Virus record (IMG/VR): IMGVR_UViG_3300016476_000462
Coordinates: 1 to 35,456 of that record
DNA length: 35,456 nt
From: a virus
Taxonomy: Duplodnaviria > Caudoviricetes
Direction: 5' to 3' (one strand)
The notes beneath the pieces are model-generated. The model had not been told where the DNA came from. It saw nothing but the letters and a program-made list of their open reading frames with translations, and did no database searches. Below, one piece after another: positions 1 through 35,456 of this stretch (the first letter of the stretch is position 1; every line of letters starts with the position of its first letter). The position numbers and the translations under genes are program-made.

Positions 1-32
1 AGCAGCGACCGAAGGCATTTTTTATTTGTGTT

Positions 33-335
33 ATGCCACAACAACAAACAATTTTTAATTACAGTCACGCCGCAATTATTGGTGTTGAGGAGTATGTTTT
101 AGCATTGTTTTTAAAGGATAATTTTGGGATAAATAACCATTCTCAAAAACCTTTGTCAGTTGCTAAAATGGCAGCAGAGATTAATTTTTTTACTGCAAAG
201 CAATTAAAACGCATTATTAAAAGCCTTGAAGATCGCGGCTGGATAACTGCTGAAAAAATTAACGCAAAATTATACGATCAATCAAAGGCTTACAAATTTA
301 CAGAAAAGTTCTACCAATTAACAACGCCGTTTTAA
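33..335 (+). CDS. Winged-helix DNA-binding protein
   Basis: SVAKMAAEINFFTAKQLKRIIKSLEDRGWI helix-turn-helix followed by a wing; lies next to the initiator. Confidence 0.65.
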   Translation: MPQQQTIFNYSHAAIIGVEEYVLALFLKDNFGINNHSQKPLSVAKMAAEINFFTAKQLKRIIKSLEDRGWITAEKINAKLYDQSKAYKFTEKFYQLTTPF

Positions 336-338
336 GCT

Positions 339-1226
339 ATGATAAACATAGATACAAGACTTTTGACTTCTGATATTTCAGATGGCGAACTTCGCCTACT
401 TATGACCATTGCCAGTTTTATAAATGAAAATATGAAGGCATGGCCAAGCAATGCAAAAATTTTAGAGCGTACCGGCTGGAGCCTTGGTAAATTACAATTA
501 ACAAAAAAGGCGCTAGAGGAAAAAGGGCTTTTAAAGATTGAAAGCAGGCACAGAGATAACGCCCAAACCTCAAACGTTTACACCCTTAACTGTCCGCTTA
601 TTGGTGTTTATGTACAGGCTAATAAAATAAAATTAGAAGAGCAGGAGGGGTATCAAAAATCGAGTATGGGGGATGATAAAAATAAAGTATGGGGGGTGTC
701 AATAATCGAGCAGGGGGGCTATCAAAAATCGAGCAACGAAGTATTAACTAATGAAGTATTAACTAATGAAGTATTAATCAATAATAATACTGTAAGCGCT
801 AACGCGCAACAGCGAGTTTCTTCTAACAATTTAAAACCATCAACCTTAGAAGAAGAACCTTTGAAAGAAAAGGTACACCGGGCCGACGTATTACAAAAAA
901 GTATAATAAGTGGGCAGGCCGTAGCCGAGCACCTAGGACTTGCAAGTAGGCAGGATCTAGTTAAAGCGTTTGATGAGTACCTAGAGTACCGAAAAGAAAT
1001 GCGCTTTAAAAAGTACGCAAGTGTTCAAACAGCAGCGCTTGCAATGAAGCTGCTAAAAACGTGCGCCGAGCGCTCTAGGTGTACACCCATGGAAATAATA
1101 GACCAAACCCGGGCGAACCTTTGGCAGGGTATGCAAGACTTGAAGCGCGCACCGCAGCCTAAGGCGCAGGAATGGAACCCGAAGAAAATACCGGCGTACG
1201 CGCCAGATCATGAACAACCTTTTTAG
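339..1226 (+). CDS. Replication initiator (lambda O/DnaD-like architecture, N-terminal wHTH)
   Basis: AWPSNAKILERTGWSLGKL..LEEKGLL wHTH; SNVYTL motif; internal iterons; followed by a helicase loader. Confidence 0.85.
   Translation: MINIDTRLLTSDISDGELRLLMTIASFINENMKAWPSNAKILERTGWSLGKLQLTKKALEEKGLLKIESRHRDNAQTSNVYTLNCPLIGVYVQANKIKLEEQEGYQKSSMGDDKNKVWGVSIIEQGGYQKSSNEVLTNEVLTNEVLINNNTVSANAQQRVSSNNLKPSTLEEEPLKEKVHRADVLQKSIISGQAVAEHLGLASRQDLVKAFDEYLEYRKEMRFKKYASVQTAALAMKLLKTCAERSRCTPMEIIDQTRANLWQGMQDLKRAPQPKAQEWNPKKIPAYAPDHEQPF
639..730. repeat. Four tandem 23-bp iterons, probable replication origin
   Basis: GAGCAGGAGGGGTATCAAAAATC / GAGTATGGGGGATGATAAAAATA / AAGTATGGGGGGTGTCAATAATC / GAGCAGGGGGGCTATCAAAAATC; the period is not a multiple of 3. 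Confidence 0.85.
735..779. repeat. Three AT-rich 15-bp repeats, candidate DNA unwinding element
   Basis: AAYGAAGTATTAACT twice plus AATGAAGTATTAATC, directly after the iterons. Confidence 0.8.
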
Positions 1227-1228
1227 AT

Positions 1229-2035
1229 ATGGAACAAGATTTTGATTTTTCGCAGTATACCCAACATTCAGCCGAGCAGTTGCGCGAGCGGATGACAAAC
1301 CGCCAGCACGTTATCGCACCTATTCCACACGACCCAGAAGCAGCCCTTAGAGAAGCTGAATACTGGAAGCGGGTAAGAAGTACCAAGAAAGCGGAGTTAA
1401 GGCCTTACAGGCCAGATTACACGCCTCAAATGGAATTTGGAGAGGCGCGCACAAAGTTTGGCAAGCTGGTTCAATTAAGGCAAGCAGAACTTGCAATATT
1501 TAAGCGCCGGCAAGACTTTAAAATAACATTCACGCCCGAACAGGCGCAAATAGTGCGGGACCTTTTAAAGTGGTTTATAAACGACGAAAGCGGAAGCCTG
1601 CCAATACATAAAGGCTTTTATTTATACGGAAGTCCTGGCACGTTTAAAACCGAAATAGTGAAGCTGCTTTGTAAGTTCGCGCAGCAAGAACAGCTACCCA
1701 AGGCGCTGCAATTTATGGATATTAGCCAGATCAGCGACGAGCTGCTGGCCAAGGGGCCCGACGTGCTGGAGCAGGTCCGTATGTATGACCGCGTATTTGA
1801 TGAGTGGGGGCGAAAAACACTACCGGTTTCCTACTTCGGCAACAAAGTAGATCCTGCCGAGTGGGCCTTAGAGATGCGCTACAAACGTTTTAAGTCCTTC
1901 GGGCAGATTACTTGCTTTATTAGCAATTTCGACCCGCAGACCCTGGAAAAGAACTTATCGGAAATGGCTTTTGATCGGCTCGGGGAAATGGCGACCTCTG
2001 TGCGGATGCCTGGCGAAAGTAGGCGCAATTCTTAG
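1229..2035 (+). CDS. DnaC/IstB-like AAA+ helicase loader
   Basis: Walker A YLYGSPGTFKT, Walker B-like RVFDEWG, ISN, and C-terminal DRL..M...GESRR; follows the initiator. Confidence 0.85.
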   Translation: MEQDFDFSQYTQHSAEQLRERMTNRQHVIAPIPHDPEAALREAEYWKRVRSTKKAELRPYRPDYTPQMEFGEARTKFGKLVQLRQAELAIFKRRQDFKITFTPEQAQIVRDLLKWFINDESGSLPIHKGFYLYGSPGTFKTEIVKLLCKFAQQEQLPKALQFMDISQISDELLAKGPDVLEQVRMYDRVFDEWGRKTLPVSYFGNKVDPAEWALEMRYKRFKSFGQITCFISNFDPQTLEKNLSEMAFDRLGEMATSVRMPGESRRNS

Positions 2036-2047
2036 CCGTTAAAAGAA

Positions 2048-2104
2048 AATAAAAATATTTTTGGTTTAGTACTTGCAAATATCGCGGGGATATATTTACC
2101 TTTG
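2048..2104 (+). promoter_or_regulatory. Bacteroidota housekeeping-type promoter with a partial operator palindrome upstream
   Basis: TTG at 2073-2075, TACCTTTG at 2097-2104, ATAAAAATATTTTT at 2049-2062. Confidence 0.7.
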
Positions 2105-2147
2105 GCATACAATTAACAAACAACGGTAACGACAAAAGGTATTTATT

Positions 2148-2468
2148 ATGAACACTCAAGTAGAGCTTTCAAAAATTGCAATTAACGAGCAAATAGTTTG
2201 GTCTGGCAAAAATCAAGATTTATTTAATGGCACAATAGTACAGGTGACAGAAAAAGCGGTTAAAGTGGATTATTGCTTTGAAAGTGTATGGTCAAATTGT
2301 GCAATTACGGTTTACAGCTTTTCTACATGGATCCCTAAGTCCGTTTTAATTCACAACGAACTTGGATGCCTAACTGTAAAAAAGTGGTTTATTAATAAGT
2401 TTGATGGATCATCTTCTTACAGGATAAAAAGATACTATCAAAAGGGCGAAGAAAAAATATTTGTTTAA
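2148..2468 (+). CDS. Hypothetical early protein
   Basis: First ORF after the promoter; TEKAV...WIPKS motif common in small phage beta proteins. Confidence 0.7.
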   Translation: MNTQVELSKIAINEQIVWSGKNQDLFNGTIVQVTEKAVKVDYCFESVWSNCAITVYSFSTWIPKSVLIHNELGCLTVKKWFINKFDGSSSYRIKRYYQKGEEKIFV

Positions 2469-2632
2469 AAACAATGAAAAAGACGGCTTTGTTATAACAA
2501 CAAGAAAAGAAAGTACTTGCTTGTTGACAGTCGGCGAAAGATCTGAATCAGGATGCTGGATAGCGGGTAGACACAAAAATTACTACCTTAAGCCTGCCGA
2601 TACTAAATAAATTATTCTAATTTTTGAACGCT

Positions 2633-2836
2633 ATGGAAAAGACAGTTAAGCAATATTTAGAAGAGCATAATGGAGAATGGGCTAAAAGAGCTTTGAAAAT
2701 TATGCCAAGGCATTATAACACCGGTACATTAAATAACCCTTCTTTATCTGATTTTTCTTGTTTTGATTTTGCGTTTGATGGAATGGATAAGAAATTTGAA
2801 TATTGGTATTTTACCTATAAATATATCAAACAATAA
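2633..2836 (+). CDS. Small hypothetical protein, apparent paralog of 2849..3070
   Basis: ATG at 2633; KTVKQYLEE..WAKRAL..YW. Confidence 0.6.
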   Translation: MEKTVKQYLEEHNGEWAKRALKIMPRHYNTGTLNNPSLSDFSCFDFAFDGMDKKFEYWYFTYKYIKQ

Positions 2837-2848
2837 CAATATTTCTAA

Positions 2849-3070
2849 ATGAAAAAGACGTACAGACAACACCTAGCAGAATGTGCCGAGCCTTGGGCGG
2901 CAGACGCACTACAATACCTGGAAGAGGATGGCCAAATGGCAGACATGGAAACGGGATACCTAAGTGAGGCAATAGGCGGCGGCTTTCTTTGGGCTACCAC
3001 AAAACCTGGGCAAGGCGTTGCTTACTGGCGCTCTATTTATTGGAAAGTAAAAGCAAAAGAAAATGGTTGA
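2849..3070 (+). CDS. Small hypothetical protein
   Basis: KTYRQHLAE..WAADAL..FLW..YW; A-rich start region. Confidence 0.7.
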   Translation: MKKTYRQHLAECAEPWAADALQYLEEDGQMADMETGYLSEAIGGGFLWATTKPGQGVAYWRSIYWKVKAKENG

Positions 3071-3311
3071 AATAAAAAAGTTAAAAGCCGACTGGCTTGA
3101 GGTTGAGCCGATTATTAGAGGCTGCCATACAGCCGGCCCTGCGCGGGCGGATGCTCTTAACGCATTTTTTCGCGTCAATGGCTTTACCCGTAACACAGCA
3201 ACAACGGTTTGCAACGACGTGCTAATTGTCCGTGCTTGGCTTCATTTGATACACGATGCGCCGAACGTTAAAAAACTAGACCACTTTTTAAAGGCTTACG
3301 CGAACTATTAA
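3063..3311 (+). CDS. Hypothetical protein
   Basis: Start overlaps the upstream gene in a tightly packed operon. Confidence 0.6.
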   Translation: MVEIKKLKADWLEVEPIIRGCHTAGPARADALNAFFRVNGFTRNTATTVCNDVLIVRAWLHLIHDAPNVKKLDHFLKAYANY

Positions 3312-3316
3312 AAAAC

Positions 3317-3622
3317 ATGAAAAAAAAGAACCCAATTATCACGGCCATAATAGGCGCGCTGCCCTCGATTATAACGGCGCTAAAACGCGGCAAGCAGCAA
3401 CAAGCGGTGCCTGCCAGCGCCTACGGCTATACGCAGGACTTACCAAGCTGGGCCAAGTATTTGACCTTGGACACTGATGGATCCGTTACAGCACATGAGC
3501 AAATGCCGCAAGCAAAGCAAGCGGATGGAGCACCTAAATACATTTACTGGGTAAGCGAAGGAAGAAACGAAGAAGTGACCGCGAGCGTAATTATTCCGAA
3601 GGTATGGAGGGTAAAAAAGTAG
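3317..3622 (+). CDS. Hypothetical protein with a PxWxxYxxxDxDG domain
   Basis: LPSWAKYLTLDTDGSV resembles the repeats in 3942..4853. Confidence 0.65.
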   Translation: MKKKNPIITAIIGALPSIITALKRGKQQQAVPASAYGYTQDLPSWAKYLTLDTDGSVTAHEQMPQAKQADGAPKYIYWVSEGRNEEVTASVIIPKVWRVKK

Positions 3623-3945
3623 AAACTGCCAACCGCATAACTGCTAATATTATGCGCGTGGTAAATATGCAGCCCGGCTGCGTAGCCGCACGGATTAACA
3701 CAGTAGGGGTTTGGGATGCAGCGAAGAAGGTGCACCGGAAAGGAGGCAGCACGCCAGGGGTGGAGGATATTATTTGCGTGGTGCGTGGTAAGTATGTAGG
3801 CATTGAAGTAAAGGCGGGAAAAGACCGCCAAAATGAAAACCAGAAGAAAAGGCAGTTTGAGGTGGAGCGGGCCGAGGGAGTTTATTTTATTGCCCGCTCA
3901 ACCGATGATTTTTTAGAATTTTTTAAACAATTATTGACGCAATGA
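3604..3945 (+). CDS. VRR-NUC family nuclease (possible junction resolvase)
   Basis: GVEDII...GIEVKAGKDRQNENQK PD-(D/E)XK pattern. Confidence 0.85.
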   Translation: MEGKKVETANRITANIMRVVNMQPGCVAARINTVGVWDAAKKVHRKGGSTPGVEDIICVVRGKYVGIEVKAGKDRQNENQKKRQFEVERAEGVYFIARSTDDFLEFFKQLLTQ

Positions 3946-4853
3946 TAGATAAGGATTTTGAATTAAAGAGTGAAGCTGCCGAACAGCCGGAGCCTAAAAA
4001 ACTAACTGCTTCGGATATACCTGAGGGATATAACTACGCGGCTGTCGACTCCGATGGTAGAGCTAACGGCTATAAAGATTTGCCCGAACTTTTCGAATGG
4101 CAATATGATTCAGCTTATGATTCAAAAGTTAAATATTTAGATCATAAGAAATTTATAGGTATAGGCTATGACATAACAGATTGGCGAAACAGCCTTGTAA
4201 CGCGCGAGGCTGCCGAACGGCCGCAACTTAAAAAACTAACTGCTGCGGATATACCGGATGGGTATAATTATGCGGCGGTAGATGCGAGCGGTAATGGCTT
4301 TACATATCAAGGTAAGCCCAAAAGGCTTAATACAATATGGGTCAATACTGATGATATGGACCATGTTCCTATCGGCTCCTTTGATGCTACCGATTGGCAA
4401 AACAGCCTTGTATCGCGCTACAGTCAAGAAATTAATAAAACTTCACTATTGTCCGTTTCAGAATTCGGGCAATTAGTTCAAGAAATACAAAAAAACAAAA
4501 AAGAGGCCAACGAGGCAGAGGCAATAAAAGATCAACAAGACAAGCCTTCATTCCTAGAAATAGACCCTAACTTTTTGGAGGCGATGGCCTGGCGCATGAC
4601 AGCCAACAAAGGCAAGTACCCTGTAAACAACTGGAAAGGTCTAACAGACCGCTTTGCAATCTTAGACGCAATTTACAGGCACGCTAACGACATAAAGCGC
4701 ATACTTGAAGGAGGAGAAAGTTTGACAGGAGAAACAATACAAAAACATTGTGCTGCTATTGCATGCAATGCACAGTTTTTATTTTATCATTCACCAGAAA
4801 ATCAATGGGAGCGAGCCGCGAGAAGCCGCCAGTCTAACGCAAAAGAAATTTAA
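3942..4853 (+). CDS. Two-repeat N-terminus fused to a DUF5664-like dATP/dGTP diphosphohydrolase domain
   Basis: C-terminal KPSF..KYPVNNWK..DAIYRH..H.AAIACN matches the DUF5664 pattern. Confidence 0.7.
   Translation: MIDKDFELKSEAAEQPEPKKLTASDIPEGYNYAAVDSDGRANGYKDLPELFEWQYDSAYDSKVKYLDHKKFIGIGYDITDWRNSLVTREAAERPQLKKLTAADIPDGYNYAAVDASGNGFTYQGKPKRLNTIWVNTDDMDHVPIGSFDATDWQNSLVSRYSQEINKTSLLSVSEFGQLVQEIQKNKKEANEAEAIKDQQDKPSFLEIDPNFLEAMAWRMTANKGKYPVNNWKGLTDRFAILDAIYRHANDIKRILEGGESLTGETIQKHCAAIACNAQFLFYHSPENQWERAARSRQSNAKEI
3975..4418 (+). repeat. Intragenic domain duplication (about 3975-4205 and 4209-4418)
   Basis: KKLTA.DIP.GYNYAAVD..G...D.TDW.NSLV.R occurs twice, with DNA-level similarity. Confidence 0.9.
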
Positions 4854-4857
4854 AACT

Positions 4858-5262
4858 ATGGTTCACCAAAATACAATACTTGCATACAAAGCCAACGCAG
4901 GCCAGCGCAACCGGCAACTAGACAAAGTTTTTGATTATCTGTTTGCCAGAACAGAAACACAAGGCGTAACAGCTGAAGAAATAGGAGCGGTTTTGAAACT
5001 GCCCAAAAGCACGGTGCACGCACGGCTGAATGATCTTAAAGTTGGCTACTACTACAAAGGCGCGTACTACTTCCTAGAGGAGTCAGGTGTACACAACAAA
5101 GAAAAAGGTAGAGCACTAACGCTTTACTCCTTAACGCTTACCGAACCCGACCCAAAAGAACTGTACAAGGCAGAAATTAAAAGCCTTGAACGAAAGATAC
5201 AAAGGCAGAAAGAGCGGTTAGCTGTTTTAGTTTCTGGCCTTAAATTTGAAAACGAAAGGTAA
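4858..5262 (+). CDS. Winged HTH protein with C-terminal coiled coil
   Basis: ATG at 4858 preferred; TAEEIGAVLKLPKSTVHARLNDL. Confidence 0.75.
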   Translation: MVHQNTILAYKANAGQRNRQLDKVFDYLFARTETQGVTAEEIGAVLKLPKSTVHARLNDLKVGYYYKGAYYFLEESGVHNKEKGRALTLYSLTLTEPDPKELYKAEIKSLERKIQRQKERLAVLVSGLKFENER

Positions 5263-5290
5263 TTTTTCAACATTCAAAAAAATAAAAATC

Positions 5291-5416
5291 ATGGACATTA
5301 AAGCACTTATCTACGCAGTTGCACAGGTTGTTTTTGTGATTGGCCTAGCGGTTAGCATTTACGAGCTATTCAAATTTTTAAACGGCGCATACAAAAATTT
5401 ATTTAAACGTTCGTAA
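5291..5416 (+). CDS. 41-aa single-TM membrane protein (not in the ORF track)
   Basis: MDIKALIYAVAQVVFVIGLAVSIYELFKFLNGAYKNLFKRS; A-rich leader. Confidence 0.65.
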   Translation: MDIKALIYAVAQVVFVIGLAVSIYELFKFLNGAYKNLFKRS

Positions 5417-5425
5417 AATCGCGCG

Positions 5426-5433
5426 TAACTTTG
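5426..5433 (+). promoter_or_regulatory. -7 element immediately before the endolysin start
   Basis: TAACTTTG followed by 4 nt and then ATG. Confidence 0.55.
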
Positions 5434-5437
5434 CGCT

Positions 5438-5884
5438 ATGCACTTAGGTAAATACTTTACATTGGAAGAAATGACGCGCAGCCGCAAAGCGCGCATGTTA
5501 AAAATTGAGAACAACCCGAACGCGGAGCAAATTGAAAATCTGCGCGCCTTGGTTAAACAGCTTGACTGGCTGCGGGAGTACATAGGGCGGCCGATTGTCG
5601 TTACTTCGGGGTATAGGAACCACGCCGTGAACAGGGCCGTAGGCGGTTCGAAGAACAGCGATCACCTTAGAGGCCAGGCGGCAGACATTCACGTTCCCGG
5701 ATGGAGTACTCAAAAGTTATTCGACACCATTCGAAATAGTGGTATAGTTTTTGATCAACTAATACAAGAATTTGACAGTTGGGTACATATCAGCTACGAC
5801 CTCAAGCATAACAAGCGCGAGGCGATGTATGCCTACTACGAAAACGGAGAAAAGAAAATCGGCCCAGAAAAGCCTAAGAAATGA
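5438..5884 (+). CDS. Peptidase M15A family endolysin
   Basis: SGYR, SDHLRGQAADI (HxxxxxxD) and WVHIS zinc motifs. Confidence 0.9.
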   Translation: MHLGKYFTLEEMTRSRKARMLKIENNPNAEQIENLRALVKQLDWLREYIGRPIVVTSGYRNHAVNRAVGGSKNSDHLRGQAADIHVPGWSTQKLFDTIRNSGIVFDQLIQEFDSWVHISYDLKHNKREAMYAYYENGEKKIGPEKPKK

Positions 5885-6060
5885 AGCTATTTACAAAACG
5901 CGCTTGGATAGCAGAGTACGTAAAGCAGCGGAAAGCAAAAGAGCAACCGGACTACGCAGCAGCAGAGCGCGATTTTTGTAGGCTAGTGGAGCAGGGCGTA
6001 ATTTACGAAGTGCAAAAAATAGGCATAGCGCAGCAAGTGAGCGCATACGCAGTGAGATAA
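5881..6060 (+). CDS. 59-aa hypothetical protein (not in the ORF track)
   Basis: ATGA overlap with the endolysin stop; MKLFTKRAWIAEYVKQ...AYAVR. Confidence 0.6.
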   Translation: MKLFTKRAWIAEYVKQRKAKEQPDYAAAERDFCRLVEQGVIYEVQKIGIAQQVSAYAVR

Positions 6061-6158
6061 ATGTTAGGAAGCGGGTAAAGCTGTAAAGTTTTAGTTCGTA
6101 TGACCGAAAGTTTGAGATGGGAGGCCCTTGCAAAAGAGTGAGGGCCGACTTTTAAAAG

Positions 6159-6225
6159 GGGTGGAAGTGGTAGGCCGGCGTTTGAAAGCCGTTGGTCAGC
6201 CTAGGTTCGATTCCTAGGCCACCCG
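6159..6225 (+). ncRNA. tRNA-like element lacking a D-stem
   Basis: Acceptor-like GGGTGG/CCACCC; T-arm CCTAGG-TTCGATT-CCTAGG; D-loop-like AGTGGTA; central stem GGCCGGCG/CGTTGGTC; no encoded CCA. Confidence 0.65.
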
Positions 6226-6271
6226 CAAGTTAAGAAGTAGATAAAGTACGTTTTGATTTTTGGAGGATGCT

Positions 6272-6300
6272 AACCGGCTGCTGTAATGGTGGCCGGTTTT
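6272..6300 (+). terminator. Hairpin with a short U-tract
   Basis: AACCGGCTGCT-GTAAT-GGTGGCCGGTT TT. Confidence 0.55.
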
Positions 6301-6410
6301 CTTGGAGTTAAAAAAAACTGCCTGCTGGCCGGCGTTATATTTCTAACCATGGGAGGTATTTTTCGACCGCCGGCCGCAGGCATAAAATACACATTCAATT
6401 TCATCGTAAC

Positions 6411-6447
6411 GGGGCGCCGCTCTGCTGTAAAGTTGGGCGGCGTTTTT
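6411..6447 (+). terminator. Intrinsic terminator
   Basis: GGGCGCCGCTC...GGGCGGCGTTTTT. Confidence 0.65.
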
Positions 6448-6521
6448 AAAAGTAAACAAAACTGCAAAAAGCTATACATGAGAAAGTTGTCATAAGTAGA
6501 AAACCGCTAAAACTATACACG

Positions 6522-6740
6522 ATGTACACAGAAAAAGAAATAGAAGCAAAAATCACACTTTTAGTTAAAGAAAATAATGAGCTTATAGACTGGCTATCTT
6601 TAGGCAAAAACATATCTAAAATTGATGATACTACTTTTGGAATGATGCTTCTTTTAGAGAGCGTGCAAAAAGCATACTTAAATTCGTTAATATCCTTTAA
6701 GAACTATATTAGTGCAAACCCTGATGCGTATAAATATTAA
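6522..6740 (+). CDS. Hypothetical protein
   Basis: 72-aa AT-rich ORF overlapping the methyltransferase start. Confidence 0.55.
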   Translation: MYTEKEIEAKITLLVKENNELIDWLSLGKNISKIDDTTFGMMLLLESVQKAYLNSLISFKNYISANPDAYKY

Positions 6741-8337
6741 AGACATAGTACCCAACCCGGCAAACCCGCGGGTTATCCGCGATGAGCAGTTCCGCAAGTT
6801 AAAGCAAAGCCTGGCGCAGTTCCCGCAGATGCTTGAAAAGCGGCCTATTGCAGTCACTAAAGAAGGCGGGAAGTATATCGCCCTCGGTGGCAACCAGCGT
6901 TTGCGTGCTTTGCTAGATCTTGAAAAAGAGATTGAGGAAAAGTGGTTCCAGCAAACCTATTATATTACCATAATTGAGGAGCAGATACTTGAAGGCTATT
7001 TTGCAACTGGCATTCCCGTTGTTGATTGTACCGAGCTTACACCGATGCAGCAAAAGCGGTTTATCATCGCTGATAACGTGCCTTTTGGAGAGTGGGACTG
7101 GGAAGGACTGGCAAATGAGTGGGATGTTGAAGAGTTGGCCGACTGGGGGCTAAGTGTGCCGGGTTGGGAGGCAACAGAAGACGAAAGCGAAAAAGCTAGT
7201 GACGAAGAACTAGACGAAAGCGCGGAAAGTGCAGAAGAGATACAAACAGATATAAAGCTAGGCGACCTGTTCGAGATAGGGCCTCACCGCCTTTTGTGTG
7301 GTGATAGTACCAGCGAGGCGGATGTTTCTAGGTTGATGAACGGCCGAAAGGCGGAGCTAGCGCACAATGATCCGCCGTACGGCATGAAAAAAGAAAAGGA
7401 TGGAGTATTGAATGACAATCTAAATTTTTCCGATTTACTAGATTTTAATAAAAAATGGATTAATATTCAATTTAATTATTTAAAAGAAAACGGGTCTTGG
7501 TATTGTTGGGGCATTGACGAACCTTTAATGGATATTTATAGCGAAATATTAAAGCCATTAATTAAGCAACAAAGGGCGACATTCAGAAATTTAATAACGT
7601 GGAACAAAGGGAACGGTCAGGGGCAAATGTCTGAAAATACTAGAATGTACGCAGTGGCAGACGAGAAGTGTCTTTTTGTTATGTGCGGAGTACAGGGTTT
7701 TAACGATAATGCAGATAATTACTTTGAAGGGCTTGAACCAATTAGAAAGTATTTATTAAATCAAAAAGAAGCGAGCAATTTAAGCAATAAAGAAATTCAA
7801 AGCCTTACAAGTACTTCTCATACCCACTATTGGTCTAGGTCGCAATGGCAGTTTCCAACTGAAAAAGATTACAATATATTAAGAAGCTACTGCGAACAAA
7901 ACGGAATAGACGCTTTTAAAAAAGAGTATGACGAACTCAAAAAAGAGTATGACGAACTCAAAAAAGAGTATTATTCTACTCGTGCATATTTTAACAACAC
8001 CCATGAAAACCAAAACAGCGTATGGAGTTTTGACAGAGCTGGACAGGTAGAAAGAGAGCTAACCGGCGGCCACGCAACACCAAAACCGATAGCGCTATGC
8101 TCTCGAGCCATTAAAAGCAGTTGCCCAGAAAAGGGTCTAGTTATTGATTTATTCCTCGGATCCGGTTCCACAATGGTAGCGGCGCAACAGTGCGGGCGCA
8201 CCTGTTACGGCTTAGAGCTGGATCCGAAGTACTGCCAAGTTATCGTCAATCGGATGCAGAAACTTTACCCAAGCCTACAAATAACTAAAAACGGACAACC
8301 CTATGCCACTACCAACACCACTACCGAAGGAGAATAA
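6712..8337 (+). CDS. ParB-like N-domain fused to a beta-class N6A/N4C DNA methyltransferase
   Basis: PNPANPR, GGNQR and IIADN (ParB/Srx); HRLLCGDST, NDPPY, HATPKP, DLFLGSGST. Confidence 0.92.
   Translation: MQTLMRINIKDIVPNPANPRVIRDEQFRKLKQSLAQFPQMLEKRPIAVTKEGGKYIALGGNQRLRALLDLEKEIEEKWFQQTYYITIIEEQILEGYFATGIPVVDCTELTPMQQKRFIIADNVPFGEWDWEGLANEWDVEELADWGLSVPGWEATEDESEKASDEELDESAESAEEIQTDIKLGDLFEIGPHRLLCGDSTSEADVSRLMNGRKAELAHNDPPYGMKKEKDGVLNDNLNFSDLLDFNKKWINIQFNYLKENGSWYCWGIDEPLMDIYSEILKPLIKQQRATFRNLITWNKGNGQGQMSENTRMYAVADEKCLFVMCGVQGFNDNADNYFEGLEPIRKYLLNQKEASNLSNKEIQSLTSTSHTHYWSRSQWQFPTEKDYNILRSYCEQNGIDAFKKEYDELKKEYDELKKEYYSTRAYFNNTHENQNSVWSFDRAGQVERELTGGHATPKPIALCSRAIKSSCPEKGLVIDLFLGSGSTMVAAQQCGRTCYGLELDPKYCQVIVNRMQKLYPSLQITKNGQPYATTNTTTEGE
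7918..7971 (+). repeat. 21-bp in-frame tandem repeat (KKEYDEL x2.5)
   Basis: AAAAAAGAGTATGACGAACTC twice plus a 12-bp partial copy. Confidence 0.95.
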
Positions 8338-8485
8338 GCCCAACTTTATTGAGCGCTGCTTAGCAGACGAAACAATGCTGAAAGAATACCCAAGCGGCGT
8401 GCAGCGGTACGCGGTCTGTTTGACGCAATATAAGTCTGCAAAAGAGCCAAAAAACCAATCAAAAACAGATTCTATTCAGAAATGA
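8303..8485 (+). CDS. Small phage protein preceding the terminase
   Basis: MPLPTP..E...FIERC..D..M.KEYP...QR.AVC motif; overlaps the TerS start. Confidence 0.7.
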   Translation: MPLPTPLPKENKPNFIERCLADETMLKEYPSGVQRYAVCLTQYKSAKEPKNQSKTDSIQK

Positions 8486-8865
8486 CAAAACGAGGCCCAA
8501 AAGAAAAGCGCGATCACTTGTATAAACCCGGCCAGTCGGGCAACCCAGCCGGAAGGCCTAAAAAGCTGCCCGCACTCGAAGAGGCAATCGCTAACGTATT
8601 AGGCCAGACGCGGGAGGTAAACGGCGAACAGATCACAGCCGTTGAGGCAATTATTAGAAAGCTCTTTCAACAAGCGGCTTCTGGCAGCATACAAGCGGCA
8701 AAACTGCTACTCGAACGCGGCTACGGCCTAAGCAAGCAAACAATCGACATAAAGGGCGACCTACAAACAGGGCCAAAAATGGATCTGACAAAGCTGAACG
8801 AAGAAGAAAAGCGGAACTTGCTAGAGCTATACCGCAAGGCGCTACCGGATGCGAGTGATAAATAG
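8482..8865 (+). CDS. terS: Terminase small subunit
   Basis: KPGQSGNPAGRPK motif and AAKLLLERGYG; directly upstream of TerL. Confidence 0.8.
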   Translation: MTKRGPKEKRDHLYKPGQSGNPAGRPKKLPALEEAIANVLGQTREVNGEQITAVEAIIRKLFQQAASGSIQAAKLLLERGYGLSKQTIDIKGDLQTGPKMDLTKLNEEEKRNLLELYRKALPDASDK

Positions 8866-8867
8866 CT

Positions 8868-10259
8868 ATGATTACCAAGGAGCAGTACCAAGCAATAAGG
8901 CATGACTTATGCAAGTCTAGTTTTTACGACTTTATCCGCGAGGTACAGCCCTCCTACCAGTTCAATTTTCACCACTTAATACTAATTAAAGCCCTGCAAC
9001 GACTAGCGGACCGCGAAATACAGCAGTTACTTGTGATGATGCCGCCGCGGCATGGCAAGTCGGAGCTTGTGAGCCGTTTGTTTCCTGCTTGGATACTAGC
9101 CCGCAACCCTGCAGAGCAGATTATAGCCGCCAGCTATTCGGCCGACTTGGCCGGCGCTATGTCCCGCGATTGTCAGCGCGTTATAAGTTCCGAGGCTTAC
9201 GAAGAAATATTCCCAGGCACGAAGCTAGCAGAGGCGAAAGACGCGGGCGCAATCCGTACCAGTAAACGGTTTGATATAGTGGGCGGACGCGGGTACTACC
9301 TTAGTGCTGGCGTGGGCGGTGGCATCACGGGCGCAGGATGTACTGTTGCAATTATTGACGACCCAGTCAAAAATGCCGAAGAGGCGGACAGTTCGACGTA
9401 CAGGAACCGTGCGTGGGAATGGTACACAACGACGTTCAAAACGCGCTTTGAACCTGGATGCGTGGAAGTAGTATGTCAAACGCGCTGGCACGAAGACGAC
9501 CTAACGGGCAGGATACTACAGTACGAGCAGGCGGGCCGCGTTGTTATAAATATGCCAGCACTTGCCGAACAGGCCGACGAACACAGGGAGCAAGGGGAGC
9601 CGCTTTGGAAAAGCAAGTACAGCCGCGAGCAGCTTTTAAATATTCAAAAAAGTATTGGAACCCGCGCCTGGAACGCCCTGTACCAACAGCGACCAGCCGC
9701 CCAAGAGGGCGACGTTTTAAAAAGAAATTGGTTCCAATATTACGACCCTCGGGAGTTGGCAGTAGATAGGCCAGTACACTTTTATTTCGATACAGCCTAC
9801 ACAGACAGCGACCGGAACGACCCGACAGCGGGCATTGCATACATGATGCGCGGCGCAGACTTTTATATTCTTGAAGTGGCAGCGGAGTACCTAGACTTTA
9901 ACGCGGCTCTTAAATGGCTACCTGCGTTTGTACGCCGCAATAGCTACACACGCCAGTCGGTTATCCGCGTCGAGCCGAAGGCATCAGGCAAAAGCCTTGT
10001 GCAGGTGTTGCGAGCAAACACAGAGCTAAACGTAAAGGAAGGACCAGTTCCGAAAGGCGACAAAGTATCGCGGGTGAATAGCGTATCGGCGATAATAGAA
10101 GCAGGGCGCGTATACCTGCCGGCCGGCATGGTTTGGGTAAATGACTTTTTGGAGGAAATTAGCACGTTTCCAAACGGCGCGCACGACGATCGTGTGGACT
10201 GCCTTTCTGGTATGTTAATTTCAGAAGGTAAGAAAGGCGGCATAATAGCAAGCGGTTAA
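8868..10259 (+). CDS. terL: Terminase large subunit
   Basis: Walker A MPPRHGKS, Walker B IIDDPVK, QTRWHEDDL, YQQRP, nuclease FDTA and FPNGAHDDRVD. Confidence 0.97.
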   Translation: MITKEQYQAIRHDLCKSSFYDFIREVQPSYQFNFHHLILIKALQRLADREIQQLLVMMPPRHGKSELVSRLFPAWILARNPAEQIIAASYSADLAGAMSRDCQRVISSEAYEEIFPGTKLAEAKDAGAIRTSKRFDIVGGRGYYLSAGVGGGITGAGCTVAIIDDPVKNAEEADSSTYRNRAWEWYTTTFKTRFEPGCVEVVCQTRWHEDDLTGRILQYEQAGRVVINMPALAEQADEHREQGEPLWKSKYSREQLLNIQKSIGTRAWNALYQQRPAAQEGDVLKRNWFQYYDPRELAVDRPVHFYFDTAYTDSDRNDPTAGIAYMMRGADFYILEVAAEYLDFNAALKWLPAFVRRNSYTRQSVIRVEPKASGKSLVQVLRANTELNVKEGPVPKGDKVSRVNSVSAIIEAGRVYLPAGMVWVNDFLEEISTFPNGAHDDRVDCLSGMLISEGKKGGIIASG

Positions 10260-10297
10260 TAGATATACCTATGGTTTTGTAAAGTGGTTTTTTGTCT

Positions 10298-10337
10298 GCC
10301 GGCTGGCCGCTGCAATAGTCGCCAGTCGGTTTTTTTT
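10298..10337 (+). terminator. Intrinsic terminator after terL
   Basis: GCCGGCTGGC...GCCAGTCGG followed by T8. Confidence 0.85.
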
Positions 10338-10346
10338 ATTTTTTGT

Positions 10347-10388
10347 TATAAAAATATTTTTATCTTAAAGCACTGCGGCGTAACTTTG
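10347..10388 (+). promoter_or_regulatory. Palindrome-type promoter
   Basis: TATAAAAATATTTTTATC-N16-TAACTTTG. Confidence 0.8.
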
Positions 10389-10391
10389 CAG

Positions 10392-10462
10392 CAACAACAG
10401 GAGCAAGAAGTGAATATGTGAACAGTACAAAGGTGGCCGCTGCAATAGTCGCCGCCTTTTTT
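10392..10462 (+). ncRNA. Candidate ~70-nt small RNA
   Basis: Bounded by a promoter and the terminator AAAGGTGGC...GCCGCCTTTTTT; no useful ORF; 5' end approximate. Confidence 0.55.
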
Positions 10463-10531
10463 ATTCTTTGCCGTTTCAGCGTAAAAACCGTAAAACGGCG
10501 TAAAATTTGCACACTACTAAATATTTTAAAT

Positions 10532-10972
10532 ATGTACCAGGAAAGATTTGACAAAGCACTCAAACAGCTCACGGAATTAGAGAAAGAAATAAGCAGCATC
10601 TTGCAAGGCGCTGCAAAAGACGGCGAGTTAATCGTAGGCTACCGCAAAGCGGCGCAGATTAAGGCTTTTCTCACCAAGCTAACTAAGGAGCCAAGCACCA
10701 GCAACGCCAAGAAGAGCGCAGGCCCTCCGGCAGACTTGTTTAAAGCTGAAGCACGGAAACTAATAAACGAGCCACGCCGCAACCCAACACCTCCCGACTT
10801 TTTTAGTAAGTTCCGGAACGGCGCACCTACGCCGGTAGCCTTAGAGGTAGAAAAACCCTGGACAGTAGCAGAGCAGGTGCAGCAGGAAGAACCGACCAAG
10901 AAAGCAAAAAAGAAAAAGGACAGCGGACCAGTGTTAGCAACAAACGCGAACGAGGATGGCGGCGATAATTAA
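10532..10972 (+). CDS. Hypothetical protein with a low-complexity charged C-terminus
   Basis: ATG at 10532 preferred because the longer start crosses a terminator. Confidence 0.7.
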   Translation: MYQERFDKALKQLTELEKEISSILQGAAKDGELIVGYRKAAQIKAFLTKLTKEPSTSNAKKSAGPPADLFKAEARKLINEPRRNPTPPDFFSKFRNGAPTPVALEVEKPWTVAEQVQQEEPTKKAKKKKDSGPVLATNANEDGGDN

Positions 10973-11687
10973 AATAAATGACATTGCCTATCGGTTGCCG
11001 CTAGCGCTGGAGGACATAACCCTCCGCACGCATTTGCGCATTATGGAGGCAGAAGCGCACGCGCCTAAGCGGCTTTTGGAGCTGCTCAACGAGCCGGACC
11101 CTTTGAAGCGCGCGCAATCTGCCGGGCTAATAACCGACAAGTTGTACATCGGGAAAATAATACCATACTTCGCAAACGTTATCGAAGCGGCTAGCGGCAT
11201 ACCTGCCGACGTGCTACTAGGTAGGAAGAACTGGGAAGGCGCACCGGTCGCAATGATCGAGGCGTGGTACTGGCGTGTTCAACAGTGTTACCTAGACTAT
11301 AAAGAAGTCAAAGATCAGGCGGTAAGCGAGTGGGAAATAAACGGCAGCATCTGGAGCCTTCCCGAGAAACACATGACTAAGTCTACCTTTGGCCAATTTG
11401 CAGAGGCTGCACAGTACGAGGAAAGCGTGAACAGCTTGAGCGCGGGCAACTGGGAAGCTATGCCCTACGTGATGGCCGTACTTCTTAGGCCTAAAGGCGA
11501 GCTTTTCGACCCTTTGACATTTGACGACATAGTGGAAGAAAGAAAAGAGTTTATGCTGGGGCTTGGTATGGATATTGTGATGCAGACCGCTTTTTTTTTG
11601 CAGAAACTAAACGAGAAGTCCGCGCCCGATTTAGCAATTTATACAGCAGCGCGGGAGCTGGCACGGCTAAAGCAAATAATGAACTAA
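10956..11687 (+). CDS. Tail assembly chaperone (gpG-like)
   Basis: Ends shortly after a T9 slippery run that opens into a -1 frame extension. Confidence 0.7.
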   Translation: MAAIIKINDIAYRLPLALEDITLRTHLRIMEAEAHAPKRLLELLNEPDPLKRAQSAGLITDKLYIGKIIPYFANVIEAASGIPADVLLGRKNWEGAPVAMIEAWYWRVQQCYLDYKEVKDQAVSEWEINGSIWSLPEKHMTKSTFGQFAEAAQYEESVNSLSAGNWEAMPYVMAVLLRPKGELFDPLTFDDIVEERKEFMLGLGMDIVMQTAFFLQKLNEKSAPDLAIYTAARELARLKQIMN

Positions 11688-11881
11688 AACCGTTCGGATG
11701 GTATCTAACCTTAAAGCAGCTGGCCGAAAGTGGCGTGTTCAACTTAAGCGGCTTCACAGCCTTGCAAAGCGCGCAAAAGGCGAACCTTTACGAGGCGCTC
11801 TTTTACCTAAGCGCAAAAAAGGCAGAAGCGAAGTACCTGGAGAAACTACAAAAAGAACAATTAAAACAAACAAAAAAATGA
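11591..11881 (+). CDS. -1 frameshift extension of the tail assembly chaperone (gpGT-like)
   Basis: T TTT TTT at 11591-11597; the -1 frame reads AETKREVRARF...FGWYLTLKQLAESGVF...ANLYEALFYLS...KK to TGA at 11881. Confidence 0.8.
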   Translation, partial: FFFAETKREVRARFSNLYSSAGAGTAKANNELKPFGWYLTLKQLAESGVFNLSGFTALQSAQKANLYEALFYLSAKKAEAKYLEKLQKEQLKQTKK

Positions 11882-12243
11882 GCGACCAAAATCTAAGCAT
11901 CAAAGAAACCGCAGAGGCGGTTGAGTTCGTAGGTACATTGATTAGCAATGTGGCCGAAGCGGCAAAGGACAATAAGCTGGACTGGACCGACGCTATTAAG
12001 TTCACCGCAGCAGCACGTAAACTTCCCGCTGCTGTATCTAACTACATCGCAATACCTGCCGAACTGGCCGACCTTTCAGACGAAGAAGCCGACCAACTTG
12101 TCGAGGTGTTTGCGCAAAGTTTGGAGTTGTCCGATAAGGAAGTGGAGCATTTTGCGGAGCGTGGTGTTGAGTTGGCTGTACTGCTGACCTCGTACATTGC
12201 AGACATTGTGCAATACCGCAAGCATCAAGCCGAACAAGTTTAG
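11878..12243 (+). CDS. Hypothetical helical protein
   Basis: True start is MSDQNLSIKE at 11878 (ATGA overlap with the frameshift ORF stop). Confidence 0.75.
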   Translation: MSDQNLSIKETAEAVEFVGTLISNVAEAAKDNKLDWTDAIKFTAAARKLPAAVSNYIAIPAELADLSDEEADQLVEVFAQSLELSDKEVEHFAERGVELAVLLTSYIADIVQYRKHQAEQV

Positions 12244-12261
12244 TAGTCTTTTCATGGGAAC

Positions 12262-12296
12262 GGCCCTGCCTGGCAAATGAGCTGGGCGGGGCTTTT
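12262..12296 (+). terminator. Hairpin, probable weak terminator
   Basis: GCCCTGCCTGGC-AAATGA-GCTGGGCGGGGC TTTT. Confidence 0.65.
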
Positions 12297-12311
12297 AAGC
12301 GATATAAAAAA

Positions 12312-12860
12312 ATGCAGATCACGAAGTTAAGTAACCTATTTTGCGAGTTGGTAGAGCAGAGCCAGTTCTTCAAGAACTACCACTTTGGGTACCATTCGGA
12401 TATAAATACCACGATTATCAACAAGTTTAACCCGGATGGATTGGAGGGTACTAAGTTTCCGCTTGTCCTTTGGGCTGCGCCTGTAGAGGGCAGCCTATCA
12501 GCCCTAAACGGCCAGCGCGGAACAAACAACGTGCAGGTGGATCTTTACTTTTATGACCTGCAAGGGCGGGACATCGATGGGTTTACTATTCAGCAAAGCC
12601 TACTTGAAACGTGGGACAAGCTGCATTCGCACGCCGTTGAATTTGTAACCGCTGCGCAAAAGTCTAGTGTTTTCAGTATCCAGAACCGCAATATCACGTG
12701 GCTAACCGATGCGAACTTGCACAACGACCGTTTGTTGTGCGTGGGCCTTACCTTTGTAGCCGAACTGGCTTTTGCCTGCGAAGACTACGAACTGGAACAC
12801 CTAAAGCCGGTAGATGATTGCAGTATAAGCAGTAAAGACCAAGAACACGCGCAGAAATGA
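12312..12860 (+). CDS. Putative tail terminator/completion protein
   Basis: Size, position and FPLVLW..DLYFYD pattern; function is inferred. Confidence 0.5.
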   Translation: MQITKLSNLFCELVEQSQFFKNYHFGYHSDINTTIINKFNPDGLEGTKFPLVLWAAPVEGSLSALNGQRGTNNVQVDLYFYDLQGRDIDGFTIQQSLLETWDKLHSHAVEFVTAAQKSSVFSIQNRNITWLTDANLHNDRLLCVGLTFVAELAFACEDYELEHLKPVDDCSISSKDQEHAQK

Positions 12861-13375
12861 TCGACGAAAAGGTAGGTAGAACAATAGCCAACTGGCTAAA
12901 GGTGCGACTAGCAAAGGAGCTGCGCGACCAAGGCCACAACCTAACCGGCTCGCTAATTAGCAGCCTAGAGGAAAAAATAACGGTCACCGCTGGCCGTTTA
13001 ACTATTGAAATGTTCGGGAATGATTACGGGGATCCGGTGAACACTGGCGTACCTGCGGCCCGTATTCCTTACACGCCCGGACAAAGCAGGGCGGCGACTT
13101 CTAAGTATATCCAAGGGCTTATCAATTACGCCGAGCGCCGGTTTGGGCTACGGGGGAAGGAGGCAATTAGCGCTGCTTTTGCCATTGCCCGCAAACATAA
13201 GCGCGAAGGGATGCCAACGCGAGGAAGCTATAAATACAGCCAGAATGGGCGCCGCACAGGCTGGATTGACGTGATACTAGCAGATAACGACCAAGAACTA
13301 ACCGCTTTCGTAGAAGAGTGGGTGGGCACAGAGGTGACAATATTAATACAAAATTTCAGCAAATTAAGACCGTAA
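12857..13375 (+). CDS. Putative tail completion/neck protein (HK97 gp10-like)
   Basis: GHNLTGSLISSL and AFAIARK..REG motifs; basic protein. Confidence 0.55.
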   Translation: MIDEKVGRTIANWLKVRLAKELRDQGHNLTGSLISSLEEKITVTAGRLTIEMFGNDYGDPVNTGVPAARIPYTPGQSRAATSKYIQGLINYAERRFGLRGKEAISAAFAIARKHKREGMPTRGSYKYSQNGRRTGWIDVILADNDQELTAFVEEWVGTEVTILIQNFSKLRP

Positions 13376-13376
13376 T

Positions 13377-14660
13377 ATGGCAACAGTAGTAAGTAGACCG
13401 CAAAATACGTGCAGCGCATACGAGCCAGCACGGTACACAGTGGATAGTATTAATACAGCGTCATTAATTGAAAAAATGATAGTCAATGTTCGAACCGCCA
13501 GCGGGGGCGGTGGTACAATTATTGGCACGCTGTACCGCGATTGGACACGCCGCACCGGCACGGGGCCTGCTTACGTCTATAGATTCGAGGTAGATATAGC
13601 AGGCATTTTGCAAACGATTGTAGGAAGTTCGGCAGCGGCAAGGTACCGCGCCTTCTTGGCTCCAGGGTTCGCAAACCGTGATTGTGTAGACGCTTACCAG
13701 ACTTTTTTCATGGAATTTAAGTTCCTGTTCCGTGACCCTGCTACTAATTTGCTGGCAGATTTAGGCGATGTCGAATACGTAAACATAACTACAACGGTCT
13801 TTAATGTAATTAGGCCGAACAAGGAAATATTTGATACTTTCCAAAATAGTTTATACAGAACTACTGGAGCTTTCCCGAATAACCAAAAATTATACAACTT
13901 TAACACGGGCGCACAAGTACCGATTCGGTACAGTGACACATACAGCCTATGTTTTAATACAAACGGTTTTTGGTTCGTTCGAATTGTGGAGCTTAAAGCA
14001 AACGGCACTATACACACTTCCTACCTAGAACTCCCTTCTACTATTTACAACTTTTCTAATAAAGTCTTTGCTGTTCAAGTTGGGCCTAATTATTTAAAGT
14101 CTTTACCCTCTACAGACTTTGACGCAAACGTGCCGCCGCAATTTGATGCATCAACAGTTAGTTATAAGATGGGCCTTACAAATGCAGTAAGAACACTACT
14201 AACCGAAGAGCTGGAGTTTGTTGTGATGCCGGAATGCGGCGGAGGCCTTCGCCTGGCCTGGGTAAACCAACGCGGAGGTGTAGATATGTACACCTTTGAC
14301 GCTAAGATAGTCGAAGGCGTAGAAGGTGCGTCTGAAATTGGTATCCGGCCGAATGTTTGGGCAAGTGCTGCACTTGTGCCGACGCCGGAAAGCCGTGGCA
14401 GCTTTAAGGTAAGCGCAGAAAGGAATGAGTACTTTGAAATCGAAACACGGGTGTTACGGCCTAATTTGGCCGAATTCGTAAGCCAAGTACTAACCAGCCC
14501 GGAGGTTTATATTTACGATACTGCAATGAGCGCTACTAACCCTTTTCGCTCTGTAATTATTTCAGATGGCCAAATAATCGAAAGCGACAGCGACGAGATA
14601 GGAATGATTTTGAAGTTCAAAGTTTACCCAGCTAACCAAACGCCAACCCACGTACAATAG
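13377..14660 (+). CDS. Tail structural protein (distal-tail-like)
   Basis: RLAWVNQRGGVDMYTF and LTSPEVY motifs; lies upstream of the tip protein. Confidence 0.6.
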   Translation: MATVVSRPQNTCSAYEPARYTVDSINTASLIEKMIVNVRTASGGGGTIIGTLYRDWTRRTGTGPAYVYRFEVDIAGILQTIVGSSAAARYRAFLAPGFANRDCVDAYQTFFMEFKFLFRDPATNLLADLGDVEYVNITTTVFNVIRPNKEIFDTFQNSLYRTTGAFPNNQKLYNFNTGAQVPIRYSDTYSLCFNTNGFWFVRIVELKANGTIHTSYLELPSTIYNFSNKVFAVQVGPNYLKSLPSTDFDANVPPQFDASTVSYKMGLTNAVRTLLTEELEFVVMPECGGGLRLAWVNQRGGVDMYTFDAKIVEGVEGASEIGIRPNVWASAALVPTPESRGSFKVSAERNEYFEIETRVLRPNLAEFVSQVLTSPEVYIYDTAMSATNPFRSVIISDGQIIESDSDEIGMILKFKVYPANQTPTHVQ

Positions 14661-14661
14661 G

Positions 14662-16743
14662 ATGCCAAGAACGGAGATATACATAGATAACCAATTAGTC
14701 AATCAAATAGAAGGCTACCAGCCTATGTCGCTAACTTACCGCATTGACGCGCAAGAAAGCCCTGGTACCATTTCGGGCTACTTCGCCAAGCGGCCAATCC
14801 GCATACCTGCCGACAAGCAAGCGCGGGTAATATTTGGGGATTGGATAGATGGTGACCAGAAAGCTGGAGCAGTAAACCGCAAGCCATGCCGCATTGACGT
14901 GGATGGTGTTTCCGTTTTCCGAGGCGTCGCTCAACTTGACACGGTTTTCGCAGGTAACGGCAGTTTTCGCCGCCGTTCGGAGCAGTTTGAGCTGGTATTA
15001 ACCGCAAACAATGCGGCTTGGTTCGGGCAAATGAAAACCATACTTGTCCGTGATATTGTAGAAACCTACATACCAGCTGGAACTATTTGGAACCAAGCGT
15101 TTGTACTTGCAAATGACAACAAGAGCCCTTCTACTTCTGCCTGGTGCTTATTTTTGGGCAAAGTTAAAGATTGGGCGGGGCCTAATTACATAGACTACAC
15201 CGATCTAACCTTTGGGGTATTTATTACGCAGCTAATAACAAAAGCGTTTGCGCTTGCAGGTTATGCAGTAGATAGTACATGGTTCACACACAATGAAGTG
15301 CAGCGCTATATCTTGCCGCTGCCATCTAGGCCGTTCCCGGTCGAGTTTGGCGCGGCTTGGAATATGCGTGTCAAAGACATAGCAAATCCGCAAATAATCG
15401 CGCCGGCGGGAGTATGGACAACTATTTTGCTGGTAGGCGATCAGGAATACTATGACCCAAGTGTACTTTACGACTTTGCAACAGGGGAATACACGGTGCA
15501 GTACACGGGCGAGTACGCTATAACTTACGGAGGTCAAAATGTCCTAGCGGATTACTTTTATGTTACAAATGGTACGGTTTTCACTACTGCTATCACAGGG
15601 CCAGCAGGCGAAGTTGTGCAAGCCACGGAAACACTATTTTTGAGCGCAGGAGATAAGGTGGTGCTACGCTTTTTAGGAGGTGCGCCCAATAGGCTGCCCG
15701 GTGTTTTTACTTTTATAATTCAACCTACATTTGAGTTTAAAGCGGGGTACGAAATAAATTTGGGCGTACAAACGCCGGACACTTGGACCATGGCCGACCT
15801 TATTCTAGGTTTTTCCCGCGCGTTCAACCTGCAATTTTTCACGAACGTAGAAACCGGAAGAGTTAGGATTGAGCCGCAGGATGGGTATTACATGGGAACG
15901 ACCTACAGCGAAGGGTTTTACCAGGACACTACCCGTTTGGATTTTACAGCAAAAATCGACCTGGCTAAAAAGGCAGAACACAAAGCAGTAAACGAACAAG
16001 CGGCACGGCTGGCATTAAAATGGGCGACCGATAGCGGCGACGAAAACGCGGAACAAGTAGATCGCGATTCTATGCTACCCAGCTTTGCAGGCGCATACAA
16101 CTACCCGGCCGATAGGTTCCAAGAAGGAGAAGAGGTGGTAACAGTACCGTTTTTCTTCAAGTCTATAATGTACAACGCCTTTGAGGTAAAGCATCCAACG
16201 TATCAAACAGGGAAGACGCCGCTTTTACCTATTCTCCAAAAAACATTAGTAGGAGGCGATCCAGTAACGGCTGGCGAAGACACAGGGCCAAGAATTTTGT
16301 ACTATGCAGGCAGGCGGGGCGGCCTAGATGGCTGGATAAACCCTAACGGAGGCACTCCTTACGACTATCCAGCAGCTTGGTTTTTTAATTACAACGATGC
16401 AGCAGGCAACAGCCCAAGTCTTTCCTTTAGCGATGAAACGCCGAACGCTTACGGCTCTCCAACTCTTGGCCTTATGGCCCGGTACTGGCTGCAACGTATA
16501 GGGCGCGTTGAATGGGGCGAAACGGTAAAGGAGTGGATATTCTGGAGAACAAACGACATTTTGAACCTAGATTTTAGAAAGAAGCTGTTAATTGATGGCC
16601 GTACCTATATTTTAAAGGAAATTGATGGCTATTTACCAGGGTACACAGGTAGCCGCAAAACAGTACTGGAGGCAGACTACATTCTACCAACAACGCGCAG
16701 CAGCGCAATAGACAACACTAACATACAGGGGCTACTAAAATAA
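14662..16743 (+). CDS. Tail tip/hub protein
   Basis: EIYID N-terminus, FNLQFF..VRIEP, IDGRTYILKEIDGY; 693 aa next to the tape measure. Confidence 0.6.
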   Translation: MPRTEIYIDNQLVNQIEGYQPMSLTYRIDAQESPGTISGYFAKRPIRIPADKQARVIFGDWIDGDQKAGAVNRKPCRIDVDGVSVFRGVAQLDTVFAGNGSFRRRSEQFELVLTANNAAWFGQMKTILVRDIVETYIPAGTIWNQAFVLANDNKSPSTSAWCLFLGKVKDWAGPNYIDYTDLTFGVFITQLITKAFALAGYAVDSTWFTHNEVQRYILPLPSRPFPVEFGAAWNMRVKDIANPQIIAPAGVWTTILLVGDQEYYDPSVLYDFATGEYTVQYTGEYAITYGGQNVLADYFYVTNGTVFTTAITGPAGEVVQATETLFLSAGDKVVLRFLGGAPNRLPGVFTFIIQPTFEFKAGYEINLGVQTPDTWTMADLILGFSRAFNLQFFTNVETGRVRIEPQDGYYMGTTYSEGFYQDTTRLDFTAKIDLAKKAEHKAVNEQAARLALKWATDSGDENAEQVDRDSMLPSFAGAYNYPADRFQEGEEVVTVPFFFKSIMYNAFEVKHPTYQTGKTPLLPILQKTLVGGDPVTAGEDTGPRILYYAGRRGGLDGWINPNGGTPYDYPAAWFFNYNDAAGNSPSLSFSDETPNAYGSPTLGLMARYWLQRIGRVEWGETVKEWIFWRTNDILNLDFRKKLLIDGRTYILKEIDGYLPGYTGSRKTVLEADYILPTTRSSAIDNTNIQGLLK

Positions 16744-16747
16744 AGAC

Positions 16748-19700
16748 ATGGCAACACAAAAGAAAATACTTTTTTCGGTAGAGATTGAAGGCACCGAGCA
16801 GGCGATAAAAACACAAAAGCAGCTAGCCGATGCGGTCAAGCAGGTAAATGAACAGCTTAAAAATACCGAAATAGGAACCAACGAGTACCGGAAACTAGAA
16901 ACGGAGCTTGGTAAGCTGAAGAATGCACAAAAAGACGTTGCGGACAGTCAGAAAGTTATCCAGCGCGAACTAGAGGTGCAAGCCAGCGGAGGCGCAAAGA
17001 CCTACCGCGCCTTGAACGCCGAGCTTGTAAACCTTCGAAAGCTATACAAGGAACTTACCGAGGTTGAAAGAAATAGCCAAATTGGCGCAGATATGCGCAG
17101 GCAAATACAGGCGCTGGACACTGAATTAAAAGACATTGACGCGTCAATAGGTCAATTTCAACGCAACGTCGGAAACTACGCCCAAGCCTTTAGCCCTTTG
17201 CGGGATATAATAGCGCAGAGCGTGCCCGGTTTTGGCCAGATGGCACAGGGAGCGGAGGCGATTAAAACTGGCATTGGCCAAGTAGGGCAAGCAGCTAGCC
17301 TTTCCGGTAAGGCAATCGCGGGGATGTTTGGAGCCTTCCAGGCAATTAGTATAATATTGGAAGGCGTGCAGGCTATGCGCGAATTTGCCAAGGAAACCAA
17401 CGAGCTTCGCGGCAATATTCAGCGATTGAGCGGTGAAACGGGCGAAGCTGCGGCAGCCGCAACTGGACGAATAATAGCCATGGGCAATACTTTCAAGGCA
17501 GATCAAGAAGAGCTATTAAGGGCAACCACTGCCATAAGCGTAAATTTTGGCATCAGCTACGAAGAAGCGCTCAATAAAATCGAACAAGGTTACCTTGCGG
17601 GCGCAGACGCAAATGGTAAATTTTTGGATGCACTCACCGAGTTTGCACCAAAAGCGAAGGGCGCAGGCGCAAGCGCGGACCAGCTAACACTAGCCTTAAC
17701 GCAGGCGGGCCGGGCTGGTCTGGAGGAGGAAGAAGTGTTGGAGAAAATTATCCAAACGTCTGACAAGCTAGAAGGAAGTACAAGCGATTTAGTAGACACT
17801 ACCGACGAGCTGACAAAAAAGCAAATTGAACAGTTAGCGGTAGAGAATGAAATAGCGGCCGGTAAAGTGGAGCTATCTAATAATATTACAAAGCTGTTCG
17901 GTACTCAAAACGGCTTTTTTGACTATTTACAAAGTACTGGCCTAAAGGTATTAAACAGTTGGCTCCAAGGGGTTCAAAAGATATTTGCGGCCTATAACGG
18001 CCTTTATGAGGCGGTGAAATTAATACTAGATGGCAATTTTAGTATTTCAGAACTAACAACAGCCTTTAGCAAAGGCTTTGCGGATTCACTAGCATCTGGA
18101 GAAGAAGCATTGAGGCAGCAAAAACAAGCGCAGGACAATGTAGCAGCACTGCAAGCGCAAGCACTGGCGGACAAAGACAAACGGGATAAGGAGGAAAGCG
18201 ACCGCCAAAAGGCAGAACGCGACCGAGATGCAGCGCAAAGGATTAGGGAGCAACAACAAAAACAGCAGGAAGAAGCGATAAAGGCGCAAACGGCATACAA
18301 CGACGAACGCTTGCAGCTACTTAATGAGCTTAACAAGCGCCTAGCGGATAACGCCATACAGGCAATACAAGACCAAACAGCACGTGAAGTGGCGGAGGAA
18401 GACAAACGTTTAGCAGACGTAAAAGCCGCACTTATTAAGCAGCGGGAAGAGTTTATAAAGACACAAGCCGAAACCCGCGCCGCACTGGTGCAGAACCTTG
18501 GCAAAAATGCGGCTGAAGTACGCGCATTTGATGCACAGGCGGCAAGTGATTTACTAATACAGCAGCAGCAGGCAAACGCGGTTATAGAGCAGGAAGAGCA
18601 GCGGCACGAACTGCGCTTGCGGGAAATTAAAAACAATGCCACGCGGCAGGAAGCGACCGACCGCTTGGCGCGCATCCGTGCAAGCCTGCAAGCGACGCAG
18701 GAGGGTTTTAAAATTGAAGCAAATGCCGCAGCGGTCGCACTAAACGAGGCAATAACCGAAGCACTGCAAGCAGGAGGAACGGAGGCCGAGCGCGGGGCAG
18801 CAGTGGTGCAGCTACGCCTTGAATATGACAAGCAGCAGGCGCAAACGCAGGTACAGCAGCTAGACCAGCAGATCGAAGAAGTACAAGCAAACCTTGAACG
18901 CTTGGCAACAGACGACACGATCACAAACGCAAGCATAGAGGAGTATAACTTTTTAATGGGGCAGCTAGACCAGCTCACGCTTGCACGTTCTGAAGCAGAA
19001 AAAAAATATACAGAGATAGTAGTAGGCGAAGCGGCGAAAAGAGAGCAGACTCAGCGGGCGCAATTCGAGCAAGCGCTTGAATACCTTGGCCAAATAACGG
19101 CCATATTTGACCAGATACAATCTGCTGCAGCGCAACGGGAGCAAAACCGCCTAGATGAGGCAGCGGAAAAGAATAGCGAGCGGATTCAAGAACTAGAAAA
19201 GCAACTCGAAAACGCGAGCGGCCAACAAAAGGCACGTCTGGAAGCGCAGCTCAACACCGAGAAAAAGAACGCGGAAGAATTAGAAGCAGAAAAAGAGCGA
19301 TTAAGAAAAGAAGAGGGGCAAAGGAATAAAGCATTTGCGACAGTTCAGGCGATTATTAACACTGCCTTAGCGGTCACCAGGGCGCTTGCAAGCCCTGGCG
19401 GTTTGATCGTTGCGGCTATTGCAGCAGCGCAGGGAGCCGCACAAATTGCCACGATACAGGCGCAGCCAGCGGCCGAAGGCGGTCTGATGGGTGGCGACGT
19501 ACCAAATATTAAGGATGGCTTAATAGTAAACACGCCAAACATTAAGCAGATGCGCAACGGCGACAACATACTAGCAACCGTTCGGCGTGGTGAAGTAGTG
19601 TTAAACGAACGCCAACAGGCACTACTTGGAGGCGCTAGTACTTTCCGTTCGATTGGAGTACCTGGCTTTGCAGCCGGTGGCGTGATCGGCGCGCCTAACA

Positions 19701-19879
19701 TTGTGGACACAAACCGCGAAACCTTGGCAAAGCTGGAAGAACAACAGCGTTTACTATCTCAATTCATTCAGGCAACAAACGCCCGAATAGATCGGATACA
19801 GACGTACGTAGTCACCGAAGACATAGTAGACGACGTGCAGACAGCTAACCGCGTGCGAACAGCCGCAGTACTAGGGTAA
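16748..19879 (+). CDS. Tape measure protein
   Basis: 1043 aa, A/E/Q-rich coiled coil; GQFQRNVGNY, AIINTALAV, FAAGG. Confidence 0.9.
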   Translation: MATQKKILFSVEIEGTEQAIKTQKQLADAVKQVNEQLKNTEIGTNEYRKLETELGKLKNAQKDVADSQKVIQRELEVQASGGAKTYRALNAELVNLRKLYKELTEVERNSQIGADMRRQIQALDTELKDIDASIGQFQRNVGNYAQAFSPLRDIIAQSVPGFGQMAQGAEAIKTGIGQVGQAASLSGKAIAGMFGAFQAISIILEGVQAMREFAKETNELRGNIQRLSGETGEAAAAATGRIIAMGNTFKADQEELLRATTAISVNFGISYEEALNKIEQGYLAGADANGKFLDALTEFAPKAKGAGASADQLTLALTQAGRAGLEEEEVLEKIIQTSDKLEGSTSDLVDTTDELTKKQIEQLAVENEIAAGKVELSNNITKLFGTQNGFFDYLQSTGLKVLNSWLQGVQKIFAAYNGLYEAVKLILDGNFSISELTTAFSKGFADSLASGEEALRQQKQAQDNVAALQAQALADKDKRDKEESDRQKAERDRDAAQRIREQQQKQQEEAIKAQTAYNDERLQLLNELNKRLADNAIQAIQDQTAREVAEEDKRLADVKAALIKQREEFIKTQAETRAALVQNLGKNAAEVRAFDAQAASDLLIQQQQANAVIEQEEQRHELRLREIKNNATRQEATDRLARIRASLQATQEGFKIEANAAAVALNEAITEALQAGGTEAERGAAVVQLRLEYDKQQAQTQVQQLDQQIEEVQANLERLATDDTITNASIEEYNFLMGQLDQLTLARSEAEKKYTEIVVGEAAKREQTQRAQFEQALEYLGQITAIFDQIQSAAAQREQNRLDEAAEKNSERIQELEKQLENASGQQKARLEAQLNTEKKNAEELEAEKERLRKEEGQRNKAFATVQAIINTALAVTRALASPGGLIVAAIAAAQGAAQIATIQAQPAAEGGLMGGDVPNIKDGLIVNTPNIKQMRNGDNILATVRRGEVVLNERQQALLGGASTFRSIGVPGFAAGGVIGAPNIVDTNRETLAKLEEQQRLLSQFIQATNARIDRIQTYVVTEDIVDDVQTANRVRTAAVLG

Positions 19880-19906
19880 AATACTAGATTAACCTTCGTT
19901 TTATTC

Positions 19907-19946
19907 GGCGGTCGGGGTGCTTTATGTGCTATCCGGCCGCCTTTTT
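19907..19946 (+). terminator. Intrinsic terminator after the tape measure gene
   Basis: GGCGGTCGG...CCGGCCGCC TTTTT. Confidence 0.85.
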
Positions 19947-19965
19947 CATTTTCTTTCAAAAAAGT

Positions 19966-20007
19966 TATAAAAATATTTTTATAATCCATTCGGGCGGCTT
20001 ACCTTTG
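19966..20007 (+). promoter_or_regulatory. Palindrome-type promoter
   Basis: TATAAAAATATTTTTATA-N16-TACCTTTG. Confidence 0.85.
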
Positions 20008-20052
20008 CCTAACAATTAACAATTAACGCTAACAATTTAAAAATTTCAGATC

Positions 20053-20562
20053 ATGAACAACACACAATTAGAGTACGCAGAAGGAATACGTAATTTGCTT
20101 TCTATTAACCCAGACCCAATTCTCGAAGGCTCTTGGACACCGCTCCAGATTGCTAAAGATTACGCCGAAGTCGGCGAAGACTGCGGCCTTACACTAGACG
20201 AGGCCGTGGAAATTATCGAACGCGAACTTGCGTCTTATTTGGACGAGCAGGGGTTTGTTGAGATGCCTAAGCGCAAAAAAACAGCAGAGCAGCAAATTAA
20301 GATCGCCGAAACACGGGACAGGCTAAACGAGCGCGCAAATGAGCAAGCGCGGATACTACTTGGTAAATACAAGTGGACACCGCCACAGCGTCGCATGCTT
20401 GAGCAGCAGGCGGAAAAAGGGTATATTATTTCAACGCATGGCGATATGTCAAAGGCCTTCGGACGCTTTCAGGGTACAAACCCTGACGATATTGCCACGT
20501 ATCGAATCATGTGGCTAGGCAAAAAAGTTCCAGCAAAAAAACGCCTTAATTTTACTTGCTAG
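20053..20562 (+). CDS. Hypothetical early protein
   Basis: First ORF after the promoter; A-rich leader. Confidence 0.75.
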   Translation: MNNTQLEYAEGIRNLLSINPDPILEGSWTPLQIAKDYAEVGEDCGLTLDEAVEIIERELASYLDEQGFVEMPKRKKTAEQQIKIAETRDRLNERANEQARILLGKYKWTPPQRRMLEQQAEKGYIISTHGDMSKAFGRFQGTNPDDIATYRIMWLGKKVPAKKRLNFTC

Positions 20563-20717
20563 CTTGGTTAGACATTAGACATTCGCTAAACACTTTTAGA
20601 CAACGTACTACTACGAAGGCCGAGTAATTAACAAAGCCAGCAAGGTAGTGATAACGCCTAAGGGCATTACGACTACCGACAAAGTATCCACTTTTACAAA
20701 TTCAATCATTATCAGCA

Positions 20718-21563
20718 ATGAACAAAGAGCAGCTAATTAGTAACATATCACGAGGCGACATTCGTCTTTCATTCACTAGCCTAGAGCGGTTTAGTATTTC
20801 GCCCAAGGCGTTTATAAATTACAAGCTGGCAAAGTTTGAGCAGACTGAAGCCATGCTTTTGGGCCAGTTGGTACACATGATGGTACTAGAACCCGACAAA
20901 GTCGATACTTATTTCGTAGAGGCTCCAGAAGTGAACGGAGCGACTAAGGAAGGAAAAGCGGTTTGGTACGGCTTGTACTGCCAGTACGTCGAGCAGGTAC
21001 CAGCGGAGGGTTTTAAGATGACCATTTCTGACATTCAAGCCGAAATCGCAGCAAGCGCTAACATAAACATTCTACCAGCAAAAACTTTCCAAGCCGCAAG
21101 CCTTCGCGCAAATGCGATCCTAGAAAACGAAACAGCAAGCGACTATTTGCACGGTGAGGTAGAAGTAAAACTGCCGGAAGGCTTTGAACTGTTCAGTCTG
21201 CCCTTTTCTGGCCGTGCCGACCTGGTGAGTTTTGATAACGGTTTTGTGATGGATATTAAAACCATGGCAGACGCAACGCGCAACAATGCAGCGCGGGAGA
21301 TTGTCAAGAAAAAATACCACTGGCAGGCCGCTATTTACATGGAGGCGTTCCAAATAGACAGTTTTTACTTTGTATGTGTGGATGGGAATGGAGAAGTAAG
21401 CGTGCACGCGCTAAGCGAAGGAATGAAAAACCAGGCACTTGCAGAAATTAAAATGTACTGCGAGCGTTTCAAAGAAGCGGTACAAAATCCCGAATTATTT
21501 AACCAGTCGCAGGAGTTTTACACCGGCGGCGTAAACCTGATCGATGTTTATGTTAAAGGATAA
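20718..21563 (+). CDS. PD-(D/E)XK exonuclease (RecE/ExoVIII-like)
   Basis: GQLVHMMVLEP, GRADL, MDIKT, YHWQAAIY. Confidence 0.85.
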   Translation: MNKEQLISNISRGDIRLSFTSLERFSISPKAFINYKLAKFEQTEAMLLGQLVHMMVLEPDKVDTYFVEAPEVNGATKEGKAVWYGLYCQYVEQVPAEGFKMTISDIQAEIAASANINILPAKTFQAASLRANAILENETASDYLHGEVEVKLPEGFELFSLPFSGRADLVSFDNGFVMDIKTMADATRNNAAREIVKKKYHWQAAIYMEAFQIDSFYFVCVDGNGEVSVHALSEGMKNQALAEIKMYCERFKEAVQNPELFNQSQEFYTGGVNLIDVYVKG

Positions 21564-21801
21564 TTTGTACAAAGTCACAGGCGACAATAAGGTAGCCTTT
21601 GTAAAAAAGCAAGGCGCGAAGGTGCTTATTATGGAAAAGCAAGGGCAACTTGCTAACCGTGACCGGATCCGGCCAGGCGACCTGGAAGAAATCGACGAAA
21701 GTGCGGGGCTGATTGTCTACCCAAGCACTGGCAGTATTACGGATACGGTCGTCGAGGCCTTCAACGCTTACGAGCAAAAGCGGAAGCCGCGCTGGTTATG
21801 A
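21544..21801 (+). CDS. Hypothetical protein
   Basis: Overlaps both neighbouring genes. Confidence 0.6.
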   Translation: MFMLKDNLYKVTGDNKVAFVKKQGAKVLIMEKQGQLANRDRIRPGDLEEIDESAGLIVYPSTGSITDTVVEAFNAYEQKRKPRWL

Positions 21802-22187
21802 ATAACGAGCTTTTTAAGACGCTGCTTGCAGTCTTAATCGGTGCGGCCCTTTACAAACTTTACTACACAGGTAAAGAAGCGCGGGAAGGGCCGCCCGTTA
21901 CTCCAATAACGCAGCAGACTGGCAACTACCTAGTAATCGCTGGAAATTTTGCTACGGTTGAAAACGCCACGCCTGTAGTTTTGTACCTTCGGGGAAAAGG
22001 CTGGCGGACCGCCTGCGCCATGGCACACGGCGAAAGGTATAGGGTAGTAGTTAGTCGGCACGAAAAAGAAATACAAGCGTATCAAACAAAATCAGAACTG
22101 GAAGCGCTAGAAGTAGACGCTTTTGTAGTAACTTTAAAAAATATAGATAATGGAGAAGAAATACAAAACAATGGGCGAACTAATTGA
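21798..22187 (+). CDS. Membrane-anchored SPOR-domain protein
   Basis: N-terminal TM LLAVLIGAALY; YLVIAGNFATVENA...YRVVV...DAFVV SPOR pattern. Confidence 0.75.
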   Translation: MNNELFKTLLAVLIGAALYKLYYTGKEAREGPPVTPITQQTGNYLVIAGNFATVENATPVVLYLRGKGWRTACAMAHGERYRVVVSRHEKEIQAYQTKSELEALEVDAFVVTLKNIDNGEEIQNNGRTN

Positions 22188-22407
22188 AGCCCGCCGAGCG
22201 CGTGGCAAGCTGACAAGCAAGGCGCAAAAAGACAAATTAAGAAATAATAAAACGTTCTACAAAACCGGCGAAGATGGTTGTGAGTACTGGAACGAAAACA
22301 CAAAACTTAATTACGTCACTGGCTTCTACATTGACCCGAGTAGCCAATTTCACGCAAGATGTTCAAAATGGGACCTAAGCACATACAAATTCCCGCGCAA
22401 CTGGTAG
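22150..22407 (+). CDS. Hypothetical protein
   Basis: ORF in a tightly packed operon. Confidence 0.55.
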   Translation: MEKKYKTMGELIEARRARGKLTSKAQKDKLRNNKTFYKTGEDGCEYWNENTKLNYVTGFYIDPSSQFHARCSKWDLSTYKFPRNW

Positions 22408-22583
22408 AAATCGTTTTGCGCACCTGGAACCAGGCAGATTTTACGCAGCAAGATCTTGCTGCTATGTTTGATTGGTGGAATACTACTTTCCCGTACGATG
22501 CGCAGAAAATAACCTGCAAGGGATGCCGCACGCGGGTCGTATCTAAATTACGCTACTATGTACAGCAGCAAGGAGGTAACTAA
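22359..22583 (+). CDS. Small CxxC protein
   Basis: KITCKGCRTRVV. Confidence 0.6.
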   Translation: MFKMGPKHIQIPAQLVEIVLRTWNQADFTQQDLAAMFDWWNTTFPYDAQKITCKGCRTRVVSKLRYYVQQQGGN

Positions 22584-22893
22584 TGCGCATAAGTCGTTTG
22601 CAGCTTTAGTCGTGGACAATTACCAAAAGCGCTGCAAGCGACTAGAACGTGAAGAAACGCTTGAGGGCTTGGTATTGTTTATGGTCCAACAACAGGTAAT
22701 AAGGTGGCCTATCTTAATTCGGTACATGATACTTGAAAAATGGCCTAGCTATTTATACCGAGCTAACGGCGCAAAAACGCAGGCTGTTAAGTTGATGGAA
22801 GCAGAACTACCAACAACAGACCGGACAATCTGGACAGTACTAAAAGATCAAAGCAAAGTGCTAGCTAGCCGCAAGCGCTGGAAGTATTTGTAA
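22558..22893 (+). CDS. Putative HTH transcription regulator (Mor/C-like)
   Basis: C-terminal AVKLMEAELPTTDRTIWTVL is HTH-like; last gene before the head module. Confidence 0.45.
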   Translation: MYSSKEVTNAHKSFAALVVDNYQKRCKRLEREETLEGLVLFMVQQQVIRWPILIRYMILEKWPSYLYRANGAKTQAVKLMEAELPTTDRTIWTVLKDQSKVLASRKRWKYL

Positions 22894-22973
22894 GTACATC
22901 ATAGGGTTATTAGCGAATTTTCGCGAAATTTTCAGCAGGTGCAACGGGGCAACCCTTGCACCTTTGTGCGTGT

Positions 22974-24125
22974 ATGGAAGCAAACAGCCAAATATTAGCA
23001 CGTAAAGCAGACCATTTCCGGATGGCAGTAGCGCCGGAAGGCGGTAAAACAATCGAAATCTTTAACGAGATTAGTGAGTGGTGGGGGTATGGCCTCCCAA
23101 TGCTAGCCAACGAGCTAAACGGCCACAAGGGCAGCGTTTTAGTAAAAATAAACAGCGTGGGCGGCGACCTGCTGCAAGGCGTAGCAATTAAGAACTACCT
23201 TAAAGAATTTAACCCTATTATAGAAGTAATTGGCCTAGCTGCGAGTTCTGCAACGATTATTGCCGCCGCAGGCCGCTGGGTCAAGATACACGAAGGCGCG
23301 CTTTTCATGATCCATAATCCAATGAGTACGGCAGGAGGCAGCGCCGCAGAGCTGGAAGGCGATGTGGCGGTTCTTCGGAAATTAGAGATGGAAATGCGGT
23401 CAATTTATGCCGCTGCCATTCGCGCGCGCGGCAAAATGAAAGAGTACAACGACGCAGAACTAGACGCGAAGTTAGCAGAGTGGATGGACGCTGAAACCTG
23501 GTTCACGGCAGCCGAGACGGTGCAGTACGGGTTTGCCGATGAGGTGGTAAAAAGCGCGGAGGCGCGGGCAAACATTGAAGCACAGGTAAAGTCAAGGTAT
23601 TACGCGCAGGCAAGTTTCAAAAATATGCCTGCTTTTTCAGAAAGCAATAAACAACAGGAAGCAATGAGTAAAAACACATTAAGCGGCTTTTTGGATGGTT
23701 TGAAGAATTTAATCAACCAAACAGAAGCAGCAGCAGAACAAACGCCTGTAGAGGCCGCCGAGCAGATGCCCGAAGAGGTGACAGCAGCAACGGAAGCGGA
23801 AATCGCGGCAGCTGTTAAGATGCTAACCGATTTAGGCTACAAGGTTGAGGATCCAGAAATGGAAACCGAAACGGTAGAAGTTGAGGTGCCAGTACCAGCA
23901 GAGGCAGGCAACAAGGAAGACAAGCCAATGATGACAGCAGAGGCAGTCGAGGCCATGGTGGCGGCAAAGGTAGAAGCAGCCCTAAAGGCAGCTAAAGCGG
24001 CGAAGCCAGTCACACAGGCAGCAGCCAAGCCAGCACCGACAACAGCAGAGGCAAAAAAACAAGAAATTGCAAACAAGGTGGGCAAGGCGTTTGACAGCTT
24101 AGCTAACCAAATGAAGAACAACTAA
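22974..24125 (+). CDS. ClpP-type (S14) head maturation protease fused to a scaffold
   Basis: INSVGGD, GLAASSAT, FMIHNP, ETWFTA, GFADEV; A/E-rich tail; ATG at 22974 preferred. Confidence 0.92.
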   Translation: MEANSQILARKADHFRMAVAPEGGKTIEIFNEISEWWGYGLPMLANELNGHKGSVLVKINSVGGDLLQGVAIKNYLKEFNPIIEVIGLAASSATIIAAAGRWVKIHEGALFMIHNPMSTAGGSAAELEGDVAVLRKLEMEMRSIYAAAIRARGKMKEYNDAELDAKLAEWMDAETWFTAAETVQYGFADEVVKSAEARANIEAQVKSRYYAQASFKNMPAFSESNKQQEAMSKNTLSGFLDGLKNLINQTEAAAEQTPVEAAEQMPEEVTAATEAEIAAAVKMLTDLGYKVEDPEMETETVEVEVPVPAEAGNKEDKPMMTAEAVEAMVAAKVEAALKAAKAAKPVTQAAAKPAPTTAEAKKQEIANKVGKAFDSLANQMKNN

Positions 24126-24137
24126 AAAACAAGAAAA

Positions 24138-24575
24138 ATGGCACTTGACCCAATGACAGACGGGCTTACCCGGACAAACCCAAACGCACACGAACCCGAA
24201 AACGCACTCCAGTTGTACGGAGTTAGCAAAGTGGGATGTTGCGATTTTGCAGCAGAATTCACCTGGGAAGTGGGCGGCACGCTTGCAGACCCTAGCCTTG
24301 TTTTCACGCCAACAGCAGGAGCAAACGACGCAGATTTGCGGTACTTTAAGTGGAAGGTACTGGATCAGTCTGGAAACGCCGCTTTTGGCGCTACAGTTCC
24401 TCCAGCAACTACACCTGTAACAGTGAACGTTTCAGGTCTTAATTTGACAGACCCGCTTCGCGTGGAGTTCCGCGCCGAGAAAACCGGAAACAGCGGCCCT
24501 TGCATCGTTTGCTACTGGGTAGAAGTTCCAGCGGGATATGTGAACGCAATGCTTAGCCCAGAGGCAGGCGCTTAA
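24138..24575 (+). CDS. Putative head decoration protein
   Basis: Beta-rich, 145 aa, between the protease and capsid genes. Confidence 0.45.
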   Translation: MALDPMTDGLTRTNPNAHEPENALQLYGVSKVGCCDFAAEFTWEVGGTLADPSLVFTPTAGANDADLRYFKWKVLDQSGNAAFGATVPPATTPVTVNVSGLNLTDPLRVEFRAEKTGNSGPCIVCYWVEVPAGYVNAMLSPEAGA

Positions 24576-24600
24576 TTAACCAAATAAAAGCAACTTAAAA

Positions 24601-25581
24601 ATGACAGTTGAAAATCAATTAGCTATAAACTTGCGGGGAACAGAGGCAAACACGCTGTTCTTCGAACCAATTTACCAAGACGCGGATGTGCGTTCCGAGT
24701 TCCGCATCATTTCCAACGTAACCAACCAGCGTAAACTTGCCTTTGTGCAGGAGCTGGAAAAAATTGTCCGCGCGCACACTGGTTGCGGCTTTACGCCAGC
24801 CGGTAACGCGAAAATCTACGAACGCACCTTAACAGTAGACCGCGTAAAGGTTAATCTTGAATGGTGCTGGGAGGAGCTGAAAGACACAGTTTACGAAGAG
24901 GCCTTGAATAAAGGAATTTCATTTCCAGACATTAACGGCACCATCTTCTTTGATATTCTGCAAACCCTTGCAACGCAGGCAATACGCAAAGATAACAGCC
25001 GTTTGGCATTTTTTGGTGACCGTGCTAGTTTGTCGCCTGCCTATGATATTACCGATGGTCTTTGGACTGTTTACATCCCTCAATTTGTAGCAGCTAACCA
25101 AACACCATATTACAACACAGGCTCCGGCGCGCCTTTGGCGGCTGGTGATGGCATCGACATTTTGCGCGCTATTTACGATGGTTCCGACGTGCGCTTGAAG
25201 GGCTTGCCGACAAATATGAAGAAATTCTATGTTAGCGGTAGCGTATTTGAGCAGTACCGCGCAGATATTGAAAACGGCGGTGGCGGTGACGCAGGTATTA
25301 CGGTGCTGCAAAACGGACAGGAAGTATTTAGTTTTCGCGGTATCGAAGTAAAGCCAATGTGGTTGTGGGATGACATTATGACAACCGACTTCGCAGCGCC
25401 AAACACACACCAGGCACTCTTGACAACTCCACAAAACCTTGTTTTGGGTACTGACTTGCTAGACAGCACTAACGAGTTCAAGGTGTGGTACAACGATGAA
25501 GACGAAGCAGTACGCTTAAAGGCTTTGTACAAATTGGGCTTTAACGTTGTTCATCCAAGCCTTATGTCTGTAGGCTATTAA
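24601..25581 (+). CDS. Major capsid protein
   Basis: GCGFTPAG, ERTL, NLVLGTDL; size and position. Confidence 0.88.
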   Translation: MTVENQLAINLRGTEANTLFFEPIYQDADVRSEFRIISNVTNQRKLAFVQELEKIVRAHTGCGFTPAGNAKIYERTLTVDRVKVNLEWCWEELKDTVYEEALNKGISFPDINGTIFFDILQTLATQAIRKDNSRLAFFGDRASLSPAYDITDGLWTVYIPQFVAANQTPYYNTGSGAPLAAGDGIDILRAIYDGSDVRLKGLPTNMKKFYVSGSVFEQYRADIENGGGGDAGITVLQNGQEVFSFRGIEVKPMWLWDDIMTTDFAAPNTHQALLTTPQNLVLGTDLLDSTNEFKVWYNDEDEAVRLKALYKLGFNVVHPSLMSVGY

Positions 25582-25608
25582 TTAATCAAAATTAAATTTT
25601 AAATAAAC

Positions 25609-26142
25609 ATGCTAACAGCAGGATATACGCAAGCCTGTACCGCTAACGCGGGCGGCGTTCGCCGGGTGGCTTTGGCTAACCGGCAGGATGTCAGCACGTG
25701 GGTAGTAGATGGAACAGGCGCCGTGACCGGTATTACCATGGTCGCGACAAAAAAATTCTACGAGTTTGAGGCGGAGCTTGAAACCATTGAGTTTATCGAG
25801 GCGGGTACATTTGCAAACAAAACTACTTTGTACGAGCAGTCCTTGGACATGACTTGGTTGCCGTATGGCTCGGCAGCCCGCACCTCCTTAATGCAGTTGT
25901 ACGCGCAAAGCCCTTGCGGCCTTGTTTGTATTCACTTGGAAGAAACGGGAGTTGCATACATTTGGGGTATCCTGCCAAGCGACACCGCCGAGGACAAGAA
26001 GTTCGTAGTACGAATGAATACCAGCAACCGCACAACTGGCCGCGCCTTGAATGATGCCGCACAGGTGGAATTGCAGCTAACTGCGCGCAATATCGTGCCA
26101 GCTGCTATCTTTACCCCTGGCTGGGCCGGTGTGCCGCTGTAA
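25609..26142 (+). CDS. Major tail tube protein
   Basis: LTAG...C..NAGGVRRV, FYEFE, YEQSL, TTGRALND. Confidence 0.75.
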   Translation: MLTAGYTQACTANAGGVRRVALANRQDVSTWVVDGTGAVTGITMVATKKFYEFEAELETIEFIEAGTFANKTTLYEQSLDMTWLPYGSAARTSLMQLYAQSPCGLVCIHLEETGVAYIWGILPSDTAEDKKFVVRMNTSNRTTGRALNDAAQVELQLTARNIVPAAIFTPGWAGVPL

Positions 26143-26166
26143 AAGTTTGTAAACCTTTGACAAATT

Positions 26167-26364
26167 ATGTTTGAAATTCGCGAAGAGTACCGGGATTATG
26201 TATGGATTGGAACTTTATGTGGGAAATTTGTACAAAAAAAGCTAGGCGATTTAAGCCAAGAAGAGCTCAAAGAAATGTACAACTATCCAGTGCAGCACAA
26301 GTTCTACAAGCCAAAAGCAAACAAGGCCGAAGCCAAGGCAGAGGCTAAGAAAGAGGAAGCATGA
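26167..26364 (+). CDS. Small hypothetical protein
   Basis: LSQEELKEMY; ATGA overlap with the portal start. Confidence 0.65.
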   Translation: MFEIREEYRDYVWIGTLCGKFVQKKLGDLSQEELKEMYNYPVQHKFYKPKANKAEAKAEAKKEEA

Positions 26365-27743
26365 AGCAAAAGGAAATAAAAGCGAATGAAACACAAACAC
26401 GCTCGGTCGGTCGCAATCGGCCGGGCGGTTTGCTTTCTAGCGGCATAGTAGCCCGCGCAAATCCGGTCTTGCCCGAGGATATAGTACAGGAAACTGTAAT
26501 ACTCGACCCTCGGATCCACATTACGAACGAGTATGTCCGCTTCTTCAACGACGCCGATGACATGCTCAAGACCATTGTGTCAGTGGTAAATAATTCGCCT
26601 ACCTGCGCCGCTATCATCCAGCAGAAAACGGCGCTAATTGTGGGTGATGGTTTTACCGCCATGTTTGGCCGGGCAAACAGCGTACTACGTACAACGCAGG
26701 GAGCTAGCCAGCCACTAGAAGACCCGCAAGCAGTGGAGGCCTTAGATGAAAAACTGCGTGTCGTAAATGGCAACGCGGAAAGCATAGGCGAGGTGCTGGA
26801 AAAAGTAGCGCGGGATTTTGTGACCTTCGGGAACGCTTTTGTAACAATGGCCCGAACGGACGATGGCCAAGTCTTTTGCAACCATGAGCCGTTTCAAGGT
26901 GGCCGACTAGCACGACGCAACCAGTTGGGCGAAATTACGCACGTCGGTTTTGTCGAAGATTGGAAGAACTGGACATACACGCAGGCAAAAAAGGTGGCAT
27001 TGTATCCGCGTTGGGAAGCAGATGAGAACGGCATAGAACGCACATGTATCCACATTGCCAACTATGTACCAGGGTTTGATTATTACGGCGTTCCGGACTG
27101 GATTAGCTCCCTTTTCTTTTCTTCGTTGGAGTACATGGCAGGCAGGTACAACCAGTCAAAAATTCAAAATGGCTATGTACCCAGCGGTATTTTGCAGTTT
27201 TTTGGAGCGGTTAGTGAAGAGCAAGCAGATCTTATTGTCAAGGATGCAAAAAAGCGTTTGACAGGACTTGGAAACAATAACGGTTTACTCATTCAAGTAT
27301 TAAGCGATGAAAGCCTAAAGGCCGTTTTTACACCAACGGAGCAGCAGGGGCGCGATGGGGAGTTCTTAGAGCTTGCAACGGTAGCAGCGCAGGAGATTAT
27401 CACCGCGCACCGCTGGACCGCCAGCTTGGCCGGTGTGGCTATTGCTGGTAAGCTAGGTACAAACCAGACCGTGCTGCAGGAGTTTCAAATGGTGCAAAAT
27501 ACAGTTATTAAGCCAATACAAAATAAGTTACTTTCTAAATTTGTGAACGTGTTTGTTGCGGAAGCGTCGCAAAATTCAGAAGTTTATTTGCAGTTACTTA
27601 ATTTGACGCCTGTTTCATTTTTTGGTACGATCAATATAGAAACGACCTTGACGCAAGATGAAAAGCGCGCCGAATTAGGATTCCAGCCACTACCCGAAGC
27701 GTCAGAACAGCAAGCGCCGCCACTGCCAAACCATAACATTTAA
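26361..27743 (+). CDS. Portal protein
   Basis: NSPT..AII, FGNAFV, DYYGVPDW, NGYVPSG, EIITAHR, DEKRAELG. Confidence 0.9.
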   Translation: MKQKEIKANETQTRSVGRNRPGGLLSSGIVARANPVLPEDIVQETVILDPRIHITNEYVRFFNDADDMLKTIVSVVNNSPTCAAIIQQKTALIVGDGFTAMFGRANSVLRTTQGASQPLEDPQAVEALDEKLRVVNGNAESIGEVLEKVARDFVTFGNAFVTMARTDDGQVFCNHEPFQGGRLARRNQLGEITHVGFVEDWKNWTYTQAKKVALYPRWEADENGIERTCIHIANYVPGFDYYGVPDWISSLFFSSLEYMAGRYNQSKIQNGYVPSGILQFFGAVSEEQADLIVKDAKKRLTGLGNNNGLLIQVLSDESLKAVFTPTEQQGRDGEFLELATVAAQEIITAHRWTASLAGVAIAGKLGTNQTVLQEFQMVQNTVIKPIQNKLLSKFVNVFVAEASQNSEVYLQLLNLTPVSFFGTINIETTLTQDEKRAELGFQPLPEASEQQAPPLPNHNI

Positions 27744-27754
27744 ACACCTGGATA

Positions 27755-28363
27755 ATGTACATACAAACGCCTACACTAATACAAGCGCAAGAGATAGTCA
27801 ATGGTGGAGTTATAAAGGCGACGCCGATGAACCCGAGGTTTGACGCTGGTATCATTAACCCTCACATACTAGACGCGGAAATGCTGCACGTAGTGCCGAT
27901 GCTTGGATCCGCCCTTTACGAAACAATGAAAACAAAAAAGGCGGGAACGGTATCGAATTACAACGGTGCAATAGCGCCAATTCAAAAGGCGTTTACTAAC
28001 CCGCTGGATGCAGCCTACGAAGCACTTTGGTACCAGTACTTGAACACCTATTGTGCGTGGGCGGTGTATTACGAGGCGCTTCCATTTATCACAATCCAGA
28101 CAGGCGTGAATGGTACGTTTTTGACCCAAACGGAGTTTAGCCAAAACCCAGGCGTTTCTGCTGCTAAGTATCTACAGGACAACGTCAAACGCCGCTTGCA
28201 GTCGATGCGAGCAGCCGTTGAAAACTACTTATGTGAAAACTTTGCCAGCTTCCCAGACTTTGACAATGCACACTGCCCGAACAACACGAACTGCGAAGGA
28301 AACGACGAAGTACCAGCCAATCAGATGAAAGGGTACGGCCTTTATTATGTAACGAATAACTAA
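27755..28363 (+). CDS. Head-tail adaptor protein
   Basis: PMLGSALYE, EALPF, YLCEN..FPDF; follows the portal. Confidence 0.65.
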   Translation: MYIQTPTLIQAQEIVNGGVIKATPMNPRFDAGIINPHILDAEMLHVVPMLGSALYETMKTKKAGTVSNYNGAIAPIQKAFTNPLDAAYEALWYQYLNTYCAWAVYYEALPFITIQTGVNGTFLTQTEFSQNPGVSAAKYLQDNVKRRLQSMRAAVENYLCENFASFPDFDNAHCPNNTNCEGNDEVPANQMKGYGLYYVTNN

Positions 28364-28378
28364 AAACACCAAAAACAA

Positions 28379-28792
28379 ATGGAAATAGAGGGTTTATACT
28401 TTGTCAAAGGCGTAGTAGCTGCCGCGCTGGCCGCAATTCTTAACTACTTTCTTCCGGTTCAGCACTTTGTCGCCATAACGCTAGGTTTAATTTTAGCCGA
28501 TTTAGTCACAGGCATACAGGCAGCCAGGAAGCGCGGGGAGGCAATACAGAGTAAAGGTTTGCGCAGGAGTAGCCAGAAATTTATGATGTACTGCTTTGCT
28601 TTATTAAGCGCCCACAGCATCCAGGCGACCTATTTTGGCGACTTCCCGCTTGCCTACACCGTGTCGGCATACATTTCAATTACGGAATTTTGGAGCGTAC
28701 TAGAAAACGTCGGAGCGGTAACAGGTACAAATGTATTGGAGGCAGTGCGGGGCAAATTGAGCGAAGTATTAAAACACAAACCTAAACAGTAG
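28379..28792 (+). CDS. Holin (Phage_holin_4 type)
   Basis: TM segments; ADLVTGI, IQSKGLRR and EFWSVLEN motifs. Confidence 0.88.
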   Translation: MEIEGLYFVKGVVAAALAAILNYFLPVQHFVAITLGLILADLVTGIQAARKRGEAIQSKGLRRSSQKFMMYCFALLSAHSIQATYFGDFPLAYTVSAYISITEFWSVLENVGAVTGTNVLEAVRGKLSEVLKHKPKQ

Positions 28793-28797
28793 AAAGT

Positions 28798-29172
28798 ATG
28801 GACTTTACTAGACAAACGGAAAATATTAGCTTTGTTCAAGGTGACGACGTGGTATTTTCTTTGCAGTTCCAAGACTGCGACACCAGCGCGGCTGTAGATA
28901 TTAGCGCGTGGGTGTTTACCTGCGAAGTTCGCCGCCTTCAGGATAGCAGCCTTTTAAAAACCTTAGGCATCGGCACGGGTATTGCACTTTCTGCATCCGT
29001 GCCGCTTGGTACTGTGGACACTGCTACTATTACATTCGCGGCAGCCGACACGGTTCTAAACACCTGGGATGGCGCGCAGTGGGAATTGCAAAGTGTGGAC
29101 AGCTTGTCAGGCTCAAAACGCACCTGGATAGGCGGAACATTAAAGCAACAAAAGCAAATAAACACCATTTAA
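28798..29172 (+). CDS. BppU-like fibre/baseplate adaptor domain protein
   Basis: VQGDD.....F......VDIS.W.F..EVR pattern. Confidence 0.6.
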   Translation: MDFTRQTENISFVQGDDVVFSLQFQDCDTSAAVDISAWVFTCEVRRLQDSSLLKTLGIGTGIALSASVPLGTVDTATITFAAADTVLNTWDGAQWELQSVDSLSGSKRTWIGGTLKQQKQINTI

Positions 29173-29184
29173 ACGGCGTAGCAC

Positions 29185-29421
29185 ATGGCAAATATTAAAG
29201 TATTACTACACCGGCAAAATATACAGCTAAAAGTAACACAGGGCACAGTCGGCCCGCAAGGCCCTCCGGGCGACGTCGAAGGCTGGTTAAATGCTTTACC
29301 TCTTTACACTTCAGACTTTGACGCAGCCGCAAACGCTTTGCCGCTTGGATCTTGGTATTTGCTAAGCGACCCGAACGACTACGGTATTCCCGGTGGAATT
29401 CCTAAAAAAAGACAATTCTAA
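29185..29421 (+). CDS. Short protein with collagen-like GXY triplets
   Basis: GTVGPQGPPGD; LPLY.SD..AAA..LPLGSWY. Confidence 0.6.
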   Translation: MANIKVLLHRQNIQLKVTQGTVGPQGPPGDVEGWLNALPLYTSDFDAAANALPLGSWYLLSDPNDYGIPGGIPKKRQF

Positions 29422-29429
29422 ACAATAAT

Positions 29430-31610
29430 ATGGAGCAATTAATTAGGTATTTTATTTGGTTTTTACTGCTTTTTGCAGGCTTTAATTTGCAGGCGCAAAA
29501 CAATACTGTGTACGGGGCCGGTATAAGCTACACTAACGGCGTACCTAGCTGGGTACCCAATCCGAGAACTTCGCGGGCAGCCGTGGACACCGTTACCGGC
29601 CGCTGGTACCACTTTAACACTCCAGGCGGATGGCAGTGGATAGGTAACACGGTTGAAGAGATTGCAGGATGTGCCGCACCTGCGTACACGCCCGACAAAG
29701 GCGACAGTCGGCTGGTGATTAACAACTGCGTCAAGCCGCAGGTTTATTGGTACGATGGTGCGGTATGGAAGTGGATAAACGAGGGTACTACCTACTTCGC
29801 AGGCGAAGGCATCCGCATTGAGAACGACACGATAATTTTAGACTCTCTTTATGTTTTAAGATTCAGAACAGGCGATACGACGGACCTAAACGCGGGCGCG
29901 GTTAGTTGGAACGCAGCCGAACAGACACTTGACGTTGTTATCAACCAAGGCGCGGTAACAGGTCAAATGTTCCAAGAGGTTTTATACTTCACCAAAAACC
30001 AAACAGGAGTGCAAATTAATGATGGTACGGTTGTAATGGCAGCGGGCACAACGGGCAACTCTGGGAAAATCCTAATTGCTCCAGCCATTGCGGATGGTTC
30101 GGTAAATAGTGAGTATATTTTGGGCCTTGCTACTCAGGATCTAGCCAACGGAGCCGAGGGAATGGTTACGCATTTCGGCAAAGTTCGCGGCATACAAACC
30201 AATGGCGCAAATTATGGTGAAACTTGGGTCGATGGCGACGTTCTTTATTGCAGCGCCTCAACACCGGGACACCTTACAAAGGTACTCCCAACTGCTCCAA
30301 ACCTTAAAGTACCTATCGCGATTGTAATTCATGCGCACCCTTCAAATGGTACTTTGTTTGTTCGTCCTTCGCACTTTCCAGACCTTGCGCAAATTAACGA
30401 CGTGCAACTAAGTAGCCCGACGAACGGTCAAGTATTAACTTATAACTCCACGCTTTCAAGGTGGGAGAATGCCACACCAGCCAACCAACTACAAACACTT
30501 TCAACCGATGGCAGCGCGGGCAATATCAGCATAAGCAGCGGTAACACCATAACGCTAAACGTAAACGATGCGGATGCAAGCGCTACAAATGAATTACAAA
30601 CGTTATCGGTCGCAGCAAACACCGCAACGTTAAGCAATTCGGGCGGATCGGTCACAATCGCAGGCGCTGGTATTAATACCGTGGGCACTGCTGGTACTAC
30701 TATAACGGTCACAGGTACGGAAGTAGATGGAAGTACTACCAACGAGCTACAAACACTTTCAACAGGTACAAACACGCTCACACTCTCAAATGGTGGCGGT
30801 ACTGTTACGGTGGACACAGATCCGGCTTCGGATGTAACTGGAAGCGGAGCAAATGGACAAATAGCATATTGGCAAACAAGCCAAATACAATTTGGAGACC
30901 CCGGCCTTACATTTAGTGCTGTAAATGATAGAGTAGCGATTGGGCCTTTAGGTTCTTCGACATATCCTTTGGAAGTCTTTAGAACAGGAGAAACGGGTGA
31001 AAGTTTTGGTTTAAATATATCAATGGCAAATCCTGGAATTAGGCAAGAGGTTAAAAGGAATACGGGCGGGGCGGCATTTGCAATCTCTGAAGCAAGAGGC
31101 TTAAAACTATCTGATAATTCAACATCTCTATTGAGCTATATTGGAGTTTTTGCAGATTTTACTACTTCTCCTCCAACTTCTGGCTATTTATATTTATCAT
31201 CTAGCCCTACAGTTGCTTTTAATAATAATGCGCTAAGAATATACCCTTCAAAAAATGCTACAATAGAAGGCAGTTTTAGAATAGGCGACCATAACGCACC
31301 ATCCGCCCGCCTCCACGTCGTAGGCTCCGGAACAAGCTCATCCACTTGGACAGCCCAATTCCACAACAGCGCAGGCAACAATAACGCGCTAATGATTCGG
31401 GATGATGGAAGGGTTGCAATGGGGACGAACGCGCCTAATGCATCCGCAATACTAACAGTAGCAAGTACAACGGGCGGCATTTTATTCCCACGAATGACCA
31501 CAACCGAACGCAACGCAATCGCCACACCTGCCGATGGGCTGGTAATTTATAACACAACAGACAACAAGCTCCAAGTTCGCGCTGCTAGCGCGTGGGTAGA
31601 TCTTCATTAA
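29430..31610 (+). CDS. Tail fibre/adhesin-like protein with an N-terminal signal peptide
   Basis: T/G/S-rich; NELQTLS repeats; C-terminal ASAIL..STTGGILFPRMTT.ERNAI.TPADGLVIYN; begins MEQLIRYFIWFLLLFAGFNLQAQ. Confidence 0.75.
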   Translation: MEQLIRYFIWFLLLFAGFNLQAQNNTVYGAGISYTNGVPSWVPNPRTSRAAVDTVTGRWYHFNTPGGWQWIGNTVEEIAGCAAPAYTPDKGDSRLVINNCVKPQVYWYDGAVWKWINEGTTYFAGEGIRIENDTIILDSLYVLRFRTGDTTDLNAGAVSWNAAEQTLDVVINQGAVTGQMFQEVLYFTKNQTGVQINDGTVVMAAGTTGNSGKILIAPAIADGSVNSEYILGLATQDLANGAEGMVTHFGKVRGIQTNGANYGETWVDGDVLYCSASTPGHLTKVLPTAPNLKVPIAIVIHAHPSNGTLFVRPSHFPDLAQINDVQLSSPTNGQVLTYNSTLSRWENATPANQLQTLSTDGSAGNISISSGNTITLNVNDADASATNELQTLSVAANTATLSNSGGSVTIAGAGINTVGTAGTTITVTGTEVDGSTTNELQTLSTGTNTLTLSNGGGTVTVDTDPASDVTGSGANGQIAYWQTSQIQFGDPGLTFSAVNDRVAIGPLGSSTYPLEVFRTGETGESFGLNISMANPGIRQEVKRNTGGAAFAISEARGLKLSDNSTSLLSYIGVFADFTTSPPTSGYLYLSSSPTVAFNNNALRIYPSKNATIEGSFRIGDHNAPSARLHVVGSGTSSSTWTAQFHNSAGNNNALMIRDDGRVAMGTNAPNASAILTVASTTGGILFPRMTTTERNAIATPADGLVIYNTTDNKLQVRAASAWVDLH

Positions 31611-31624
31611 AAAACAACAATACA

Positions 31625-32239
31625 ATGAAAAATACAATTTTTATCATTTGCATACTCGTAGCCCTGCAAGCAAAAGGGCAGGTAATTGATACCACATTCA
31701 TAACAGCCAACGAAACAGGGCTATATTTTACTCACCTTATAATTGACGAAACCGGAAAGCGGACACAAACAGACGTGCCGATTCGGGACACTATGCAGCA
31801 AGTAGCAGCCATTAAGGCACTCACAACTCAAGAAATAGGAAGGCGCTGCAATGACTGGGCAATAATTAGCGCTTACACTGCCGAAATTGGGCGTATGTTA
31901 CGCGATGGAAACACGATTGAAACGCAGTATGGAGTACCACTATTTGACACTACAGGCATAAGCCAAATATTAGGAACCGATTGGAATTTGCGAGGGTATG
32001 CAGCTCAAACAAAGGTATATTTTAGGGTGTCAGCTACAAACGAAAAGGTATTAATACCACGCCTTCAATACAGTTTTACCAAGGCGGCTGGATCCTGGAA
32101 GCGTGCGTATTTTTCACCCGGCTATCTCCGTTTAACGGAGTTCGACGCGGATGGCTTTATCGAGTTCTTTTTCAAGGATGGAAGCTGGCAAAGTGTTGGC
32201 CGGACTGCAAGGTTAGTACCTAATGTTGTAAGGCGATGA
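31625..32239 (+). CDS. Predicted secreted protein
   Basis: ATG at 31625; MKNTIFIICILVALQAKGQ signal peptide. Confidence 0.75.
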   Translation: MKNTIFIICILVALQAKGQVIDTTFITANETGLYFTHLIIDETGKRTQTDVPIRDTMQQVAAIKALTTQEIGRRCNDWAIISAYTAEIGRMLRDGNTIETQYGVPLFDTTGISQILGTDWNLRGYAAQTKVYFRVSATNEKVLIPRLQYSFTKAAGSWKRAYFSPGYLRLTEFDADGFIEFFFKDGSWQSVGRTARLVPNVVRR

Positions 32240-32358
32240 TCTATACTATACTAGAGGCCTTAGTTATGGGCGCAGGTTTTATGTTTGGCCTTGTTTTGGG
32301 CCAATACCTAAGCGAAAAAGTAGAGCAAATTAAAAAAGTTTTCAAGCGCAAAAGATAG
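32236..32358 (+). CDS. 40-aa single-TM protein (not in the ORF track)
   Basis: MIYTILEALVMGAGFMFGLVLGQYLSEKVEQIKKVFKRKR; ATGA overlap. Confidence 0.65.
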   Translation: MIYTILEALVMGAGFMFGLVLGQYLSEKVEQIKKVFKRKR

Positions 32359-32417
32359 CGCCTTAGATTTGTAGCGCGAAAGATAATTGTTTAGCGTAAA
32401 GAGTGTTCATGATTGGT

Positions 32418-32449
32418 ACGGCCTAGGTGTAATACCTGGGCCGTTTTTT
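32418..32449 (+). terminator. Intrinsic terminator of the head/fibre operon
   Basis: ACGGCCTAGGT-GTAAT-ACCTGGGCCGT TTTTT. Confidence 0.9.
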
Positions 32450-32487
32450 ATTGCCCTACCATTCAGCAATTTTTTTTTAAAGAAAGT

Positions 32488-32529
32488 TATAAAAATATTT
32501 TTATAGTATTAAAAATGGTATTAACTTTG
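32488..32529 (+). promoter_or_regulatory. Palindrome-type promoter
   Basis: TATAAAAATATTTTTATA-N16-TAACTTTG. Confidence 0.85.
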
Positions 32530-32563
32530 CCCTACGTTAAACACATTTAAACATTATTCAATC

Positions 32564-32848
32564 ATGAACAACACAAAAAAACAGCTCTTGACAGAGCTAA
32601 TGTACGTCTTTCGGGAAAACCCGAAGGCACTAGAGCGCTTAAACGCCGCGATGCAGGAGCCGCAACGCAAGACCACCGCGCCAATACAGGGCGCTATCAA
32701 AAACTCGTTTTGGTGGACAGTGGAACACATTTGGTGGCAGCTGTTCACAAACAACGAAGAGAAACAGCGGCTAGCCGTGGAATACCTGCGCCGCAAGCGG
32801 TACCAATTAGGCGACAACTACCCGCCGCGCTTACTTAAATCAAGATAA
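32564..32848 (+). CDS. Hypothetical early protein
   Basis: First ORF after the promoter. Confidence 0.7.
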   Translation: MNNTKKQLLTELMYVFRENPKALERLNAAMQEPQRKTTAPIQGAIKNSFWWTVEHIWWQLFTNNEEKQRLAVEYLRRKRYQLGDNYPPRLLKSR

Positions 32849-32875
32849 CTTTTTAACCTTAAATTTTAGATAATT

Positions 32876-33802
32876 ATGTTTGAACAACCTAGCGAGCAAC
32901 TAGTAAACAAAGGCGGCGTACAATCGCCGATTAAGTATTGGGTCGATTACAAGCCCGGCAAAATTCCGCAGCAATTTGCCAAAAAATTCGACCCGCTAAG
33001 CGACGAAAAAATTGGCTTTAGCTACTGGGACAAAGAAGCAGCTCAAAAAATAAAGCTGGAGAACTGGACTGGCTGGTTCCTTGGTCTGTTCTCCCAAGTT
33101 GGAGGCACAGTACAGCAGGGCAGCACCTGGGTAAACTATAACACAAACCTAGTAGCCGACACACGTACAGACATTATGAGCCTACGCGCCCAAGGCGGGA
33201 CTGAATTGGTGCGCGGTACTTATCAAGAGGTAAAGACATGGCTAAACAATAACCCGGAGCTTGCAGGCGTAAAATATCAAAAGATCATGGTAGTTTATGT
33301 CGATGAATTACAGTGCGTCTGCGCATTCCATTTGTCGCAAAAATTTGAAGCCGGTTTGAGAGCCGCGGTAGCCGTTGCAAGCAACACAATACCCTCAAAG
33401 ATTAACCTGTTTAACCTTGGCGCGCTTACGTCTGAAACATGGGGCTTTAAATTTTCAAACGGGTTTAAACCCGTGGACCGTGAAGGCGAAGACTACGCCG
33501 GCAAAGGCGAGCTTTCATTCTCTCCGATGCTTACCGCTGGCGTTATTAAGATTAACGGCGCACACGCAGACAAGTTCACCATGCTGTCAGACCTTACCAG
33601 CTTAACGACTTTGTACGTAGAAGGCGCACAGGCGCATTTTCAACAGCAGAAGGCACAAACACCCATACAACACACGAACGTGCAGCACGCGCCAATGTCG
33701 CAAGCCGTAGGGGTATTTGAGCAGCCAACAGCACCAGCGCAACGCACCGCACAACCTGCGGCAGCCGCTTGGGATGCAAAGAACGATGATTTACCATTTT
33801 AA
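32876..33802 (+). CDS. Putative ssDNA-binding/annealing protein
   Basis: Q/P/A linker and an SSB-type acidic tip NDDLPF. Confidence 0.6.
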   Translation: MFEQPSEQLVNKGGVQSPIKYWVDYKPGKIPQQFAKKFDPLSDEKIGFSYWDKEAAQKIKLENWTGWFLGLFSQVGGTVQQGSTWVNYNTNLVADTRTDIMSLRAQGGTELVRGTYQEVKTWLNNNPELAGVKYQKIMVVYVDELQCVCAFHLSQKFEAGLRAAVAVASNTIPSKINLFNLGALTSETWGFKFSNGFKPVDREGEDYAGKGELSFSPMLTAGVIKINGAHADKFTMLSDLTSLTTLYVEGAQAHFQQQKAQTPIQHTNVQHAPMSQAVGVFEQPTAPAQRTAQPAAAAWDAKNDDLPF

Positions 33803-33816
33803 CAACTAGATGAACA

Positions 33817-33853
33817 GCCGGCTGGGTATAGCAAAATGCGACACCTAGCCGGC
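33817..33853 (+). other. Intergenic hairpin without a U-tract
   Basis: GCCGGCTGGGT...ACCTAGCCGGC. Confidence 0.6.
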
Positions 33854-33867
33854 ATACTTAAACAGTA

Positions 33868-34083
33868 ATGAACGAGCATAAACTAAGACTTAAAACAGAG
33901 CTGATCCGGCACGGCATACAACAAAAAGACGTAGCACAGCGCGCAGGCGCGAGCAATACAAGTGTACACGCCTTTTTGTATGAAACTGTACGAATGTCGG
34001 AGGAGCTACAAACAGACATTGAAAATGCGATCAAGTTACTACTGGAAGAGGCGAAGCGAGGAAGCGGCAGTTCTAATCGCTAG
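33868..34083 (+). CDS. Cro/XRE-like HTH regulator
   Basis: RHGIQQKDVAQRAGASNTSVHAFL. Confidence 0.8.
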   Translation: MNEHKLRLKTELIRHGIQQKDVAQRAGASNTSVHAFLYETVRMSEELQTDIENAIKLLLEEAKRGSGSSNR

Positions 34084-34143
34084 TATCTGCCTATTAACAG
34101 CCGCCATAACTTATTATTTCACACATTAAACAATTTAACAATC

Positions 34144-34515
34144 ATGGTTTACTTACGCTTATCAGACAAAGTCTATCTTTATGCAAAACCAGGCGACGAA
34201 GCGCCGGCAGTGGTCAGTCAAGAATTAGGCTTCAGATCAGAAATAGACGCATACGCTGCTTTAATTAATTCAGAAGCCAATGGCTTTTTAATTGAAAGAG
34301 CGTCTATAATTTTAAACGAATTACTAGAGAACGACAAGGGCTGGAGCCCTAAAGAAATAGTAGATACAGCAGAAGAATGGCTGGAGTTATTAGCAGCTCA
34401 TAAGTCAGCAGAAAAACTACTAAAAAAGCGCTTAAAGGATCAACTAAACGAAGCCAACAATCCGCTGCCAGGCGCGAACCTTGAATATTACGAACATCTA
34501 GCCACAAGTAAATAA
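34144..34515 (+). CDS. Hypothetical protein
   Basis: A-rich leader; TAATG coupling to the next gene. Confidence 0.7.
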   Translation: MVYLRLSDKVYLYAKPGDEAPAVVSQELGFRSEIDAYAALINSEANGFLIERASIILNELLENDKGWSPKEIVDTAEEWLELLAAHKSAEKLLKKRLKDQLNEANNPLPGANLEYYEHLATSK

Positions 34516-34847
34516 TGCTGAACCGCGAAACTATAGACTTCCCGGCGGCTATCCGCTATGATAGCCGCCTAGCGCCGGGCGCCCGTTTGTTAGCTGCAGA
34601 ACTGCTTGCTGAAAGCCGGCAAGCGCCCAGCGGCATTGTAACAATTACAAACCAGGATCTTTTTAATAGATTTGGGTTTGGCCCTGTTACGCTTATGCGC
34701 TACTTTAACCAGCTCGAGGTAATTGGCTTAATTGAGCGGCAGTTTACAGGAAGAAAAAGCGCTAAAGCAGCTCGCAAGATTATTGTAAACACTTCACTTT
34801 TAACCGACTGGAAGGTCGAGTATTTTATAAACCATGGAAGAGAATAA
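34515..34847 (+). CDS. Winged-helix protein (initiator N-domain-like)
   Basis: PAAIRYDSRLAPGARLL...TNQDL...LEVIGLI. Confidence 0.75.
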   Translation: MLNRETIDFPAAIRYDSRLAPGARLLAAELLAESRQAPSGIVTITNQDLFNRFGFGPVTLMRYFNQLEVIGLIERQFTGRKSAKAARKIIVNTSLLTDWKVEYFINHGRE

Positions 34848-35118
34848 AGATTTTTCGCTATTAAATTTCTTTGGACCTGAAGCCAATTTAAGAGTTATGA
34901 AATTTAAAGGCGAAGGCTGTAACGCGGTTCTTGTTATTGAGGACTTGAACGAGTTAAATTTAATGCATATTTTAATAACAGGCATCGGTCGTTATTATTA
35001 CGCAGTTCGCTCAAATAGTAAAAAAATGAAAGTTGAACAATTTAAAGAAAGCGTAAAAGCGCTAATAGATGCGGAGTTTAACGCTGTGGACAATGAATAC
35101 TTCAATGGCAGAAAGTAA
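34834..35118 (+). CDS. Hypothetical protein
   Basis: Overlaps both neighbouring genes. Confidence 0.6.
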   Translation: MEENKDFSLLNFFGPEANLRVMKFKGEGCNAVLVIEDLNELNLMHILITGIGRYYYAVRSNSKKMKVEQFKESVKALIDAEFNAVDNEYFNGRK

Positions 35119-35456
35119 AGACTTAATCGTTCCGGGCAGTATCTTGTACGATGCTGCCCTAGCGCCCGGCCAGCGCCTTATGTATGCGAAGTTGGTACAA
35201 CTATGCGGTGAAGATGCCGAAGGCCGCACGCGGGTAACAAATATACAACTGGCACGAATGTTCTGTATTTCGATCGACACCGCTTGCGCCTGGGTGCAGA
35301 CTTTTGCGGTAGTTGGTGCGATCAATGTAGAATACACAAAAGTAGATAACCGCCGAATCATAACTATAAACCCGAACTACCAGCCCTCTAAAGGTGCGGT
35401 AATTTATGACAAACGGGAACTGGATACCATGGTAGGCCGCAGGCTTTCAAAGACTG
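35105..35456 (+). CDS. Winged-helix protein, paralog of 34515..34847; open at the window end (not in the ORF track)
   Basis: MAESKDLIVPGSILYDAALAPGQRLMYAKL...TNIQLARMFCIS. Confidence 0.75.
   Translation, partial: MAESKDLIVPGSILYDAALAPGQRLMYAKLVQLCGEDAEGRTRVTNIQLARMFCISIDTACAWVQTFAVVGAINVEYTKVDNRRIITINPNYQPSKGAVIYDKRELDTMVGRRLSKT

What the first reader, a model, noticed from the sequence alone, without database searches (positions are those of the whole stretch)
32384..32449. Late-operon 3'UTR is antisense to the start regions of four early genes: candidate late-to-early silencing sRNA
Seen: the stretch just before the late terminator holds two seeds. Seed B, GAGTGTTCATGATTG (32401-32415), is complementary to 32559-32570 CAATCATGAACA (12 bp perfect), 2145-2157 ATTATGAACACTC (13 bp, one G-U), 20050-20059 ATCATGAACA (10 bp) and 34139-34146 CAATCATG (8 bp). 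These sites cover the AUG of the first gene in all three early islands, plus gene 34144. Seed A, TAATTGTTTAGCGTA (32384-32398), matches leaders of three of the same genes: 32533-32543 TACGTTAAACA (one G-U), 20026-20037 ACGCTAACAATT (one bulge) and 34127-34135 TAAACAATT. Inference: a terminator-protected 3'UTR RNA accumulates late and blocks A-rich, SD-less initiation sites. Caveats: the targets are low-complexity, and the two seeds are not colinear with their targets.
Basis: partly seen in the sequence, partly recalled or inferred. Interest (0 to 1): 0.8.

Follow-up and report, generated by a model that had tools for sequence, protein, structure and literature searches.

The report
Phage sRNA mirroring early-gene starts
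An uncultured phage that likely infects Bacteroidota carries, right after its tail genes, a promoter-like motif, a 42-base stretch and a terminator hairpin; the stretch is complementary to the start regions of at least six of its own early genes, and related phages with different start regions carry a correspondingly different stretch, so it is likely a small RNA that would turn early protein synthesis down, although no transcript has been shown.

Summary
All quoted matches are real and exceed chance. In a whole-genome pairing scan the five best hits of 32377-32417 are early-gene start regions (34144, 1229, 32564, 339, 2148); 0 of 300 shuffles did as well. That motif predicts a stand-alone ~74-nt RNA (32376-32449) rather than only a late 3'UTR. 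Relatives with ~81% capsid identity carry a different seed that matches their own, different leaders; swapping RNA and genome abolishes the signal. Distant relatives (24-28%) share the architecture: 55 of 56 loci found without requiring the promoter's TA have it; pairing there passed shuffles in 5 of 12 genomes, plus a fourth sequence type. No Rfam match, no integrase. Best reading (0.62): a trans-acting sRNA occluding early translation starts, like Bacteroides GibS but aimed at the phage's own early and replication genes. Expression, timing ('late') and repression are untested.

The parts
32236..32358 (+). 40-aa hydrophobic ORF with basic C-terminus, last gene of the late (head/tail) module; a small hydrophobic ORF precedes the unit in clades B and C too
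   Evidence: sequence; no PHROG or Pfam hit
32364..32371 (+). Bacteroidota sigma-A type -7 promoter motif TAGATTTG (G at -10 departs from the refined TAHHTTTG consensus); predicted start site 32376
   Evidence: unchanged in L025 and in contigs of 4 runs; same position in clades B, C, D; spacing rule from PMC6847099 section 14
32376..32449 (+). predicted ~74-nt sRNA: 42-nt weakly folded G/U-rich 5' part plus terminator
   Evidence: no Rfam match; transcript not shown
32384..32398 (+). seed A (anti-leader; pairs with AACAATT / ACGCTAA-type words)
   Evidence: no substitution in 4 runs
32396..32417 (+). seed B (anti-AUG; core 32401-32415, extends to 32396-32417 at the 1229 site)
   Evidence: a 4-nt insertion after 32398 between the seeds is the only change within 32374-32416 in relatives
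32418..32449 (+). intrinsic terminator, 12-pair stem and U-run; stem changes in relatives keep the hairpin
34139..34169 (+). target: AUG of gene 34144 plus early coding region; both seeds pair colinearly here (rank 1)
34127..34135 (+). seed-A site in leader of 34144
313..327 (+). weaker target upstream of the O-like replication initiator gene (339)
   Evidence: rank 4; rank 10
2145..2157 (+). target: AUG of gene 2148, first gene after promoter motif 2097-2104
20012..20037 (+). seed-A sites in leader of 20053 (20026-20037 conserved in G001 and G002)
20049..20059 (+). target: AUG of gene 20053, first gene after promoter motif 20000-20007
32533..32543 (+). seed-A site at the predicted 5' end of the 32564 transcript
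32558..32570 (+). target: AUG of gene 32564, first gene after promoter motif 32522-32529

Best explanation
Positions 32364-32449 form a promoter-motif-to-terminator unit that likely makes a ~74-nt trans-acting small RNA, whose open 5' part is complementary to the start regions of the phage's own early and replication genes and would pair there to block ribosome loading. Shown: the motif, the terminator, the complementarity above chance, its early-gene bias, and the matched change of seed and leaders between clades. Inferred: transcription from 32376 by the host's main sigma factor; stability given by the terminator; repression of translation, because the sites cover or abut the AUG in A-rich leaders without evident SD sequence; and a role as a negative-feedback timer that damps early and replication proteins (first genes of three early operons, O-like initiator, DnaC-like loader) as the RNA builds up. 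Late read-through ends at the same terminator and may add copies, but in clade B that long form is predicted to hide its seed.
For: Top five genome-wide hits are early starts; 0 of 300 shuffles match, 0 of 200 with blind gene calls. Clade B (capsid ~81%): different seed, top hits at its own leaders, 7 of 7 (0 of 200 shuffles) in G003 and 6 of 7 (1 of 200) in G006; 23 pairs with the 20053-slot leader of G004 (-20.5). Swaps give 1-2 of 7, like shuffles. Words are clade-private: ATCATGAAC 3 of 3 sense-strand copies in window start windows and none in G003; ACATTCA 6 of 8 in G003 start windows versus 1 of 8 in the window. Target sites differ by bulges and G-U-compatible changes, as RNA duplexes allow. 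Same architecture in clades C and D; 55 of 56 loci found by a pattern lacking TA have TAnnTTTG, with variable nn (109 of 586 TTTG words in these loci have TA, the 55 included). G046 (type D): three best hits are starts, best-3 energy beaten by 0 of 87 shuffles. No substitution in 32374-32416 in contigs of 4 runs, while 19 of 20 listed substitution rows lie at 32417 or beyond. Precedent for mechanism: GibS represses SD-less Bacteroides mRNAs through a single-stranded 5' seed at the start codon (PMC7366714, passages).
Against: No transcript, start site or repression is shown; the served runs hold only contigs and cannot show expression. The window's motif has G at -10, nearly absent in F. johnsoniae promoters (PMC6847099), although G at -9 occurs in 14 of the 56 clade-C loci. 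Hybrids are modest (-8 to -14 kcal/mol with accessibility). Clade C passed the top-7 shuffle test at 5% in only 5 of 12 genomes (G051, G057, G059, G062, G065; G060 borderline 6 of 108; G034, G031, G042, G037, G033, G061 not), and its subtypes cross-react. No counterpart was detected in G014 and G015, and only a weak one in G007-type phages (3 of 7, 6 of 150 shuffles in G009; 1 of 7, 95 of 150 in G007). In most window leaders the A and B sites are not colinear with the RNA. The early/late labels were set by hand after the first hits were seen. The energy model is my own approximation, not IntaRNA.
Confidence: 0.62

Rival explanations
1. One reading: the active RNA is the 3' end of the late head/tail transcript (whole or processed), so silencing is tied to late transcription.
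For: The late module runs without a called terminator into this hairpin; the window's motif is off the refined consensus; a G007-type counterpart sits at an operon end and lacks the motif in G012.
Against: TAnnTTTG is kept at this place in clades A-D with free nn. Adding upstream sequence raises the seed-opening cost from 0.7-0.8 to 3.3-12.5 kcal/mol in clade B and from 1.2 to 3.7-7.6 for seed B of the window at 80-130 nt upstream (but 1.1-3.2 at 20-40 nt).
Confidence: 0.12
2. The RNA acts on nascent early transcripts, causing premature termination or decay (as P4 CI RNA does), not ribosome occlusion.
For: Many clade-B sites begin at the predicted +1 of early transcripts; seed-A sites of the window also lie at 5' ends. 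P4 CI precedent (PMC4825925, passage).
Against: Several sites are internal to operons with no promoter motif nearby (1229, 339, 34144) and are fixed on the start codon; seed B covers the AUG itself.
Confidence: 0.1
3. It is an immunity or carrier-state RNA: expressed from a resident non-integrated phage, it holds replication and early genes off and excludes superinfecting kin.
For: Host-type promoter motif; targets include initiator and loader; all genes lie on one strand, so there is no divergent CI-like gene; clade-private seeds resemble immunity types.
Against: No tyrosine integrase in the window or in 5 relatives, no resolvase in the 5 (4 of them at least 90% complete); no partition gene among PHROG hits; no close prophage among GTDB genomes.
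Confidence: 0.08
4. No RNA function: an inverted copy of a leader, a protein-binding DNA repeat, or a chance match between a G/U-rich terminator flank and A/C-rich leaders.
For: Both partners are low in complexity; other terminator flanks in these phages are G/U-rich and reach 2-3 of 7.
Against: Composition-matched shuffles and 10 other terminator flanks do worse; complementarity is kept through complete sequence turnover in four types; sites vary in spacing and by G-U-type changes, unlike operators; a protein decoy would be in sense, not antisense, orientation.
Confidence: 0.06
5. It is a type I antitoxin for the upstream 40-aa membrane peptide, or the start of a small minus-strand gene.
For: A small hydrophobic ORF is adjacent in clades A, B and C; the minus strand reads a 15-codon ORF with a good start context in the window.
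Against: The best match to the peptide mRNA is inside its coding part (-9.4, rank 8) and is absent from the top 22 hits in clade B; the minus-strand ORF is frameshifted by the 4-nt insertion in L025 and in 4 runs and is not kept in clade B.
Confidence: 0.02

Closest known systems
GibS sRNA of Bacteroides thetaiotaomicron (PMC7366714; passages read)
   Same: Own promoter and intrinsic terminator, single-stranded 5' seed, pairing over the start codon of SD-less mRNAs in a phylum without evident Hfq.
   Different: GibS is a 145-nt host RNA for metabolic mRNAs with experimental support. This one is phage-encoded, 58-85 nt, aimed at the phage's own early genes, rewritten per clade, and untested. 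No sequence relation was found in Rfam.
CI RNA of satellite phage P4 and c4 RNA of phage P1 (PMC4825925 and PMC8546580; passages)
   Same: Small phage RNA acting in trans by short pairings to hold down the phage's own lytic or replication functions.
   Different: CI and c4 are processed from a longer transcript and serve lysogeny; CI pairs with two sites flanking itself and c4 represses Ant synthesis. Here the sites are spread over at least six start regions across the genome, the unit has its own promoter motif, no integrase was found, and there is no Rfam match.
sRNA1 and sRNA2 of lytic Pseudomonas phage PAK_P3 (PMC4933390; passages)
   Same: Intergenic ~100-nt RNAs of a lytic phage proposed as trans-acting; sRNA1 has one 11-nt match in an early gene.
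   Different: There expression is shown but targets and function are open; here a multi-target, co-varying target set is evident but expression is not shown.
VpdS (VP882), PreS (lambda), 24B_1, sar, OOP, aQ (review PMC12197685; abstract and parts 1-2 of 6 read)
   Same: Phage small RNAs that tune the phage cycle by base pairing.
   Different: As described in the parts read, these are cis-antisense or single-target RNAs, or Hfq-dependent RNAs acting on host mRNAs; none is described as pairing with the starts of a whole early gene set.

Membership tests
trans-encoded base-pairing sRNA (GibS-like) | own promoter | tested here: inconclusive
   Motif present and conserved in position; start site not measured; G at -10 in the window.
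trans-encoded base-pairing sRNA (GibS-like) | intrinsic terminator | tested here: met
   12-pair stem plus U-run, kept through stem changes.
trans-encoded base-pairing sRNA (GibS-like) | single-stranded seed | tested here: met
   5' part folds weaker than shuffles (z +1.2); opening cost 1.2 kcal/mol for seed B, 3.6 for seed A; prediction only.
trans-encoded base-pairing sRNA (GibS-like) | imperfect complementarity to start regions of unlinked mRNAs, above chance | tested here: met
trans-encoded base-pairing sRNA (GibS-like) | no conserved reading frame | tested here: met
   4-nt insertion in relatives; minus-strand ORF not kept.
trans-encoded base-pairing sRNA (GibS-like) | discrete transcript and measured repression | not testable with these tools
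   Only contigs are served for the holding runs.
3'UTR-derived (processed) sRNA | shares terminator with the upstream mRNA | tested here: met
3'UTR-derived (processed) sRNA | released from the mRNA by cleavage rather than from its own start | tested here: inconclusive
   A conserved promoter motif and seed burial in long forms argue against; ends not measured.
P4 CI / P1 c4 immunity RNAs | match to the curated RNA family | tested here: not met
   No Rfam hit at the locus up to E 5; none in 9 related loci up to E 1.
P4 CI / P1 c4 immunity RNAs | temperate phage with lysogeny functions | tested here: inconclusive
   No integrase or resolvase found; a non-integrating state is not excluded; the window lacks some sequence at its ends.
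P4 CI RNA | targets flank the RNA within its own primary transcript | tested here: not met
   Targets are dispersed over five regions of the genome, beyond the terminator.
type I toxin-antitoxin antitoxin | extended pairing with the 5' region of the adjacent small hydrophobic gene | tested here: not met
   Best match lies in the coding part, rank 8; not among clade-B top hits.

The most novel reading that the evidence does not exclude
A wide family of integrase-less Bacteroidota phages, which seem to run early and late genes from the same host-type promoters and show no divergent repressor gene, use one tiny RNA as the master off-switch of their early programme. The seed and a private tag in several leaders are rewritten together in each clade, giving clade-specific, RNA-coded control of DNA replication and possibly exclusion of kin.
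Probability: 0.4. Interest if true: 0.86.

Novelty: new variant of a known kind. Interest (0 to 1): 0.74.

Why it matters
How phages without their own polymerase or sigma factor switch early genes off is mostly explained by proteins, and the few RNAs known from lytic phages have no proven function (PMC4933390, passages). This unit gives a short, fully specified test: one ~74-nt RNA, named target sites, and natural cognate and non-cognate pairs from four sequence types for swap experiments. If true it shows multi-target RNA control of a phage's own early genes in a phylum without SD pairing or evident Hfq, explains the repeated words in these phages' leaders, and offers a compact repressor scaffold for Bacteroidota genetics.

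Tried and rejected
Rfam: no relevant hit for the window (two chance hits elsewhere) or for relatives. Single-protein search with the 308-aa neighbour found no viral relatives and none in GTDB genomes; the capsid profile found one GTDB contig, in a Kordia MAG at 37%, too distant to name the host. An exact pattern of both seeds found 0 viral contigs. A first ranking by unconstrained duplex energy put long, gappy hybrids high and was replaced by a seed-and-accessibility model. Expression: the two read-laying runs returned only contigs, covering late and early genes alike, so they say nothing on transcription. A fixed 42-nt window before terminators scored the clade-B units only 2 of 7 because it included promoter DNA that pairs with the seed. 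G014's G/U-rich late-operon end has no promoter motif and its three best hits are not starts. G014 and G015 gave no promoter-terminator unit with start-biased hits. I first took G003 gene 7856 for the DnaC-like gene; it is not, it only occupies the same slot. The minus-strand 15-codon ORF and a type I antitoxin role were rejected. Fetched but not shuffle-tested: G040, G043, G050, G056, G063, G064, G066. No structure or complex prediction was run, as the claim does not rest on proteins. Host mRNA targets could not be tested because the host is unknown.

Full report
Setting. The window is the whole 35,456-base record G000, a linear virus contig of a tailed phage: terminase, portal, head protease, tape measure, holin, endolysin, O-like initiator (339) and DnaC-like loader (1229) by PHROG. 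All 53 automatically called genes lie on the + strand. Operons start at TAnnTTTG motifs, the -7 element of the Bacteroidota main sigma factor (PMC6847099, passages and section 14), and starts are A-rich without evident SD sequence (by inspection). A Bacteroidota host is therefore inferred; the only GTDB hit of the capsid family is a 37% match in a Kordia MAG. No tyrosine integrase was found in the window or in 5 relatives, and no resolvase in the 5, four of them at least 90% complete. The window's last ORF runs off the end, so some sequence is missing.

Observation. Every string and coordinate of the finding is correct. To test chance I wrote a seed-and-extend hybrid scan (nearest-neighbour energies, 6-pair seed, loops up to 4, accessibility penalty on both RNAs) and ran the unpaired part over the whole sense strand. 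The five best hits overlap start regions of 34144, 1229, 32564, 339 and 2148; rank 6 is inside a coding region, rank 7 covers AUG 5291, rank 8 lies inside the 40-aa ORF, and 20053 comes at ranks 12 and 14. Start windows are 8.7% of the genome. Of 300 dinucleotide shuffles none put 5 of its top 7 hits in start windows (mean 0.95). With automatic gene calls (44 of 56 starts agree with my manual list) the count is 6 of 7, reached by 0 of 200 shuffles. Start windows with E <= -8 kcal/mol: 6 of 30 early versus 1 of 26 late (4 of 300 shuffles reach 6; early labels set by hand after the first scan). Among 11 intergenic stretches before terminators in this genome, this one scores 5, the next 3.

TAGATTTG at 32364-32371, five bases after the stop of a 40-aa hydrophobic ORF, predicts a start at 32376 and a ~74-nt RNA ending at the terminator. 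Its G at -10 is off the refined TAHHTTTG consensus. Three further sites exist: 1202-1225 before the DnaC-like gene (21 pairs; best hit, -17.7, in relative G002), 313-327 before the initiator (weaker) and 5287-5299. At 34144 both seeds pair colinearly across the AUG; at the other leaders the A site lies upstream of the B site, so one RNA molecule would use one seed.

Close relatives (clade A). L025 and contigs from 4 runs of 4 studies show no substitution in 32374-32416; the only change is a 4-nt insertion between the seeds, while 19 of 20 listed substitution rows lie at 32417 or beyond, including stem changes that keep the hairpin. The insertion breaks the 15-codon minus-strand ORF. In G001 and G002 the 20053-slot gene starts with other codons but pairing is kept with one bulge. 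On G002 the top-7 count was not significant (3; 24 of 188 shuffles), the best-3 energy was (0 of 188).

Clade B (capsid 81-82%). At the same place G003, G005, G006, L026 and L028 have a small hydrophobic ORF, TATCTTTG or TACATTTG, a 26-27-nt open stretch of different sequence, and a different terminator. Its best hits are its own leaders, among them the slots of 32564, 2148, 20053 and 34144: 7 of 7 in G003 (0 of 200 shuffles; best-3 energy 16 of 200) and 6 of 7 in G006 (1 of 200) with automatic calls; 23 pairs with a G004 leader. Swapping RNA and genome gives 1-2 of 7, as shuffles do. Marker words are clade-private. Read-through forms bury the clade-B seed (3.3-12.5 versus 0.7-0.8 kcal/mol), which favours the promoter-started form; in the window the effect is smaller and depends on length.

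Distant relatives. A screen of 191 loci for promoter-terminator units (54 distinct units, 18 printed as G/U-rich and weakly folded) showed the same architecture in phages with 24-28% capsid identity (clade C): small hydrophobic ORF, TAnnTTTG, ~40 open bases, terminator, next operon. A pattern that required only TTTG gave 56 viral loci; 55 have TA at -12/-11 with variable nn, 25 distinct variants; two of the 56 look unrelated. Clade C shares a GAGTGTT...CAT core with seed B. Pairing to own leaders reaches 28-30 pairs, but passed the top-7 shuffle test at 5% in 5 of 12 genomes only (G051 7 of 194, G057 1 of 138, G059 0 of 150, G062 0 of 134, G065 0 of 150; G060 6 of 108; G034, G031, G042, G037, G033, G061 not). 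Some misses are leaders whose start the caller missed or partial genomes, but I did not rescore them. A fourth type in G046 has its three best hits at starts (2 of 87; best-3 0 of 87). In the RNA-by-genome matrix the cognate type is best for G000, G003 and G046; clade C subtypes cross-react. Phages at 50-55% capsid identity are mixed: none detected in G014 and G015; a weaker element at the end of an early operon in G007-type phages, matching TCACCACT at -20 to -22 of early starts (G009 3 of 7, 6 of 150 shuffles; G007 1 of 7, not significant; promoter motif absent in G012).

Mechanism. Most likely (0.62) a stand-alone sRNA that covers the start codon or the A-rich leader of first genes of early operons and of the replication genes, lowering their translation as it accumulates. 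Antisense orientation excludes a protein decoy; variable spacing and G-U-type changes fit RNA duplexes better than operators. Repression, timing and the promoter's activity are inferred. Rivals: late read-through as source (0.12), action on nascent transcripts (0.10), immunity or carrier state (0.08), no RNA function (0.06), antitoxin or minus-strand gene (0.02).

Known relatives and novelty. It works like GibS (PMC7366714, passages) and plays a part like P4 CI and P1 c4 (PMC4825925, PMC8546580, passages), but fails membership of the latter and has no Rfam match. Nine full-text searches (listings only, except the papers named) showed no report of a phage sRNA pairing with the starts of its own early gene set; the library lacks most subscription papers. 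Supplements not seen that may bear: the 38 uncharacterised phage sRNAs in Table S1 of PMC12197685 (abstract and parts 1-2 of 6 read) and the six putative non-coding RNAs of phage phi38:1 in PMC5335546 (two passages read). Earlier AI notes of this scan describe similar anti-leader RNAs in other phage genomes; they are unchecked and are not support, but suggest the theme recurs. Verdict: real feature, new variant of a known kind, interest 0.74.

Noticed in passing
window 32488-32506, 19966-19984, 10351-10369: A near-palindromic TATAAAAATATTTTTATA-type box lies about 20-40 bases upstream of the strong TAnnTTTG motifs at 32522, 20000 and 10381 (shorter form before 2097); possibly an upstream promoter element or a protein-binding site.
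   Followed up: no
window 32346-32357 and 32374-32385: An 11-of-12 direct repeat flanks the sRNA promoter motif and is unchanged in L025; it could be a regulator site that sets the RNA's timing.
   Followed up: no
G007:19577(-), G009:772(-), G012:10837(-) and 10225(-), G015:12469(+), G018:8112(-): Promoter-to-terminator RNAs of 85-100 nt whose first hairpin loop is complementary to the terminator loop, with matched changes between genomes (kissing-loop candidate); no Rfam hit at gathering score; not start-directed.
   Followed up: partly
G003 ~16456-16485; window 10260-10297; G006 ~14660-14690: The 3' flank of the terminase gene is also G/U-rich before a terminator; in G003 its two best hits are starts 27212 and 9936, in the window 3 of 7 top hits are starts. 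A possible second, weaker anti-start element; no shuffles run.
   Followed up: partly
G007 ~7840-7867(-), G009 ~31400-31448(-), G012 ~1500-1550(-): End of the early operon holds AGTGGTGAA before a terminator, antisense to TCACCACT at -20 to -22 of early starts.
   Followed up: partly
window 5426-5440: Endolysin gene 5438 begins 4 bases after a TAnnTTTG motif, i.e. a predicted leaderless mRNA; the same in G002, G003 and G006.
   Followed up: no
window 10418-10972 and 5246-5416: Likely true starts are 10532 and 5291 rather than the first GTG/TTG (automatic caller; G003 homologue aligns from residue 40).
   Followed up: partly
window 1-32 and 35105-35456: The contig starts inside a long hairpin whose other arm is present in G003 (~5815-5910), and ends in an open ORF, so some sequence is missing at the junction.
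   Followed up: no
window 33-335, 339-1226, 34515-34847: Three ORFs hit replication-initiator profiles (HTH-type N-termini); relatives swap the gene after the initiator and the gene in the 34144 slot while keeping the pairing site.
   Followed up: partly
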